From NCBI GenBank assembly GCA_963677925.2, contig CAXXYH010000003.1, forward strand, positions 2,141,823 to 2,205,822: 64,000 nucleotides of DNA, written 5' to 3'. This stretch comes from Spirochaetia bacterium. Its GTDB lineage: Bacteria; Spirochaetota; Spirochaetia; UBA9216. A program made the position numbers and the translations under genes. Below, in pieces: positions 1 to 64,000 of the stretch (position 1 is the stretch's first letter; each line of letters starts with the position of its first letter). Below the pieces are notes generated by a model. The model saw only the letters and a program-made list of their open reading frames with translations, ran no database searches and was not told where the DNA came from.

Positions 1-719
1 ACCTCATACGAAACATATGCTGATGTATCTTTTGAAGTTCCTTTATCGAATGTAAGGTCTTTTCCGTCTGCGCTCTTCTTTCTAGTATCATACATTCTGC
101 TGAACTGCGCAAATACAGATTTAATTTTTAATCCGGTAATGTACTGAGCCATATCCATCCAGTGAGTTCCAATGTCGGCAACAGCCCTTGATTTACCGCT
201 TAGTTTTGATTCGAGCCTCCAGCTGTAGTCGGTCTCGTACTGAAGCCAGTCCTGCAGATAACAGCCCTGTATTGCAAAAACTTCTCCTGCTGATTTTTCC
301 GCGTTCCTTTCCTTCATTTCCTGAATCATAGGATAATAACGAAGATTATAGTTTACAGCTGCTTTTATCCCCTTTGATTCCGCAAGCGCAACAAGTTCAC
401 GAGCTTCGGCCGAAGTAAGCGTCAGCGGCTTTTCACAGATTACACTCTTCCCGTGCTCAAGAGATTCCTTCACCATGGAATAATGAAGAAAGTTTGGTGT
501 ACAGATGTGAACTACATCAATATCATCCCGTTTCAGAATCTCCCTGTAATCTCCGGTATGAAAAGGGACATTCAGTTTTACTGCGGCTTCTTTAGCTTCG
601 GCTTCGGATACTCCAGCAATAGCGGCAAGTTCCGCAAGCCCGGCATTCCTTCTAACTGCTTCTGCATGAACAGGCCCGATATAACCGGTGCCAATCACAG
701 CTACCTTTAGTCTACCCAT
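1..719 (-). CDS. Gfo/Idh/MocA family oxidoreductase (3' end runs off the window)
   Basis: Not in the ORF track. Manual translation from the ATG at 719 gives MGRLKVAVIGTGYIGPVHAEA...VHICTPNFLH...VICEKPL (Rossmann GxGxxG and the family EKP motif). Confidence 0.9.
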   Translation of the reverse strand, partial: MGRLKVAVIGTGYIGPVHAEAVRRNAGLAELAAIAGVSEAEAKEAAVKLNVPFHTGDYREILKRDDIDVVHICTPNFLHYSMVKESLEHGKSVICEKPLTLTSAEARELVALAESKGIKAAVNYNLRYYPMIQEMKERNAEKSAGEVFAIQGCYLQDWLQYETDYSWRLESKLSGKSRAVADIGTHWMDMAQYITGLKIKSVFAQFSRMYDTRKKSADGKDLTFDKGTSKDTSAYVSYE

Positions 720-749
720 TTAGTTTGTCCTTTGGTTGTATTTATCCTG

Positions 750-778
750 ATTGTAACCCTGTATGTTCCAGCTGTCAA
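750..778 (-). promoter_or_regulatory. sigma70-type promoter of the oxidoreductase
   Basis: Minus strand TTGACA (778-773), 17-nt spacer, TACAAT (755-750). Confidence 0.7.
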
Positions 779-784
779 CCTTTT

Positions 785-801
785 TGTTTTACCATTAAAC
801 A
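785..801. promoter_or_regulatory. candidate ROK-family operator
   Basis: TGTTT-N7-AAACA palindrome between the divergent genes, just upstream of the -35; resembles XylR-type ROK operators. Confidence 0.4.
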
Positions 802-861
802 TAATTGTCGCAAGAAGAACTTGTTGATTTTCTCAATTCCTGATACTATAGTCTCAATATT

Positions 862-2076
862 ATGAATAAGGCTGAACTGATAACTCCCAATACAACATCA
901 CTGATATACAACATAATCCGCACCACTGGTGAGATTAACAGGATGGGATTAACCAAAATGAGCGGGGTCTCAAAATCCACAATCTCTCTTCAGATTAATA
1001 AACTGATCAAACTCGGACTTATAGAAGAGATTGCCCCCTCCGACAGCAGCCAGAGAAAGCTTAAGCTTAAGATACGTGAAAATATCGGTCATGTTGCCGG
1101 GGTATTTCTGGGAATTACGAAACTCAGTATGGCTATATTCAGCCTGGATATGCACATAGTGGCTGAATCTGAATTTTTCTTTGACAATATAAGCGAACCT
1201 GAATCAACCAATAAAGAAATAATCAGCCAGCTTAAAATGCTCTGTGAAAAAAATAATATCGACAAACTCTGGGGAATCGGAATAGGTTTTCCCTTTCCGG
1301 TCAACTTCAAGGAAGGAAGACCTGACTCACCGCCGAATGTTCCCCTCTGGCATGACTACCCGCTGAAGGACCTTTATGAAAAAGAGTTCGGATGTCCGGT
1401 ACTTGTCGATAACGATGTAAATGTCATGGCTCTTGGTGAAAGCTACAAGGGCTGTACCCAGAACGAGTCTGACTTTCTGTTTATAAAGATCGGTACAGGA
1501 ATTGGTTCGGGACTGATTGTAGACGGAAAGATTTACAGGGGAGCAAACGGCTGTGCAGGCGATATAGGGCATATTGCTGTTAATGGAAGTGATGTTCAGT
1601 GCCAGTGCGGAAACATCGGCTGTCTTGAAGCGGTTGCCGGAGGAAAGGCGCTTGGAAAAATCGCTACGGAAATGGGGAAGGCCGGTGAAAGTAAATACCT
1701 GGCAAAGCTGATACAGACCAAACCGAAACTTACTGCGGCTGACATTAATAGCGGAGCAATAGCCGGGGATCTTGCCTGTATTCAGGTAATTAAGAAAGCC
1801 GGTGCCGCTGTGGGGGAAGTAAGCGCCAAACTGGTAAACTTCTTCAATCCGTCGTTTATAGTTATCGGCGGGGGGCTGGCCGGATTCGGCAACCATTTTG
1901 TGGGCGCAATAAGAGAAGCCGTTATTCGCCGTTCACTGCACCTTGCTACATATGAGCTTACAGTCTGTGTTTCCGAATTGAGGGACAAATCCGGCCCTAC
2001 AGGCTCGGGAACCCTTATCCTGGATCATATCTTTTCATCTGAAGTCTTTTCGGAAACAATCAAAAAAAACCGGTAA
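862..2076 (+). CDS. ROK family transcriptional regulator (NagC/XylR-like)
   Basis: N-terminal HTH; DNDVN, GTGIGSG, GDIGH and CQCGNIGCLE zinc motifs. Confidence 0.93.
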   Translation: MNKAELITPNTTSLIYNIIRTTGEINRMGLTKMSGVSKSTISLQINKLIKLGLIEEIAPSDSSQRKLKLKIRENIGHVAGVFLGITKLSMAIFSLDMHIVAESEFFFDNISEPESTNKEIISQLKMLCEKNNIDKLWGIGIGFPFPVNFKEGRPDSPPNVPLWHDYPLKDLYEKEFGCPVLVDNDVNVMALGESYKGCTQNESDFLFIKIGTGIGSGLIVDGKIYRGANGCAGDIGHIAVNGSDVQCQCGNIGCLEAVAGGKALGKIATEMGKAGESKYLAKLIQTKPKLTAADINSGAIAGDLACIQVIKKAGAAVGEVSAKLVNFFNPSFIVIGGGLAGFGNHFVGAIREAVIRRSLHLATYELTVCVSELRDKSGPTGSGTLILDHIFSSEVFSETIKKNR

Positions 2077-2078
2077 TA

Positions 2079-2540
2079 TCAGCTTTTCACAAGCTTCAAA
2101 ACCATCTCCCTGAACTCTGCCTCATTCTCTTTTCCCAGCATAAATACTGCCTCATTTTCGCAGGTGTGAAGTCTTGGTGAAATCTCATCGACCGCCGCCT
2201 TTCCTTCTGCAGTAATTGTTACAATCCGCTCACGCCGGTCGCTTCCTATCTGCCGCAGTGCATAAGCTGATTTTTCAAGACCGTCGACGAACTTGACCAT
2301 TGAAGCCCGATCAATCCCCAGATTCTCTGCAAGGGTAACTTGATTCTCCCCTATACCGTCTTTCAATGCAAGCATTATTGTATACTGAGGCGGGGTAAGC
2401 CCGTATTCGCCCAGAATTCTGTAAATACCCGTATGAATTCTTCCGGCCAGTTTATCCAGCTGAAAACTTAAAAAATTTTCAAACCCCGGATAGGGCGGAA
2501 GCCCTGCCTGAAGCCAGTATTCCCTCGGCTGCCTTTTCAT
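2079..2540 (-). CDS. MarR family transcriptional regulator
   Basis: GLTPPQY..L, wHTH and DRR wing motif; divergent from an efflux pump. Confidence 0.9.
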   Translation of the reverse strand: MKRQPREYWLQAGLPPYPGFENFLSFQLDKLAGRIHTGIYRILGEYGLTPPQYTIMLALKDGIGENQVTLAENLGIDRASMVKFVDGLEKSAYALRQIGSDRRERIVTITAEGKAAVDEISPRLHTCENEAVFMLGKENEAEFREMVLKLVKS

Positions 2541-2555
2541 TTTTCTCCCCTTTTA

Positions 2556-2599
2556 TTGACATTACTAATGATTTGTTATACTAATTACTTGCAGTAATT
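2556..2599 (+). promoter_or_regulatory. promoter of the MFS pump with probable MarR operator
   Basis: TTGACA at 2556, TGnTATACT at 2574-2582, perfect palindrome AATTACT-TGC-AGTAATT at 2583-2599. Confidence 0.6.
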
Positions 2600-2646
2600 T
2601 TGTAAACCATTACAGACATTCTACACATAGAAAGGTTGAAAAATAA

Positions 2647-3846
2647 ATGAAAAATACAAATCCTCGAATGCCGGGACTCATTAGAGTATCATTGATTGGC
2701 GGCGCAATAATGGCACTTACACCTCTTTCCATAGATATGTATCTGCCGGCTTTTCCTTTTATAGAAATTGATCTTAAAGGCACAGCATCACTTGTACAGC
2801 TGTCACTTTCCATATTCTTTGCCGGTGTAACACTGGGACAGTTATTCTACGGACCCATCTCGGATAAAATCGGAAGAAAAAAACCGCTTATTGCCGGACT
2901 CCTGATTTTTCTGCTTGCAGGTATAGGATGTATCTACACAAAGAGCATCGGGATGTTTATATTCTTCAGGTTCGCTCAGGCGATAGGAGCTTCTGCCGGA
3001 ATGGTAATTTCGCAGGTTATAGTCACAGACCTGTATACCGATCACCGTAAATCAGGGCAGGTATTCTCTGTTCTGATGCTTGTGCTGGGAACCGCACCGA
3101 TCATTGCACCGACAATCGGAAGCTTTCTTCTGGACAGCCTGGGATGGCGTGGAATATTCGCTGTTCTTCTTGGAGCAGGCGCCCTGGTACTTATCAGTTT
3201 TGTTATCGGTATTCCTGAGACATCAAAGCCGCGACCGGACGCATCAATGGCGGACTCATTCAGAGCTTACGGAAAAGTATTGAAATTCCCGGGATTTTTA
3301 AGAATCTCACTGGCAAGAAATATAATGAATGCAGGTATGTTCGCGTATATCACTACCTCACCATTTATCTTTATGAAAATGTACGGATTAAACGAATTCC
3401 AGTACGGACTGGTCTTTGCAGGTACCGCTGTCTCAATAATGCTTGGAAATATTCTAAGCGGAATACTGCTTAAGAAAACCGACCCGGAAAAACTCTTTGA
3501 TGTATCAAATGTTCTGGCACTGATATTCGGAGTGCTGACAGTAATAGTTTCTTTCACCAAGCCTTCAATGATAGTTCTTCTATTGCCTATTATCGGCTAC
3601 ATGTTCAATCTGGGACTGATGCTTCCCGGCTCAACCAGTCTTGCACTGCGAGGGCATGGAAAAAACACCGGAGCCGCTTCAGCCATCAACGGAAGCATCC
3701 AGTTTATTACAGCCTTCGGAGCATCGGGAATAATGAGCGCGTTCAGCGGTCTCAGTCTCCTCCCGATGGCCTTCGGAGTAGGAATATGCGGAGTAGCCAG
3801 CTCTGCAATCTATTTTATTGCAGCCGGAAAGAAAAAGACCGTATAG
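2647..3846 (+). CDS. Bcr/CflA family multidrug efflux MFS transporter
   Basis: PLSIDMYLPAFP and GPISDKIGRK motifs; ~12 hydrophobic segments. Confidence 0.92.
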   Translation: MKNTNPRMPGLIRVSLIGGAIMALTPLSIDMYLPAFPFIEIDLKGTASLVQLSLSIFFAGVTLGQLFYGPISDKIGRKKPLIAGLLIFLLAGIGCIYTKSIGMFIFFRFAQAIGASAGMVISQVIVTDLYTDHRKSGQVFSVLMLVLGTAPIIAPTIGSFLLDSLGWRGIFAVLLGAGALVLISFVIGIPETSKPRPDASMADSFRAYGKVLKFPGFLRISLARNIMNAGMFAYITTSPFIFMKMYGLNEFQYGLVFAGTAVSIMLGNILSGILLKKTDPEKLFDVSNVLALIFGVLTVIVSFTKPSMIVLLLPIIGYMFNLGLMLPGSTSLALRGHGKNTGAASAINGSIQFITAFGASGIMSAFSGLSLLPMAFGVGICGVASSAIYFIAAGKKKTV

Positions 3847-3878
3847 ACAGAGCAAAGGCGGCCGGGAACTTACCCCGG

Positions 3879-4103
3879 TCAGCCCCGGACAGCACCGAAT
3901 ACAAGAAGAAAGATTCCGCCGGCACCTATAATACTGCCGAAGATCAGGCAGATTTTAGCCGCGGTTTCATCGCTCATGTTTTTTCCAAGTTTCATCTTAA
4001 CAAGCTTCAGAAGCACGGGCGCCTTCTTGATTCCGCCGAGTATTCCAACCAGGAAGAAATACAGAATGCAGGCGATGCCGCCTAGTAAGAATCCTATAGC
4101 CAT
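3879..4103 (-). CDS. small two-TM membrane protein, unknown function
   Basis: AGGAGG RBS, two hydrophobic helices, last gene of the ABC exporter run. Confidence 0.7.
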   Translation of the reverse strand: MAIGFLLGGIACILYFFLVGILGGIKKAPVLLKLVKMKLGKNMSDETAAKICLIFGSIIGAGGIFLLVFGAVRG

Positions 4104-4131
4104 AAAAAGCCTCCTTGAAAAAAATATATAT

Positions 4132-5133
4132 TCAGCTTAGCCCGGCTCTTATTTTCGGCCTGGCCAGAAAATAGACAGCCATTGAAAGAACAAAAACCAT
4201 GACCGTACACAACAGGACTGTCGGCCAGTCCGCACTCTTGGAAAGAACAAGCAGGTTGGCCTTGTAGGCCCAGTAAAAAGGACTCCAGTACATTGTCCAC
4301 TGCCACTTGTCAGAAAGAAGTTCGTAACCGGCAATCGAGCCGGCAATAGGGATAAATAGCATCTTTACATTTGTAGCAGCTTCTATAACATCATCGCTGG
4401 CAAGGCCCTGAACGAAGCCGACAACCAGAGAAAGAATGAGCGAACTGAAGGCTGTCAGAATAATCATAATCCAGTTTATGTCCCAGTAACCGTTCACAAT
4501 CAGAGTAAAGATAATCAGACACATTGCAACCATTCCGCCCATCATACTCTTCCCGAGGACAAAGGATGTCTGAGAAGTCGGAGATACATTAATCGCGTTT
4601 ATTGTGTTGTCGCTTTTTTCACCCACTATACTTATGGCTATCAGCATTCCCGACAGCATAATTATCATGGATATCAGCATATTTACAATCATGGTTTTTA
4701 CGGGAGAAACAGTGAAGCCGAATGAGTACATGGACGCCGTAGTCTCCTCTTTCGTGGAACCAAGCTCATACAGGGCATTGAGGGCTTTGGCATATTCTCC
4801 GACTATCTCGGGCTCGTCACCCTGAAGAATAATTTCATACCCATCACCTTCCGGAATTATGGCGGCTACATTATCGCGCTTTTTCACACGGTTAAGCAGC
4901 TCATCCTCACTGTCAAAAACAGTGACCTTTGCAAACTGCTGCATATATTCAATATGTGCAGCAGTATCCGATTCGAGCATCGCAAGATTTACAGTCGTAT
5001 CATTGAGCCCGGGAACAAAAAATATAATACCGACAGCCATAACAAGAGGCATAATCATGATTACCATCCCCATGGAATCACGCCTGGCTATCTTGAAATC
5101 TCTTAAAAATATTTTAAAAGCATTTTTCAGCAT
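4132..5133 (-). CDS. ABC-2 type exporter permease
   Basis: N-terminal TM, extracytoplasmic loop, EKxxxT..A..VSP motif, then further TMs. Confidence 0.88.
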   Translation of the reverse strand: MLKNAFKIFLRDFKIARRDSMGMVIMIMPLVMAVGIIFFVPGLNDTTVNLAMLESDTAAHIEYMQQFAKVTVFDSEDELLNRVKKRDNVAAIIPEGDGYEIILQGDEPEIVGEYAKALNALYELGSTKEETTASMYSFGFTVSPVKTMIVNMLISMIIMLSGMLIAISIVGEKSDNTINAINVSPTSQTSFVLGKSMMGGMVAMCLIIFTLIVNGYWDINWIMIILTAFSSLILSLVVGFVQGLASDDVIEAATNVKMLFIPIAGSIAGYELLSDKWQWTMYWSPFYWAYKANLLVLSKSADWPTVLLCTVMVFVLSMAVYFLARPKIRAGLS

Positions 5134-5146
5134 GTTACCTCCTCAA

Positions 5147-6334
5147 CTACAAAGTGAGTGTTTTCTTGAATCGGTAGTTGGCAATGATAAATAGAAGCAC
5201 ACCGCCGATAAGAAAAATACCGCTGTTCATCAGGACAAAGCCTGTATCAGTCTCAGCCATAATGATTTCCTTCATGCTCTGCAGCAGCGGATATGTCGGA
5301 AAAAACCTCAGCCAAAGAGGATCAAATCCGGGAATAAAATATGAGAACGCCGGAATCATCAGAGCTATCATAAAGAAATACAGCAGTCCAAAAGCCTTTG
5401 ACATGGTATCAAAAAAACTTGCGATAAGCAGTCCAAGAGCAGCAAAAGAAAAGGTTGAAATAAGAAGCAGCAGGTAAAAAAGAGGGTAATCCGGCTGGGT
5501 TCCCATTATCGGAATCGTTATTATCGATGAGGAAATCAGTACCGTAGTAAGAATGATCATTGTTTTACTAAGAAGGTATTTCCATACAGGCGAAGGGGTT
5601 ACTGCAAAAGCCCTTATGACACCCTCCGACTTATCCAGAAAGATATAGGCTACAACGATAAAGAACCCCATCAGAGAACCCATAAAAACTACCATAACCG
5701 GGACAAGATTTTCGCGATTGTTCAAAATATGTACATTCCCGAGTTTTGTGACATTCTGCCGGTCTACTGCTTCCTTCAAAACATCAGGAGTCTCATTATG
5801 CAGAACGTACAGCAGATTGATATAACGGCCGGTTTCATATCCCTGGTTATAATACCGGAATGTTCTTACTCCCGCGCTGTCTACCGCAACTGTTGCCCCG
5901 ATTGTTCTTTCCTGAAAAGCAAGCCGAATCATCAGTTCTTCGCTGTCGGTGATATAAACTGTCTTATCAAGCTCGCCGGTATCGGGATTATAATCCTGGT
6001 ATGTTTCAACCGATATGACATCTTTTTCAAAGTCATATGATTCAATTTCACCGGTTTCAATATTTTTAACATCAAAACTGACAGCCTTCATCTTGAACTC
6101 GGCAGGTTCTATCAGTTTCAAGGTTCCCTTGTCGATTTCTTTCTGTATAAGATATTCCGAAAGCTCCTGAGGCATGTCGTAGTAAACGAATTCTTTCTGC
6201 CTGCTTACAGAGTTTTCCTTTACACCGAACAGGAGAATTATCAGAATTATTGCAGCTATAACTATTTCTATGTAGAAATAAAAGCCTCTGGCCGCAATCT
6301 TCATCTCCTTAAAATATGAGCTTAACAGTTTCAT
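5147..6334 (-). CDS. ABC-2 type exporter permease
   Basis: Start moved to MKLLSSYFKE (6334), just after the ATPase stop; DKSEGVIRAFAVTP motif; large extracytoplasmic domain. Confidence 0.88.
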   Translation of the reverse strand: MKLLSSYFKEMKIAARGFYFYIEIVIAAIILIILLFGVKENSVSRQKEFVYYDMPQELSEYLIQKEIDKGTLKLIEPAEFKMKAVSFDVKNIETGEIESYDFEKDVISVETYQDYNPDTGELDKTVYITDSEELMIRLAFQERTIGATVAVDSAGVRTFRYYNQGYETGRYINLLYVLHNETPDVLKEAVDRQNVTKLGNVHILNNRENLVPVMVVFMGSLMGFFIVVAYIFLDKSEGVIRAFAVTPSPVWKYLLSKTMIILTTVLISSSIITIPIMGTQPDYPLFYLLLLISTFSFAALGLLIASFFDTMSKAFGLLYFFMIALMIPAFSYFIPGFDPLWLRFFPTYPLLQSMKEIIMAETDTGFVLMNSGIFLIGGVLLFIIANYRFKKTLTL

Positions 6335-6335
6335 A

Positions 6336-7190
6336 TCAGACAAGCTCCCTTCCAGTAACCTGGATGAAGATCTCTTCCAGCGTAGCTTCTTTTGAATGCA
6401 TGGTCTGAATATCATGAGTCTGTACAATTTCTGCTATCTTTTTACGGTCTTCTTCGGTAACTGTCTTAAGCGTATCCTTAATAACCTTTCCGTTCTCGAT
6501 ATACTCTATTTCAATGAGTTTTTTACCGTATTGAAGTTTCAGATTTTTGGGAGTATCGATCAGCTTAATCTCCCCGTCAATTATAAAGGCAACACGATCA
6601 CAGAGCTCGTCGGCTATATACATGTTATGAGTAGTAAGAAAAGATGTTACCCCCTCCGAGGATCGGGCCCTGATTATATCTTTGATAGATGCTGCTATTG
6701 CAGGATCAAGACCGGTCGTCGGTTCATCAAGGAACCACAGCTTAGGATTATTTATCATGGACCGCGCAAAGGTAAGACGGTGCTTCATTCCCTTTGAAAA
6801 ATCGCCCGCTCTTTCATTCTCTTTACCGTCAAGCCCGACCATTTTTAAAAGCTCCATCGAATCACGCGTTGGCACATCGAAAAGTTTGGCGTAATAATCG
6901 AGGTTTTCCTTCGCGGTAAGCTTGCTGTACACATTGGACTGCTCGAATGAAACGCCGATATCATTGAAGCGCTCATTGTGAACTTTCTTCAGATCATAGC
7001 CGGAAACGGTCACTTCCCCGGTCTGAAGCTTCAAAAGCCCGGTAAGAATTCCCTGAGTGGTTGATTTCCCGGCGCCGGAAGGACCGAGAAAACCGAAGGT
7101 TTCGCCGTCTTCAACCTCAAAGCTGATATTGTTTACTGCATATTTTTCATCGTTGCTGTAGGAATGCGACAGGTTTTTAACAGATATCAT
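6336..7190 (-). CDS. ABC exporter ATP-binding protein
   Basis: Walker A GPSGAGKS, signature FSKGMK, LDEPTTGLDP; start MISVK behind a GGGGGAG RBS. Confidence 0.93.
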   Translation of the reverse strand: MISVKNLSHSYSNDEKYAVNNISFEVEDGETFGFLGPSGAGKSTTQGILTGLLKLQTGEVTVSGYDLKKVHNERFNDIGVSFEQSNVYSKLTAKENLDYYAKLFDVPTRDSMELLKMVGLDGKENERAGDFSKGMKHRLTFARSMINNPKLWFLDEPTTGLDPAIAASIKDIIRARSSEGVTSFLTTHNMYIADELCDRVAFIIDGEIKLIDTPKNLKLQYGKKLIEIEYIENGKVIKDTLKTVTEEDRKKIAEIVQTHDIQTMHSKEATLEEIFIQVTGRELV

Positions 7191-7218
7191 ATCTCCCCCC
7201 TTAAAACCGACTCTATTA

Positions 7219-7247
7219 ATTATAAGCCCCTCAGCCGGATATTTCAA
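7219..7247 (-). promoter_or_regulatory. sigma70-type promoter of the ABC exporter
   Basis: Minus strand TTGAAA (7247-7242), 17 nt, TATAAT (7224-7219). Confidence 0.65.
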
Positions 7248-7264
7248 ATACGGTTATCAGGAGA

Positions 7265-8638
7265 TCACGTCTTACCGTATGGAAAGGTTAGACGGAAACA
7301 GTTTCCGTAATCTTCGCCGCACTCAAGAATCAGTTCTCCTCCGTGCATCCGGGCTATCTCTGCGGCTATCGCGAGCCCAAGCCCCCGCCCCCCCTTTCTG
7401 CGGTCAACACCAAGAGAGGGAACACGGAAGCCTCTGGTAAAAAGAAGCGGCCTGTACTCTTCAGGTATCGGAACACCCTCATCACAGACACTGATATTTA
7501 TGTTTCCGGCATTTTCTGTCACTGAAATCTTCACCCGGCTGCCGGCCGGAGAGTACTTAACCGCATTATCGATCAGGTTGGATATAACCGAACCCAGTTT
7601 TGCTGAATCAGCAAACACAATAATAGCGAGCCCGGCTTCAATATCCGGCTCTATTCTGATATTGTTTATTTCAGCCTTGTACTGCCATCGCACTGCCTCA
7701 TCGCGAATCATATCTGCGATATCAAAAGTTTCCCTCTTGAGTATATAGGATCCGGAATCAGATTCGGCGATCAAGTCTAGATCGTAAATTACATTTTGAA
7801 GTGAATCAACTTCGGCAATAATCTGCGCTCCTGCATCTCCGGCAGAAACAAGCCCGTCCGAAAGAGCCCTGGCCTCAAGTTTTATGGCATTAAGCGGTGT
7901 GTTTATTTCATGGGAAATATCTGCAAGGAGGCTGCGTCTTGATTCACGCTGACTGCTGAGATTTGCTACCATTTTTTTGAACGCCCGGTTCAGGCGGCCT
8001 ATTTCATCATCGTTAATGCTGCCTGTATCAATATCGCTGCCGCCTTCTGAAATCTTGACGGCGGCGGATGTCAGCCTGATTACAGGACCGGTTATTCTGC
8101 GTGATATGATCAGGCTGATCAAAGCTGCCAGCAGCGCAGTAATCAGCCCCCTGTACACAGCTGCTTTAAGCAGGGAGGCTGTATAATCCCGGACATGCGC
8201 ACTGATATAGGCTTCTCCGATGTAGAGAGTTACTGAGCCCACTTTGCTGCTGTCTGTATAATTAATCACAGGCTGGGATTCACCCTCAAGCAGAACATTA
8301 TCTTCTATATTAAGGATATTTGAAAAGCTGTTGTATACAGTCCGCTCATCAGCATCTCTGACCACCATCCTGATAACAGCTCCCTCAGCGGTATTCAGGC
8401 TTTCAAGATTGCTTAAGCGCTGAATTTCCATATCCATCCCCTTCCAGCTGTTATTTCTGGTATATATTGAACTGATCTGCCTGGCTGCCGCAATGGACTG
8501 AATTTCAGTGAAAAGGACAGGAAGTTCAGAAGCATACAGACGGTATTCAATTGTGCTGCTCACGGCCAGGGAGAATACAATTATAAGCAGAAAAGAGGAA
8601 AAAACACGGAAGTAGATCGATTTCAGGAAGATACGCAT
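7265..8638 (-). CDS. HAMP-domain sensor histidine kinase (BaeS-like)
   Basis: Two TMs, HAMP (DEIGRL), H-box ISHEINTPL, N-box NLIDNAVKY, GRGLGL. Confidence 0.93.
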   Translation of the reverse strand: MRIFLKSIYFRVFSSFLLIIVFSLAVSSTIEYRLYASELPVLFTEIQSIAAARQISSIYTRNNSWKGMDMEIQRLSNLESLNTAEGAVIRMVVRDADERTVYNSFSNILNIEDNVLLEGESQPVINYTDSSKVGSVTLYIGEAYISAHVRDYTASLLKAAVYRGLITALLAALISLIISRRITGPVIRLTSAAVKISEGGSDIDTGSINDDEIGRLNRAFKKMVANLSSQRESRRSLLADISHEINTPLNAIKLEARALSDGLVSAGDAGAQIIAEVDSLQNVIYDLDLIAESDSGSYILKRETFDIADMIRDEAVRWQYKAEINNIRIEPDIEAGLAIIVFADSAKLGSVISNLIDNAVKYSPAGSRVKISVTENAGNINISVCDEGVPIPEEYRPLLFTRGFRVPSLGVDRRKGGRGLGLAIAAEIARMHGGELILECGEDYGNCFRLTFPYGKT

Positions 8639-9300
8639 ATCAGCCGGTACCCTCCTCCGTAAACTGTCTGTATCGGTTCAAAACCATCACGGTTAATAAG
8701 CTTCCGAAGTCTTCGTATATGAGTGTCGATTGAACGTTCGTAGGAATCAAAGTCCTGATCAAAGGCTAGCTCGATCAGCTGGCTTCTGGACAGGACTGCA
8801 TCCTGATTTTTCATAAATGCACACAGTATTAAAAACTGTGCATGACTCAGCTTAACTTCTGCATCATCTACAAAGACAAGCTCCTTCTGTATGTCCACCG
8901 AAAGCCTTCCGCAGCTTAAGGCCCTTAACATATCAGTAGAGGTCCTTCTAAGAACTGCCCTTACCCTGGCAATCACTTCATCAATGTCATAGGGTTTTAC
9001 GATATAATCATCCGCACCGTCTTCAAAGCCTTCAATACGGTCTTCACGGCTGCCCCTGGCTGTGAGCATGATCACAGGCACATCGGATTCGGTTCTAAGT
9101 ATCCTGCAGACTTCGGAACCACTCATTTTCGGAAGCATGAGATCGAGAATAATCAGGTTTGGTGATATTTTTCTTGCAGCTTCGAGACCGGAGACTCCAT
9201 CAAAAGCAAGCTCAACTATATATCCTGCTTTTTCAAGATAGACTTTAAGCCACCGGGCACTGCGTACTTCATCTTCAACAACAAGTATTTTTACATCCAA
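8623..9300 (-). CDS. OmpR/PhoB family response regulator
   Basis: VVEDE, LDLMLP, GADDYIVKP and C-terminal wHTH RSIDTHIRRLRK...TVYGGGY. Confidence 0.95.
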   Translation of the reverse strand: MDVKILVVEDEVRSARWLKVYLEKAGYIVELAFDGVSGLEAARKISPNLIILDLMLPKMSGSEVCRILRTESDVPVIMLTARGSREDRIEGFEDGADDYIVKPYDIDEVIARVRAVLRRTSTDMLRALSCGRLSVDIQKELVFVDDAEVKLSHAQFLILCAFMKNQDAVLSRSQLIELAFDQDFDSYERSIDTHIRRLRKLINRDGFEPIQTVYGGGYRLICVSS

Positions 9301-9317
9301 TCCTTCGAAAACCTGCT

Positions 9318-10175
9318 TTAATTTTTTAATGATCTTTTAGGGGCTCCCTGTCCTCCTGAGTTTGCAGAGGAACCTGCCTGTGCAGAATCCGCCTGTAAAG
9401 AACTGCTGCCTGACTGGGCATTCGAACTTCCTGAACTTTCAGAGGCTCCCTCTGCTGCTGAACTGCTTTCGCTGTTGCCGGATGATGATGCAGTCCCGGA
9501 TTTATATTCAGAGCCGGCGGAAACTGCTGCCGAATCTGAATATTCAGAATCAGCTGATGCAGAATCGGCAGGATCCTTCCCGAGGGCTGCAAGCTCCACT
9601 TTTAGTCCTTCAATGGAAAGCTCGCCATCTTCAAACATGATGAGCAGTTTATTTAACAAACGGTATTCTTCACCGAAGCGAAGCCCGAAAAAATCATAAT
9701 AATTATTCATGGTATTTCGAAGTTCCGAAACTGAAACCGAATCTGCAGGAGAGTCTGCAATGATCGACTCCATCAGCCCCATAAGTTCGTTCTGATGAAG
9801 ATCAAAGCGCTTTTGATATGTAAGGGTTCTGTATTCTGAAAGTTTTTTATCCTGCATAAGACTGAAATAATACTTTGTTTCCGCCGGAGACATCGTGCCC
9901 TCATATACCCTGTCGAGCATCGAATCCAGTACTCCGGACTCATCTGTATAGCTTACATCATATCTGGCGCGCAGAGTTTTCAGTTCTTCATGCCCGGCTG
10001 ACAGACTTATTTCATCACTGTAAATCCCGGCAACAGTTTCATTAAAAACTTTTGCAAGTTCAGTCCTGTAGTTTTCATTCTTTTCGGCGTTTCCCCCTGC
10101 GTACGCAGTCAGCGGAATTATCAGCACCATTACTGCAAGGGAAAGATTAATTTTAAAACTACAGGACCTCATCAT
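9318..10175 (-). CDS. exported hypothetical protein, two copies of a helical domain plus Ser-rich tail
   Basis: Signal peptide ending AYA-GGNAE; internal duplication; S/G/A low-complexity C-terminus. Confidence 0.75.
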   Translation of the reverse strand: MMRSCSFKINLSLAVMVLIIPLTAYAGGNAEKNENYRTELAKVFNETVAGIYSDEISLSAGHEELKTLRARYDVSYTDESGVLDSMLDRVYEGTMSPAETKYYFSLMQDKKLSEYRTLTYQKRFDLHQNELMGLMESIIADSPADSVSVSELRNTMNNYYDFFGLRFGEEYRLLNKLLIMFEDGELSIEGLKVELAALGKDPADSASADSEYSDSAAVSAGSEYKSGTASSSGNSESSSAAEGASESSGSSNAQSGSSSLQADSAQAGSSANSGGQGAPKRSLKN

Positions 10176-10208
10176 CTAATTATACACCACTATCACTGCT
10201 TTATTTTA

Positions 10209-10853
10209 TTATTTTTTACCGGCACCGGCACCTGAACCGCCTGCGTTTGTCTGAGTCTGAGTCTGGTCACCATCGCCGTCACAGTCGTTATCGCAGTCTC
10301 CATCCTGATCCCGGTCACGATCCCTGTCCTGATCCGGCTCATCAACTCGATCCCTGAGCTGATCCTGATCCTGATCTTTCAGCTGATCTGCTTCCGCATC
10401 CGGGTCCTGTGTTTTGTCCCGATCCCTGGCCTGTGTTTTATCCGGATCAGGCTCCTGATCAAGATCTTTCTGTCTGTCGCGCAGTCTATCCTGAAGCTGA
10501 TCACCGGTGCAGTCTACGGCCGCTTCGTAAAGCTGGCAGACGATAAGTCTTGCCTGTGCCATAGTCATTTCCATATTACGGACTGCTGTTAACAGTCTTT
10601 CCATTTCTCCATAATCGACGCTGTTATCCCTGTTGTTATTCTCTCTAAGAAGATGAAGCTGGGTGATTGCCTCTTCAAGGGTAATTTCATCTTTCTGCAC
10701 CTGCTCGGCTAAAGCGGCAAATTCTTCATCAAGCTGAATCCCGTAGGGTAAGCCTTCATCTGCCTTTCCCATTGAAAATACGGGCAGTGAAACAGCTACC
10801 AGCATTGCCAGTACCAGAAATACAATCAGATTCAATTTGTTTAATTTAACCAT
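10209..10853 (-). CDS. exported hypothetical protein, one helical domain plus D/Q/R-repeat tail
   Basis: AGGAGG RBS, signal peptide ending VFS-MGK, DQDQDQLRDR/DRDRDRDQD repeats. Confidence 0.8.
   Translation of the reverse strand: MVKLNKLNLIVFLVLAMLVAVSLPVFSMGKADEGLPYGIQLDEEFAALAEQVQKDEITLEEAITQLHLLRENNNRDNSVDYGEMERLLTAVRNMEMTMAQARLIVCQLYEAAVDCTGDQLQDRLRDRQKDLDQEPDPDKTQARDRDKTQDPDAEADQLKDQDQDQLRDRVDEPDQDRDRDRDQDGDCDNDCDGDGDQTQTQTNAGGSGAGAGKK
10240..10505 (-). repeat. coding low-complexity repeats (GATCAG/GATCGG-like hexamers encoding DQ/DR)
   Basis: Imperfect hexamer repeats inside the 10209-10853 CDS. Confidence 0.75.
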
Positions 10854-10895
10854 TCTTTCCTCCTGAAAAATCCGGATTTACCGGTTTATATTCAG

Positions 10896-10927
10896 AGTAT
10901 AAAAACAGAATGTGGCGGAAATGCGAC
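10896..10927 (-). promoter_or_regulatory. promoter with tandem direct repeat, probable OmpR-family box
   Basis: -10 TATACT (10901-10896); GTCGCATT and GCCACATT repeated at an 11-nt period (10927-10909) in place of a consensus -35. Confidence 0.5.
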
Positions 10928-10941
10928 AGTGAATAAAATTT

Positions 10942-11808
10942 TTAATATTTTTTCCGTGTCAGAATATCTTTGCTCTTGCGGATCTGTCCGGAGTTTCTTT
11001 CATAATCACGCACCATCAATGCCATCTGGATAAGGCTTATTATCGACAGCTCGCTTATTCTGGCTGCTGGAAGGTCACTCATTACCTCAGATTTTCTTGC
11101 ACATGACTGCAGAAGTATATCTGTATACTTTGACACAGGAGAGTTTGCATAACCGGTAATTGTAATTGTAGTAGCCCCCTGCTTTTTAGCCTCCTGCATT
11201 GAATCAACAACATTTTTTGACCTTCCGCTGTGAACTACAGCAATAACAGCATCACCGGGATGAAGCTGGGAGGCTGCCGTTATCTGAACAATTGCATCGT
11301 TATAATAGCTGCATGGAATACCGATCTGCAGAAATAAGTGAAACGCGTATAAAGCCGAAATTCCGGAGGCTCCTTCACCGTAGATGTGGATATTTTTTGC
11401 TTTTGAGAGAGTCTTTACTGCAAGTTCGAGCGCCTCATCATCAACCAGCTGTTCAGTTTCATCAATTACCTTCTTATTAAACTGAAAGGTTTTCTGTTTC
11501 AGGATTGCGATAGAATCATTCGGCTCTATCTGCATTATTTCATCGGAAGGAGAAAGAAACTCTCTTTCTATGTAGAACTTGAACTCATTAAAGCCCTTAA
11601 AGCCTAAAGTCCGGCAGAATCTTACAACTGTAGCCGCACTGGTCTGAACATTTTCTGCAATATCAGCTGTAGTCATATTCAGAATATCAGTCTTAACAAG
11701 AAGAATATAATCGGCAATCTTCTTTTCAGACTCACTCAAAACATCGTAATTGCTGGCTATTCTAGTTAAATATTCAATCTGTTCTACCGTTTTATCGTTC
11801 CCATTCAT
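10942..11808 (-). CDS. RpiR/MurR family transcriptional regulator (HTH + SIS)
   Basis: LSESEKKIADYIL, SAATVVRFCRTLGFKGF, SIS HSGRS; start set at MNGNDK. Confidence 0.93.
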   Translation of the reverse strand: MNGNDKTVEQIEYLTRIASNYDVLSESEKKIADYILLVKTDILNMTTADIAENVQTSAATVVRFCRTLGFKGFNEFKFYIEREFLSPSDEIMQIEPNDSIAILKQKTFQFNKKVIDETEQLVDDEALELAVKTLSKAKNIHIYGEGASGISALYAFHLFLQIGIPCSYYNDAIVQITAASQLHPGDAVIAVVHSGRSKNVVDSMQEAKKQGATTITITGYANSPVSKYTDILLQSCARKSEVMSDLPAARISELSIISLIQMALMVRDYERNSGQIRKSKDILTRKKY

Positions 11809-11839
11809 GTAATGCATTTTAACATTAATATGTAATTTA

Positions 11840-11941
11840 TGAAATGTATTACAGAAAAACATTGACAATGTCTTCCAGCGGTTTTAAAGTGTATGTGAAA
11901 TACGTTTCATGTTTTAACAATTTTTATTGTAATATATTTCA
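11840..11941 (+). promoter_or_regulatory. promoter of the SDR operon with three RpiR-type operators
   Basis: TTGACA (11862)-17-TAAAGT (11885); palindromes TGAAATGTATTACA (11840), TGAAATACGTTTCA (11896), TGTAATATATTTCA (11928). Confidence 0.7.
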
Positions 11942-11952
11942 TTTATAAGGAG

Positions 11953-12714
11953 ATGAATATGACTCTGAAAGAAAGGGTTGCGATTGTAACCGGAGCGGGC
12001 TCACCAAAGGGAATAGGCAGGGCGACCGCAGTCAAACTTGCAGAATACGGTGCATTTATTGTAGTTGCCGATTTAAACCTCAGCGGTGCTGAAGCTGTAG
12101 CGGAAGAAATCAGAAAGTCCGGTGGAAAAGCCTTAGCAGTTGAGGTTAATGTAACTGATAAGAAATCTATCGATGTTCTTATGAAAAAAACTGTAAGTGA
12201 GTTCGGGCGGCTTGATATCCTGGTAAATATAGCAGGAATCACCCAGCCGGTAAGAGTTCCTCAGACAACTGAAGCAGACTGGGACCGGGTTATGAATGTA
12301 AACCTGAAAAGCACCTTTCTCTGCTCCCAGGCTGCAATTGAACTGATGAAAAAAAACAAGTACGGACGAATCGTGAACATGAGTTCTGTTTCGGCCAAGC
12401 AGGGGGGAGGCGTATTCGGAGGAGCCCATTACTCTGCAGCAAAGGCAGGAATACTCGGATTTTCCAAAGCACTGGCACGTGAAGTAGTAACCGACGGAAT
12501 AACCGTAAACTGTGTAGCCCCCGGAGCAGTTGCTACCGAAATCAGGAAGGGCATCTCTGATAAAGATGAAAATACCATAATCAGCGGTATTCCGATGGGC
12601 AGAACCGGCCGACCTGAAGAAATTGCCTTTACTATAGCTTTTCTTGCAGCTGATGAAGCTGCATATATCACCGGAGAAGACATCGACATCAACGGCGGAG
12701 CCTTCATAGACTAA
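11953..12714 (+). CDS. SDR family oxidoreductase
   Basis: TGAGSPKGIG, NIAG, catalytic YSAAK preceded by GGGVFGGAH. Confidence 0.93.
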   Translation: MNMTLKERVAIVTGAGSPKGIGRATAVKLAEYGAFIVVADLNLSGAEAVAEEIRKSGGKALAVEVNVTDKKSIDVLMKKTVSEFGRLDILVNIAGITQPVRVPQTTEADWDRVMNVNLKSTFLCSQAAIELMKKNKYGRIVNMSSVSAKQGGGVFGGAHYSAAKAGILGFSKALAREVVTDGITVNCVAPGAVATEIRKGISDKDENTIISGIPMGRTGRPEEIAFTIAFLAADEAAYITGEDIDINGGAFID

Positions 12715-12725
12715 GAGGAATAAAT

Positions 12726-13559
12726 ATGACTGATGAGAAAACAATAAAACTTCTGAAAGAAAAAGCTGTCAAACTGCGTATTACTGCGCTGACAATGATC
12801 CATGAAGCAAAATCCGGACATCCGGGAGGCTCTCTCTCTGCAGCTGATTTTATAGCTGCTCTGTATTTTAATGAACTCAATCTGAGGCCGGAAGATCCTA
12901 AATGGCCTGACCGTGACAGGTTTGTTCTTTCAAAAGGACATGTATGTCCTATCCTGTACTCTGCACTTGCCCTCCGCAACTTTTTCCCCTATGAAGCAAT
13001 ACATACCCTCCGAAAACAGGGTTCAATCCTTCAGGGTCATCCTGATATGAAGGTATGTCCCGGCATTGATATTTCAACAGGCTCTCTCGGCCAGGGGCTT
13101 TCAACAGCAGTAGGAATGGCAATTGCCGGAAAGAGAGATAATAAAAACTACAGAGTCTTCTGCCTTGTAGGCGACGGGGAATGCCAGGAAGGACAGATTT
13201 GGGAAGCAGTAATGAGTGCTGTCAAATACAAACTGGATAACCTGGTCATAATTGTTGATAACAACAACCTGCAGAACGACAACACCTGCGACGTTGTTAT
13301 GCCGACCGGAGATTTAACTTTAAAATTCGGTGCATTCGGATGTGATTCAGTATATATAAACGGTCACCGCATGGAGGAAATTACTCAGGCTCTTGATCGT
13401 ATAAGAGATAAAAAGGACGGCAGACCGAAAGTAATTGTTGGAAAAACCGTCAAGGGCAAAGGCGTCTCATTCATGGAAAACGTTGTAATGTGGCATGGTG
13501 TAGCCCCTGATGAACAACAGTATAAGCAGGCAGTAAAAGAAGTGGAGGCCCTGGTATGA
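12726..13559 (+). CDS. split transketolase, N-terminal (TPP-binding) subunit
   Basis: SGHPGGSLS, DRFVLSKGH, TGSLGQG, GDGE...N TPP motif. Confidence 0.95.
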   Translation: MTDEKTIKLLKEKAVKLRITALTMIHEAKSGHPGGSLSAADFIAALYFNELNLRPEDPKWPDRDRFVLSKGHVCPILYSALALRNFFPYEAIHTLRKQGSILQGHPDMKVCPGIDISTGSLGQGLSTAVGMAIAGKRDNKNYRVFCLVGDGECQEGQIWEAVMSAVKYKLDNLVIIVDNNNLQNDNTCDVVMPTGDLTLKFGAFGCDSVYINGHRMEEITQALDRIRDKKDGRPKVIVGKTVKGKGVSFMENVVMWHGVAPDEQQYKQAVKEVEALV

Positions 13560-14491
13560 CGAAAGAAGGAAAGGCAACAAGAGAGGCATACGGGGATGAG
13601 ATCCTTATTCTTGGTAAGGAGAATCCGAACATCTATGTAGTGGATGCTGATATTGGGAAATCATGCAAGACTGTTCCGTTTTCAAATGAACTGCCCCTGC
13701 AGCATGTTAATGTGGGAATTGCAGAGCAGAATGCCTGCGGAGTAGGCGCCGGACTTGCGACCTGCGGAAAGATTCCCTTTGTAACAACTTATGCAGTCTT
13801 CGGCTCTATGAGAATGAGCGAACAGATAAGGCAGGAAGTCTGCTACCCGAAGCTGAATGTCAAGATTGCCTGTTCACACGGCGGATTCACTCCGGCTAAC
13901 GACGGGGCAAGTCATCAGGGAATTGAAGACATGGGAATTCTAAGAACTATTCCTAATATGACTGTTGTAATGCCGGCCGATTACCATTCTGCCAGAAAGC
14001 TGGTAAGAGAAGCAGCTTATTATGACGGCCCGGTATATCTCAGATTTACCAGAGATCCAATACCGTATATTTATGATGAACATTCAGAATTCAAACTGGG
14101 GAAAGCGAACGTTCTAAAAGAAGGTAAAGATATTTCAATTATTGCAAACGGTGATATTATGAGCATTGCCCTTGAGGCTGCTGAAATCCTCGAAGGCAGG
14201 GGATATTCTGTACGACTTCTTGATATGCACACAATTAAACCGCTTGATGAAGAGGCGGTAATGGGCTGTATTAAAGACACCGGTAAAATAATAACCGTCG
14301 AAGACCACAATATTCTCAATGGTCTGGGAAGTGCTGTTTGTGAACTTGCAGCCGAACATGGTTCCTGCCGGGTTGCAAGAGTTGGCATTCAGGATCAGTT
14401 TGGAGAATCAGCCCCCTATGACTACCTTCTGCAGAAGAATGGTATAACAGCCGAAAATATTGTTGAAAAAGCACTGATGCTGCTTGGGTAG
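13556..14491 (+). CDS. split transketolase, C-terminal subunit
   Basis: GIAEQN, DGASHQ, GPVYLR, TIKPLD; 4-nt overlap with the N subunit. Confidence 0.95.
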   Translation: MTKEGKATREAYGDEILILGKENPNIYVVDADIGKSCKTVPFSNELPLQHVNVGIAEQNACGVGAGLATCGKIPFVTTYAVFGSMRMSEQIRQEVCYPKLNVKIACSHGGFTPANDGASHQGIEDMGILRTIPNMTVVMPADYHSARKLVREAAYYDGPVYLRFTRDPIPYIYDEHSEFKLGKANVLKEGKDISIIANGDIMSIALEAAEILEGRGYSVRLLDMHTIKPLDEEAVMGCIKDTGKIITVEDHNILNGLGSAVCELAAEHGSCRVARVGIQDQFGESAPYDYLLQKNGITAENIVEKALMLLG

Positions 14492-15454
14492 GTGAGAATG
14501 AATATAGTTATTTTAGACGGATATACCCTCAATCCGGGAGACCTCAGCTGGGATGAATTTAAAGAGCTGGGAAAGCTCACTGTTTACGACAGAACAGGTA
14601 AGGATGAACTTACGGCACGGCTTAAAGGCGCCGAAGCCGTCTTCACAAACAAAGTTCCGATTACCGCAGAAGTTCTTGACGCCAATCCGGGAATCAAATT
14701 CATAGGAGTTCTTGCAACAGGTTTCAATGTAGTAGATATCAAAGCTGCAGCAGACAGGGGAATACCTGTCTGCAATATTCCTACATACGGAACCTCTGCA
14801 GTTTCTCAGTTTGTATTTGCTCAGCTTTTAAACATCTGTCACCATGTACAGGATCATGCCGATTCTGTTAACGCAGGAGACTGGACAGCGGCCGAGGACT
14901 GGTGTTACTGGAACTTTCCGCTTACCGAACTTGCCGGAAAAACCATGGGAATTATTGGTTTCGGCCGCATAGGTCAGGCTGTAGGCAGAATAGCAAACGC
15001 CTTCGGCATGAAGGTGATAGCATATGATGAGTTCAAAAACCCATCACTTGAAAGTGATGTTATGCAGTATACCGGGCTTGATACGGTCTTTACCGAATCT
15101 GATGTAATATCCCTTCACTGTCCGCTTACACCGGCAACAGAGGGACTTGTAAACAGAGAAAACATTTTAAAAATGAAGGATGGCGTCATTCTTATAAACA
15201 CATCACGCGGGCCTCTGGTAGTAGAATCCGATCTTGCAGAGGCTCTGAACAGAGGAAAGCTGAGGGCGGCAGGACTTGACGTAGTTTCAACTGAACCCAT
15301 TAAAGCGGACAATCCTCTGCTGAAAGCAAAAAACTGCTATATTACACCTCATATAGCCTGGGCACCTTCAGAATCAAGAAAGCGACTAATGGATATTGCG
15401 GTGGAAAATCTTAAATCATTTATAAACGGAAAAGTTATCAATCAGGTTAACTGA
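14492..15454 (+). CDS. D-2-hydroxyacid dehydrogenase (glycerate dehydrogenase/hydroxypyruvate reductase-like)
   Basis: LNPGDLSW, GFGRIG, INTSRG, TPHIAW. Confidence 0.92.
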   Translation: MRMNIVILDGYTLNPGDLSWDEFKELGKLTVYDRTGKDELTARLKGAEAVFTNKVPITAEVLDANPGIKFIGVLATGFNVVDIKAAADRGIPVCNIPTYGTSAVSQFVFAQLLNICHHVQDHADSVNAGDWTAAEDWCYWNFPLTELAGKTMGIIGFGRIGQAVGRIANAFGMKVIAYDEFKNPSLESDVMQYTGLDTVFTESDVISLHCPLTPATEGLVNRENILKMKDGVILINTSRGPLVVESDLAEALNRGKLRAAGLDVVSTEPIKADNPLLKAKNCYITPHIAWAPSESRKRLMDIAVENLKSFINGKVINQVN

Positions 15455-15482
15455 GCCCTTTTATCTCTTATATTTAATTTAT

Positions 15483-15520
15483 AAAAAAGAGGGACCGACA
15501 GGTGGCTGCTTGTCGGTCCC
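15483..15520 (-). terminator. intrinsic terminator between convergent operons
   Basis: Stem GGGACCGACA/TGTCGGTCCC (15491-15520) followed by a T-run on the minus strand; second hairpin CTGCAAAAC/GTTTTGCAG at 15546-15570. Confidence 0.8.
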
Positions 15521-15578
15521 GGAAAAAAAGAAGTGTTTTAACTATCTGCAAAACCAGGGTAGTTTTGCAGCTGGTTCA

Positions 15579-17147
15579 TTATTTATAATATGCATTCTGC
15601 ACATTAATATTTGGTGAGAAATAGTAGCCCTCAAGTCTGGCATTTACAAGGTTAACATCATACTGATCAACAAGTGAGAATCCGAATGCATTCTCGGCCC
15701 AGAGAACCGCTAAGTCATAATATACCTTTGCCCTTTCTGAATCCTCTACGGTGCTCATGGCTTTGAATAGAATGTCTCCTACTTTCTTTGCCTCCGGATC
15801 ATCGGCATAATGCCATTTACCGCTTCCGCCGCCCTTGTTGCTTTCCGGTCTTATAGAAGACATCGCTCCGCTTGGTTCATAGAGGTTTCCGAAATTCCAG
15901 ACAAACATGTCATAATCATTTTCGCTGAGCATATAGGCATTGAAAGCTGCTGTTTCCATGAATACAAGTTCAACCTCTACACCGGCTTTTGCGAGCATAC
16001 TTGGAATCAACTCGGCAATGGATCTTCTGCTCGGGTTACTGTCTACATAAAGACTGACTTTAAGTCCGTCGGGGTATCCGGCTTCAGCAAGCAGCGCTTT
16101 GGCTTTTTCAGGATCATAGTTGTATTTAAGTTCTTCCGGAAGATCCGGTGAATACCAGGAACCGCCGGGAAAGAGGTTTGTTGAAGGTTCTCCTTTCGGG
16201 CCGAAGACTGCATCGGCAACGGAATCCCTGTCCAGAGCATAGCAGAGAGCCTGTCTGACTTTTACATCGTCAAAGGGAGCATGTGAACAGTTGAATCCAA
16301 GATAGTGAATACACATTGATGCATCGGCTTTCCAGACCTTGGCATTTTCGCTGTCGCCTCGTTCTACACGATTAATATCTTCAGTTGATCCGGTTCTGTA
16401 AATATCTACTTCACCCCGTTCCAGCTCAATCATTCTGATCGAAGATTCGGTAATAATTCTTATCTCAAGTTCGCTGACTTCAGGCTTACCGCCCCAGTAA
16501 TTATCAAAAGCTTCAAACGAAACACTTATACCCGCTTTCCAGTCCGTAACCTTCCATGGGCCGGTCCCGGTAAATCCGGCAGAAGCACTGCTTTCAGCCT
16601 CAAATGTGTTTTTGTTTACTACAAAGAGGTTCGACAGCAGGTGCGGGATAGTACCCACAGGAAACCTTGCAGGAACATAGACGGTATATTCATCGATTGC
16701 TTTTACATTATCCTTATCAATTGCTGTCAAAATAGCTGAAAGCGCCTGGTGTTTCTTTGCAACCTCGAATGAGTAGAGTACATCCGCTGAGGTCATTTTA
16801 TCACCATTGTGAAAATAAACATCATCACGAAGGTGCAGGGTTATACCTCTATTGCCTTCATCGTAGATATAATCAGTAACAAGCCAGGGAACCAACTCTC
16901 CATCCTGGTTGTACAGAAACAGGGTTTCAATTGCCTGAGTTGTTAAAGTAAGCTGAGGCCCGAATGATCCTCCGTAGGGATTCATAGTGCCTGGATCCAT
17001 ATTCATGGCAATTACAATCTTGTCTTTTGCAGGGGCGTCTTCCCCGGCAGCAGAGTTCTTCGATTTACCTGAACATCCAAACGAAAGTAAGGACAAGACA
17101 AGAGCACACACTAAAAGTACAGGAATCAGGTTTACTCGCTTTTTCAT
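15579..17147 (-). CDS. ABC transporter substrate-binding lipoprotein, family 5 (Opp/Dpp-like)
   Basis: Lipobox SFGC, LRDDVYFHNG, GTGPW, PFDDVKVRQAL. Confidence 0.92.
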   Translation of the reverse strand: MKKRVNLIPVLLVCALVLSLLSFGCSGKSKNSAAGEDAPAKDKIVIAMNMDPGTMNPYGGSFGPQLTLTTQAIETLFLYNQDGELVPWLVTDYIYDEGNRGITLHLRDDVYFHNGDKMTSADVLYSFEVAKKHQALSAILTAIDKDNVKAIDEYTVYVPARFPVGTIPHLLSNLFVVNKNTFEAESSASAGFTGTGPWKVTDWKAGISVSFEAFDNYWGGKPEVSELEIRIITESSIRMIELERGEVDIYRTGSTEDINRVERGDSENAKVWKADASMCIHYLGFNCSHAPFDDVKVRQALCYALDRDSVADAVFGPKGEPSTNLFPGGSWYSPDLPEELKYNYDPEKAKALLAEAGYPDGLKVSLYVDSNPSRRSIAELIPSMLAKAGVEVELVFMETAAFNAYMLSENDYDMFVWNFGNLYEPSGAMSSIRPESNKGGGSGKWHYADDPEAKKVGDILFKAMSTVEDSERAKVYYDLAVLWAENAFGFSLVDQYDVNLVNARLEGYYFSPNINVQNAYYK

Positions 17148-17192
17148 TTTTTCCTCCTAAAATATATCAATCTGAAAGGCAGAGCCTTCAGA

Positions 17193-18152
17193 CTAAGTTA
17201 CTGATGCAGGAACCCTGGCATGATGACATGCGACATTATGTCCGGGTCTAAGTTCCGTTAGTACAGGAGAGACGCTGAAACAGTCCTCCTGGGCATAAAG
17301 ACAGCGTGCGGCAAATCTGCAGCCGGGCTTCGGATTCACCGGAGAGGTAACTTCTCCTTTGAGAAGTATTCTTTTCTTCTTGCGGCCGAATTCCGGTACG
17401 GGAACCGCACTCAGCAGCGCCTGTGTATAAGGGTGCATCGGATTTTCGAACAGTTCATCTGCAGAGCAGAATTCCACAGCCTGACCCAGATACATAACCA
17501 GAATATTAGTTGAAAGATATTTAACAACTGAAAGGTCATGCGAAATGAACATATAGGTAAGCCCCATACTGCTCTGAAGATCAAGCATAAGGTTTATTAC
17601 CTGTGCCTGAATTGAGACATCAAGAGCAGAAACCGGTTCATCGCAGACGATAAACTCCGGATTGAGAGCAAGAGCACGTGCTATTCCTATTCGCTGTCTG
17701 CGTCCGCCGTCAAGCTCATGCGGATAGGAGTCCGCAAGTCTCGGAGTAAGGCCTACAGTATCCATGAGTTCCCTGACACGGTTTTTCCGTTCAGACCTCT
17801 TTATATGTTCATTTTTCAGCGGTTCATCAATGATCTGACTTACAGTCATTCGCGGATTCAGTGAAGAAAAGGGATCCTGAAATATAATCTGCATATCCTT
17901 TCTAAGTTCTTTTATTTTTGAGGGTTTCACATTTGTTATATCTTCACCCTTAAATTCAATCTTTCCTCCGGTATTATCCAGCAGATGAAGAATAACTCTG
18001 CCCAGAGTTGATTTTCCGCAGCCGGACTCTCCGACTACACCAAGGATTTCTCCTTTTTTAATGGAAAAGGAAACATCATCCACTGCGTGCAGAAGCCCCC
18101 TGGGGGTTTGGAAATATTTTTTCAGCCCATGTACATCAAGCAGTCCGCTCAT
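17193..18152 (-). CDS. peptide-type ABC ATP-binding protein (OppF-like)
   Basis: GESGCGKS, FQDPFSSLNPR, C-terminal Cys cluster; start MSGLLDV. Confidence 0.93.
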   Translation of the reverse strand: MSGLLDVHGLKKYFQTPRGLLHAVDDVSFSIKKGEILGVVGESGCGKSTLGRVILHLLDNTGGKIEFKGEDITNVKPSKIKELRKDMQIIFQDPFSSLNPRMTVSQIIDEPLKNEHIKRSERKNRVRELMDTVGLTPRLADSYPHELDGGRRQRIGIARALALNPEFIVCDEPVSALDVSIQAQVINLMLDLQSSMGLTYMFISHDLSVVKYLSTNILVMYLGQAVEFCSADELFENPMHPYTQALLSAVPVPEFGRKKKRILLKGEVTSPVNPKPGCRFAARCLYAQEDCFSVSPVLTELRPGHNVACHHARVPASVT

Positions 18153-18153
18153 T

Positions 18154-19140
18154 TTATTTTTCCTCCATTGGGTACAAATGACACCTGACGCAATGGCCTT
18201 TCCCGATATCAGCCAGTTCGGGTTCCACCGATTCGCAAATTTCCATCTTCTTTGGACAGCGCGGAGCAAAGCTGCATCCGGCCGGCAGATTGGAAGGATC
18301 AGGCATCAGTCCGGGAATCGGCTCAAGCCTGGAAGTTTTGGAATCGAGCCTTGGCAGTGAGCCGAATAAACCGATGGTGTACGGGTGCATAGTTCCGGTA
18401 TAAATCTGTTCTGTTGTACCCTGCTCTACTATTCTCCCAGCATATATAATTGCTACACGTTCGGTCATCTCGGCAATTACTCCCAGGTCATGCGTGATAA
18501 GTATCATCGAGGTACCCGTTTTCTGCTGAATATCGTTTACCATATCAAGAACCTGTGCCTGAATAGTCACATCAAGCGCCGTTGTAGGCTCATCGGCAAT
18601 CAGGAGATCCGGTTCACAGACCATGGCCATTGCAATCACAATCCGCTGTTTCATACCGCCCGAAAACTGATGCGGATAATCGCTGTACCGGTCTGCGGGA
18701 ATTCCGACCATTTCAAGAATTTCACAGGCCCGTATATATGCATCTTTTTTAGAGAGCTTGTTATGGAGTCTTATTCCCTCCATTATCTGCTCACCTACAG
18801 TGTCGATCGGATTAAGTGCGGACATAGGGTCCTGAAAAATCATTGATATTTTGTTACCTCTGATTTTACGCATCTCAGCCTCAGAAGTTTTAAAAAGTGA
18901 TGTACCGTTAAATTCGATACTGCCGTCAATAACTCTGGCCGGCGGATCAGGCAGCAGCCCAAGAATTCCCAAAGCAACGGTTGTTTTTCCTGCCCCGGTT
19001 TCTCCGACAAGGCCAAGGGTTTCACCCTTCTTAACTTCCAGAGAGATTCCGTTTACAGCTTCAACAGTACTGTTATGAAGCACATAGTGAATTCTCAAAT
19101 TTTCTATGTTAAGCAGTTTGCTATCATTTATATTTTCCAT
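18154..19140 (-). CDS. peptide-type ABC ATP-binding protein (OppD-like)
   Basis: GETGAGKT, YPHQFSGGMKQR, DEPTTALD. Confidence 0.93.
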   Translation of the reverse strand: MENINDSKLLNIENLRIHYVLHNSTVEAVNGISLEVKKGETLGLVGETGAGKTTVALGILGLLPDPPARVIDGSIEFNGTSLFKTSEAEMRKIRGNKISMIFQDPMSALNPIDTVGEQIMEGIRLHNKLSKKDAYIRACEILEMVGIPADRYSDYPHQFSGGMKQRIVIAMAMVCEPDLLIADEPTTALDVTIQAQVLDMVNDIQQKTGTSMILITHDLGVIAEMTERVAIIYAGRIVEQGTTEQIYTGTMHPYTIGLFGSLPRLDSKTSRLEPIPGLMPDPSNLPAGCSFAPRCPKKMEICESVEPELADIGKGHCVRCHLYPMEEK

Positions 19141-19142
19141 AA

Positions 19143-19982
19143 TCAGTCTTTCAGCCTGGGATCAAGAGCATCCCTTAAACCGTCTCCTATTACATTTAGT
19201 GAAAAGAGTGTCAGAAGCATTGCTATCCCAGGCCATACAACCATCCACGGATAGTCACGTATATAGGATCTTCCTGCAGAAAGCATTGCTCCCCACTCAG
19301 GTGCTGGCGGCTGTACGCCAAGCCCGAGAAAGCTGAGTCCCGCAACAAGGACAATTGAACTTGAGAGCGAGAGTGTGGTCTGAACAATCAGGGGGGCCAT
19401 AATATTGGGCAGAATATGCCTGAAAATAATTGCAACCGTAGGAGTATTAACAGCTTTGGCTGCTTCAATAAATTCCTGGTTTCGCAGTGAAAGAACCGGA
19501 CCGCGGGCAACCCTTGCCCGGATGGGAATTCCCGAAACAATGACAGCCGCAAGAGTGTTTATCATGCCGGTTCCAAGACTCGCTGCAATTGCAACAGCCA
19601 GAAGCATGGGAGGCAAAGCCATAAAAACATCCAGAAGCCTCATAATTACATGGTCTGTTTTTCCTGCAAAATACCCGGCAATACATCCGATTATGGCACC
19701 GAATATGGTTGTAACAACCGCTGCGATAAGACCAATTTCAAGAGACATTCTGCCTCCGTAAAGAATCCTGCTGAATATATCCCGGCCTAAATTATCAGTA
19801 CCGCAGAGATGGGTAAAACTTGGTCTAAGAAACTTTCTCGATACATCCTGATCATCCCATCCGAACGGAGCAATCAGATTAGCTGAAATAACTGCTATAA
19901 TAACAAGTCCAAAAATAACAAGACACAAAATAGTCAGTTTGTTACGGCACAATCGCCTTCCGAATTCCAGAAACATTTTCAT
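19143..19982 (-). CDS. peptide-type ABC permease (OppC-like)
   Basis: GTDNLGRD, EAA loop, LSFLGLG..PP.PEWG. Confidence 0.93.
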   Translation of the reverse strand: MKMFLEFGRRLCRNKLTILCLVIFGLVIIAVISANLIAPFGWDDQDVSRKFLRPSFTHLCGTDNLGRDIFSRILYGGRMSLEIGLIAAVVTTIFGAIIGCIAGYFAGKTDHVIMRLLDVFMALPPMLLAVAIAASLGTGMINTLAAVIVSGIPIRARVARGPVLSLRNQEFIEAAKAVNTPTVAIIFRHILPNIMAPLIVQTTLSLSSSIVLVAGLSFLGLGVQPPAPEWGAMLSAGRSYIRDYPWMVVWPGIAMLLTLFSLNVIGDGLRDALDPRLKD

Positions 19983-20953
19983 ACTGCAGCTCCTCTTCGT
20001 TTTCTTCCTGCAGAGCTAGAAGAAAACTGCGACCTTATTCTCGGATCAACCATCGCATACATCAGGTCAACAAGAAGGTTTACTACACTGAATGAGACTG
20101 CGAGAAGCAGAATTCCGGCACGTATCATTGGAAAGTCCCTGTAGCTTATTGAATCCATCAAAAGCTTGCCTACTCCGGGTATTGCAAATATCTGCTCAAC
20201 TATCATTGTTCCGCCAAGAAGGATTCCTGCCTGTGTTCCGATAACTGTAATAATTGGAATAAGAGCATTGCGCAGCTGATGATGCAGAATCACCTTTCCT
20301 TCACTCTGGCCCTTCGCCCTTGCAGTTCTGATATAGTCCTGTCGCATTACCTCAAGCATGGAAGATCTGGTCATACGCATCTGGCTGGCAGAAGCTGTAA
20401 AGGAAATTGTAATTATCGGAAGAATATAATATTCAAGTCCGAAGTTGCCTGAAGCCGGAAGCCAGCCAAGTTTCTGCGAGAATATAAGAACCAGCATCAG
20501 CCCGGTCCAGAAGGAGGGCATGGAGACTCCTACCATCCCGACAACGGTCGCAAGATGATCCCAAATTGAATACTGTTTGACCGCAGATATGATACCTGTT
20601 GTAATTCCCACAAGGGCTGTAAACAGAACACCCAGAAGGGCCACGAGCATAGTAGTCGGATAGCGGTCAAATATTTCCTGCGTTACCGAAGCTCCGGTTC
20701 TGTAGGAAATACCAAGATCGCCCTTTGAAACAATGTTCCAGACCCAGCGTCCGTATTGCACGAGAAGGGGATCGTTTAGCCCCATTTCGGTACGCAGCTC
20801 ATCAAGCCGTACCGGATCAGCATATTCACCAAGCATTGATTCTGCTGCATCACCGGGTGCAAGATCAAGAACTACAAAAACCAGCAGCCCCACTCCCAGC
20901 ATTACAGGAATCATGGTAAGTATTCTTTTAATGATGAACTTAATCATTCGCAA
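19979..20953 (-). CDS. peptide-type ABC permease (OppB-like)
   Basis: GDLGISY, DYIRTARAKG, DPRIR. Confidence 0.93.
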   Translation of the reverse strand: MRMIKFIIKRILTMIPVMLGVGLLVFVVLDLAPGDAAESMLGEYADPVRLDELRTEMGLNDPLLVQYGRWVWNIVSKGDLGISYRTGASVTQEIFDRYPTTMLVALLGVLFTALVGITTGIISAVKQYSIWDHLATVVGMVGVSMPSFWTGLMLVLIFSQKLGWLPASGNFGLEYYILPIITISFTASASQMRMTRSSMLEVMRQDYIRTARAKGQSEGKVILHHQLRNALIPIITVIGTQAGILLGGTMIVEQIFAIPGVGKLLMDSISYRDFPMIRAGILLLAVSFSVVNLLVDLMYAMVDPRIRSQFSSSSAGRKRRGAAV

Positions 20954-22209
20954 ACACCTCCTGAAGAAAACTCATTAAAAAGCGAAGAAACAGCATTCCG
21001 AAAAGCCACTTCATATTCCCCCCTGCCTGAATCATCTTTGACATAGGCTGTCCACTGTCCGGCATGGGTGATCATGAAAGTATTTTTGAATGGAGAATCA
21101 GCTTTAATTCGGGCGCCAATCTGGTTGAAGATTTCCCCGTTGGTAGTAATAATCGCCAAGCTGCCTATCATGATAAGCCTGATTTCAAATTCAACAGGCT
21201 CTCTATTACCCGGTTTCACAACCGCTTCTGCACTTACACTGAATTTTCTGACTCCGGCCCACAGCAGTGAATGCCTGGAACTGCAGACAATATTTGCATT
21301 GGCCTGCAGAATGTCCATCATAAGCCGCTTTCCCATAAACTCAAGAATCAGAGGTCCTGCCGAGCCGAGCTCTTTTACGGTAACACCGCCTTCAGGTTCC
21401 GGGATATTAACTCTGGACATCATTACCGGGTTAAGATCTCCGGCAGCTCCGCTTGTAAAAATAACTACCGGTTCATCATCCTGCCCCTTCTCTATAAGGC
21501 GGCAGGCTCTTCCGGGAAGATCTCCTGATATTTCTGTTCCCCTTCCTTCCGGTTCATTGTGGATCATCATGCATGCATGTACAGCAAAGTTATACAGAAG
21601 AGCAATTGTTTTTCCTTTTTCATCATCAATCCGAATAAGATACAGATCCCTGTCTGCAGGACTGCCGAGGCTGAATCCGTAAGTATCCGTATTGGCTCCA
21701 AGGCCTTTTTCATTACGGTTAACATTCAGGTAACAGCTTCCTTTTTCCACACCAATCCCGGCAGGCCTGATATTGTCAACGGCCGTCTTCACCGCACCGG
21801 GAATAAGATCCCTGACAAACTTCCTGTAAGCTCTTATCTTCCGGGTAAACTCTTCTCCATACCACTTTTCAAATTCAGGATTATCCGCATACGGACCGCT
21901 GTGAGTATGAGTTGCCGTGCAGATTACATGACTTTCTTCAACACATGCACAGTCAGCGATGAGCTTGATGTTCTCCTTTGATTCCGGTACTCCCGGCAGA
22001 TCCATTACAACAAGGACGATTCTGGTCTCTTTATTTTCAAGAACCAACACACGCATGAACAGATCGTCGAGAATAGTACCGTTGAAAATTGAAGGCTTTC
22101 CTCCCTTCATGTTATTTCTGAAATGTTCCAGCGGAAACAGTTCGGGATCAGGAGTGATGCAGACCCGAGAAGCTCCCGCATAAATTCTGTTTTTCACTGC
22201 AGCAGTCAT
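20944..22209 (-). CDS. neutral/alkaline ceramidase-like metallo-amidohydrolase
   Basis: ATHTHSGP metal motif, NFAVH, ISGDLPG, GAAGDLNP. Confidence 0.7.
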   Translation of the reverse strand: MTAAVKNRIYAGASRVCITPDPELFPLEHFRNNMKGGKPSIFNGTILDDLFMRVLVLENKETRIVLVVMDLPGVPESKENIKLIADCACVEESHVICTATHTHSGPYADNPEFEKWYGEEFTRKIRAYRKFVRDLIPGAVKTAVDNIRPAGIGVEKGSCYLNVNRNEKGLGANTDTYGFSLGSPADRDLYLIRIDDEKGKTIALLYNFAVHACMMIHNEPEGRGTEISGDLPGRACRLIEKGQDDEPVVIFTSGAAGDLNPVMMSRVNIPEPEGGVTVKELGSAGPLILEFMGKRLMMDILQANANIVCSSRHSLLWAGVRKFSVSAEAVVKPGNREPVEFEIRLIMIGSLAIITTNGEIFNQIGARIKADSPFKNTFMITHAGQWTAYVKDDSGRGEYEVAFRNAVSSLFNEFSSGGVCE

Positions 22210-22212
22210 ATA

Positions 22213-23643
22213 TTAATCACCCAAATCTTCCTGTACTGCCTCAAGTATGATCTGAACAGCATCCTCTTCAAGAATCCAGCGCCCTTCAAGGGCTCTGAGT
22301 GTTGAGACTATTACTTTCCCTATGTAGTCAAACCTGTCAGTGTATAATGATTTAATTTCTTCTTCTTTCAGACGGACAGCTCCGCCTTCCGGATCATACC
22401 TGTATAGCGGAACATCAACATACGGAAGCCTGATACCGCCTTGAGTATTTCCAACATCATCCAGCACAAAAAGAGTATCCGGGTACTTTCCGATAGTACG
22501 GATTCTAGGTGATACAGGAGGTGCTGTTCCCTCAGTGATCCACTTAAGCAGATTTTCAGTCGCGGCCTTAAGGATGTAGCGGACCGGATATTCATATTCG
22601 TAATTAACCGTATCCTTCCATGGCGTTTTTGAGCGTTCGACATCCTCAATACAGGGGGTTCTCTGCTTGTCATAGCCGGATCTGACTCCGCAGCCTGCAA
22701 TGTTGTAAAGGCGCAGTTTTTTCCCAGGCTCATCAGCATCAGGCCTGTCCTGCATTACAGCCCAGTCCGGATGGAAGCCTCCGCCCAGCATATCTCCCGT
22801 AGTCAGGATATGTATAAACGGTACTTCGCAGTAATATTTGTTTCGTTCATCAAGCTCGTGATTTTTTGGTGTTATCTGATTTATGCCACCGGGAGCTCCC
22901 GTCATATAAATGAGAAAGCCGTCGTAAACCGGAGCACCGCTTTCAAGGCAGTCCTGGGGGTGAATTCCGCTAGCATAAGCGGAAAGGTCGCCTCCGGTGG
23001 CTGCGGTTGCAATAACTGTTTTTACCTGAAACCCATTGAAAGGATTATCCTTCCGATCCGACTTCAGCAGAGCACCCAGCTGACTGATCATATCCCAGCA
23101 CAAACCGTTCTCACTATCCCGATTTGACGGACCATAGGAATTAGCAGGGTCTTTTCGTTCATCCTCCGGAAGCGGATTATCAAATGAAAGTTCGGAATAC
23201 CTGGCCATATCAAAGCGCTTCAGTACAGGAAAGACTCTCTCTCTTACGGTAAGACCTATCCAGGCTATTCCCCTGCTCAGATAATATTCATAGCAATGAC
23301 CCCAGCCGGGAATTGTCCGGTCGTAGGTTGAAGCCCAGTTCAGCAGCTCGACCACAACAGTTCCGCTGAAATCTTCAGGCTTTGCCGGCTTGCGGACAAG
23401 CATCCTGCTTGCATACGGACACTCAGGAGTTCTTACGGATGGCAGTTTCCGGTTTTCAGGCCATTCATAAACATTGGCTTTCCCGCCAAGAATATATTCA
23501 TTTTCTGCAAATCCGTATTCAGATAGATCAATAGGTTCCACCAGTCTGTGGGCGGCCCCCAGCGGCCAGGATGTTTCGGTTATTGGAATATCTCTGCAAT
23601 ACTCAGGCGGAGATATTTTTCTCTTTTCTACAGTTACACTCAA
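22213..23643 (-). CDS. alpha/beta hydrolase domain protein (Abhydrolase_10-like)
   Basis: YGFAENEY, RMLVRKP..FSGTVVVELLN and C-terminal GN..GGIRLPYVDVP...LY....Y patterns. Confidence 0.7.
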   Translation of the reverse strand: MSVTVEKRKISPPEYCRDIPITETSWPLGAAHRLVEPIDLSEYGFAENEYILGGKANVYEWPENRKLPSVRTPECPYASRMLVRKPAKPEDFSGTVVVELLNWASTYDRTIPGWGHCYEYYLSRGIAWIGLTVRERVFPVLKRFDMARYSELSFDNPLPEDERKDPANSYGPSNRDSENGLCWDMISQLGALLKSDRKDNPFNGFQVKTVIATAATGGDLSAYASGIHPQDCLESGAPVYDGFLIYMTGAPGGINQITPKNHELDERNKYYCEVPFIHILTTGDMLGGGFHPDWAVMQDRPDADEPGKKLRLYNIAGCGVRSGYDKQRTPCIEDVERSKTPWKDTVNYEYEYPVRYILKAATENLLKWITEGTAPPVSPRIRTIGKYPDTLFVLDDVGNTQGGIRLPYVDVPLYRYDPEGGAVRLKEEEIKSLYTDRFDYIGKVIVSTLRALEGRWILEEDAVQIILEAVQEDLGD

Positions 23644-24863
23644 CTGCTTGCCTCCTCTGTTGTTCTTAAGTTATGAGTATCGTGTTCCCTGTAGAAACCC
23701 GATTTATTTTTAAAGGAAATCTGGTCTATTACAAAAAGAAGGGCAGCAGCTATAACCGGAAAGCAAAGAAGATAATAAGTCGTGCTGTAGTTGAAAAATA
23801 CGATAAGCGTTCCTGCAAAAGTAGATCCAAGACCTACACCCAGATCCATACCGATATTGATCGTACTGCTCGCAATACCCCTCCGGTCCATTGATGTCCG
23901 CATAAACGATACTGCCATAAGAGTAGATAGAGTTGCACTGTAACCAAGACCCAGAAAAACAGCAGCAAGATATAGCATTGTACTGTTTTTAAGTCCGCCC
24001 AGAAGCAGAAGACATCCCGTGAAGAAAAAAGCACCTGGAATTATAATGAACTCAGGACCCTTCCTGTCGACAACCCTCCCGCTGAAGAAACGGACAAACA
24101 GAATTACAACTGAATATATTGTAAAGAAAAGGCCCGGCCTGGTTATCCCGACACTCTGCGCATAAATGATAAGAAAAGTAGTGATTGATGTATAAGCCAT
24201 TCCGTTCAGAAGCAGAACCACAGAGGGAAATAAGGCTTCTTTGAGAATGATGTTCTTCGGTGATAATTTAAGATTCCCGCGGCCTTCCGGAACAGCCTGT
24301 TCTTTTACCGCAAATAAAGCGGCAATCGCGCATAGGACCACAGAAGCAGCTACTGCCGACATAACTCTGTATCCGTAATTCTCGCTTAAAAAAACACCGA
24401 GATTCGGAGCCAAAGCCATTGCCAGTACATTTGCAAGGCCGTAAACTCCTACGCACTCACCAACCTTTCCCGCAGGTGCGGTATTACTGGCCATAGTCAT
24501 TCCGGTAGTTGTGGCAAAGCCCCAGCCTACACCGTGAATCAGTCTGAATACTACCAGAGCCGTATTACTCGAGGAAAAGCTGTAACCAATCATACCTGCC
24601 ATAATTATCAGAAGAGCAATAAGGTATATTTTTTTCTTTTTCTTTCTATCAATCAAATTTCCGCATATCGGGCGCACCAGAATAGCTGAAACACTGAAAA
24701 CTCCGGCAACAAGGCCTGCAACAGCCTCGGTACCGTTTAGAATCATGGAGAACTTTGCGATAGTAGTTGAAAGCATATGCATGCTCATAAAGACGAATGC
24801 ATTAACGATTAGAAGCAGGATAAAATCTTTATTCCAGATAGACTCAGTTTTCTCAGTTGACAT
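23640..24863 (-). CDS. MFS transporter
   Basis: IWNKDF start, GNLIDR and GRVVDRKG loop motifs, ~12 TMs. Confidence 0.9.
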   Translation of the reverse strand: MSTEKTESIWNKDFILLLIVNAFVFMSMHMLSTTIAKFSMILNGTEAVAGLVAGVFSVSAILVRPICGNLIDRKKKKKIYLIALLIIMAGMIGYSFSSSNTALVVFRLIHGVGWGFATTTGMTMASNTAPAGKVGECVGVYGLANVLAMALAPNLGVFLSENYGYRVMSAVAASVVLCAIAALFAVKEQAVPEGRGNLKLSPKNIILKEALFPSVVLLLNGMAYTSITTFLIIYAQSVGITRPGLFFTIYSVVILFVRFFSGRVVDRKGPEFIIIPGAFFFTGCLLLLGGLKNSTMLYLAAVFLGLGYSATLSTLMAVSFMRTSMDRRGIASSTINIGMDLGVGLGSTFAGTLIVFFNYSTTYYLLCFPVIAAALLFVIDQISFKNKSGFYREHDTHNLRTTEEASS

Positions 24864-26382
24864 TAATATTCCTTGAAAGTTTGTTCAGCTTAAAAATCTT
24901 TTCTGCAAAAAATTCCCGCGTAAACCGGTTTAAGGCATGTTCATCCTCCGGTCCGGCAGTCAGGGGATCGTCCAGATTAAGAACATTTCTGTCTGCAGAG
25001 GAATAAGGCTTCCAATCAGGTAAATGAGCTACATTCGGATTGCCGCTTTTTATAAAGCTGCACCAGTATTCCTGCATGGCAACGGCTATTTCCTCGTCCT
25101 TTTCATTCATACCTGAAAGTGTTTCAAGATTATTCAGTAAATATCTGGTTTCAAGTCCATGATGAGCCATACCGTTTGACGGATTCTTTCTTGAAAAATT
25201 GAAAATATAAACAGGCTTCCTGCCTGCTGCCGACTGCAGTTCTGCAAAAGCCTTTGCCCCGGCATAAGCGGCGTGGGTGTTCCGCATCGCAGTTACAGCG
25301 TCTTCATCAGTTTTTACATCACAAAGATTGAGATATTCTTCCAGCCTGTCTCCGAACAGATCTGCATTCAGGCTTCCGAACTTGTCCTTATTGAAATTCA
25401 GCAGCATTCCGCCGCCTTCATCATTTGTATTTCCAACAATATACTCAATATCCGGATTAACCAGTGTCTGCATTAATTCTGAATAAAACTTTTTCATCAG
25501 GTAGCCGTCGGCACAGTTCCCCAGCCTAGTACCGAAATGCAGTTCACGCCTGAACTTTGACTCAGGCAGGGCTGTCAGCTGCCCGTAACTCATTGCTCTA
25601 AGCTCAGAGATGGAACTGCAGCCCATTTTCTTCATGTACTCAACGCCGCCGGCCTCAATCTCTTCAAGTGATGTCAGGTTGTCATTCAAGGCGGAACGAA
25701 CAGCAATACTTAGGCTGCTTTGAATAATTGCACGCTTTATATACTTTTTTGACAGATCAGAGGTACAGAGAATCTGGGTGCTGCCGGAACCTGCTGAGCA
25801 TCCGCCAACAGTAATGTTATTTTTATCTCCGCCGAAGTTCTCAATATTATCGTACACCCATTTTAAAGCCAGAACCTGATCAAAGTGAGCGTAGTTGCCC
25901 GATACTCCATGTTCACTTTCAGCCGAAAGTTCCGGATGGGCAAAAAAGCCCAGGATGCCAAGCCGGTAATTGAAAGTTACAAGAATCACGCCCCTGGGAC
26001 AGAACACTTCCGGTGCAGCATTACGGCCTCCGCCGTGCCCGGCAGAATATGCTCCGCCATGAATCCAGATGAATACCGGAAGCTTGCCTGCCTCATCCAA
26101 TGTCGGTGTCCATACATTTAAATAAAGACAGTCTTCACTGGTGCAGTCTGAAATGAGCTTGTCAGTAGGATCTCCGCCGGGAGGCCCCTGATCGGGAGCC
26201 TGCATACTTGGACTACCGAAAGCAATTGTTTCTCGAACCCCAGTCCAGCCTCTATGCGGCACCGGTTCTTTCCAGCGCAGATCCCCTACAGGCGGTTCTG
26301 CATAGGGAATCCCCAGAAAAGAGAAGTACTCACCATTTTCAAGACCGCTTATTTTTCCGTTTGATGTATTTATTACAGCCAA
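24853..26382 (-). CDS. type-B carboxylesterase/lipase
   Basis: FLGIPYA.PPVGDLRW, SEDCLYLNVW, IHGG, FGGD..NITVGGCSAG; probable TTG start at 26382. Confidence 0.92.
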   Translation of the reverse strand: MAVINTSNGKISGLENGEYFSFLGIPYAEPPVGDLRWKEPVPHRGWTGVRETIAFGSPSMQAPDQGPPGGDPTDKLISDCTSEDCLYLNVWTPTLDEAGKLPVFIWIHGGAYSAGHGGGRNAAPEVFCPRGVILVTFNYRLGILGFFAHPELSAESEHGVSGNYAHFDQVLALKWVYDNIENFGGDKNNITVGGCSAGSGSTQILCTSDLSKKYIKRAIIQSSLSIAVRSALNDNLTSLEEIEAGGVEYMKKMGCSSISELRAMSYGQLTALPESKFRRELHFGTRLGNCADGYLMKKFYSELMQTLVNPDIEYIVGNTNDEGGGMLLNFNKDKFGSLNADLFGDRLEEYLNLCDVKTDEDAVTAMRNTHAAYAGAKAFAELQSAAGRKPVYIFNFSRKNPSNGMAHHGLETRYLLNNLETLSGMNEKDEEIAVAMQEYWCSFIKSGNPNVAHLPDWKPYSSADRNVLNLDDPLTAGPEDEHALNRFTREFFAEKIFKLNKLSRNINVN

Positions 26383-26566
26383 AACCGCCCCCGTTATTGT
26401 TTGATTATTTTTTAAGGATGATTCATGGTAAAGCGAGTAATGATGATTGTCTAACACTAATAATTTGTCAGCTCACAAGTAAATTTTGTTGTATATTCTA
26501 TTTATAATCATGATATAATCACTCCGGATAAACATTTTCTTGCTGAGGATACAAAAGGAGCTGCCG

Positions 26567-27535
26567 ATGTATTATCCGTCGCTGGATTACTTCATTGAAA
26601 TTGCAAAACATCTTAATCTCTCCATAGCTGCAACGAAACTAAATGTGTCACAGCAGAGTCTGAGTGCATATGTTCAAAAACTCGAATCTTTTTTTGATTT
26701 GAAACTTCTGGAACGAAAGCCGGTATTGCGGCTGACAAAGGCAGGTGAAGCCGTCTTTAAAACCGCAGAAAAAATCGGGACAATTCAGGAATCACTGCTT
26801 CATGAAATTGCAAGACTGAAAGAGGATTCGAGTGAAAGAAAGCATTTATCTATAGGAATATTCAGGCCAAATGCCAGCCAGCTGATGAACTTTATTCCTC
26901 TGGCTGAATTCAATAAGGCCTACCCTCAAATATCCTACAGTATCATGGAAGAAAGCAATTATTCTCTCCGCGAAATGCTCAGTGCAGGAAAGGTCGATCT
27001 TATAGTCAGTTCATATAATCCATCCAGTTCCTTCCCGGATTTCAATGAATCAATTCTTTACAATGATAATGAGTATATTCTGATATCGGATGATCTGCTT
27101 CGTGAATACTTTCCTGAAAGATATCCCGCATGCATAGATGAGTTTAAAAAAGGTGTCAGCCTGGCTGAGTTTCATAGAATCCCCATACTCATGTACCCCA
27201 CAGACAGCGCCTACAACTCAATAATTCTTCAGTACTTCAAGGACCGGAACCTTGAGTACACTCTTGTCGGGGAAAGCCCAAACAGATACCTGACCACTAA
27301 TATAGTTCATAAAAACATGGCACTGGGATTCTGCAACAGCAGGTTCCTTAATTTCCTGAAGCAGGATCCCTTTCACAACATTCCTGAATCCGTCTACTCT
27401 TTCCCTATAGTCGAGCCTATGCTTAAGCGGACAGTAGGTATTCTGTACCGGAGGTCAGAAAGTTATCCTCAGTATTTTACAGATCTTATACGGATGACAC
27501 AGAAACACTGCAGGCTGGAAACTTCCAGAGAATAA
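26567..27535 (+). CDS. LysR family transcriptional regulator
   Basis: AATKLNVSQQSLS..VQKLE HTH; ATG behind an AAGGAG RBS; divergent from the esterase operon. Confidence 0.9.
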   Translation: MYYPSLDYFIEIAKHLNLSIAATKLNVSQQSLSAYVQKLESFFDLKLLERKPVLRLTKAGEAVFKTAEKIGTIQESLLHEIARLKEDSSERKHLSIGIFRPNASQLMNFIPLAEFNKAYPQISYSIMEESNYSLREMLSAGKVDLIVSSYNPSSSFPDFNESILYNDNEYILISDDLLREYFPERYPACIDEFKKGVSLAEFHRIPILMYPTDSAYNSIILQYFKDRNLEYTLVGESPNRYLTTNIVHKNMALGFCNSRFLNFLKQDPFHNIPESVYSFPIVEPMLKRTVGILYRRSESYPQYFTDLIRMTQKHCRLETSRE

Positions 27536-27560
27536 TGCAGAAAAATAGAGTGTACGCTAT

Positions 27561-28469
27561 CTAAACCTTTTGCTCTTTAACTACTAACTGCCTGATTCCA
27601 GGAAACGTATAAATAAGAATTGCAACCCAGATCAGACCGAATGACAGCCAGTGCGCTGTTGAAAACTCCTCCCCGAAAATAAAAACTGCAGTAATCATGG
27701 CAATTGTTGGAGACAGATACTGAATAAAGCCTATAGCAGTCATCGAAATCCTCTTTGCTCCTGAGGCAAATGTCATCAGAGTCACGCAGGTCAGCAGTCC
27801 GGCTCCGACAAGCAGCAGCGGAGTAACCGGATCAGAAGCAAACCCGGTAAAGGCGCCTCTGCCCGTTGACTCCATATATATCATATACACAAGAGCAAAG
27901 GGCAGAAGAAAAAGCATCTCATAAAATGTGGAAATAACTGAAGGGACAGTAAGCTTTTTCTTAACCAGGCTGTAGAACGTAAATGAAAAAGCAATACCCA
28001 GCCCCTGGACCGGAATATTGCCGTAACCGAAGATAAGAATAAGAACACCTGTAAGCGCAAGAAAAAAAGCAATGAGGGTGTTAACACTCAGTTTTTCCCT
28101 GAAAATCAAACGGCTGAAAATTACAGCAAGCACAGGATAAATATAATAACCCAGACTGATTTCAAGGATATGGCTGGTTGTAATTGCAAATATATAAAAT
28201 ACCCACTGGCTCAGGACAGTCAGTCCTGCAAGAGAAAAAAGCAGAATATTTCTCTTTTGCTTCAGAGGGATAAGAAGATCCTCTTTTTTATAGAAGATAA
28301 TAATAAGAAGCAGCATTATAACAGCGGCCCACACTATCCTGTTAGCCAGAATCAGTATCGTATCAACATGAACAAGCATTTTCAAATATGAAGGCAGAAA
28401 ACCCCAAATAAGAACTGCAGTCATAATGTAGGCAAAGCCGGCCTTCTGCTCATTTTTTATATCAGACAT
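27561..28469 (-). CDS. rarD: EamA/DMT transporter RarD
   Basis: IWGFLP, SLGYYI.P, IGFIQYLSPT; ~10 TMs. Confidence 0.85.
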   Translation of the reverse strand: MSDIKNEQKAGFAYIMTAVLIWGFLPSYLKMLVHVDTILILANRIVWAAVIMLLLIIIFYKKEDLLIPLKQKRNILLFSLAGLTVLSQWVFYIFAITTSHILEISLGYYIYPVLAVIFSRLIFREKLSVNTLIAFFLALTGVLILIFGYGNIPVQGLGIAFSFTFYSLVKKKLTVPSVISTFYEMLFLLPFALVYMIYMESTGRGAFTGFASDPVTPLLLVGAGLLTCVTLMTFASGAKRISMTAIGFIQYLSPTIAMITAVFIFGEEFSTAHWLSFGLIWVAILIYTFPGIRQLVVKEQKV

Positions 28470-28516
28470 GAGCTGATATTAGCATAAAATCCAACCCTTT
28501 TTAAGAGAGAATTGCT

Positions 28517-29251
28517 CTATCCCCGCATCCGCTTAAGCTCTTCACTCATCAGCTCATGACATTTCACGGCAAGTTCCTGAGTATCAGACCCCTTCTCTAC
28601 TTCAACAGCAGGAAGGATTGACAGCTTGATTTTATGAATACCGTTCAGGTTCTTTCCGTTTCTCGGCATTGCCTGATATGCTCCGTCTATCACGACAGGA
28701 AGGACCGATGTCCCTGTACTACATGCAGAGCGGAAGGCTCCTTTCTTAAATTCTGCAATATTACCGTCAGAGGTACGTGTTCCTTCCGGATAAATCATCA
28801 GTGAATCACCTTCCAGAAGAATATCATCCATCCTTCTGATTGCTTCAATCTGACTTTTGCGGTTCTGCCTGTCGATCAGAATGTGTCCGCTCATAAAAAG
28901 ATTCCAGCCGACAATCGGAACTCGGGCCAGGGCTTTTTTCGCAATCATCTTTGCAGGAAGGAAGATCGTAAAAATGAGCAGGATATCAAGAATTGACTGG
29001 TGGTTCATTACAATAACAAGAGGCTTTTTACGGTCTATATTTTCAAGCCCCTTGTACTCAAGCCTGATAAGAGGAGAAAGAGCAAGCACCACTGTGCAGA
29101 GTATTGATGAATTGTAATGCATGATTCTCCGGTGCTTATCAAAGGGGGCTGTAAAAACAAAGAGCAGAGCCTGTAATGGTATATAAATTATGAAACATAT
29201 AACAAGTTCTATCCAGCTGAATATTGAGAGGATAAGGTAAATAAGGGGCAT
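28517..29251 (-). CDS. plsC: 1-acyl-sn-glycerol-3-phosphate acyltransferase
   Basis: NHQSILD, PEGTRT, FKKGAF. Confidence 0.88.
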   Translation of the reverse strand: MPLIYLILSIFSWIELVICFIIYIPLQALLFVFTAPFDKHRRIMHYNSSILCTVVLALSPLIRLEYKGLENIDRKKPLVIVMNHQSILDILLIFTIFLPAKMIAKKALARVPIVGWNLFMSGHILIDRQNRKSQIEAIRRMDDILLEGDSLMIYPEGTRTSDGNIAEFKKGAFRSACSTGTSVLPVVIDGAYQAMPRNGKNLNGIHKIKLSILPAVEVEKGSDTQELAVKCHELMSEELKRMRG

Positions 29252-29387
29252 GTATACTCCAGGGGAAAATTTTGGGATTTGAAGTGCAACTGTACAATTT
29301 TGGCTGATAAAAAGATACCCATCGGATATTGAACAGCCTTATTTTATAAAGATTGTCCTTATCTGAAAACTGTGTTAGGGTCTATGC

Positions 29388-30167
29388 ATGTCCGATATAG
29401 ATACAATCAAACTACTGCTAAAAAAATTTTCTGATGAAAGCAGCATGAATACTCTGCCGGAATTTGAAGACATGGCAATCTATGAAGCACCGGTTGTTGC
29501 TGTCGCATCTGCAACTGATCCGCTTTATTTTGAACTGCAGAAGCCGGATGTAATTTCACCCGAACACATGCTTCCGCAGGATTGGCTGCCCGGCGCAAAA
29601 TCAGTAATTTCATATTTTCTGCCATTTTCTGAACCCATCAGAAGATCCAACATGGAGACTGACTATTTTCCTTCTGTTGAATGGACATACGGAAGATATG
29701 AGGGTGAGGCCTTTAATAATGCAGTCAGAAAATATCTTGCCGATTATATCATAAGCACGGGAGCAAAAGCCGTTTCCCCGGCGCTGGATCCCCGATACAA
29801 GGTAAAAGGATACACAAGTTCATGGTCTGAGCGTCACACAGCATTTATAGCGGGATTAGGGACATTCAACCTTTCAAAATCACTGATAACCGAAAAAGGC
29901 TGCGCGGGAAGGTTCGGCAGTGTAATAACAGATCTTGATCTCACTCCGACAGAACGCCCATATACTGATTTATATGAATACTGCAACGCATGCCATGCCT
30001 GTATTGACAGATGCCCTGTTCACGCAATAAGTCCGGAAGGCAAAAATCATCCCCCCTGCCATAAATTTCAGGATGAGATGATGATTAAATTTACACCACG
30101 ATACGGATGCGGGAAATGCCAGACCGGAGTACCCTGTGAATACGGGATTCCTTCAGCCGGCGCCTGA
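29388..30167 (+). CDS. epoxyqueuosine reductase-like 4Fe-4S protein
   Basis: WSERH.A..AGLG, GRFGSVITD, CxxCxxCxxxCP and CGKCQxxxPC. Confidence 0.8.
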   Translation: MSDIDTIKLLLKKFSDESSMNTLPEFEDMAIYEAPVVAVASATDPLYFELQKPDVISPEHMLPQDWLPGAKSVISYFLPFSEPIRRSNMETDYFPSVEWTYGRYEGEAFNNAVRKYLADYIISTGAKAVSPALDPRYKVKGYTSSWSERHTAFIAGLGTFNLSKSLITEKGCAGRFGSVITDLDLTPTERPYTDLYEYCNACHACIDRCPVHAISPEGKNHPPCHKFQDEMMIKFTPRYGCGKCQTGVPCEYGIPSAGA

Positions 30168-30170
30168 ACT

Positions 30171-31220
30171 CTAGGTATTTAAACGATTAACTTTATCAGC
30201 ATACATTCTCTGGTCGGCAAGGCTGATAATCTCTTCCGCAGTACATGTGCCGTCATATTCAGAAAGACCGAAACTGAAAGAAACCGGAAACCGGGTGTCT
30301 CTGGATTCGGCGCATAAACGGATATCTGACATTATCGAATTACTTTCTTCCATACTGCAGCCCGGAAAAATGATAATGAACTCATCACCCCCGTACCTGA
30401 AGAATGTATCGGCTCTTCTAATCCGTTCTCGTACGATATCAGCCATATCGCGAATAAGCACATCACCGGCATCATGCCCGTAGCGGTCATTGACTTCTTT
30501 AAGGCCGTTAATATCTATGAAACAGATAGACAGTTCCGTCTTTGCCCTGACAGCTATATCAATATTCTGTTCAAGCAGCCGCATCCCGCCCCTCCTGTTG
30601 AAACATCCGGTGAGAATATCGTTGTTTGCATAGTATTCAATTTCTGCACGCAGCTTGAAATTTTCACGGCCCAGCCTGTATCTGATGAAAGCCACATACG
30701 GAAAGCCTGCATAACATAGCAGCAGGAGGGTTCCTCCGTTTTCGAGATAAATATGAAAGGGGAATTTACCAATCAGAAGAATCAAAACCGTATAGGAAAC
30801 AACTGCGGTAGACGATAAGAGAATCCAGCCCTTCGGTGTTATGATTACAAGCGAAACAAGAACAAAACCGAAAACTATCATCAGACTTGTTGCCTGTATC
30901 ACTCCCGTTATATCTGATTTTGCAGTAAGCATATATGCAGCAATAAAAGCTACCGGAATGCCGTAAAGCAGAACCATCACTTCGCTGCTGATAATTTTAA
31001 ATTTAAATACAATATAACAACCGAACCCTCCAAGGGTTATAAGAAGTCTGGCCAGCATGATTCCCTCTGAATAATCATTCAGGTAGTAATCTGATATCAG
31101 GAGCCCTGAAGCTACAATCAGAACGCTTAAAAACATCAGATTATTTCTTCGATCACTTATTTTCCTGAAATGCTCAAGCCAGAGATATTTGCTTTTAGGC
31201 AGATATTCATTTTTCTCCAT
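30171..31220 (-). CDS. membrane diguanylate cyclase
   Basis: Multiple TMs, intact GGDEF with RxxD I-site (RRADTFFRYGGDEF). Confidence 0.92.
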   Translation of the reverse strand: MEKNEYLPKSKYLWLEHFRKISDRRNNLMFLSVLIVASGLLISDYYLNDYSEGIMLARLLITLGGFGCYIVFKFKIISSEVMVLLYGIPVAFIAAYMLTAKSDITGVIQATSLMIVFGFVLVSLVIITPKGWILLSSTAVVSYTVLILLIGKFPFHIYLENGGTLLLLCYAGFPYVAFIRYRLGRENFKLRAEIEYYANNDILTGCFNRRGGMRLLEQNIDIAVRAKTELSICFIDINGLKEVNDRYGHDAGDVLIRDMADIVRERIRRADTFFRYGGDEFIIIFPGCSMEESNSIMSDIRLCAESRDTRFPVSFSFGLSEYDGTCTAEEIISLADQRMYADKVNRLNT

Positions 31221-31305
31221 ATTCTAAATGTTATCAAAAAATCATGAAGAATCAACTCAATTCTATACCCTTAAACCATCAGACTGTTTCTGATATATTA
31301 ATCAA

Positions 31306-33135
31306 ATGCCTGACTCAGCCGTTAACAAACAGAACAGCACCTCTGCTTTAAAACTTCTAAAAACCGTCTTCGGATACAAAACATTCAGGGAGAATCAGGA
31401 AGAGGTAATATCAGCCATTGTTTCGGGAAGGGATGTTTTCACCTCAATGCCCACAGGAGGCGGAAAAAGTCTCTGCTACCAGATTCCGGGACTGATGTTT
31501 GAGGGTCTGACTGTAGTAATAAGTCCGCTGATAGCGCTTATGAAAGACCAGGTTGATGAAGCAATTGAAAAAGGAATTCCTGCAGCTTTTTTAAACAGCA
31601 CGCTGGAGGCTGAGGAAATTTCTGAAATATACTCCAGACTGTACCGGAATGAAATAAAACTTCTCTACCTGTCTCCGGAAAGGCTTGCAGTAGACGGCTA
31701 TATAGAAAGGCTTCATAACTTCAATGTCTCATTTTTTGCGATTGATGAGGCCCACTGCCTTTCCGAGTGGGGACATGATTTCAGACCCGACTACCTTTTT
31801 CTCTCAAAGCTCAGAAAGAATTTTCCCGGAATCCCGATTGCTGCATTTACGGCAACCGCCACCCAAAAAGTTCAGCATGACATCATACGTATACTGAAAC
31901 TTAAGAAACCGCTTGTAGTCAGAGCCTCATTCGACAGAAAGGAGCTGTACTATCATGTCAGCCGAAAAACAGAGATCCTGTCGCAGATTACATCCTATAT
32001 AAAAAATCATTCGGATGAGTCGGGTATTGTTTACAGAATCAGCCGGAAGGATGTCGAAAAGACAGCCGAACATCTCAAGAAAAAGGGAATTAAAGCCCTT
32101 CACTACCATGCCGGACTATCAAGGGAAGAGAGAACCAGAAACCAGGATCTGTTCAACAACGATCAGGTTGATGTAATTGTAGCGACCACGGCCTTCGGGA
32201 TGGGTATTAATAAAAACAATATCCGTTTTGTAATTCACGGAGACCTGCCCAAAAGCATGGAGGGCTATTACCAGGAAACCGGAAGGGCCGGGAGGGACGG
32301 ACTTGATTCAAACTGCATTCTTTTCTTCGGAACCGGAGATATTGTAAAGCAGCAGTACTTTATTGATCAGATTGGCGATCCGAAGGAACAGGAAAAAAGC
32401 AGGAACAATCTTAACAGCCTGGTGCAGTACGCAACAGTAAACGTATGCCGCCGCAAACAGCTTCTTGAATACTTCAACGAGGCCCATGACGGCAACTGCA
32501 AAAACTGCGACGTCTGCAACGATGCAACCGAGAAAACCGACGCTACCGTTGACGCACAGAAAATACTTTCCGCAATCGCAAGAGTTAACGAAAGCTTCGG
32601 CATAAATCATATAATTGATATTATCCGGGGTGCGGATACCGAAAAAATCCGGAGTAAGAATCATCAGGAACTTAAGACTTTCGGAGCAGGAAAGGATAAA
32701 AGCAAAACATGGTGGCGGAGCATAATCAATGAGCTGCTTGGCCAGCAGGTAATCTACCAGGACAGCAGCAGGTACAACATACTGCGGATGAATGAGTCCG
32801 CCCGTGAAATACTTTTCGGAAGACAAACCTTCTTCATCAGTGAGACATCAGCCTCAAAGGCTCCGGAAGAGCTTTCCAGAGAAACACTGATTGAAAGGCA
32901 CGGCTTTAAGGACAAGGCCCTGTTCACCCTGCTTAAAGAAAAACGGACTGAAATTGCCAGGGAACACATGGTTCCGCCCTACATTATATTCTCGGACAAA
33001 ACCCTGACCGATATGGCTTTAATCAAACCGCGCAATAACGAGGAGTTTCTGCTTGTCTCAGGCGTCGGTGAAAAAAAGATGGAAGCCTACGGCTCTACCT
33101 TCATTGAGGTGATTAACGGGTACCTGGAGGAATAA
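31306..33135 (+). CDS. recQ: DNA helicase RecQ
   Basis: PTGGGKS, DEAHC..WGHDFRP, QETGRAGRDG, Zn-binding Cys, RQC and HRDC (PPYIIFSD). Confidence 0.96.
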   Translation: MPDSAVNKQNSTSALKLLKTVFGYKTFRENQEEVISAIVSGRDVFTSMPTGGGKSLCYQIPGLMFEGLTVVISPLIALMKDQVDEAIEKGIPAAFLNSTLEAEEISEIYSRLYRNEIKLLYLSPERLAVDGYIERLHNFNVSFFAIDEAHCLSEWGHDFRPDYLFLSKLRKNFPGIPIAAFTATATQKVQHDIIRILKLKKPLVVRASFDRKELYYHVSRKTEILSQITSYIKNHSDESGIVYRISRKDVEKTAEHLKKKGIKALHYHAGLSREERTRNQDLFNNDQVDVIVATTAFGMGINKNNIRFVIHGDLPKSMEGYYQETGRAGRDGLDSNCILFFGTGDIVKQQYFIDQIGDPKEQEKSRNNLNSLVQYATVNVCRRKQLLEYFNEAHDGNCKNCDVCNDATEKTDATVDAQKILSAIARVNESFGINHIIDIIRGADTEKIRSKNHQELKTFGAGKDKSKTWWRSIINELLGQQVIYQDSSRYNILRMNESAREILFGRQTFFISETSASKAPEELSRETLIERHGFKDKALFTLLKEKRTEIAREHMVPPYIIFSDKTLTDMALIKPRNNEEFLLVSGVGEKKMEAYGSTFIEVINGYLEE

Positions 33136-33136
33136 T

Positions 33137-33730
33137 TCAGCTGTTTAGCCTGCTTAAGAGTTCGAGCGACCTTAGAACTGATGATTTTTCCGTTTCTTCC
33201 AGGTCTCCGGAATATGATTTGTAGATATTCAGTCCGCTGTTTCTGTATTTTTCTAGAACAGCTTTCCCCTCTTCCGATGCATTAATAAGCTTTGAACGTC
33301 TGTCATCCGGATTATCCTTCTCTTCAATCCATCCTGATTTTTTCAGTCTGTTCACAACCTCAATACCCGATGACATCTCCATATTATTCGCCGATATAAG
33401 CTGAGATTTCGTCATATCTCCGTGTTCATTTAGAACAAAGAGAAATTGAAAATCCATAAAGGATGAAAACGGAGTTTCTGATACAAAGTGATTCTGCTCC
33501 TTCTTTAGAAGGTTTGCCAGATTTGCCAGATGCATACCGATAAGGATATCGGTCATCTCAGCTCCTTCATGCGCACCGGCCTCAGTCCGCTCAGTATTCG
33601 AGTTTATCATCCATCTTGAAAATTCAAGAATCATATCATCATTATCATCAGAAGGATTTTCTGTCTGCTCCAGATACTTTTCAAGATACAGCAGAATTTC
33701 TCTGGCATATTCAAGTTTTTTGTCGTTCAT
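33137..33730 (-). CDS. MarR family transcriptional regulator with N-terminal extension
   Basis: SSGIEVVNRL...DDRRSK wHTH. Confidence 0.85.
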   Translation of the reverse strand: MNDKKLEYAREILLYLEKYLEQTENPSDDNDDMILEFSRWMINSNTERTEAGAHEGAEMTDILIGMHLANLANLLKKEQNHFVSETPFSSFMDFQFLFVLNEHGDMTKSQLISANNMEMSSGIEVVNRLKKSGWIEEKDNPDDRRSKLINASEEGKAVLEKYRNSGLNIYKSYSGDLEETEKSSVLRSLELLSRLNS

Positions 33731-33736
33731 GGGTAA

Positions 33737-33821
33737 ATATTACTGCTATTAAGCATTAAATACAAGTATTTATATTGACAATAGCAGTATAAATACTTAC
33801 TTTTAGTTCTATAAAGCAGTA
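33737..33821. promoter_or_regulatory. divergent promoters with MarR-type operators
   Basis: Plus strand TTGACA (33775)-17-TACTTT; minus strand TTGTAT-17-TAATAT; TACTGCT-N4-AGCAGTA-like sites at 33741 and 33804; 11-bp inverted repeat AAGTATTTATA/TATAAATACTT at 33764-33798. Confidence 0.6.
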
Positions 33822-33838
33822 TTAGGAGTTATATTAGT

Positions 33839-34858
33839 ATGAAAAAGAAGCTTATTAAAAAGATCTTAATGATCATCGCAATTGTAATTGCCACCCTTGC
33901 CGCGGCAGCGGTAGTAGTCCCACTGGTTATTACACCTCAGCCTCTTGAAGGACTGAGCTCTGCAGAAAAAGCAGGAAAACCTGACAGCAGGTTCATTAAT
34001 ATTCCGTTTGATGGAACCGACGGCATCCGGATTCATTATATTGATAGGGGCCAGTCCGGTCCGGACGGGCCCATTTTTATCCTGCTGCACGGATCAATGT
34101 ATAACCTCTACAGCTGGGACAGGGTGCAGGATGATTTTGCGGCAAGGGGGCGAACCATAGCCTATGATCAGGCCCCCTACGGTTTGAGTGAAAAACTGCT
34201 GGAAGGAGACTGGAGCGGCGAAAACCCGTATACCCAGAAAGCGGCTGTTGAGCAGCTTATAGGTTTTCTTGACGCACTGGGACTCCAGCAGGTCTACCTT
34301 GTAGGCTCATCATACGGCGGAACACTTGCAGTCCGGGCCGCGGCGGAATATAAAGAAAGGGTTGCCGGACTTATTCTCATCGACCCGGCGGTATTCGTCA
34401 GCGAATCGATGCCGGGCTGGCTGGTTAACAGTACCCAGCTGAATAATGTCGGCCCTCTGTTTGCCCGCTCCATGGGTTCAGGAACCTCATTTTACAGAAA
34501 CTGTTATTATGACCAGGAAGTTTTTACCGGAAGCAGGAAGTCCGACAGCATGATCATGACAGAGGTCATGAACTGGGATTTTGCACTCTGGCAGTACCTT
34601 AAAGCATGGTCAGAGGTATCATTTGATTTTGAAAGGAGTATTCCGGAAATCAGTATTCCTGCTCTGATTGTTTCAGGCGCTGAGGATAAAGTTGTACCCG
34701 CCAAAGATTTTCAAAAACTTGATGATCTGCTTCCTGACTCTAAACTTCATATCATCCCCGGAACCGGGCACATGCCGCATGAAGAAACTCCGGACAAGGT
34801 GCTGGATATTATCCTCCCCTGGATAGACAGCATCACCGGCGGACGGGTATCCAGGTGA
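33839..34858 (+). CDS. N-anchored alpha/beta hydrolase
   Basis: LLHG, GSSYGG nucleophile elbow, GAEDKVVP, GHMPHEE. Confidence 0.9.
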   Translation: MKKKLIKKILMIIAIVIATLAAAAVVVPLVITPQPLEGLSSAEKAGKPDSRFINIPFDGTDGIRIHYIDRGQSGPDGPIFILLHGSMYNLYSWDRVQDDFAARGRTIAYDQAPYGLSEKLLEGDWSGENPYTQKAAVEQLIGFLDALGLQQVYLVGSSYGGTLAVRAAAEYKERVAGLILIDPAVFVSESMPGWLVNSTQLNNVGPLFARSMGSGTSFYRNCYYDQEVFTGSRKSDSMIMTEVMNWDFALWQYLKAWSEVSFDFERSIPEISIPALIVSGAEDKVVPAKDFQKLDDLLPDSKLHIIPGTGHMPHEETPDKVLDIILPWIDSITGGRVSR

Positions 34859-34956
34859 GCGGAACTTTCGCCCTCCTGAAGCTGTCTTCCCGACGCGTAC
34901 ATGTTTGAAGCAGAGTCATGCTTTCATTATCAGCTATGAAATGCTACATTGAACAC

Positions 34957-35433
34957 ATGATTAACGTAATATTCGTATGTATGGGAAATATCTGCAGAAG
35001 CCCCTCCGGTGAAGGAGTTTTCAAGTCTCTTGTAAAAGAAGCCGGTCTTGAAAAAGAATTCAGCATTGACTCTGCCGGGACAACAGCCTACCACACCGGT
35101 GAACCAGCCGATGCCCGTATGCGCAAACATGCCGCTAAACGCAATATCCAGCTGACCTCCAGAGCCAGGCAGTTCCAGTTTCCTGATTTCAGTAATTTTG
35201 ACTACATCATAGCCATGGACTCCGACAACTACAACGATATTCTGCGTATGGACAGAACGGGTGAGTTCAGGGAAAAGGTCCATATGATGAATGACTTCTC
35301 CAGAGACTACAAGGGTACCGATGTCCCCGATCCCTACTACGGCGGTTCCGCCGGTTTTGAGCGTGTACTCGATATGCTTGAGGACAGCTGCAGCGGATTG
35401 CTTGCACAGCTGAGGTCGGAGCATGGCATTTAG
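34957..35433 (+). CDS. low-molecular-weight protein-tyrosine phosphatase
   Basis: VCMGNICRS P-loop, DPYY; start MINVIF. Confidence 0.94.
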   Translation: MINVIFVCMGNICRSPSGEGVFKSLVKEAGLEKEFSIDSAGTTAYHTGEPADARMRKHAAKRNIQLTSRARQFQFPDFSNFDYIIAMDSDNYNDILRMDRTGEFREKVHMMNDFSRDYKGTDVPDPYYGGSAGFERVLDMLEDSCSGLLAQLRSEHGI

Positions 35434-36277
35434 CGGTCAGCCTGATTTCAGCTCAGTCCTTTCAGAAAAGGTCCTGGATGCCGTCCCGGTGTCCGGCGGT
35501 GATATCGGAAGTAGCTACAGGGTAAAAACAGAAAAAAGCGATTATTTCATCAAACGCTACAGCAGCTCCGGGCTCCCGGGAATGGAAGCTGCCGGTATCA
35601 ATGCTATGGCTGCGACGAAGACAATCAGCGTCCCGGAAGTTATCAGCTTTGATGATCACTCTCTTGTTCTGAAGTTCATTAAGCAGGCAGGGCGATGCAG
35701 CGACTTCCAGACTCTACTGGGACGCGGCCTGGCAGCAATGCACCGGGTATCAGCAGAACAGACAGAACACAGAGAGGTCAAAGGCTTCGGATTTAATAAA
35801 GATAACTATATCGGAACTACGCCGCAGAAAAATACAGCCTGTGATAACTGGACTGATTTTCTCATTGAAAACCGCCTCGGATATCAGATAAGGCTTGCTG
35901 CAGACAGTGCGCTAACAAGCGCCTGGAACAGGCTGTCCGGTAAAATACCCCAGCTCCTTGCAGGAACTGAAGAACCTCCCTGCCTTATTCACGGCGATCT
36001 CTGGGGCGGAAATGTAATTAGCGGTGAGGACAGCAAGCCGGTCATCATTGACCCAGCAGCGTATTACGGCCACAGGGAGATGGAACTCGGAATGACGCGT
36101 CTGTTCGGGGGCTTCAATTCAGAATTCTACATGGCATATGACTCTGTTTATCCGCTGAAGCCCGGCTGGGAAAAACGCATAAACCTATACATCCTGTATC
36201 ACGTCTTAAACCATTACAATATGTTCGGCGGCGGCTACCGTTCACAAGCCTTGAACCTGATTAACAGCTATCTATAA
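35423..36277 (+). CDS. fructosamine/ribulosamine kinase family protein
   Basis: SGGDI, LIHGDLWGGN, IDPAAYYGHREMEL, LNHYNMFG. Confidence 0.93.
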   Translation: MAFSGQPDFSSVLSEKVLDAVPVSGGDIGSSYRVKTEKSDYFIKRYSSSGLPGMEAAGINAMAATKTISVPEVISFDDHSLVLKFIKQAGRCSDFQTLLGRGLAAMHRVSAEQTEHREVKGFGFNKDNYIGTTPQKNTACDNWTDFLIENRLGYQIRLAADSALTSAWNRLSGKIPQLLAGTEEPPCLIHGDLWGGNVISGEDSKPVIIDPAAYYGHREMELGMTRLFGGFNSEFYMAYDSVYPLKPGWEKRINLYILYHVLNHYNMFGGGYRSQALNLINSYL

Positions 36278-36373
36278 TTAAACCATTTATCTCATTCATA
36301 AAGTTGAAAACAGACATCTTATCGATTAGCATTTCTAATGTAATAATTCGGTATAGAGGATGCAGACATCAGG

Positions 36374-38896
36374 ATGATTTCCAGACTATTCATCAAACTT
36401 TTTTTAATTCTCACCGGCGTTCTGCTCTTATATGCCCTCTCAATACTGCTTATCATCACTCCGAAGGTTCAGGAACAGACTGTAAGCCTTGAAGAACGGA
36501 ACGGAAAGGTAGAACTGGAGAAAATTGTCCTGCTTGTAGACAATTTCGGGAAAAATATGGAGCAGTACAGGGAAATAACCCTCAGCGCCCACAAGGCTGA
36601 ATTAAAAAACCTTGCTGATGTTGCGGAAACCCTTGTCTATGATATCTATAGATCATCTACACCGGAACAGGTTTCACAGGAATTAAAAAGCAAGGCTGAA
36701 GAATTTGTCAAACTTCTTGAGCTTCAGTACAAAAGGGAATCTGTACAGTCCGGCAGAAATGCTGCAATTGCAGAATGCATCAGTATAATCAACGATTACC
36801 GTTTCAATAACGGTGCCGGTTACTTTTACGCTCTCTATGATGATACAAGGGTGATAACGCATCCGATAATCCCGGAAATGATTGGCAAACATTACACTGA
36901 ACTTAAGGGAATGGACGGTAAGCCTATAGAGGACATTCCCCTGCTTGTAAACAAATCGCTGACCGAAGGAGAGGCCTTTATAACCTATGACTGGCCGAAT
37001 CCTGTAAGCGGAAACATTGAAACAAAGCTTGTATACGGCATAAAATTTGAACCGCTTAACTGGGTAATCGTAACGGGAGTATATCTTCCGGATGTTGTCC
37101 GCAACAGACAGAAGATGGCACTTGCTAATATCAACAGCCTGACATACGGAAACGATGACTACTATTTTATTACTGATTTTAATTCTGTGTTTCTTTCACA
37201 TCCATATCTTACGGGGCAGGATTTCTCAGAGGAGGTGGATATCAGGGGCAACCTGATAGTTCCCAACGCTGTTAATAACGCTTTGAAAAACGGAGACGGC
37301 TATACATCATACTGGTGGAGAAAGAATACTGAGGATGACACGCAGTACGAGAAACTGCTGTATTCAAGGGTTTTCGTTCCATGGAGCTGGGTCATCAGTA
37401 CCGGAGTTTATATCGATGAGATTGATGATGAAATTAATATCAGGTATCAGCAGCTCAAAGACCTTCTTGATAATATCATAAAGGATTTCAGAATAGGTAA
37501 AGACGGATACATCTTCATCTTTGATAAATACGGAAATATCATACTTCATCCGGATCCGGAACTATCAGGACAGAATATAAAGGATAATTTAAACCCGGGA
37601 AAGGAAACCACCCTCTTCAACGATCTTATTGAAGCCTATGAAAACGGAAATAGAAAACTCCTGTATAAATGGGAAAAAATTGACAACAGCAAAAGCGCTT
37701 TGTTTGATAAGATTGCCTGGATTGATTTTAATCCTTATTTCGAATGGTATATCTGCTCCTCTGTCTATATTGACGAGCTCTACGAATCCTCTTATTCAAT
37801 CCGTAATTATATTATTCTGATCACAGTGGTAATCATTGCCGCAGGTTTTATTTCAGGATTCATATCCTTCAACAGACTGCTTCTGCCGGTCACCAAACTT
37901 GCCGCTATAGCAAAACAAATTAAAGAAGGGAACTTCAGTATAAGAAGCGGTATAGACAGAAACGATGAACTTGGGCTTCTGGCAAAAGCCTTTGATGAGA
38001 TGCTTGATAAGGTTATGGAAGATGTGAATCTGCTGGATCAAAAAGTCAACGACAAAACAAAGGAACTTTCGCTGATAAATAACGAACTTGTTTTTATTAT
38101 TGATGAACTGAAAAAAACACAGGAGCAGTTAGTAGAAAGTGAAAAGATGTCAGCACTCGGAGGACTTGTTGCGGGAGTGGCCCACGAGGTCAATACGCCT
38201 GTGGGAATGGCCCTTACCGGGATAACCCATATTCTGGATGAAGAAAAAATCATTCTAAAAAAGTATGAAATCGGCGAAATGACCGAAGACGATTTCACCG
38301 ATTTCCTCAGCCTGACCAGAGAGCTCGGCAAATCTATTGAATTCAACCTCAACCGGGCTGCGAACCTTGTCCGGAGCTTTAAACAGGTTGCAGTTGATCA
38401 GTCAAGTGAAGAAATCAGAGTTTTCAATCTCAAAGATTATACAGAAGAAATACTGACCAGCATTCATAATAAAATAAAAAAAACAAAGCATACTATTGAA
38501 ATAAACACCGATCCGGACATTAAAGTAAGAAGCTACCCGGGAGCACTCTCACAGATAATCACAAACCTTATCTTCAATTCACTAATTCACGGCTTTGATG
38601 AAAGCACTGCAGGCCTTATTACGATTAACATGCAGAAGAAAGAAGATGAAATTGAATTAATATATCAGGACAATGGAAAGGGAATATCTGAAGAAAATCT
38701 TAAAAAGATTTTCAATCCCTTCTTTACTACAAACCGCGACCATGGAGGTTCCGGACTTGGGATGAACATTATATATAATCTTGTAACCTCTAAGCTTCAT
38801 GGAAAAATCAGATGTGAAAGCAAGGAAAGAAACGGTGTTACGTTTACCATAACTTTTCCAGCGGAATTGAAAGAAAAAGGAGCCGGCAATGAGTGA
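36374..38896 (+). CDS. multi-Cache sensor histidine kinase
   Basis: Repeated Cache units (YFY..HP...W.I.TGVY), HAMP, SEKMSALGGLVAGVAHEVNTP, GSGLG. Confidence 0.92.
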   Translation: MISRLFIKLFLILTGVLLLYALSILLIITPKVQEQTVSLEERNGKVELEKIVLLVDNFGKNMEQYREITLSAHKAELKNLADVAETLVYDIYRSSTPEQVSQELKSKAEEFVKLLELQYKRESVQSGRNAAIAECISIINDYRFNNGAGYFYALYDDTRVITHPIIPEMIGKHYTELKGMDGKPIEDIPLLVNKSLTEGEAFITYDWPNPVSGNIETKLVYGIKFEPLNWVIVTGVYLPDVVRNRQKMALANINSLTYGNDDYYFITDFNSVFLSHPYLTGQDFSEEVDIRGNLIVPNAVNNALKNGDGYTSYWWRKNTEDDTQYEKLLYSRVFVPWSWVISTGVYIDEIDDEINIRYQQLKDLLDNIIKDFRIGKDGYIFIFDKYGNIILHPDPELSGQNIKDNLNPGKETTLFNDLIEAYENGNRKLLYKWEKIDNSKSALFDKIAWIDFNPYFEWYICSSVYIDELYESSYSIRNYIILITVVIIAAGFISGFISFNRLLLPVTKLAAIAKQIKEGNFSIRSGIDRNDELGLLAKAFDEMLDKVMEDVNLLDQKVNDKTKELSLINNELVFIIDELKKTQEQLVESEKMSALGGLVAGVAHEVNTPVGMALTGITHILDEEKIILKKYEIGEMTEDDFTDFLSLTRELGKSIEFNLNRAANLVRSFKQVAVDQSSEEIRVFNLKDYTEEILTSIHNKIKKTKHTIEINTDPDIKVRSYPGALSQIITNLIFNSLIHGFDESTAGLITINMQKKEDEIELIYQDNGKGISEENLKKIFNPFFTTNRDHGGSGLGMNIIYNLVTSKLHGKIRCESKERNGVTFTITFPAELKEKGAGNE

Positions 38897-40412
38897 ATCA
38901 AAGAAATTGAATTTTGCGAAAAAAATTCAGACAGAAAACAACTCCGTTGGGGGATGGAAGGTTCTTATAGTTGACGATGAGGAAGAAGTTCACACAATCA
39001 CAACTTCAGTTCTGAAACATTTTACCTATGACAAACGCAGTCTTGAATTCCTGCACGCATACAGCGGTGCTGATGCAAAAAAATTGATGAAGGAACACGG
39101 GAAAATACCCCTGGTGCTTCTTGATGTAGTAATGGAAAAAGATGACTCCGGCCTTGAAGTTGCACGGTACATCAGGGAGGATCTGGAAAATAATATTTCA
39201 CAGATAATTCTTCGAACAGGCCAGCCCGGCTCAGCGCCCGAAAAGGAAGTAATCAGTGAATACGAAATAAATGACTACAAGGAAAAGACAGAACTCACAG
39301 CAACTAAACTCTACACAATTATTCTAACATCCCTGCGGGCTTTTAAGAATTTAATGGTTATTGAAAAGAACAGACGCGGGCTTGAAAAAATTATAGATTC
39401 CACTAAAACACTCATCCTTAATCAGAATGAAACGCTGTTCGTACAGGGTGTGCTTACGCAGATGGAAGCACTGCTTCATCTTGATGATGATTCACTCTAC
39501 CTGAAACATAACGGGCTCTCCGCTGTTCACAGAGAGAATGATGAATATAAAATCCTGGCTTCCACCGGAAGTTTCGAGCATATTCAGGAACTGCCTGCAG
39601 ATGTAAAGGAAGCTCTGGATAAGGCAATTGAAAACAAGGAAAGTCTTTTTCTCAATGACTCATATGTATGTTACTGCAGGGTTAATTCTGAAATTGAGCA
39701 CCTGATATACATGCAGGGTTGTGATGCCTTAACTGATACTTCAAAAAAGATGATAAAACTGTTTTCATCAAAAGTTGCAATTGCCCTTGAGAACCTTTAT
39801 CTGAACAAGGAAATCACGGAGACAAAAAGAGAAATAATCAATACCCTCGGCAATGTAGTTGAAAGCAGATCAAAGGAAACCGCCTTCCATGTACAGAGGA
39901 TGTCTGAGATCTCCTACCTCATCGCCAAAAAATACGGGATGTCTGAAGAAGAGGCCATACTGCTTAGAAATGCATCACCCATGCATGATGTCGGCAAGGT
40001 CGGGATTCCCGACAGGGTTCTTCTTAAACCTGCTCGTCTCGATGAAGAAGAATACAGTCTTATGAAAACACACACCCGGATAGGGTATGACATTCTTAAG
40101 GATTCAAACAGGGATCTAATCAAGGCTGCAGCAATAGTAGCTTATCAGCATCATGAAAAATTTGACGGTTCTGGATATCCTGCCGGACTGGCTGGTGACA
40201 GTATTCATATTTACGGAAGAATAACAATTCTCGCAGACATCTTCGATGCCCTCTACCACCAGCGCTGTTACAAAGAAGCCTGGCCGCTTGAGAAGATAAT
40301 TGATCTTTTTAATACTGAAAGAGGAAAAACCTTTGACCCGGAGCTTCTTGGAATCTTCATGGACAATATTGATGAGATTGTTGAAATCACCGAAATGTAC
40401 AAAGACAGTTAG
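38889..40412 (+). CDS. response regulator with DUF3369-like and HD-GYP phosphodiesterase domains
   Basis: Receiver (VDDE, LLDVVM, LRTGQPG), MHDVGK, HHEKFDGSGYP. Confidence 0.92.
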   Translation: MSESKKLNFAKKIQTENNSVGGWKVLIVDDEEEVHTITTSVLKHFTYDKRSLEFLHAYSGADAKKLMKEHGKIPLVLLDVVMEKDDSGLEVARYIREDLENNISQIILRTGQPGSAPEKEVISEYEINDYKEKTELTATKLYTIILTSLRAFKNLMVIEKNRRGLEKIIDSTKTLILNQNETLFVQGVLTQMEALLHLDDDSLYLKHNGLSAVHRENDEYKILASTGSFEHIQELPADVKEALDKAIENKESLFLNDSYVCYCRVNSEIEHLIYMQGCDALTDTSKKMIKLFSSKVAIALENLYLNKEITETKREIINTLGNVVESRSKETAFHVQRMSEISYLIAKKYGMSEEEAILLRNASPMHDVGKVGIPDRVLLKPARLDEEEYSLMKTHTRIGYDILKDSNRDLIKAAAIVAYQHHEKFDGSGYPAGLAGDSIHIYGRITILADIFDALYHQRCYKEAWPLEKIIDLFNTERGKTFDPELLGIFMDNIDEIVEITEMYKDS

Positions 40413-40446
40413 TGATTCAGCTCAGGGCCTTACCAAGCCCCTTCAC

Positions 40447-40677
40447 TCATCCGGCGGAACGCCTCATCCGAAGTGATTTTACATTAAAAATTATCGACAC
40501 AATCATTGCCACTGCACCTATACCGGTCATAAAACCCAGTAGAAAATCATGAACGTTGCCGAACCGGTTCAGAAGCAGGACACCTGAAGTACAGCCCAGT
40601 CCGATTACCATCGAAAGCTGTCCGACTGCAGTAATTTTATTAATATCATTTTCTTTGTATATTTTTCTTAAAATCAT
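40447..40677 (-). CDS. small two-TM membrane protein
   Basis: GGGAG RBS, two hydrophobic helices, downstream of the XRE gene. Confidence 0.7.
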   Translation of the reverse strand: MILRKIYKENDINKITAVGQLSMVIGLGCTSGVLLLNRFGNVHDFLLGFMTGIGAVAMIVSIIFNVKSLRMRRSAG

Positions 40678-40697
40678 TGTTTTTCTCCCTGAGCTTT

Positions 40698-40892
40698 TTA
40701 TCGCTTTATTCTCAAAAAAATCATCATGGAAATCTTGGTAAATGCAGCTGCTCCCAGGATCACCATATAGTCATAACGAATGATGCCCCTGATAAATAAA
40801 TTATAGTAAAACAGTCCTGCAATAATCAGGGCAGCCACTATCATTGCAATCCTTGTTGAAATCATCTGATGTGATTTGGTTCTCTCATCCAT
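40698..40892 (-). CDS. small membrane protein with DER motif
   Basis: GGAG RBS 6 nt before MDERTK; two TMs; overlaps the XRE stop. Confidence 0.7.
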   Translation of the reverse strand: MDERTKSHQMISTRIAMIVAALIIAGLFYYNLFIRGIIRYDYMVILGAAAFTKISMMIFLRIKR

Positions 40893-41100
40893 TGTCATCT
40901 CCGAGTTTAAATAATTCATTAACAGTACAGCTGAAAATATTTGACAGCTTCAGGGCAAGCGGAAGGCTTGGGATATACTTTTCTTTTTCGATTGAGTTTA
41001 TCGACTGTCTTGAAACCCCGGTAAGATCCCCAAGCTCCTGCTGGGTCATCCCCAGGCCTAATCGGCAGTCTTTGATTATGTTTTTGACATTATCACCCAC
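40885..41100 (-). CDS. small XRE-family HTH regulator
   Basis: MTQQELG...GVSRQSINSIEK..Y.PSL.LA. Confidence 0.92.
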   Translation of the reverse strand: MGDNVKNIIKDCRLGLGMTQQELGDLTGVSRQSINSIEKEKYIPSLPLALKLSNIFSCTVNELFKLGDDNG

Positions 41101-41109
41101 AGCATCCCC

Positions 41110-41172
41110 ATGTAAAGTCTACTTTACATCAGAATACTATAACAGCAGGTACATGTCAAGCCTGCTTTACAT
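41110..41172 (-). promoter_or_regulatory. promoter with two XRE operators
   Basis: ATGTAAAG-N4-CTTTACAT (41110-41129) and ATGTCAAG-N4-CTTTACAT (41153-41172); minus strand TTGACA-17-TATTCT. Confidence 0.75.
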
Positions 41173-41198
41173 CTAAATAATGAGAATCTTAGAATAAA

Positions 41199-41729
41199 TT
41201 ATTGGTTCAGTGTAAACTTCCAGCTGCAGCTGCAGGAATTATCTGTTATTTCCGGATAGCAGCTTAGACATTCGCATTCAATTCGGTCATCGATTGTTTT
41301 ACCGAAACCTGAATACTCTATTACCCCTACAGGTTTGCATGGGTGGTATTCCATACCCTTACGTTCTCTTGCCACCTGGACACGGCAGCCAATCATTCTG
41401 AAAACAAGGGTATTACCTTCAATAGTAATTTCACTTTTATTGATATTGGAATAAAACCTGTACATGAGTGCTTTTTCCAGACCCTCAAGTCCCGGATGCT
41501 CCGAAAGACTCAGAAATTCTTTAATCTTCTTTGCTTCTATTACTGTGAAACGTTTCCAGGCCTCTTTGTCGTGGTGCATGGCCTCATCCATTCCAAGCTT
41601 ACGTTCTACTGACTGAAACCACACCCCATCCATAGCCAGCCAGTTTTTGGAGTAGATTCCGATCAGGTCTATAAGCTGATCTTTTGTAAGAGAGTTGAGT
41701 TCTTCGTAATTGTGCACGTTTTTATTCAT
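41199..41729 (-). CDS. conserved hypothetical protein (DUF6125-like)
   Basis: KNWLAMDGVWF, CRVQ.AR.RKG...HPCK, C.W.F. Confidence 0.75.
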   Translation of the reverse strand: MNKNVHNYEELNSLTKDQLIDLIGIYSKNWLAMDGVWFQSVERKLGMDEAMHHDKEAWKRFTVIEAKKIKEFLSLSEHPGLEGLEKALMYRFYSNINKSEITIEGNTLVFRMIGCRVQVARERKGMEYHPCKPVGVIEYSGFGKTIDDRIECECLSCYPEITDNSCSCSWKFTLNQ

Positions 41730-41786
41730 AGCAAATCCTGTTAATCAATTGAATAGAGTTTAGCCCGCAATGCCTATATTGGCAAT

Positions 41787-41816
41787 AAAAAAACCGCCTG
41801 CGAAAACAGGCGGTTT
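41787..41816 (-). terminator. intrinsic terminator of proVWX
   Basis: AAACCGCCTG/CAGGCGGTTT stem with a T-run on the minus strand. Confidence 0.85.
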
Positions 41817-41833
41817 AAACGGAAGTTACAGAA

Positions 41834-42715
41834 TTATTTTACCCAATCCTGCCAAACTTCGGTATTCGCATTTTTCCACTCACGTGCGGCATCAAGCGTG
41901 TTCAGATCAGAATCTGCAATATATACCATTAATGGTCCAATTGTATCGTTTGTGAAGAATACGTTCTTCATAAAAGCAGTTACTTCCGGAAGATCTGTTT
42001 CAACATCCGGTCTACCGAGAATATAGATATCATCCGGAGCATAAATCACGTCCTTATCCTGCTCAAGAATAACAAGATCGTATCTACCAAACATTGAATG
42101 CGGCTGCCATCCCATACCTACAATATATTCGTGCTTTTTCATTGCAGCATCCATAGCTGCAAGCATTGCCGGGCCGGAGGAAGCAATAAGCTCAATTCCT
42201 GCCTCATCAAGTCCGTATGCAGGCATAATTTCTTCTTCACATTTAATCATCATACCGGCACCGGCATCGATACCTGTAATCTTATAATCGAGTTTTTCAG
42301 CAACTTCCGGTTTTGCAAGATCAGAGATTGTTATAACACCCTCATCAGCCATGTACTTAGGGATAATAAGACCTACAACTCCGTTGTCATAGATTTTCTG
42401 AATTTTAACAATATCAGTCCCTTCGGTGTATACAGTATGAAGATTGGGCAGCCATCCTTCCATGAAGAAATCCTGATCTCCGTTTGCAACTGAAGAAATT
42501 GCAGGCGCAACATCCGCAGCAGTAAGCTCGACATTCACACCGTATTCATCTTCAAGAATAGCAGCAATCACATGTGACCATGCCACACCTTCCTCCCAGT
42601 TAACATATGTAAGATTAACTGTTGTCTTTTCAGCGCCTTCCCCCTGACCACCTGCAAATACTGCAGCCGGCATAAGTACAGCGAGCATCATTAAAATAAT
42701 TACTAGTTTTTTCAT
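41834..42715 (-). CDS. proX: glycine betaine ABC substrate-binding protein
   Basis: YVNWEEG, WLP.LH, GIDAGAG, GWQPH. Confidence 0.9.
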   Translation of the reverse strand: MKKLVIILMMLAVLMPAAVFAGGQGEGAEKTTVNLTYVNWEEGVAWSHVIAAILEDEYGVNVELTAADVAPAISSVANGDQDFFMEGWLPNLHTVYTEGTDIVKIQKIYDNGVVGLIIPKYMADEGVITISDLAKPEVAEKLDYKITGIDAGAGMMIKCEEEIMPAYGLDEAGIELIASSGPAMLAAMDAAMKKHEYIVGMGWQPHSMFGRYDLVILEQDKDVIYAPDDIYILGRPDVETDLPEVTAFMKNVFFTNDTIGPLMVYIADSDLNTLDAAREWKNANTEVWQDWVK

Positions 42716-42786
42716 GTAAAATTCCTCCGTAAAAAGTTTTTATCCCGTTGCCGGGACACTAATAATTTCAAATTATCGGGACGGGA

Positions 42787-43641
42787 TTATTTATTTCCGC
42801 CGCCGTTAGTTCCAATATTACTTAGAGCCTGAGTGACTCTGTCCAGAAAGATAGCGAGTATTACAATTGATATACCGCCTTCAAACCCCATATCAATTCT
42901 AAGCTGTGTTATTCCCTTTAAAACGACATTTCCGAGGCCGCCGGCTCCGATCATTCCTGATATTACAACCATTGAGAGCGCAAGCATTATGGTCTGATTC
43001 ACTCCGGCCATTATTGTAGGCAATGCTACCGGAAGCTCCGCTTTAAACAGCCTCTGTTTCGAGGTTGCACCAAAAGCTCTGCAGGCTTCAATAATCTCTA
43101 CCGGAACCTGTCGGATTCCCAGATTTGTAAGCCTTACTACCGGTGGCAGAGAAAATATTAACGTAGCTATTACACCAGGAACCGGGCCGAGCCGGAAAAG
43201 CAGAACTGCCGGAATAAGGTATACAAAAGCAGGAAGGGTCTGCATAAAATCCAGGATCGGGTGAAGGATTTTCCAGGCCGTATCTGATTTTGAAGCCCAT
43301 ATTCCAAGCGGTATCCCAACAAGCAGTGCAAAAAATACTGCAGCAACCACAAGTGAGAGTGTATCCATGGTTTCTGACCAATAACCCATGTATAAAATAA
43401 GACTGAATCCTATCAGGGTGAAAACGGCTATTCCACGACCTGCAAGCTTCCAGGCCAAAAGTGTAAAAAGTATAATGATAACAATAGCCGGGGGCAGCTG
43501 AAAAACATAGTTTACTCCCTCAAGAAAGCCGTCTACTACCATTCCTATAAAATCAAAAAGCCAATCGGCTTTTTCAGTGAGCCAGTCGATTATTGCTTCA
43601 AAACCGGCGCCTATATCAATTATTTCTTTAATATTGTCCAT
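42787..43641 (-). CDS. proW: glycine betaine ABC permease
   Basis: LDFMQTLPAFVYLIP, MAGVNQTIMLALSMVVI. Confidence 0.93.
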   Translation of the reverse strand: MDNIKEIIDIGAGFEAIIDWLTEKADWLFDFIGMVVDGFLEGVNYVFQLPPAIVIIILFTLLAWKLAGRGIAVFTLIGFSLILYMGYWSETMDTLSLVVAAVFFALLVGIPLGIWASKSDTAWKILHPILDFMQTLPAFVYLIPAVLLFRLGPVPGVIATLIFSLPPVVRLTNLGIRQVPVEIIEACRAFGATSKQRLFKAELPVALPTIMAGVNQTIMLALSMVVISGMIGAGGLGNVVLKGITQLRIDMGFEGGISIVILAIFLDRVTQALSNIGTNGGGNK

Positions 43642-43659
43642 AATTCTTTAATCCCTCTG

Positions 43660-44913
43660 TTATACCTTTTCCACAGTTTTTGAATCGTCTTCCAAAATCT
43701 CACTGAAAAAAGCAGGACCTGAATCTTCATCCATACCGTCATTCATTTCAGCAATAATCATCTCTCTGTTAACAATTCCAAGAAACTTGTTATCTTCATC
43801 AATGACTGCAATCGGATACCTGGTTTCAAGTGCAGTGCTCATGAGATCAGAAATAGAGGTATCTGCTGACGCAGCGTAAAAATCCTGTCTTACAATACTG
43901 TTTAAATCATCAAGTCCGCGTTTTTTCATTTCAACGACATCTTCGATATGCACCATGCCCTTAAGGATTCTGTCCCCGTCCACGAGAAAAGCGTAAGATT
44001 TTCCTTCTTTCTCCATCAAATGAAGAGCGGTTTTCTGTCCATCCTTGGTTGAATTAAGGAATGATATTTTTTTTCTGATGGTGCCTGCGGTTACAACCTT
44101 TGTTTTATCTACATTTCTGACAAACTCCCGCACATAATCATCCGCAGGTTTTGATAAGATAGCCTCAGGAGTCCCTATCTGCCTGACTCTTCCGTCAGGT
44201 CCAAGAATCGCAATACGATCACCAATCTTTAAAGCCTCATCAAGATCATGAGTAATAAATATTATTGTTTTATGCATTTTGGCCTGAAGCTCCAGAAGTT
44301 CATCCTGCATCTGAGAACGAATTAAAGGATCCAGAGCGCTGAAAGCCTCATCCATAAGAAGGATTTCCGGATCGTTTGCCAGAGCTCGTGCAAGACCTAC
44401 ACGCTGCTGCATACCACCGGAGAGCTCTCTGGGAAGACTGAACTCGAAACCTTCAAGTCCGACAAGTTTTAATGCTTCCATTGATTTTTTATGACGTGTA
44501 TCTTTATCCACTCCGCTGAGCTCCAGACCGAATTCAACATTTGAAACAACATTGCGGTGAGGAAGCAGACCGAAATTCTGGAAAACCATCGACATCTTTC
44601 GTCTTCGCAGATCCCTGAGTTTTTCAGCATCCATCTTAACTATATCTTCACCGTCTATCAGAATTTGACCGGCTGTCGGTTTGATAAGTCTATTCAGACA
44701 GCGTATAAAGGTAGACTTACCGCTGCCGGAAAGTCCCATTACAACAAAAGTTTCTTTTTTATTAATTTCAAATGTCGCGCTGTTAATAGCAACGGTGCAT
44801 CCTGTTTTCTTCTTAATTTCCTGCTTGGATACACCCTTTTTTATAAGCGGGATTGCACGTTTAGGATTTGAACCAAAGATCTTATATAAATCTTTTACCT
44901 CAACTAAAGCCAT
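43660..44913 (-). CDS. proV: glycine betaine ABC ATP-binding protein with CBS pair
   Basis: MGLSGSGKS, LSGGMQQRVGLARAL, DEAFSALDPLIR; start MALVEVK behind AGGAG. Confidence 0.94.
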   Translation of the reverse strand: MALVEVKDLYKIFGSNPKRAIPLIKKGVSKQEIKKKTGCTVAINSATFEINKKETFVVMGLSGSGKSTFIRCLNRLIKPTAGQILIDGEDIVKMDAEKLRDLRRRKMSMVFQNFGLLPHRNVVSNVEFGLELSGVDKDTRHKKSMEALKLVGLEGFEFSLPRELSGGMQQRVGLARALANDPEILLMDEAFSALDPLIRSQMQDELLELQAKMHKTIIFITHDLDEALKIGDRIAILGPDGRVRQIGTPEAILSKPADDYVREFVRNVDKTKVVTAGTIRKKISFLNSTKDGQKTALHLMEKEGKSYAFLVDGDRILKGMVHIEDVVEMKKRGLDDLNSIVRQDFYAASADTSISDLMSTALETRYPIAVIDEDNKFLGIVNREMIIAEMNDGMDEDSGPAFFSEILEDDSKTVEKV

Positions 44914-44985
44914 GATATTTATTCTCCTTATAATCCGGTATTCCGGACTATGATTGTTATGAGTTAATAGAATTTCGGGGATGTC

Positions 44986-45042
44986 AAAAAAAAAAAGCAC
45001 TCCAACTTTACAATCGAATGATTATAGAGTTAGAGTGCTTTT
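44986..45042 (-). terminator. long hairpin followed by T11
   Basis: 23-bp imperfect inverted repeat (44993-45015/45020-45042) with a 4-nt loop and an 11-T run on the minus strand. Confidence 0.7.
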
Positions 45043-45308
45043 GCCAAGCTAAAAAGCTTAGGCTTTCGCTTTGTTATTACAGCAACATCAGTTCCATTGC
45101 CTCAAAAGAGACCCTGGAGAAGCCCCAGTTCTATGAAATAATTTTTCAGCTCAAGTTTCCCGGCTTTAGAAACAATCTGATAAAAACCAGCCGGTACTTC
45201 AGGAACCTACTTCATTTAATTATCTGTCTTCCTAAGGTTACAGGAAATATCATATTCCGTCTACCCCATTAAAAATGGCGGTAAGTTTGAGGGAGGTTCG
45301 GCTTAGTC

Positions 45309-47678
45309 TTACTGCTGCTTAAGAAAAGACTCTGAAGGTTTACCTATAAAATATCCCTGACCGTAATCGATCCCGATTTTTCCGGCAAAATCAAGGAGTT
45401 CCTCTCTTTCAATATATTCAGCAATAGTTAGTATTCCGGATTTCCTGGCAAACTGAATTATTGAAGTAACAAGGGATCGGCTCTTCTCATCAGATAGGAT
45501 ATTTTTAATTAGACTTCCGTCAATTTTGATAAAATCAGCATTCAGCCGCAGCAGGTAATTAAAATTGGAGAACCCAGCTCCAAAATCATCTATTGCTATA
45601 CGGATGCCTCTCTGCTTAAGATGTGAAATAATTTTAATCAGTCCGTCAAAGTCTTTAAGTTCTTCTGTTTCTACAATTTCCAGAATAAGTCTGTCCGAAA
45701 TCTTATATAAGTCAGCCTGCTCAATCAGAAATTCAAGAGTTTCCCTGTCCATAAAATCTTCCAGAGTGAGATTAATTGAAAATTCGTCATCTCTACTGCT
45801 GAAAATCTCAAATGATTTTGCAATTACGAAGGCGGTAAGCTTTTTATATATTCGGCCCTCTTTGGCCAGATTAATAAATGCTACCGGATTTACTACAGTG
45901 CCGTCCGGGTTTTTCATCCTTAAAAGACATTCATATTTTGTTGATGCACCGGTTTTCAGACACTGAATCGGCTGAAAAACAAGGTATACTCCAGAATTGT
46001 TTAATGCCATTCTGATATTATTCAGTCTTTCCAGATTCTCCATCTTTACAACACGTTCATCAATTTCTTTTTCGCTGTATGCAACAAAACCGTCTGAACT
46101 GCTCTTTGCTGCACCAAGAGCAGAGTCGGCAATAACAAGCGAATCCTCTCCGCATACAGAAATTCCGCAGCGAACGGATATCGGGATCTGAGCATTATTG
46201 ATTTCAATAGTAATATCGTTTAATGCACCAAGACGCTCCCGGCTCTGGCTGATAAACTTAGCAGAGTCCAGAGTCCTGCTCATTACAACAAAGGTGTCGG
46301 AATGTATCCTGTATAAGGTTTCAGTTTCAGGATTCAGCAGAGAATAGAGAGTCTCGGAAATCTGAATCAGTACATCATCGGCTCTGCTCATCCCGTAAAA
46401 AAGGTTAATGCTTCCAAAACCGTCGACGTTATACATTGCAATAAATGAGGAGGTTCTGGAGTTATAATCCGAAAGAAGGCGCACACGGTTTCCAAAACCT
46501 GTCAGAGTATCCGTCATAAAAGATCTTTCCAGGGCATGTTTCTGTCTGTGAAGTTCAGTAACATCAAAACCGAAGGCTATATGCCCTAGGACGGTACCAT
46601 CCAGATCTCGAACCTCTCCCGACTGCGCCTGAAGCCAGAAATCTTCCCCCCTTACATTTTTACCTTTTACCAGTGTCGTGAAAGTTGAACTCTTTTCAAG
46701 CTTCTTTTTGATTTCAGTCTTAAGTGACACAATCTGATCGGAATCATAATCAATACAAAAATCCTTTCCTATCAACTCCTCTCTGCTGTGCCCGGAAAGC
46801 TTAAGATACTTGTCGTTGACTTCTGTTATCAGTCCATCCGGATCCAGATGCATAACATAGAGATTTTCCTCAAGCGCTTTTTCAAAAAGCTGATGACGCC
46901 TCTCTATCTTTTTCCGACTGACATCCGATCGGTATAGCAGAAGAACGATGACAATAATCAGAAAGAACAGCGCGGCAGAAAGAACCAGCAGCCTTATAAG
47001 GGCACCGCTTTTTATTTCCTGACCCAGGCTGAGCCACATATCACGCTGCGCTTCAAGATCCGTGTCCGCCCCATCGGTATAAAACCCGGCACCAAGTACC
47101 CAGTTGTATTCCTTAATGAAGGCCATATAGGAAGTCTTAATTCTTTCTTCGGCATCTTCATCCTCTCTGGGTATAACATATTGAAAAAAAACGGGCTCAC
47201 CACCATTACGCAGAGTGTATACCGACGGCCGGAAATCAATATCCAGAATATCACTGAATTCCTGCAGGCTCCGTCCAACGGTCCAGGGATAATCAAGACT
47301 GATAATGCAGATATCGTTCTCATCAAAAACAAAATATCCGCCAGCCGAATTAAGCCCTATAGTTCCATAGGCTATCATATCGAAGATTTCCTTCTTCAGT
47401 CTTTCAAAAGGAAGGGGGGAGGTCTTAACAGCATATTCGATACCCATTATAAACTGGTCGATCGAATCCTTTGCCTTCTGACGCTCTCGTTCTTCAAATC
47501 TTGAATAGACAACATCAAGACCTCTTTGCAGGTTAGTGTTGATTGTCCTGTTAAGTGTAGTGATGACAAAGAAAACCATAAAAAAAATTATTAATAGAGA
47601 AGAAGAGAGAAAAATCAAAGGAGACAATTTATGGTTGAAAATTCTAGGCCTGCGTTTCTTTTCATCGATCTCAGACAA
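45309..47678 (-). CDS. Cache/PAS/degenerate-GGDEF/EAL c-di-GMP phosphodiesterase
   Basis: Two TMs, PAS, GGDEF position reads HSDTF, EAL domain YECLLR, AIDDFGAGFSN, IKIDGS. Confidence 0.9.
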   Translation of the reverse strand: MSEIDEKKRRPRIFNHKLSPLIFLSSSLLIIFFMVFFVITTLNRTINTNLQRGLDVVYSRFEERERQKAKDSIDQFIMGIEYAVKTSPLPFERLKKEIFDMIAYGTIGLNSAGGYFVFDENDICIISLDYPWTVGRSLQEFSDILDIDFRPSVYTLRNGGEPVFFQYVIPREDEDAEERIKTSYMAFIKEYNWVLGAGFYTDGADTDLEAQRDMWLSLGQEIKSGALIRLLVLSAALFFLIIVIVLLLYRSDVSRKKIERRHQLFEKALEENLYVMHLDPDGLITEVNDKYLKLSGHSREELIGKDFCIDYDSDQIVSLKTEIKKKLEKSSTFTTLVKGKNVRGEDFWLQAQSGEVRDLDGTVLGHIAFGFDVTELHRQKHALERSFMTDTLTGFGNRVRLLSDYNSRTSSFIAMYNVDGFGSINLFYGMSRADDVLIQISETLYSLLNPETETLYRIHSDTFVVMSRTLDSAKFISQSRERLGALNDITIEINNAQIPISVRCGISVCGEDSLVIADSALGAAKSSSDGFVAYSEKEIDERVVKMENLERLNNIRMALNNSGVYLVFQPIQCLKTGASTKYECLLRMKNPDGTVVNPVAFINLAKEGRIYKKLTAFVIAKSFEIFSSRDDEFSINLTLEDFMDRETLEFLIEQADLYKISDRLILEIVETEELKDFDGLIKIISHLKQRGIRIAIDDFGAGFSNFNYLLRLNADFIKIDGSLIKNILSDEKSRSLVTSIIQFARKSGILTIAEYIEREELLDFAGKIGIDYGQGYFIGKPSESFLKQQ

Positions 47679-47830
47679 TCCGGAACACTCCGTTTAAATT
47701 AAATCCGGATAATCAGCGGCAACACTGCTATTATAATCCGTTTGTTTCAAATGATAATTTAGAAAAAGACTGAATGCAAGCTGCAGATATAATAGAGGCT
47801 AACACAATTTTTTTGATTTTCCCGCATTTT

Positions 47831-49278
47831 TTAATTGCAGATGTCACAATTCCCGCAGGGCTGCTCATCATCGAAGCCGAAATATGATTCGATGGCCTGC
47901 CGCCTGCAGGATTCGCTTCTGAAATACTGAACAATGCCCAGCAGCTTCTTCTGATCGCTCAGCAGCTTCTGCTCATGCTGCTCTTTTCCGATAATTGCTT
48001 CTGGCAGAGTATCACTGACAACCTTAAGATTCTTCTGCTCAAGGCTGCCTTCGGTTACTCCATACCGCTCAAAGAGACTCAGGCCGGTATCGAGACGGAA
48101 ATCAAACCGGTTCTTGAAAAACAGTTCGTTTTCAAGAAACTCCCGCCCCAGCGACTGTATCTGCTGCTCCCTGGACTTGACTACGCCATGCATCTTTTTA
48201 AGAAAGTCCGGATCCGGGTTGGACCATTTAATGAAATCCATATGAATGCTCAAATCATCCTGAGAGTAGAGCATCCTGCACAGGATGCATCTTTTCCATC
48301 CCGTCCGGCTCGGCCGATTTCCTGATAGTAAGATTCCATGCTCCCCGGGATTTCAGCATGGAGGACATAACGCAGGTCGGGTTTATCAATTCCCATACCG
48401 AAAGCATTGGTTGCAAGAACAAGAGCGTCAGATGACATAAACTGGTTCTGAACTTTTTTACGCTGTTTGGGAGCAAGCTTACCGTGGTAAACAAGATGCG
48501 GAACCCCGGCGGTATGAAGCATTTCAGAAAAACTCTCAAGCGTTTTTATAAGCGCAAAATATACTATCCCGCTGCCTTTAATGCTTTTAAATACAGAGCT
48601 GATGTTCTTGAGCTTTTCACCGTCAGAGAAGCACTCCTCTGCTTCAAGTCTCAAATTGGGACGCCTAATTCCCTGATGGAATATTTCCATTTCAGTGCCG
48701 GAGAAACCGAGTGAACTGATAATATCCTGCTGCACCGGCTTTGTAGCAGTTGCTGTCAGCGCAATGGTGAGAGGGTTACCAAGCTCAGCCCTCACCTCAC
48801 CCAGCCTGCTGTAATCAGGCCTGAAATCATGCCCCCATTGAGAAATACAGTGTGCCTCATCTACAGCAAGGAGTGAGATATTTGCCCTTTTAACTGCAAA
48901 CATAAAATCATGCTTTGAAAAACGCTCAGGAGTTACATAGAGAAACTTCAAATCACCGTAAACAAAATCTTCAAGCCGCTTTTTTTTGTCTGCAGACGGT
49001 ACAGTAGAATTTATATAATCAGCCTTGATACCTTTCTTCTTCAGAGCATCCACCTGATCCTTCATCAGAGAGATAAGCGGACTCACCACAAGAGTTCCAC
49101 CCTCAAAGATCAGCCCCGGAATCTGATAGCACAGTGATTTGCCTGCCCCGGTAGGCATAAGGACAAGCGAATGAGAGCCGGAGCCTTTAAGCAGTCTTGA
49201 GATAATTTGTTCCTGCATTCCCCGGAACTCTGGATAGCCGAAAAAGCGGTTTAATACATCTGATGGATTAGAACTCAA
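47831..49278 (-). pseudogene. second RecQ-family helicase, frameshifted (or sequence error)
   Basis: 48250-49278 carries helicase motifs up to EIGRAGRDG; 47831-48274 continues in another frame (LYSQDD...CRRQ..YFG...CGNCDIC). Break at about 48279-48280. Confidence 0.85.
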
Positions 49279-49346
49279 AAATATTTCCTGTATAGTGAGG
49301 ATATTATAGCCTTTTTACAGGCTCCCATGAAAGACCGCGGCTGTGT

Positions 49347-50495
49347 TCAGCTGAATAGTTCAAGCTGCTCAAAGTTAACTGCCCTGCGATTATCGGCAAG
49401 GGTTTTTGACATATAGCCAGCATCAAGCTCAAGCTCATCGGTAAGCCGCTTCATCTGATCTTCAGAAATCAGGTTCTCTTCGGAAAATAGATAGATAAGA
49501 GCCTTTTCTGCAATACAGGGAACCTTCAGACTGTTCATGCAGATCGGATTGGCCGGTTCTGCATCAAGGTAGTTCTCTTTGAGAATATTATAAAGCTGTG
49601 AGCGTTCAAGTTCATTTTTAATTGAAAACAGTTCCTGCTTAAGCGGATCGATATCTCCGCGTGAGGCTTCCTCACCAAGCGGCTTTAGAATCAGAAAGGT
49701 GTAGTCTTTACCCGGCAGGTAATGGTGCTCATCACAGCGGGTGCAGTAATTCGGTTCAAGAGGATTCTCTTTCTCGGTATCGCCGCCTATCACTATAAGC
49801 GGATCAAAATACAGAGCCGGACATTCCTTTCCGTCTATTTTGTAGTATCTGTATGTATAAAATGAGTCAATTATGCAGTCTTCATGCTCGCAGTAAGCAG
49901 TAAGGGTAAAAACGTCAGTTGCGGTTTCAAGCAGAAACCTTGCTGTAGCATTAAAAATATCCCTGCGGAAGTTAAGAATGAGGGTCGGAAAGATAAAGTT
50001 CATTCCGTAATGCTCGGAATATCTGCTTACAAGATACGCAATTCTTTCATCATAGAACGAAGCCTCATCAATTATCCAGGTTCCATGGTTAAGATGTTTT
50101 TCTATCATTTCTTCAAGTTCAAAAGAATTGCTTATCTTCGCAATGTTTCCGCCGAGCCGTTCATAACCGCCCCGGTAGGCAAGAGCATCTTCCGGATATT
50201 CCGGGAAGCGGCCGCCGTCCAGTGATGAACGGATAAAGAAAACTCTGCGGCGATCCGAGTCGGCAGTTGTAGTGAGGTCGGCTACCTCTTCAGATTTTTT
50301 AAGGGCAATCTTTGAATCACGCCAGACCCTTGATGAAAACTCGGTCTTACCCGATCCCATCGGTCCGATTACAAGAATCCGTCTTGAAGGTCTTGTAAAA
50401 TCATGATGATTATTCATGGTGTGAACATTAACTGCCGGGAATCCGATACTTTTAAGGAATCTCTCGGTTGCAGGGTTTTTCCGGTTATCTGCCAA
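49347..50495 (-). CDS. tdk: thymidine kinase, long spirochaete type
   Basis: IGPMGSGKT, IIDEA, NFRRDIF, LTAYC, IGG...Y.TRC..HH. Confidence 0.85.
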   Translation of the reverse strand: MADNRKNPATERFLKSIGFPAVNVHTMNNHHDFTRPSRRILVIGPMGSGKTEFSSRVWRDSKIALKKSEEVADLTTTADSDRRRVFFIRSSLDGGRFPEYPEDALAYRGGYERLGGNIAKISNSFELEEMIEKHLNHGTWIIDEASFYDERIAYLVSRYSEHYGMNFIFPTLILNFRRDIFNATARFLLETATDVFTLTAYCEHEDCIIDSFYTYRYYKIDGKECPALYFDPLIVIGGDTEKENPLEPNYCTRCDEHHYLPGKDYTFLILKPLGEEASRGDIDPLKQELFSIKNELERSQLYNILKENYLDAEPANPICMNSLKVPCIAEKALIYLFSEENLISEDQMKRLTDELELDAGYMSKTLADNRRAVNFEQLELFS

Positions 50496-51375
50496 TCTCT
50501 ACCTCATCAGTACCGGCATACTCCGCAAGAAACTCAAGAAGAATCTCAGCCTCATCCCTGCCGGAATCAAGTTTTTCAAGAAAGCTGTCATACAGCTTCT
50601 TAATATAATCCATGACCTCGTCAGATCTGTCCAGTCCTTTCGGGTCATCTTTAAACATTTCTGCAATGCTCCGCTCTGCCCATTTTTCACGGAAGCCCGG
50701 AAAAAGTGCAGTGTTCATAAAATAACCTGCAGGAATACAGTTTACGCTGTGCTGTTTTACAAGAAGTACAGACTCTATAATTTCGATGGAATTCTTGAAT
50801 ACCCAGTCGCGTTCAGCCTGATACCTTGAAGGATCATCCGCATACTTTTCTATTAAAGAATCGGTCATGAATGACGTGTAGGCACAGACCATCACATGAA
50901 GGCTGGGCACACAGTGCAGATGAGGATCAAAAAGATGAATAACAATAAAATTGAAATCGGCGATCACACCCGGCCTGTTTGTAGTTGACTGGCACTTACT
51001 GTATACACGGCCGGCGTACTCATAAAGAAGCCCTATTTCATGCACAAATTTACCGATATCATCGAGTGCTTCGTTACCGAATTCCCTATAAAGCCATCCG
51101 GCTGATTTCATCCAGAATACGGTGAATGTATTGTAAAGGCCCACCCACCCGGGAACAAAGGGGATGGACTTATCAAGCGGATGATCGACATTCACAACCG
51201 GTCGGATTGACGGTTTAAGCACTGTCTGGAACTGCAGACCGAAAAAATTTATGAAAATCAGCTTTAAAGTTTTCCCCAGAGCCCTGCGTATCGCCGGTAC
51301 AGATAGCGCGGATATCCATAAAAAAACGGGCGAAGTTTTCTGTATTCCGTTCAAGGAAGGTTTCATTTTTTTCAT
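50485..51375 (-). CDS. hypothetical protein with PAP2-like motifs
   Basis: CVPSLHV and LVKQHSV; overlaps the tdk start. Confidence 0.6.
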   Translation of the reverse strand: MKKMKPSLNGIQKTSPVFLWISALSVPAIRRALGKTLKLIFINFFGLQFQTVLKPSIRPVVNVDHPLDKSIPFVPGWVGLYNTFTVFWMKSAGWLYREFGNEALDDIGKFVHEIGLLYEYAGRVYSKCQSTTNRPGVIADFNFIVIHLFDPHLHCVPSLHVMVCAYTSFMTDSLIEKYADDPSRYQAERDWVFKNSIEIIESVLLVKQHSVNCIPAGYFMNTALFPGFREKWAERSIAEMFKDDPKGLDRSDEVMDYIKKLYDSFLEKLDSGRDEAEILLEFLAEYAGTDEVEIGR

Positions 51376-51463
51376 TCCATCAGTTTATAAACCGGCAGGC
51401 CCAAAAAATCAAGGGCGGGCCGCGCCATTGACTAAGGCCTCTTTGACTGTTATTTTCTAATTT

Positions 51464-52405
51464 ATGATAGCAGAAAAACTTACTGAACCCGTTTTCTGGG
51501 CCCTTGCAGCGGTCGCATTGCTGAATATTACCCAGCGCAAGCACCAAAAGCACTGCCAGAAAAAGCGGATCGCCACAATTATCTGGGCCGGCCTTGTCTT
51601 TCTTTTCTACGTAATTGTAATTCTAATAGCTGCAAAAGAACAGCTTCCTGATTACCTCCTCATAGCCGGAGTAGGTATTGTCGCCATTATCGCATACATT
51701 TTCAGAGCAAAAGCACTGCCGTGGAAACTTAAATGTACATCCTGCGGTACAAAGCTTGATTTCAACCGCATCCTCTACTACGACTCAAACATGTGTTCCG
51801 AATGTGATCCGGATGAAGAACCCGAGGAAGAACGGAAACCCTCTTTTATGGATAAATTCCTGAAACCTCAGACTCCCGAACCTCAGCCTGTGGAAGAAGA
51901 GGAAATCATAGTTCCGGACACTGTTGATGAGGTTGACTGGGATTCATGGAAATTCAAGGAGCAGGCGGTAATCTGCTACATCAGAAGTGAAAAGCAGATT
52001 CTTCTTATTAACAAGAAGACAGGCCTCGGCGCCGGCAAGGTAAACGCACCGGGCGGACGGATAGAACCGGGCGAAATGCCTGCAGAAGCAGCAATCCGGG
52101 AATGTCAGGAGGAAGTAGGCCTGACACCGATCAATCCCGAAATGATGGGCGACCTTTTCTTTATTTTCAAAAACGGTCATTCCATCCGCGGCTTTGCATT
52201 CACAGCAGAATCATATGAAGGAGAAATGGTCGAGACAGACGAAGCGGAACCCTTCTGGGCTGATGAAGAACGCCTTCCTTACGACAAGATGTGGGCTGAT
52301 GATGCAGTCTGGCTGCCGGAAGTCCTTGCCGGAAAAAAAATATCGGGCAAATTCATCTTTGATGATGACACAATGCTCAGCGAAAAACTTGAAATAAAAG
52401 ACTGA
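51464..52405 (+). CDS. membrane-anchored, zinc-ribbon Nudix hydrolase (MTH1/8-oxo-dGTPase-like)
   Basis: Three TMs, CTSC...CSEC, Nudix box GGRIEPGE...AIRECQEEVGL, PYDKMWADD. Confidence 0.85.
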   Translation: MIAEKLTEPVFWALAAVALLNITQRKHQKHCQKKRIATIIWAGLVFLFYVIVILIAAKEQLPDYLLIAGVGIVAIIAYIFRAKALPWKLKCTSCGTKLDFNRILYYDSNMCSECDPDEEPEEERKPSFMDKFLKPQTPEPQPVEEEEIIVPDTVDEVDWDSWKFKEQAVICYIRSEKQILLINKKTGLGAGKVNAPGGRIEPGEMPAEAAIRECQEEVGLTPINPEMMGDLFFIFKNGHSIRGFAFTAESYEGEMVETDEAEPFWADEERLPYDKMWADDAVWLPEVLAGKKISGKFIFDDDTMLSEKLEIKD

Positions 52406-52415
52406 CATAACGAAT

Positions 52416-53597
52416 ATGGAGAGAAGTATGTATCAGATTAAGACCTTGAACAACATTTCATCCAAGGGCATGGACCTTCTGGATATGAGCAGGTATGCGG
52501 TTGACAGCGGTTCCGACACTGTTGACGGAATTATACTGCGAAGCTACAAGATGCACGATATGGAGATCCCTGAAGGCCTTAAGGGTGTTGCCAGAGCCGG
52601 CGCGGGAACCAACAATATTCCTGTCAATGAATACACCGAAAAAGGTATTGTTGTCTTCAACACTCCCGGAGCAAACGCAAACAGCGTTAAAGAACTCGTG
52701 CTTATGGGACTTTTCATATCATCCCGTAAGATTATCCGCGGTGTTGACTGGGTACAGAGCCTCGACAAGGGCGATGAAGTTTCAAAGCTTGTTGAGAAGG
52801 GTAAATCAGACTTTGCCGGTGCTGAAATTATGGGTAAGACCCTTGGAATCATCGGTCTCGGTGCAATCGGGGTTATGGTTGCAAATGACGCAGTATCGCT
52901 TGGTATGAATGTAATAGGTTTTGACCCATACATTTCAATCGATGCAGCCTGGGGACTTTCAAGATCAGTACAGAGGGCAGCGTCCATGGATCAGCTTCTT
53001 GAGAAATGCGACTATATTACTGTCCATGTCCCGCTTAACGATTCAACAAGAGGCCTTATAAACAGCGAAAGCATCGCAAAGATGAAGAAGGGTGTAAAGA
53101 TCCTAAACTTTGCAAGAGGAGAACTGGTTGACAACAAGGCCCTGCTTGCTGCAATTGAATCCGGACAGGTTGACCGCTATGTTACAGACTTCCCGGACAA
53201 GGATGTAATCGGTGTCGAAAACATCATTCCAATTCCCCACCTCGGAGCGTCAACACCTGAAGCCGAAGAAAACTGTGCAATCATGGCGGTCAGACAGCTT
53301 TGTGACTACCTCGAAACAGGAAACATCAAAAACTCGGTCAACTACCCTGACTGCTCAATGCCGATGAACGGTGAAACCCGAATAGCTATCGGAAACAGAA
53401 ATGTTCCCAACATGGTCGGACAGATTTCACACGTGATCGCCGAAAGCGGACTTAACATTGCCAATATGATCAACAGGAACAAGGGCGATCATGCATACAA
53501 CCTCATCGATATTGACGGATCTGTACCTGAAGATGTGCTTGAGAAGATTAACGCCATTGACGGAATCATTTTTACAAGGATAATAGAAGCTAAATAG
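52416..53597 (+). CDS. serA: D-3-phosphoglycerate dehydrogenase with ACT domain
   Basis: [35 protein letters not shown]; start may be 52428. Confidence 0.9.
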
Positions 53598-53599
53598 TT

Positions 53600-54676
53600 A
53601 TGAAAAAGATTATCACTGTCGGTTTAACAGTACTTTTGATTTTTGTTTCCTTCAGCTGCGCAAATGCTAAGGAAAAGAACAGTTCAGCTGCCGTCGGAGA
53701 TACGAAAGACACCAATATTGAGGAGAAATACATGGATCTTAGTGACGGCCTCTATGCCGAAATAAGCACAAGCAAGGGTGATATCCTTCTTGAGCTTGAA
53801 TATAAAAAAACACCGATGACAGTAGCCAACTTTGTAGGACTGGCAGAGGGAAAACTTGATAACACAAAGGGTGAAGAGCCATTCTACGACGGACTTAAGT
53901 TTCACAGGGTTATTGATAATTTCATGATTCAGGGCGGGGACCCCAACGGAAACGGCACAGGCGGACCCGGCTATAAATTTCCTGATGAGTTTGATTCAAG
54001 CCTAAGACATAGCGGACCCGGAATCCTTTCAATGGCAAACAGCGGACCCGGAACAAACGGCAGCCAGTTTTTCATCACACATGTTGAGACTCCCTGGCTG
54101 AATGACAAGCACACGGTTTTCGGACATGTTGTTGAAGGCCAGAATGTAGTTGATGCGATTGCCCAGGGCGATGTTATGGACAAAGTAACCATTATCAGAA
54201 AGGGTGCGGATGCCGAGGCCTTCAAGGCTGACCAGGAAACCTTTGACAAGTTTGTAAAGGATTCCGCTTCAAGAGCGGCTGCAAAACTTGAAGAAGCAAG
54301 AAAGGAAGAACTCGATCTAATCAAGAAAAACTGGCCGGATGCAGAAAAGACCGAGTCAGGACTTATGTACATCGTAAGACAGGAAGGCGACGGAAACGGC
54401 AGCCCGAAAATGGGAAGCACAGTTACCTGCCATTATGAGGGAACACTTCTTGACGGAACCCTTTTTGACAGCTCGATTAAAAGAGGCGAACCTATTGATT
54501 TCCAGATTGGCCAGGTCATTCAGGGCTGGAATGAGGCTCTTATGAGCATGACCAAGGGTGAAAAAAGAACCCTCATCATCCCGCCCGAACTTGGTTACGG
54601 TGAAAGAGGTTACCCCGGAGTAATCCCCGAGAACGCCTACCTTATTTTTGAAGTAGAGCTTATCGATTTTAAATAA
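53600..54676 (+). CDS. cyclophilin-FKBP fusion peptidyl-prolyl isomerase, putative lipoprotein
   Basis: Lipobox-like SFSC; [13 protein letters not shown] and TNGSQFFIT; HYEGTL.DG..FDSS and VIQGW. Confidence 0.93.
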
Positions 54677-54711
54677 ACAGGCTGAGGCTTACGCCGGATG
54701 CAGACATGGAG

Positions 54712-54740
54712 ACCGCCCTAAACCACAGGGCGGTTTTTTT
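54712..54740 (+). terminator. intrinsic terminator
   Basis: ACCGCCCT/AGGGCGGT stem followed by a T-run. Confidence 0.85.
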
Positions 54741-54742
54741 AT

Positions 54743-55072
54743 TTATAAATATTTTTTATAGTCTTCACGGGCTTCTGCGAAGACTTCAAGAGCCACAGAG
54801 TCTTCAATGATATCAGCCCTGTGCGAAGCCCCGACCGGAATACACCAGCTGTCGCCGGGCTCAAGATTATGCGGAACCTCATCAATATACAGGATCATAT
54901 TTCCTGAAATCAGGTAACCGGTCTGTTCATAGGTATGTGAGTGCGGAGGCAGAATACTTCCCTTTTCAAGCAGAAATTTGCTCATAAGTGTATTTTCCCC
55001 GTAACAAAGGGTCTGTATGCTTATTCCTTCAATCATTGAATGAAATCCGTCACCCTTATGCTTGCCAATCAT
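54743..55072 (-). CDS. cupin domain protein
   Basis: PPHSH.YEQ.GY and PGDSW.IP....H. Confidence 0.88.
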   Translation of the reverse strand: MIGKHKGDGFHSMIEGISIQTLCYGENTLMSKFLLEKGSILPPHSHTYEQTGYLISGNMILYIDEVPHNLEPGDSWCIPVGASHRADIIEDSVALEVFAEAREDYKKYL

Positions 55073-55112
55073 GTTTTAACTCCTTCACCGAATCGGCTCA
55101 CGGTATAATAAC

Positions 55113-55583
55113 TTACCGGCTTATCCGGTATTCCATGGGATAGTAGATTATGCCGTCCTTCTCTTCACGCCCGCCTGTCAGCTCAAAGCCGAGCCTCTTA
55201 TAAACGGGAAGTGCGAAGGGTGATGAATTAACTGTGATCTTTTTAATCTCAGGATGATGAGAGCGGATGTGTCTCAGGGAAAATGCAAAAAGCATTCTGC
55301 CTACACCTCGATTCTGATAGTCTTTGGAAACAAAGAAGGTCGTGAGATGGCTGATATCCCGGAAAGCTGCCACACCGGCGAATATATCTTCAACCCTTGC
55401 GGCGGCGAAAAATCCTCCCTGCTCAAAGCGTTCGCTTACTGCTGCTTCCTCGAGGTATGAATAAAAGTGGCTGTTGCCCTCATCTGAGTAGTCGGGAGCA
55501 ACAAACTCGTCATAAACGGTTCTAACAAGGCTGCAGAACTCCGGGATTTCCTCTTTTTTTAATTCGGATATTTTTAATTCCAT
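55113..55583 (-). CDS. GNAT family acetyltransferase
   Basis: FFV...YQNRGVGR, TVNSSPFA..VY.RLGF; start at 55583 or 55589. Confidence 0.88.
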   Translation of the reverse strand: MELKISELKKEEIPEFCSLVRTVYDEFVAPDYSDEGNSHFYSYLEEAAVSERFEQGGFFAAARVEDIFAGVAAFRDISHLTTFFVSKDYQNRGVGRMLFAFSLRHIRSHHPEIKKITVNSSPFALPVYKRLGFELTGGREEKDGIIYYPMEYRISR

Positions 55584-55624
55584 GGACATAGACTACGGGA
55601 AAAGGTCTTAAACAGCAACACAGG

Positions 55625-55675
55625 AAAGGGTGTATCAGGTGAATAATTCAGCAGAAACATTCATCTGATACACCC
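55625..55675 (-). terminator. 17-bp hairpin after ridA
   Basis: GGGTGTATCAGGTGAAT (55628-55644) / ATTCATCTGATACACCC (55659-55675), one mismatch; short T tail. Confidence 0.65.
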
Positions 55676-55687
55676 GGAGATTCAAAT

Positions 55688-56062
55688 TCAGCTCTTTTTA
55701 ACAGCAATGGCCTCAATTTCAACAAGCGCCTTTTTAGGAAGCTTTCCGACTTCCACAGCACTTCTTGCCGGATAATCACTTTTAAAATAATTCTGATATA
55801 CTCCGTTCATTTTTGAGAAGTCTTCCATACTGTCAAGAAACACAGTGGTTTTAATTACAGTTTCAAGACTCCCGCCCATCGACTCAAGCACAGCGCTCAG
55901 GTTTTTCAGAGCGGTATCGGTCTGTTCTTCCACTGTTTCAGGCAGGATTCCTGTTTCAGGCTCCATGCCGATCTGTCCTGATGTAAAGATCAGTTTTTCA
56001 AAAGACTGTGCCACAGAATACGGGCCTATGGGCTTTGGGATTTTCGTATTATCACTCATCAA
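55688..56062 (-). CDS. ridA: RidA family enamine/imine deaminase
   Basis: IGPYS, SGQIG, catalytic PARS, VEIEAIA. Confidence 0.92.
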   Translation of the reverse strand: MMSDNTKIPKPIGPYSVAQSFEKLIFTSGQIGMEPETGILPETVEEQTDTALKNLSAVLESMGGSLETVIKTTVFLDSMEDFSKMNGVYQNYFKSDYPARSAVEVGKLPKKALVEIEAIAVKKS

Positions 56063-56074
56063 ATTCCTCCATTA

Positions 56075-57010
56075 TTAATTCTTACTGCACTTTTCCAGTA
56101 TATCATGCCATCTTCTGTCCGTTTCATTCTGAATTTCTTCCAGCAGGTGTTCATTTTCCTTCTGAAAAAGATGACGGAACCGGCCCTGCGGCCTTAGAAA
56201 ATCAACAACAGGAATTTTCTTCTTTGGCTCATAGGTCAGTTTCCAGCGGCCTTCTTCTATTTCAAACATGGGCCACCAGCAGCTGTCGATCGCCAGTTTG
56301 CACATATTCATCATCTGTGATGTTTCATATCGCCAGCCCCTTGGGCAGGGAGCAAGTATATTCATAAAGGCTGCTCCCTTTGTGTAGATTGCCTTTTCAG
56401 ATTTCTCATGAATGTCTTTGAAATTTCCTGTAAATGTTGTCTGTGCAACATAGGGAATATTATGAGCCGCTATAATATCTGTCAGTTCCTTGCGGTTCTG
56501 GTTTTTTCCATCACTGACTGCACCGACAGGAGTGGTAGTCGTATCAGCATAATGAGGTGTAGCAGAGGAACGCTGTATACCGGTATTCATGTATGCGCCG
56601 TTGTCGTAGCAGACATATACCATATCATGATTCCTTTCCATTGCACCGGAGAGAGACTGAAAGCCTATATCATAGGTTCCGCCGTCACCGCCGAAAGTTA
56701 TAAATTTAAAGTCTTTACTTACACGGCCTCTCCGCTTAAGAGCTTTATATGCACCTTCAACACCGCTTACAGTCGCACCGGCATTCTCGAAGGCGTTGTG
56801 AATAAAGGAATCCTTCCATGATGTATACGGATACATAAACGTTGATACTTCAAGACATCCGGTGGCACAGCCTATAACAGCCTTGTCTTCCTGTTTAACT
56901 GCCCTCAACACAGATCTCACAGCAACCGGGGCACCGCAGCCCGCACACATTCTGTGTCCGCCTGCCAGTCTTTCAGGCTTTTTTATAGTTTCCTTAAAAT
57001 TATATGACAT
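56075..57010 (-). CDS. porB: pyruvate/2-oxoacid:ferredoxin oxidoreductase beta subunit
   Basis: GHRMCAGCG, GGDGGTYDIG, YMNTGIQRS, PCPRGW. Confidence 0.94.
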   Translation of the reverse strand: MSYNFKETIKKPERLAGGHRMCAGCGAPVAVRSVLRAVKQEDKAVIGCATGCLEVSTFMYPYTSWKDSFIHNAFENAGATVSGVEGAYKALKRRGRVSKDFKFITFGGDGGTYDIGFQSLSGAMERNHDMVYVCYDNGAYMNTGIQRSSATPHYADTTTTPVGAVSDGKNQNRKELTDIIAAHNIPYVAQTTFTGNFKDIHEKSEKAIYTKGAAFMNILAPCPRGWRYETSQMMNMCKLAIDSCWWPMFEIEEGRWKLTYEPKKKIPVVDFLRPQGRFRHLFQKENEHLLEEIQNETDRRWHDILEKCSKN

Positions 57011-58196
57011 GCTGTCCCCTTAAACTAAGATATCTGAAAATATCAGCTGAACCTGACCCGTCCGCATCCCTGCAAAGGTCTTCAAAAACCGAAACCATGT
57101 CCTGAACCCTGACATCCCTGCCGCCGAGACCGTAAATATAATTAACCGCTTTAGGCCTGCGCTCACTGTCGAACATTGCCGACCTTACTTCGGCAAACAG
57201 CGGACCGCCGGCTCCGGACATTCCTTCACATTTGTCCATAACTGCTACAGCTTTCAGATTACCAAGAGCCTCCCTGATTTCATCAAAGGGAAAGGGCCTG
57301 AAAACCCGTATCTTAAGGAGACCTGCCTTTATTCCGCGGCTGCGCATTTGATCAACAGCAATCTTGGCCGTACCCGCGCTGGAGTTGATAATAACAAGTG
57401 CAACGTCGGCATCGTCGAGCATGTACTCTTCAAAGAAACTGTATTTTCTTCCTGTCAGTTCTTCATACTCAGCTGCTATTTCAAGAATCACATTTTTTGC
57501 GTTCAGCATAGACTGGGCCTGCTGTCTTTTGCTTTCCATATAATAGGCAGAGGTCGCATAGGGTCCGAGTGAAAGGTGTCCTGATTCAGAAAGAAGGAAA
57601 TGTTCCGGGTCATATTCCCGGACAAAGGCCTTTACATCCTCATCCTGAAGCAGTTCAATATTTTCAACCGCATGACTTGTAATGAAACCGTCCTGGCAGA
57701 CCATCACAGGCAGCTGGACATCAGGATGCTCTCCTATCCGTACAGCCTGTATGAGGTTGTCATATGCTTCCTGATTATCTTCCGAGTACAGCTGAATCCA
57801 GCCGGAATCACGGGCTCCCATTGAATCACTGTGATCCGCATTTATATTAATCGGCCCGGAAAGAGCCCTGTTGACACAGGCCATTGTAATTGGGAGTTTC
57901 AGCGAAGCTGCCACATAAAGCATTTCCCACATGAGCGCAAGACCGCAGGATGAAGTGGCCGTCATTGTTCTTGCCCCTGCAGCCTGTGAGCCGATACATG
58001 CGGACATTGCACTGTGCTCTGATTCAACCGGAATAAATTCGGTATCAACCTGCCCGTTTGAAATATATGATGAATAATACTGCGGAATTTCCGTCGAAGG
58101 TGTTATGGGAAATGCGGGTATTACATCCGGATTTATCTGCCGCATTGCTGTTGCTACGGCTTCGTTTCCGGACATTCGTTCCTTAATTGCAGCCAT
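57000..58196 (-). CDS. porA: pyruvate/2-oxoacid:ferredoxin oxidoreductase alpha subunit
   Basis: SGNEAVA, FPITPST, VESEHSAMS, GLGGRD. Confidence 0.94.
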   Translation of the reverse strand: MAAIKERMSGNEAVATAMRQINPDVIPAFPITPSTEIPQYYSSYISNGQVDTEFIPVESEHSAMSACIGSQAAGARTMTATSSCGLALMWEMLYVAASLKLPITMACVNRALSGPININADHSDSMGARDSGWIQLYSEDNQEAYDNLIQAVRIGEHPDVQLPVMVCQDGFITSHAVENIELLQDEDVKAFVREYDPEHFLLSESGHLSLGPYATSAYYMESKRQQAQSMLNAKNVILEIAAEYEELTGRKYSFFEEYMLDDADVALVIINSSAGTAKIAVDQMRSRGIKAGLLKIRVFRPFPFDEIREALGNLKAVAVMDKCEGMSGAGGPLFAEVRSAMFDSERRPKAVNYIYGLGGRDVRVQDMVSVFEDLCRDADGSGSADIFRYLSLRGQHVI

Positions 58197-58498
58197 CAGA
58201 TTTCCTCCTTCTTCATACTCAGTGCAGAAAATGAACAGGCCTCAACACATATTCCGCAGCCCTTGCAGAGGTTTAAATTGAATTCAGGTATATCGTCTCC
58301 TGCAGTAATGACACTGTCCGGACATACAGGGACACAAAGGTGGCAGTTTCTGCATTTTTCCTTATCAAGGAAGGGTTTTATACTGCTCCAGTCTCCGGTT
58401 CTGAAACCGGAGGAATTGCCTCCGCTGTACACCGCTCCGCCCGGTGTTATTTTCTGCCAGGGAACATCCGTTCCGATAAAATCTGTTTCTGTTTTCAT
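58196..58498 (-). CDS. porD: 2-oxoacid:ferredoxin oxidoreductase delta (ferredoxin) subunit
   Basis: TGDWS..P, CxxCxxCxxxCP and CKGCGIC...C. Confidence 0.92.
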   Translation of the reverse strand: MKTETDFIGTDVPWQKITPGGAVYSGGNSSGFRTGDWSSIKPFLDKEKCRNCHLCVPVCPDSVITAGDDIPEFNLNLCKGCGICVEACSFSALSMKKEEI

Positions 58499-58500
58499 TA

Positions 58501-59073
58501 TCAACCCACCTCATTCATTGCGGCTTTCAGCGCCTTCAGATTGCCTTCTATCACCTTTGGTTTTGAGGCAAACTTATGCCTGAAGGATTCTTCCATTTCT
58601 TTTATAAAGGTATTCTCTTCCATAATTCCGCTTACCTTCACGACCGCTGCAAGCATCGGCGTATTCGGGAAGTTTTTTCCAAGGCATTCTGTTGAAATTC
58701 TTGCGGCATCTACTGTGTAGACCCTTCCGCTGTAACCGGCCAGTCTGCCGGAAATCTCATCCGGTTTTTTTTCCGAGTTTATTATAATAGCGCCCCCGGC
58801 TTTAAGTCCGGCGGTAACATCAACGGAATCAAGAAGGCTTTCATCAACCACGACAACAAAATCAGGATTATATATATTTGAGTGAACCCTTATTTTTTCA
58901 CTGCTTATCCTGTTGTATGCCGTAATGGGGGCACCCATCCGCTCCGGGCCGTACTCGGGAAAACCCTGAACATACCTTCCGGTACTGAAGGCTACATCAG
59001 CCAGAAGCAGTGAGGCAGTCTTTGCCCCCTGTCCTCCGCGGCCATGCCACCGTATTTCTGTTAATTCGGACAT
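58501..59073 (-). CDS. porC: 2-oxoacid:ferredoxin oxidoreductase gamma subunit
   Basis: EIRWHGRGGQG, FPEYGPERMGAP; GGAGGAG RBS. Confidence 0.94.
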   Translation of the reverse strand: MSELTEIRWHGRGGQGAKTASLLLADVAFSTGRYVQGFPEYGPERMGAPITAYNRISSEKIRVHSNIYNPDFVVVVDESLLDSVDVTAGLKAGGAIIINSEKKPDEISGRLAGYSGRVYTVDAARISTECLGKNFPNTPMLAAVVKVSGIMEENTFIKEMEESFRHKFASKPKVIEGNLKALKAAMNEVG

Positions 59074-59148
59074 ATTTCTCCTCCGCAATCAGATTATGAT
59101 TACAATCCTGTGAGACTGCTTACATAAGTTTTCTATAGAATTAGCGTC

Positions 59149-60339
59149 TTAAATCAGACTTAATGCATGCTCCAGACTGCCTATAATATCTTCAACATCC
59201 TCAATTCCAACCGAAAGCCTCACCAGACCGTCATCGATACCCATCTTGGCCCGATCTTCAGGTTTCAGCATTCCATGGGTCTGCAGAGGCGGCTGCTGAA
59301 TCATCGTATCGCAGTCGCCGAGACTTACGCAGTATTTAGCTATTTCAACATTGTCGGCAAACTTTGTTGCTTTCGTAAGTCCGCCTTTGACAATAAAAGA
59401 TAGCATACCTCCAAAACCTGCCGCGCCGAATAATTTCTTTGCAAGCTCATGATCAGGGTGGTTTTCCAGTCCGGGGTATTCAACTTTCTCGATTTTTTCA
59501 TGCTTTTCAAGCCATTTAGCAACTATCATTGCGTTCTCGGAATGCTGCCTCATCCTGAGATGGAGAGTTTTCAGCCCTCTGAGCATCAGCCAGCAGCTGA
59601 ACGGGCTGGGTACCGGCCCCAGTTCCTGATAGATTGATGAACGGATTTTATCGACAAAACTGTGCTTTCCAACAATTGCCCCGCCCACAAGGTCTCCGTG
59701 TCCGTTGATATATTTTGTTGTGCTGTGAACTACGACATCAACACCGTGCTCTACAGGACGAATCATGTACGGGGTTGTGAATGTACTGTCTACTATTGAA
59801 ACCAGGTTATTCTTTTTTGCGATGGCGGCGAACATATCAATATCAAGCACTGTCATAGTCGGGTTGGCCATAGTCTCCGCATAAAGAACCTTTGTATTCG
59901 GCCTTAACGCCTTAGCTACAGTTTCTTCATCAATGGTTTCTACAAAACTGACTTCAATCTTCAGTTCTTCAAAGATCTGGGTAAACAGCTTAAAAGATCC
60001 GCTGTAGATGGTTTTGAATGCAATAATATGATCACCGGGATGGGCAACGTTAAGCACAGCAAGTGAAATTGCAGCCATTCCGGAAGCTGTAACCAGACAG
60101 CGCTCCGCTCCTTCCAGTGAAGCAATCTTCTCCTGAAGGTCATTCTGAGTCGGGTTCCTTGATCTCCCGTAGGTAAAGATACCTTCCTTATCTCCTGAGA
60201 TGTACCTGTCACGGGTTTCAGGATCCCAGCAGTATGTACTGGTCATATACATGGGAGCAATCAGAGCTCCTGTCAGCGGGTCTATCTTCTGCCCTGCATG
60301 TACAGCTTTTGTTCCAAATTTCATATTTTCCAATTTCAA
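59149..60339 (-). CDS. Cys/Met-metabolism PLP lyase (methionine/cystathionine gamma-lyase family), divergent
   Basis: ASGMAAI, ETMANPT, HSTTKYINGHGD (PLP Lys), LVRLSVGIE. Confidence 0.9.
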   Translation of the reverse strand: MKLENMKFGTKAVHAGQKIDPLTGALIAPMYMTSTYCWDPETRDRYISGDKEGIFTYGRSRNPTQNDLQEKIASLEGAERCLVTASGMAAISLAVLNVAHPGDHIIAFKTIYSGSFKLFTQIFEELKIEVSFVETIDEETVAKALRPNTKVLYAETMANPTMTVLDIDMFAAIAKKNNLVSIVDSTFTTPYMIRPVEHGVDVVVHSTTKYINGHGDLVGGAIVGKHSFVDKIRSSIYQELGPVPSPFSCWLMLRGLKTLHLRMRQHSENAMIVAKWLEKHEKIEKVEYPGLENHPDHELAKKLFGAAGFGGMLSFIVKGGLTKATKFADNVEIAKYCVSLGDCDTMIQQPPLQTHGMLKPEDRAKMGIDDGLVRLSVGIEDVEDIIGSLEHALSLI

Positions 60340-61400
60340 AGTCCTCTCTTATCGTTAATATTAATCGCAATCTTGATATGGTCAGCTCCGTTTCTGATAA
60401 GCTCCTCAAAACCGTCTTCAACAAGTGTTTCCAGCGTCACAACCCTGGTAATCAGATCATCAGCAGGTATTCTGCCCTCGGAAAAATACTCCAGTGCTGT
60501 ACCTATCTCTTCCACATGGGCCTGTGATGTATACATCCGCCTTTCACCTTCCTGAAAATCATTCATAGGAAAAACAGGGGGCTTCTCAAAAACGCCCATG
60601 ACCATCAGCTGGGCGCCAGGCTTCATAATGCTTATACAGCTGTCCAGAGTCCTCTGTGTTCCGACGCATTCATAAACCACGTCGGCATTACGTCCGTCGG
60701 ACCAGGCGGCAACGGTGTCCTTCAGATCCGCTTTCGCGACATCGGTATAAACACCTCCAAACCCCTCGACAAGGGCCTTCCGCTGCTCACCGACACCGGC
60801 AACCAGAACTCTGCCGGCTCCTGCAAGTTTGGCAGCAAAGAAGCAGCCGATTCCAATTATTCCGGGACCTACAATTACAACGTCCTTCCCTTTGATATCG
60901 CCCAGCAGATTGGTTGAATGGATTCCGCATGCAATCGGTTCAGCCAGAACCGCCTGGCGAAGGCTGACATTTTCCGGAATCCGGAAAAGCCGGGCTGCTT
61001 CCACTTCAACAAACTCTGCAAAAGCCCCGTCAAGGTTAACCCCGAGAAATCCCAGTTTTTCACAGACGTTGTAGCGCCCGCTCAGACACATTTCACATTT
61101 TCCGCAGCAGAGTGTTCCATTAGCTGTTACCCTGTCGTCAACCTTCCAGCCTTCAACACCTTCGCCGACAGCAGAAATAATACCTGTAAATTCATGTCCG
61201 ATAGTAAGAGGAGCAACCTTGCCTGTAAGGCGGTGCGGTTTTTCCACCGGGATAAAGTTGGGGCCCGTGTATTCATGGCGGTCGGTTCCGCAGATACCGG
61301 CCCATGCAACTTCAATAACCACATGTCCGGGTTTCGGGGAAGGTACAGGAACATCTGTGATACGGATATCCTTGTAGCCGTGCCATACTGCAGCTTTCAT
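60336..61400 (-). CDS. Zn-dependent alcohol dehydrogenase (butanediol/polyol dehydrogenase-like)
   Basis: GICGTD.HEY, GHEF, CGKCEMC...C, GPGIIG. Confidence 0.92.
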   Translation of the reverse strand: MKAAVWHGYKDIRITDVPVPSPKPGHVVIEVAWAGICGTDRHEYTGPNFIPVEKPHRLTGKVAPLTIGHEFTGIISAVGEGVEGWKVDDRVTANGTLCCGKCEMCLSGRYNVCEKLGFLGVNLDGAFAEFVEVEAARLFRIPENVSLRQAVLAEPIACGIHSTNLLGDIKGKDVVIVGPGIIGIGCFFAAKLAGAGRVLVAGVGEQRKALVEGFGGVYTDVAKADLKDTVAAWSDGRNADVVYECVGTQRTLDSCISIMKPGAQLMVMGVFEKPPVFPMNDFQEGERRMYTSQAHVEEIGTALEYFSEGRIPADDLITRVVTLETLVEDGFEELIRNGADHIKIAININDKRGL

Positions 61401-62389
61401 TATTCTGCCCCTCCGTCAAAAAAACTACGGTACAGAGACTGAAGAATCCTACCCGGCTTCTGTTCCGTTCCGGTTACAAAATCCTTCGGTAGTTTTTCTT
61501 CCACATACTTCATTGCCCCGTTTATAAAATCTATTGAAGCACGGCAGGCTTCGTCCGGATCATCCCTGTAGGGATAGAGATCAAGCGAGTACCATCCGTC
61601 ATATCCAAGACGGTTCATCCAGTAGAAAAGCTCAAAATACTGAGGCCAGTGTACAGTACCTACCGGCATATCATCATCCGCAATACGGTAGTTATCATTT
61701 ACATGAATATGAAACAGTCTGTTCTGTGCAAACAGTATTGAAGCTACCTCAGCAGGGTTTTCACCTGCATTAAAGGCATGTCCGATATCAAGGGTTATAC
61801 CGACATTCGCACAGCCGGTAGCCTGAGCCGCCGCCAGCGCCATTCCGGCATTTTTAATCATACAGCTCATTTTAGGCTCGGAAACCTTATATTCAATACC
61901 GAGATTTATCTGAGGCTTATGCTGTGCGCACTCTCTAATTGAATCGATAAGATTCTGGTAAGCTTTAACATAGTCGTTCTGAAAAACATAATCAAAAACA
62001 TCCTGACCAAGCCAGAGACAGACTGTTTTCACCCCTGCCTCGACAGCAAAATCCATAGCCTTTTTAACAAGGTTAACTGACTTTGCCCGCCTTTCAGGAT
62101 TCAGTGCTGACAGCGAACCGTCCTTCCATTCCCTGTCGCATACAAGCTCAACACCCATACTCACTATACTTAAATGACACTCTGTAAGAAGAGGTTTTAT
62201 AATATCCCAATTGTCTTCACTGACATCACAGGGATATGTAATCTCTATACCGCTGACACCTTCAAGCTTTGAAACGGCCCTTACCCGATCCTCAAATTTC
62301 ACAGGATCTTTGTAACCTGAACCCACATAGCGGTCGGTTCCCATTCCGTATACCCAGGTCCCGACACTGATTTTAGTTTTCATATCCAA
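61400..62389 (-). CDS. xylose-isomerase-like TIM-barrel sugar isomerase
   Basis: WLGQD..DY.FQ, IEYK..EP, D.GHA, HIHVNDN...DDD. Confidence 0.85.
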   Translation of the reverse strand: MDMKTKISVGTWVYGMGTDRYVGSGYKDPVKFEDRVRAVSKLEGVSGIEITYPCDVSEDNWDIIKPLLTECHLSIVSMGVELVCDREWKDGSLSALNPERRAKSVNLVKKAMDFAVEAGVKTVCLWLGQDVFDYVFQNDYVKAYQNLIDSIRECAQHKPQINLGIEYKVSEPKMSCMIKNAGMALAAAQATGCANVGITLDIGHAFNAGENPAEVASILFAQNRLFHIHVNDNYRIADDDMPVGTVHWPQYFELFYWMNRLGYDGWYSLDLYPYRDDPDEACRASIDFINGAMKYVEEKLPKDFVTGTEQKPGRILQSLYRSFFDGGAE

Positions 62390-62429
62390 TAACCCTTTCC
62401 TGTTTCTTCTTTATTAAGAAATAAATCCC

Positions 62430-63329
62430 TCATCGTAGCAGAATCTCTGCAACCCACGCCGCGCTTGTTCCGACAACCGACGGACACTTGTCAAGGGTAT
62501 GCGCACCGGCCTTTTCAAAGGCTTCCTTATCTTCGGACTTCGTTATATGAAATGCCCGTCCGAAGATTTCGCGGTGGATATCATGACAGGTAACTGTACC
62601 GAATGTATCCATATACTTTTTATGGAGCTTACCGACAAGCTTAGTACAGAGATCTTTCTCTTCCTTGTCTCCGTTAAAAAATTCTTTCCGTCTTCCTGCA
62701 TACATTCCCAGCGACAGAATTCCGCCGCTGTAGCCTCCGCATACACCGTCACCAAGCAGACCCATTCCAGCAGCAAAGCCGTTTGCCGCCCGAAACATAA
62801 CAGGGTCTTCCTTTCCGGTTATGTCGGAAACAGCCGCCATATGACACTGGGCGCATCCATGATAAACGACTTCATACATGAAACCCTTTCGATGAGCTTC
62901 TTTCATAATCTCAACTTTACGAACATCCTGAAGACGGAGATCTGGAAGCACCGTACAGGCTTCAGCTATCATCTGGATAAGTTCACTTTCAAACTTCAGT
63001 CCGCATAGTTTTTTTATGGCGCCCTTTAAATCGCCGCCGTTTTTTAATATGGTCGAGTATTCACTGTCGGATGAAATACCGATCGCTGCTGCAGCCGCTG
63101 TGTAGTAAGGATATTCTCCGGCAAGTCTCAACGCCCTGCCTGCCGCGGCAATTCGTTCCAGCGGACTCATGTTTCCATCTGCCTGAATCAGGCCGGACTT
63201 ATCACCCTCAAGCAGCCGGACTTCCTTTTCTGTCAGAACCAGCAGTTCCGCCCCTTTTTCTCCGGCGACCCCGGAACCGACAAGAGTGTAGGCAATGTCT
63301 CCGATTATTTTTTCCAGCATTGAAATCAT
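62430..63329 (-). CDS. C-GCAxxG-C-C family redox protein with an extra N-terminal domain
   Basis: GCAQC, G.CGGYSGG, FG...C..I, KC..VV. Confidence 0.8.
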   Translation of the reverse strand: MISMLEKIIGDIAYTLVGSGVAGEKGAELLVLTEKEVRLLEGDKSGLIQADGNMSPLERIAAAGRALRLAGEYPYYTAAAAAIGISSDSEYSTILKNGGDLKGAIKKLCGLKFESELIQMIAEACTVLPDLRLQDVRKVEIMKEAHRKGFMYEVVYHGCAQCHMAAVSDITGKEDPVMFRAANGFAAGMGLLGDGVCGGYSGGILSLGMYAGRRKEFFNGDKEEKDLCTKLVGKLHKKYMDTFGTVTCHDIHREIFGRAFHITKSEDKEAFEKAGAHTLDKCPSVVGTSAAWVAEILLR

Positions 63330-63341
63330 CTCCGGGTGAAC

Positions 63342-64000
63342 TTAGTTTTCCGGGTCCAGAAGAACTTTCAGTCCCTTACGTTCTGAAACTGTTCTTAAGG
63401 CCTCATCCCACTTTGAAAGAGGAAATACATGTGAAACTATTGCATCAGTGTTGACCTTTCCAAGCTGCACCAGACGCATGGCTTTATGCCAGGATGTGGG
63501 TATCTGTGCATGAGACCCCTGAACTGTCAGTTCCTTCTTTTTTATATTATGAAAGTCAATTGTAATATCACTGTTAAAAATACCCATTGGAACAAAGGTT
63601 CCACGCCTGGCCACAATTTCAAGCGCCAGTGAGACTGCGGCTGTAGAACCTGTGGCTTCAACAACAACGTCAGCTCCGTATCCCTCTGTTACTTCTTTTA
63701 CAATTTTCATTACATCATCTGTCTGAACATCAACGACCCGGTCGATTCCAAGTGATAGAGCCAAATCGAGCCTGGATCTGTCCGAGGTTGTGCCTCCGAC
63801 AATTACAAAGGCGCCCTGAGCTTTTGCAACCTGGGCGGCAAACAAACCGATCGGGCCCGGGCCAAGAATGACAACAACACTGCCGACGTTAACAACTGTT
63901 CTTTCAGTCAGTGCATGAACTCCGCAGGCCAGGGGCTCAATACAGGCGCCCTGATCAAAAGTAAGATCATCAGGAAGAGGCATGATACTCTCAGCCCGGT
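63342..64000 (-). CDS. Zn-dependent alcohol dehydrogenase (5' end outside the window)
   Basis: IEPLACGVHA, GPGPIGL, GADVVVEATG, KVLL.P. Confidence 0.9.
   Translation of the reverse strand, partial: RAESIMPLPDDLTFDQGACIEPLACGVHALTERTVVNVGSVVVILGPGPIGLFAAQVAKAQGAFVIVGGTTSDRSRLDLALSLGIDRVVDVQTDDVMKIVKEVTEGYGADVVVEATGSTAAVSLALEIVARRGTFVPMGIFNSDITIDFHNIKKKELTVQGSHAQIPTSWHKAMRLVQLGKVNTDAIVSHVFPLSKWDEALRTVSERKGLKVLLDPEN

Follow-up and report, generated by a model that had tools for sequence, protein, structure and literature searches.

A conserved gene cluster of a Spirochaetia bacterium with a predicted role in the catabolism of a pentose– or pentitol–amino acid conjugate

Gene Organization of the Cluster

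The gene content of the window (the whole stretch of 64,000 nucleotides that was analyzed) was evaluated via open reading frames, Pfam, and NCBIfam. All of the genes that the initial annotation had placed at 55688-64000 were recovered on the minus strand. The features of the region are listed below.

63342..64000, minus strand: Zn-dependent alcohol/polyol dehydrogenase 1 (ADH1), C-terminal 218 aa, ORF 63342-63998 running off the window (PF00107, 5.8e-30)
62430..63329, minus strand: C_GCAxxG_C_C family protein, 299 aa (PF09719, 4.9e-22, residues 159-296; the N-terminal ~158 aa lie outside any family match)
61400..62389, minus strand: xylose-isomerase-like TIM-barrel protein (PF01261, 5.5e-28)
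60336..61400, minus strand: Zn-dependent polyol-type dehydrogenase 2 (ADH2), stop overlapping the lyase start (PF08240 and PF00107)
59149..60339, minus strand: Cys_Met_Meta_PP PLP-dependent lyase of the Cys/Met-metabolism family (PF01053, 2.6e-138)
58501..59088, minus strand: 2-oxoacid:ferredoxin oxidoreductase gamma subunit, porC (PF01558; TIGR02175, 216.8 vs. a cut-off of 81.1)
58196..58504, minus strand: delta subunit of the same enzyme, porD, 2x[4Fe-4S] ferredoxin-type (Fer4 families; TIGR02179, 83.7 vs. a cut-off of 60.05)
57000..58196, minus strand: alpha subunit, porA (PF01855 and PF17147)
56075..57010, minus strand: beta (TPP) subunit, porB (PF02775; NF008819, 349.3, below the cut-off of 405)
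55688..56062, minus strand: RidA enamine/imine deaminase (PF01042, 1.5e-37; TIGR00004, 146.7 vs. a cut-off of 106.25)
55628..55675, minus strand: stem-loop 3' of ridA (-29.3 kcal/mol, z -5.63, 0/200 shuffles folding equally well)
55113..55589, minus strand: GNAT acetyltransferase, co-oriented, beyond the ridA hairpin (PF13673, 4.4e-34)
54743..55072, minus strand: small cupin protein, co-oriented (PF07883, 1.2e-12)

Ten co-oriented genes of the window overlapped or were separated by gaps of at most 60 nt. The overlaps proposed earlier for the isomerase, ADH, and lyase genes were found, with base 61400 shared by the TIM-barrel and ADH2 genes and 4 nt shared by the ADH2 and lyase genes. The por genes also overlapped (porC/porD by 4 nt, porD/porA by 1 nt, and porA/porB by 11 nt). 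Gaps of up to about 75 nt had been described, and the largest one within the stretch was the 60 nt lyase–porC spacer (59089-59148). This spacer was without significant structure (z -0.28, 73/200 shuffles folding equally well), and a terminator scan of the minus strand gave no terminator-like site in it. A hairpin solely 3' of ridA had been reported; the strong stem-loop at 55628-55675 agreed with this description, and none was found between the cluster genes. The tail after the stem-loop was partly U-rich, and the element is likely a terminator or an attenuator. The position of the GNAT gene was conserved only in locus L071, at 60% identity. The small cupin gene was followed by another strong hairpin (54708-54738), and a different cupin lay inside cluster L012. 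Whether the GNAT acetyltransferase and the small cupin protein belong to the cluster is uncertain.

The upstream part of the cluster had been assigned to DNA outside the window. The window end was the end of its contig, the next contig overlapped it by 15 nt, and seven more genes were found there. The ADH1 gene was split at this joint, with the N-terminal 134 aa on the next contig (G000:C4:2-403, PF08240); the joined frame of 348 aa was gapless and 86.6% identical to the intact orthologue in L071. Among the upstream genes, a transporter and a regulator were both present. The regulator was of the SorC/DeoR sugar-phosphate type and the transporter, made up of five genes, was a LivKHMGF-type ABC importer for amino acids; a sugar kinase of the FGGY family was also encoded, and this mixture is exactly what a sugar–amino acid conjugate predicts. 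The window stretch would then form the downstream two thirds of one predicted catabolic operon of ~17 genes.

Conservation of the Cluster in Other Loci

The neighborhoods of related lyases were explored. Each of the 15 genome loci whose lyase was at least 57% identical, drawn from Spirochaetia, Bacillota, Chloroflexota, and Acidobacteriota, carried the sugar genes, whereas matches to the FGGY kinase, TIM barrel, and Zn-ADHs were absent from all 65 loci whose lyase was at most 52% identical. The arrangement was repeated in 51 loci of other genomes and metagenomes bearing the lyase signature, indicating that it was not due to chance. Within this set, the polyol-type ADH2 gene lay immediately upstream of the lyase gene in 36/44 loci and the FGGY kinase gene immediately downstream in 29/41. 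The 24 long loci all carried the FGGY kinase, followed by the Liv ATPase (LivG, 23), class II aldolase/epimerase (20), ADH (20), and TIM barrel (17). According to the record titles, the carriers originated from samples of sludge, sediment, hot springs, and the subsurface. Tepidanaerobacter acetatoxydans, Thermovenabulum gondwanense, and Ornatilinea apprima are carriers that have been cultured.

Altered Pockets of the Lyase and the Binding Protein

The lyase scored 419.8 against the methionine gamma-lyase (MGL) equivalog TIGR01328, below the cut-off of 549.7, and O-acetylhomoserine sulfhydrylase models gave a nearly equal 396.7. It was ~45% identical to true MGLs and kept Arg374, Lys210, Tyr113, and Asp185, catalytic residues that we take to be linked to the amino-acid substrate. 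In 15/15 orthologues, Cys115 of MGL was replaced by glycine (C115G), and the lid carried the changes I57T, L61S, and G62R. An ordinary methionine gamma-lyase was ruled out by the C115G replacement, the remodeled polar Thr/Ser/Arg lid, and the MGL score under the cut-off. In the lyase tree, 42 rows bearing the signature stood on one side of a branch and 65 others on the opposite side. This branch, which would set off a distinct "RSR" subfamily, had only moderate support (76). A study on C. freundii MGL describes a lid (residues 46-61) that closes over the active site (PMC9307983). The altered lid suggests a polar, and possibly anionic, distal group on the substrate.

A second altered pocket was observed in the binding protein of the importer. 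The LivJ positions S79, A100, T102S, Y150, and E226D were retained, and these presumably contact the head group. At the positions that we take to line the rest of the pocket, L77 was replaced by Asn in 22/22 proteins and F276 by Glu in 21/22, with Asp in the remaining one. The importer of the cluster was of the Liv type; a polar-amino-acid ABC system together with M20 peptidases was found instead in two loci. There was no sugar-type transporter in the cluster. The importer type, the kept catalytic residues of the lyase, and the kept head-group positions all suggest that the substrate is an amino acid.

Sugar-Side and Thiol-Related Enzymes

The best PDB match of ADH2 was (R,R)-butanediol dehydrogenase (6ie0, 210 bits), followed by threonine and sorbitol dehydrogenases. 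The TIM barrel matched 3ktc best (162 bits), with xylose and rhamnose isomerases next, and its alignment ran through the xylose-isomerase (XI) catalytic motifs E-x-K, GH, and DxD, suggesting a putative metal-dependent aldose–ketose isomerase. The 33 cluster kinases formed one clade (support 99), the sister of which (support 90) comprised E. coli L-xylulokinase and the paralogue of this genome. The class II aldolase-family genes fell into two unrelated clades, a FucA side and an AraD side, and part of them grouped with AraD/SgbE/UlaF. The cluster in the window had no aldolase/epimerase gene; the best match elsewhere in the genome (57-58%) lay within a separate sugar operon. Taken together, the kinase, the AraD-side genes, the XI-like motifs, and the polyol-type ADH2 are consistent with a pentulose route. 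The TIM gene was absent in 7 and ADH in 4 of the 24 long loci, and since there are also two aldolase clades, one fixed sugar route does not fit all clusters together.

The C_GCAxxG_C_C protein, for which the PDB search gave no relative, is putatively a redox-active thiol protein. Its gene was detected in 13 related loci by tblastn and in one more by Pfam, and it lay behind ADH1 in 12/13. A CoA-disulfide reductase fused to a rhodanese was found in six loci. These two genes, present in a minority of loci, hint at a link to sulfur.

Keto-Acid Branch

PorC was 69-77% identical to cluster-linked PorC of Spirochaetia and Bacillota loci. PorA was 66-85% identical to its cluster-linked counterparts in other loci and 28% identical to its best paralogue in the same genome, which holds two large PFORs besides the cluster Por. 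Por was found in 6/24 long loci and RidA in 3/24; the other clusters having RidA were L071, L108, and L124. Por lay behind the lyase in five of the six Por-bearing long loci. Both Por and RidA are accessory rather than core components. Some 2-oxoacid enzyme was present in 21/24 long loci (D-2-hydroxyacid dehydrogenase in 14, Por in 6, large PFOR in 4, a 2-oxoacid dehydrogenase complex in 2, and AHAS in 2). The keto-acid branch still fits, because the loci without Por carry a different 2-oxoacid enzyme. PFOR, the pyruvate-dehydrogenase-like complex, and acetolactate synthase are classical pyruvate users; hence, beta-elimination of a Ser/Cys conjugate is as likely as gamma-elimination of a homocysteine conjugate.

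Proposed Pathway and Alternative Explanations

The cluster may serve the catabolism of a pentose– or pentitol–amino acid conjugate that is split to give a keto acid plus a sugar phosphate, a reading to which we assign a probability of about 50%. The sugar/polyol–amino acid conjugate of the initial annotation gained support from the upstream genes, the lyase neighborhoods, and the non-MGL lyase. Its S-ribosylhomocysteine-like substrate, the order of the steps, and every reaction below are predicted from gene content. Under the control of a SorC-type repressor, the LivKHMGF-type importer would take up an alpha-amino acid bearing a five-carbon sugar or polyol on its side chain. The link is probably a thioether of the S-ribosyl-L-homocysteine/S-pentosyl-methionine type, which would be a remnant of S-adenosylmethionine turnover. 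The MGL-like lyase with its polar, Arg-bearing lid would detach the sugar from the amino acid through an alpha,gamma- (or alpha,beta-) elimination. RidA would assist in hydrolyzing the released enamine, which gives ammonia and 2-oxobutyrate (or pyruvate), and the keto acid would be oxidized by the dedicated PorCDAB, yielding acyl-CoA and reduced ferredoxin. On the sugar side, the polyol-type Zn-ADHs and the XI-like isomerase may yield a 2-ketopentose, which the L-xylulokinase-related kinase would phosphorylate. A class II aldolase/4-epimerase, encoded within most related clusters and elsewhere in this genome, would lead to central metabolism. The thiol product may be handled by the C_GCAxxG_C_C protein and, in some relatives, by the CoA-disulfide-reductase–rhodanese protein. 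The literature search found no pathway of this kind.

Four other explanations were weighed, none of them likely. The least improbable assumes a conjugate joined through oxygen, as in an O-glycosyl- or O-pentityl-serine/-homoserine (e.g., xylosyl-serine-type glycoprotein stubs), from which the lyase would release an ordinary free pentose or pentitol and pyruvate or 2-oxobutyrate; the sugar would then pass through the isomerase or polyol dehydrogenase, the kinase, and the epimerase. With a free pentose or pentitol, the sugar module would amount to a full route of an established kind (ADH2, XI-like isomerase, L-xylulokinase-related kinase, and AraD-side epimerase-like genes), the linked 2-oxoacid enzymes typically use pyruvate, and RidA acts on 2-aminoacrylate. 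However, alkoxides make poor leaving groups for the family of the lyase, in which the known enzymes remove thiols, acyl or phosphoryl groups; the two thiol-related genes are left unexplained, and glycoprotein stubs are no obvious major substrate in the habitats of the carriers. Rather unlikely as well, and slightly more so, is a polyhydroxylated alpha-amino acid (a carbon-linked amino sugar acid). The FGGY kinase would phosphorylate its terminal hydroxyl, and the lyase, with the lid Arg on the phosphate, would eliminate a beta- or gamma-hydroxyl or phosphate; the keto-deoxy acid would go on to ADH, the TIM barrel, the class II aldolase, and the 2-hydroxyacid dehydrogenase. The invariant new Arg of the lid, the adjoining lyase and kinase genes, the score of the cluster kinase against FGGY gluconokinase (153 bits), and a glyoxylate-reductase/PGDH-type D-2-hydroxyacid dehydrogenase adjoining the aldolase gene (14/24 long loci) agree with this. 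The TIM barrel and aldolase also matched the 2-oxo-tetronate isomerase and 3-oxo-tetronate-phosphate decarboxylase families, but weakly and far under the cut-offs (36.9 vs. 325; 82-106 vs. 250). Moreover, KDG-kinase or KDPG-aldolase-type genes were not present, hydroxyl elimination is unusual for the fold subfamily of the lyase, and the sugar enzymes were nearest to the neutral-pentulose enzymes LyxK, AraD, and XI.

The remaining two explanations are improbable. Two independent functions without a covalent conjugate, namely methionine/homocysteine uptake and gamma-lysis (with Por and RidA) beside free pentitol/pentose catabolism, would suit modules whose families each function on their own in other settings, the identity of the lyase to true MGLs, and a sole importer of the amino-acid type. 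Nevertheless, in four phyla the lyase gene is flanked by ADH2 and the kinase, with stop and start codons that overlap, and the sugar genes are missing from all 65 ordinary MGL-like loci. Moreover, neither the lyase nor the binding protein retains the hydrophobic residues that a pocket for methionine or leucine should have, and the cluster has no sugar-type transporter. Marginally less probable again is sulfur salvage, in which a thio-sugar (e.g., 5-methylthioribose) would be reduced, oxidized, phosphorylated, and 4-epimerized to a 1-thio-substituted xylulose 5-phosphate, and the PLP enzyme would act as a sulfhydrylase that uses the released thiol to rebuild homocysteine or methionine. This scheme resembles the Rhodospirillum MTA-isoprenoid shunt, for which a review describes a 1-methylthio-xylulose-5-phosphate intermediate and a cupin methylsulfurylase needing a thiol (PMC6302742). 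The cupin genes of the window and of L012 and the near-equal score of the sulfhydrylase models also agree with salvage. Against it, both importer kinds found with the cluster were amino-acid types, the 2-oxoacid-consuming enzymes of 21/24 loci would have no use, an O-acetylhomoserine-sulfhydrylase-like gene exists separately in the genome, and a RuBisCO-like protein was not found among the annotated loci.

For the preferred thioether conjugate, the fate of S-pentosylmethionine compounds is described as unexplored in the same review (PMC6302742). The genome recycles S-adenosylhomocysteine through AhcY; hence, its own metabolism needs no such pathway. The distribution of LuxS carries little weight for or against the pathway: it was absent in five of the six cluster genomes tested and present in the other one.

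Gene organization of the cluster

The cluster was rated a well-supported and directly testable lead, namely a probable catabolic operon for a conjugate of a pentose or pentitol with an amino acid. The ten genes named in the initial annotation were all found on the minus strand of 55688-64000 by ORF, Pfam and NCBIfam analyses. The source genome (G000) comprised 4 contigs and 5.04 Mb, and the window was the final 64 kb of contig C3. A transporter and a regulator had been mentioned as possible upstream genes, and the next contig (C4) carried a regulator, an amino-acid-type importer and a sugar kinase on the same strand.

Genes of the cluster, from upstream to downstream
C4, same strand, upstream of the binding protein: SorC/DeoR-type regulator with a sugar-binding domain (Pfam and NCBIfam)
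C4, same strand, upstream of LivH: Peripla_BP_6 binding protein (Pfam)
C4, same strand: LivF-, LivG-, LivM- and LivH-type ABC components, in that order going upstream (Pfam and NCBIfam)
C4, same strand, nearest the joint: FGGY sugar kinase, 493 aa (best model xylulokinase XylB, 283.7 vs cut-off 380.25)
63342-63998, minus strand: ADH1, Zn-dependent alcohol dehydrogenase, cut by the window end
62430-63329, minus strand: C_GCAxxG_C_C protein, 299 aa (Pfam)
61400-62389, minus strand: xylose-isomerase-like TIM barrel (ORF and Pfam)
60336-61400, minus strand: ADH2, second Zn-dependent alcohol dehydrogenase (ORF and Pfam)
59149-60339, minus strand: Cys/Met-metabolism PLP enzyme, the lyase (PF01053 at 2.6e-138)
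58501-59088, minus strand: porC (NCBIfam and Pfam)
58196-58504, minus strand: porD (NCBIfam and Pfam)
57000-58196, minus strand: porA (NCBIfam and Pfam)
56075-57010, minus strand: porB (NCBIfam and Pfam)
55688-56062, minus strand: ridA (TIGR00004, 146.7 vs cut-off 106.25; PF01042 at 1.5e-37)

The end of C3 (window 63985-64000) and the start of C4 (G000:C4:1-15) had 15 identical bases in common, and ADH1 read across the joint was 348 aa and aligned without gaps to the intact gene of the closest relative (86.6% identity). Hence, the contig break inside ADH1 was an assembly artefact and not a disrupted gene. A divergent radA lay beyond the regulator. The genes of the window and of C4 thus formed one unit of ~17 genes, from the regulator, the amino-acid-type importer and the sugar kinase, through the two dehydrogenases, the thiol-rich protein, the isomerase and the lyase, to the four-subunit 2-oxoacid:ferredoxin oxidoreductase and RidA. 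The product of ridA belonged to the Rid imine deaminase family, with the model cut-off exceeded.

The TIM barrel and ADH2 genes overlapped by 1 base and those of ADH2 and the lyase by 4, and the por genes overlapped one another. The widest gap was the 60-nt spacer between the lyase and porC, which folded no better than shuffled sequence (z -0.28) and showed no terminator-like site on the same strand in the scan. A strong stem-loop was located 3' of ridA at 55628-55675 (-29.3 kcal/mol, z -5.6, 0/200 shuffles). Beyond it, in the same orientation, came a GNAT gene and a small cupin gene, and then another strong hairpin (54708-54738). Residues 1-158 of the C_GCAxxG_C_C product constituted an N-terminal extension with no Pfam match and no PDB relative, and the orthologues in Thermovenabulum and Tepidanaerobacteraceae (174-179 aa) were without it.

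A distinct lyase subfamily

The closest solved structures to the lyase were methionine gamma-lyases (MGLs), with 368 bits to the Citrobacter freundii enzyme and an identity of ~45%. The lyase scored below every NCBIfam equivalog cut-off, including those of TIGR01328 for MGL (419.8 vs 549.7) and NF004876 (411.3 vs 666). An active-site cysteine beside Tyr113, numbered 115 in C. freundii and 116 in P. putida, is presumably a hallmark of MGL, and Phe49, Ile57 and Leu61 are taken here to contact the methylthio group. The residues were compared between 15 orthologues and 63 more distant family members, and the numbering followed the Citrobacter sequence among the loci. The catalytic set Tyr58, Arg60, Tyr113, Asp185, Lys210, Ser339 and Arg374 was invariant in all 15 orthologues and in the out-group. 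Cys115 was replaced by Gly in 15/15 orthologues and was Cys in 43 of the 63 out-group sequences. In the lid, Ile57 was replaced by Thr, Leu61 by Ser and Gly62 by Arg in every orthologue, while position 49 was Leu, Met or Ile. All 15 also carried Tyr for Arg48, a one-residue insertion after Gly55, Gln for Lys239, Glu for Asp240, Tyr for Leu336 and Gly for Ser356. According to a published MGL study, residues 46-61 are a mobile segment at the N-terminus of the neighbouring subunit; this segment holds Tyr58 and Arg60 and becomes ordered on ligand binding (PMC9307983).

The changes in the lid and at Cys115 would turn the pocket from hydrophobic to polar and add an arginine. Such a pocket fits a hydroxylated or phosphorylated distal group, as judged from the residues, and not a methyl group. 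An ordinary MGL would have spoken against the proposal of the initial annotation; the scores below cut-off and the replacement of Cys115 and of the hydrophobic lid residues set this enzyme apart from one. The cluster lyase was like MGL (EC 4.4.1.11; C. freundii, P. putida) in its PF01053 fold and catalytic set, and the expected products would be the same, that is, a 2-oxoacid, ammonia and a thiol. In a quick tree, 42 lyases bearing the lid signature TY[GA]RSRNP fell on one side of a branch and 65 others on the other side (support 76). At least 120 protein clusters in a large protein collection were at least 57% identical to the lyase, and their names were generic or borrowed ('PLP-dependent transferase', 'methionine-gamma-lyase', 'cystathionine gamma-lyase'). 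The cultured carriers included Tepidanaerobacter acetatoxydans Re1, Thermovenabulum gondwanense and Ornatilinea apprima.

Conservation of the cluster in other genomes

A lyase search of one genome per prokaryote species gave 80 loci, in which 19 cluster proteins were compared by tblastn. The lyase was 57-86% identical in 15 of them, and sugar genes surrounded it in 15/15. Judged by their record titles, these loci belonged to Spirochaetia, Oscillospiraceae and other Bacillota, Tepidanaerobacteraceae, Thermovenabulum, Chloroflexota (Leptolinea, Ornatilinea and an uncultured Chloroflexia bacterium) and Holophagaceae. In contrast to the cluster lyase, which was always embedded in sugar genes, ordinary MGL genes were so in 0/65 cases; by tblastn, in the 65 loci with a lyase of at most 52% identity, neither the kinase nor the TIM barrel nor the ADHs found a match. 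Another search, of metagenome contigs against the subfamily alignment, provided 80 further loci. The signature was present in 51 loci (14 genomic and 37 metagenomic). One partial lyase on a 6-kb contig (L018), with its N-terminus missing, was excluded from the alignments and the signature set.

According to the tblastn synteny table, the gene directly upstream of the lyase was an ADH in 36 of 44 assessable loci, and otherwise a class II aldolase-family gene in four loci, a 2-hydroxyacid dehydrogenase in two, and LivF and a binding protein in one each. Directly downstream, an FGGY kinase was found in 29 of 41 loci; the neighbour was porC in five others, an aldolase-family gene in four, and an E1 subunit and a reversed TIM gene in one each, and in one locus there was no neighbour. 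Among the 24 long loci, with at least 7 kb upstream and at least 2.5 kb downstream of the lyase, FGGY was present in 24, LivG in 23, the aldolase family in 20, ADH in 20, TIM in 17, the binding protein in 17 and SorC in 16. These counts indicated an invariant core of importer, lyase and kinase, which was nearly always joined by a polyol-type ADH and a class II aldolase-family gene.

Several variants of this layout were observed. In Chloroflexota-type clusters (first ~2 kb of L014, L015, L103 and L112), a pair of divergent genes, for a second SorC-type regulator and a Zn-ADH, lay upstream of the main operon; this ADH was 36% identical to the N-terminal part of ADH1, and in L109 the ADH appeared alone, at the contig start. 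In the Bacillota loci L010:14433-19082 and L011:14445-16214, the cluster ended in the large and small subunits of acetohydroxyacid synthase, and in L010 these were followed by a large serine recombinase, which suggests that the cluster can sit on a mobile element. Two further pairs of variants kept the lyase signature. In L138:2-12630 and in L143, which had the same layout, SorC and Liv were replaced by a PucR regulator and a polar-amino-acid ABC importer, together with two M20 peptidases. In L100:2401-20365 and L119, a C_GCAxxG_C_C gene was accompanied by an RND efflux pump, three Amidohydro_3 genes and one M20 peptidase, with no ABC importer in the visible stretch.

The importer and the probable amino-acid substrate

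The importer of the cluster had the complete HAAT (LivJ/LivK-type) domain set, consisting of Peripla_BP_6, two BPD_transp_2 permeases and LivG/LivF-type ATPases. Its top NCBIfam matches were LivK, H, M, G and F, all under the equivalog cut-offs, and the best PDB match of the binding protein was 3td9, a branched-chain amino-acid binding protein. Binding proteins from the clusters, 22 in all, were aligned with LivJ and LivK of E. coli. In LivJ, S79, A100, T102, Y202 and E226 are assumed to bind the ligand's alpha-amino and alpha-carboxylate groups. At these head-group positions, Ser79 was kept in 22/22 proteins and Ala100 in 21/22, Thr102 was Ser or Thr in 22/22 and Glu226 was Asp in 22/22; Tyr202 was not kept among the 22 and was Ile, Thr or Leu. 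In the side-chain pocket, Leu77 was replaced by Asn in 22/22, and Phe276 by Glu in 21/22 and by Asp in the remaining one. The importer and the lyase appear to share the same shift from hydrophobic to polar, and we infer that the substrate is probably an amino acid whose side chain is polar. The M20 peptidases and PucR regulator that accompany the polar-amino-acid system in place of Liv in L138 and L143, and the amidohydrolases and M20 peptidase near the lyase in L100 and L119, point to N-acylated or peptide-bound forms of the substrate in some organisms.

The probable keto-acid branch

At least one 2-oxoacid-consuming enzyme was present in 21 of the 24 long loci. It was a D-2-hydroxyacid dehydrogenase in 14 loci, a four-subunit Por in 6 and a large PFOR in 4, and a 2-oxoacid dehydrogenase complex and an acetohydroxyacid synthase with its small subunit were each found in 2. 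Por was not part of the core, but some 2-oxoacid consumer almost always was. RidA was found in 3/24 long loci. The order lyase-porCDAB was identical in Spirochaetia and Bacillota loci, and PorA was 66-85% identical among clusters, with 28% to its best own-genome paralogue, indicating that the por genes travel with the cluster. These results strengthened the earlier proposal of an amino-acid branch ending in acyl-CoA.

All the Por/Vor-type subunit domains were present (POR, 2x Fer4, POR_N+PFOR_II and TPP_enzyme_C). The cut-offs of TIGR02175 (gamma) and TIGR02179 (delta) were passed, and the alpha and beta subunits were under the pyruvate-specific equivalog cut-offs (480.6 vs 550 and 349.3 vs 405). 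The cluster Por shared its subunit set, order and domains with PorCDAB/VorCDAB, but it was a cluster-linked extra paralogue with 2-oxobutyrate or pyruvate as its putative substrate; the source genome additionally had two large PFORs. The keto acid could be either 2-oxobutyrate from gamma-elimination or pyruvate from beta-elimination, both of which were consistent with the data. The 2-oxoacid enzymes found were classical pyruvate users, whereas the lyase was closest to gamma-lyases.

The probable sugar branch

In the PDB search, the nearest relatives of ADH2 were dehydrogenases for (R,R)-butanediol, threonine and sorbitol, which make up the polyol-dehydrogenase group. The best solved relative of the TIM barrel was 3ktc, an uncharacterised 'xylose isomerase', and the alignment of the protein with true xylose isomerase spanned the E-x-K, G-H, H-I-x and D-x-D motifs. 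It was read as a putative aldose-ketose isomerase rather than an epimerase. The 33 cluster FGGY kinases formed one clade (support 99), sister (support 90) to the E. coli L-xylulokinase LyxK and a paralogue in G000, in a quick tree with only seven E. coli FGGY references and long reference branches. The class II aldolase-family genes of the related clusters fell into two clades. One contained AraD, SgbE and UlaF and usually followed the kinase; the other was on the FucA side and usually paired with a 2-hydroxyacid dehydrogenase. The aldolases of L005 and L007 exceeded the NCBIfam cut-off of the FucA model. Taken together, these affinities suggest a pentose or pentitol brought to a 2-ketopentose and then phosphorylated as the most likely course. 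The later steps differ among lineages. A single 'isomerase-kinase-aldolase' route for all clusters was rejected, given the two aldolase clades and the loci with TIM or ADH missing.

Pfam detected no class II aldolase in the window's own cluster, against 20 of the 24 long related loci. Eight class II aldolase-family matches were found elsewhere in the source genome. The best match there to the cluster-linked genes (57-58%) belonged to another operon, of AldII-TIM-FGGY-SorC type, which adjoined a sugar ABC importer. This second locus (L172:5729-9692; G000:C4:1527728-1531691, minus strand) comprised a class II aldolase-family gene, a 277-aa TIM barrel, an FGGY kinase that grouped with E. coli L-xylulokinase, and a SorC regulator, and it had a sigma-54 two-component pair as well as the importer next to it. 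This operon may provide the epimerase or aldolase step for which the cluster has no gene.

Candidate substrates and alternative readings

The usual leaving groups of PLP enzymes of Cys/Met metabolism are thiolates. A CoA-disulfide reductase-rhodanese fusion was present in six clusters, and the C_GCAxxG_C_C gene in 13 by tblastn and in one more by Pfam. The CoA-disulfide reductase match in L009 was the E3 subunit of a 2-oxoacid dehydrogenase complex and not a rhodanese fusion, and was left uncounted. To our knowledge, S-ribosyl-L-homocysteine is the sole widespread natural amino acid that carries a pentose through sulfur. Its sulfonium relatives, the S-pentosylmethionines, arise by hydrolysis of S-adenosylmethionine, and their fate was called unexplored in a 2018 review (PMC6302742). 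The thiolate leaving groups, the sulfur genes, the natural S-pentosyl amino acids and the predicted sugar chemistry favoured a thioether of the S-ribosylhomocysteine type. The most far-reaching reading would be a LuxS-independent, widely spread catabolism of S-pentosyl amino acids derived from S-adenosylmethionine (S-ribosylhomocysteine and S-pentosylmethionines), with a probability of about one in four.

Under this reading, the specialised MGL-like lyase would cut the C-gamma-S bond of the sugar-bearing amino acid, and the homocysteine carbon would pass through 2-oxobutyrate to propionyl-CoA by the dedicated Por. The 5-thio- or otherwise 5-substituted ribose would be renumbered by reduction and oxidation to a 1-substituted L-pentulose. 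For 5-substituted D-ribose, reduction of the aldehyde and oxidation at C4 would give 1-substituted L-ribulose, which would need an L-pentulose kinase and an L-ribulose-5-phosphate 4-epimerase, as in the affinities of the kinase and of the aldolase-family genes; we infer this route for the sugar. Phosphorylation at C5 and 4-epimerisation would then lead to a 1-thio analogue of deoxyxylulose 5-phosphate. The C_GCAxxG_C_C and CoA-disulfide reductase-rhodanese proteins would dispose of the sulfur.

Two observations weighed against the main reading, a pentose- or pentitol-amino acid conjugate that is probably a thioether, namely that the variable sugar enzymes do not fit one route and that the sulfur genes occur in a minority of clusters. 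Among the alternatives, an O-linked conjugate was considered unlikely and a polyhydroxy amino acid slightly more so. Two functions that are merely co-located in the operon and a sulfur-salvage role of the cluster were both considered very unlikely, the latter being the least probable.

LuxS was not found in the source genome and was absent from 5/6 cluster genomes examined. AhcY was present in 5/5 examined, along with nucleosidase-like genes, and the source genome recycles S-adenosylhomocysteine by AhcY. Therefore, the pathway would serve scavenging rather than housekeeping. Beyond showing that it is unneeded for the cell's own S-adenosylhomocysteine, the LuxS/AhcY/Pfs profile was judged uninformative. 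LuxS provides the only cleavage route for S-ribosylhomocysteine known to us, and no breakdown independent of LuxS was found in the open-access literature searched. Likewise, the titles and abstracts of open-access papers assigned no function to C_GCAxxG_C_C.

Comparison with known systems

The DHAP shunt (MtnK-MtnA-Ald2) handles 5-deoxyribose and 5-methylthioribose from S-adenosylmethionine use by isomerisation, phosphorylation and a class II aldolase, with the aldehyde reduced by an ADH (bioRxiv 10.1101/2023.08.10.552779). The cluster resembled this shunt and the L-fucose/L-rhamnose isomerase-kinase-aldolase pathways in logic and in the FucA-type aldolases of related clusters. However, its kinase was FGGY and not MtnK-type, its isomerase was xylose-isomerase-like and not MtnA-type, and the window cluster was without an aldolase; by Pfam, no other kinase or isomerase family occurred among the cluster's 19 genes. 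The known shunt includes neither an amino-acid importer nor a PLP lyase, and it lacks a 2-oxoacid enzyme as well. An analogy with tetritol catabolism was dropped, since the tetritol enzyme LerI is a TpiA homologue (PMC10733421) and not a class II aldolase.

The E. coli routes for L-xylulose and L-ribulose (LyxK-SgbU-SgbE, AraB-AraD and UlaE-UlaF) were similar in that the cluster kinases were sister to LyxK in the quick tree with seven E. coli references, one aldolase clade contained AraD, SgbE and UlaF, and the source genome had a separate AldII-TIM-FGGY-SorC operon of this type. In contrast, the cluster TIM barrel (329 aa) was xylose-isomerase-like, with matches to the SgbU/UlaE models at E 1e-8 or weaker, the second aldolase clade was on the FucA side, and the known routes use free sugars or ascorbate and not amino acids. 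The LuxS/Lsr system shares a SorC-family regulator (LsrR) and an FGGY kinase (LsrK) with the cluster, but the importer family differed and the source genome had no LuxS. The LsrR and LsrK cut-offs were missed by a wide margin (regulator, 139 vs 486; kinase, 104.5 vs 528), E. coli LsrK fell outside the cluster kinase clade, and no LsrF/LsrG-type domains were present in the cluster.

All parts of the cluster were from known families, and every step has precedents. No system that combines an amino-acid importer with a remodelled MGL-like lyase, enzymes of pentulose metabolism and a 2-oxoacid enzyme travelling with them was found in the open-access literature searched. If the proposed pathway is true, it would give a function to a distinct lyase subfamily, which comprises at least 120 sequence clusters in public data and currently goes under 'methionine gamma-lyase' or 'PLP-dependent transferase', to a group of ABC importers named after branched-chain amino acids that probably carry something else, and to one FGGY kinase clade and the uncharacterised C_GCAxxG_C_C family. 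It would also show the recycling of sulfur-containing sugar-amino acids by anaerobic fermenters in sediments, digesters and the subsurface. Direct tests are feasible, with three cultured carriers and proteins that are all of soluble-enzyme size.

Two further loci, L017:742-11188 and L038:85-11152, had lyases ~50% identical to that of the cluster, with a hydrophobic lid (Phe57, Met61, Gly62), beside Liv-type importers. The partners were a long Fe-ADH, a DUF6282 amidohydrolase and a D-Glu-cyclase-like protein in one locus, and an ATC-hydrolase-like protein and the dihydroxyacetone kinase subunits Dak1 and Dak2 in the other. Such an arrangement resembles a sister pathway, whose substrate may be a three-carbon (glyceryl) conjugate.
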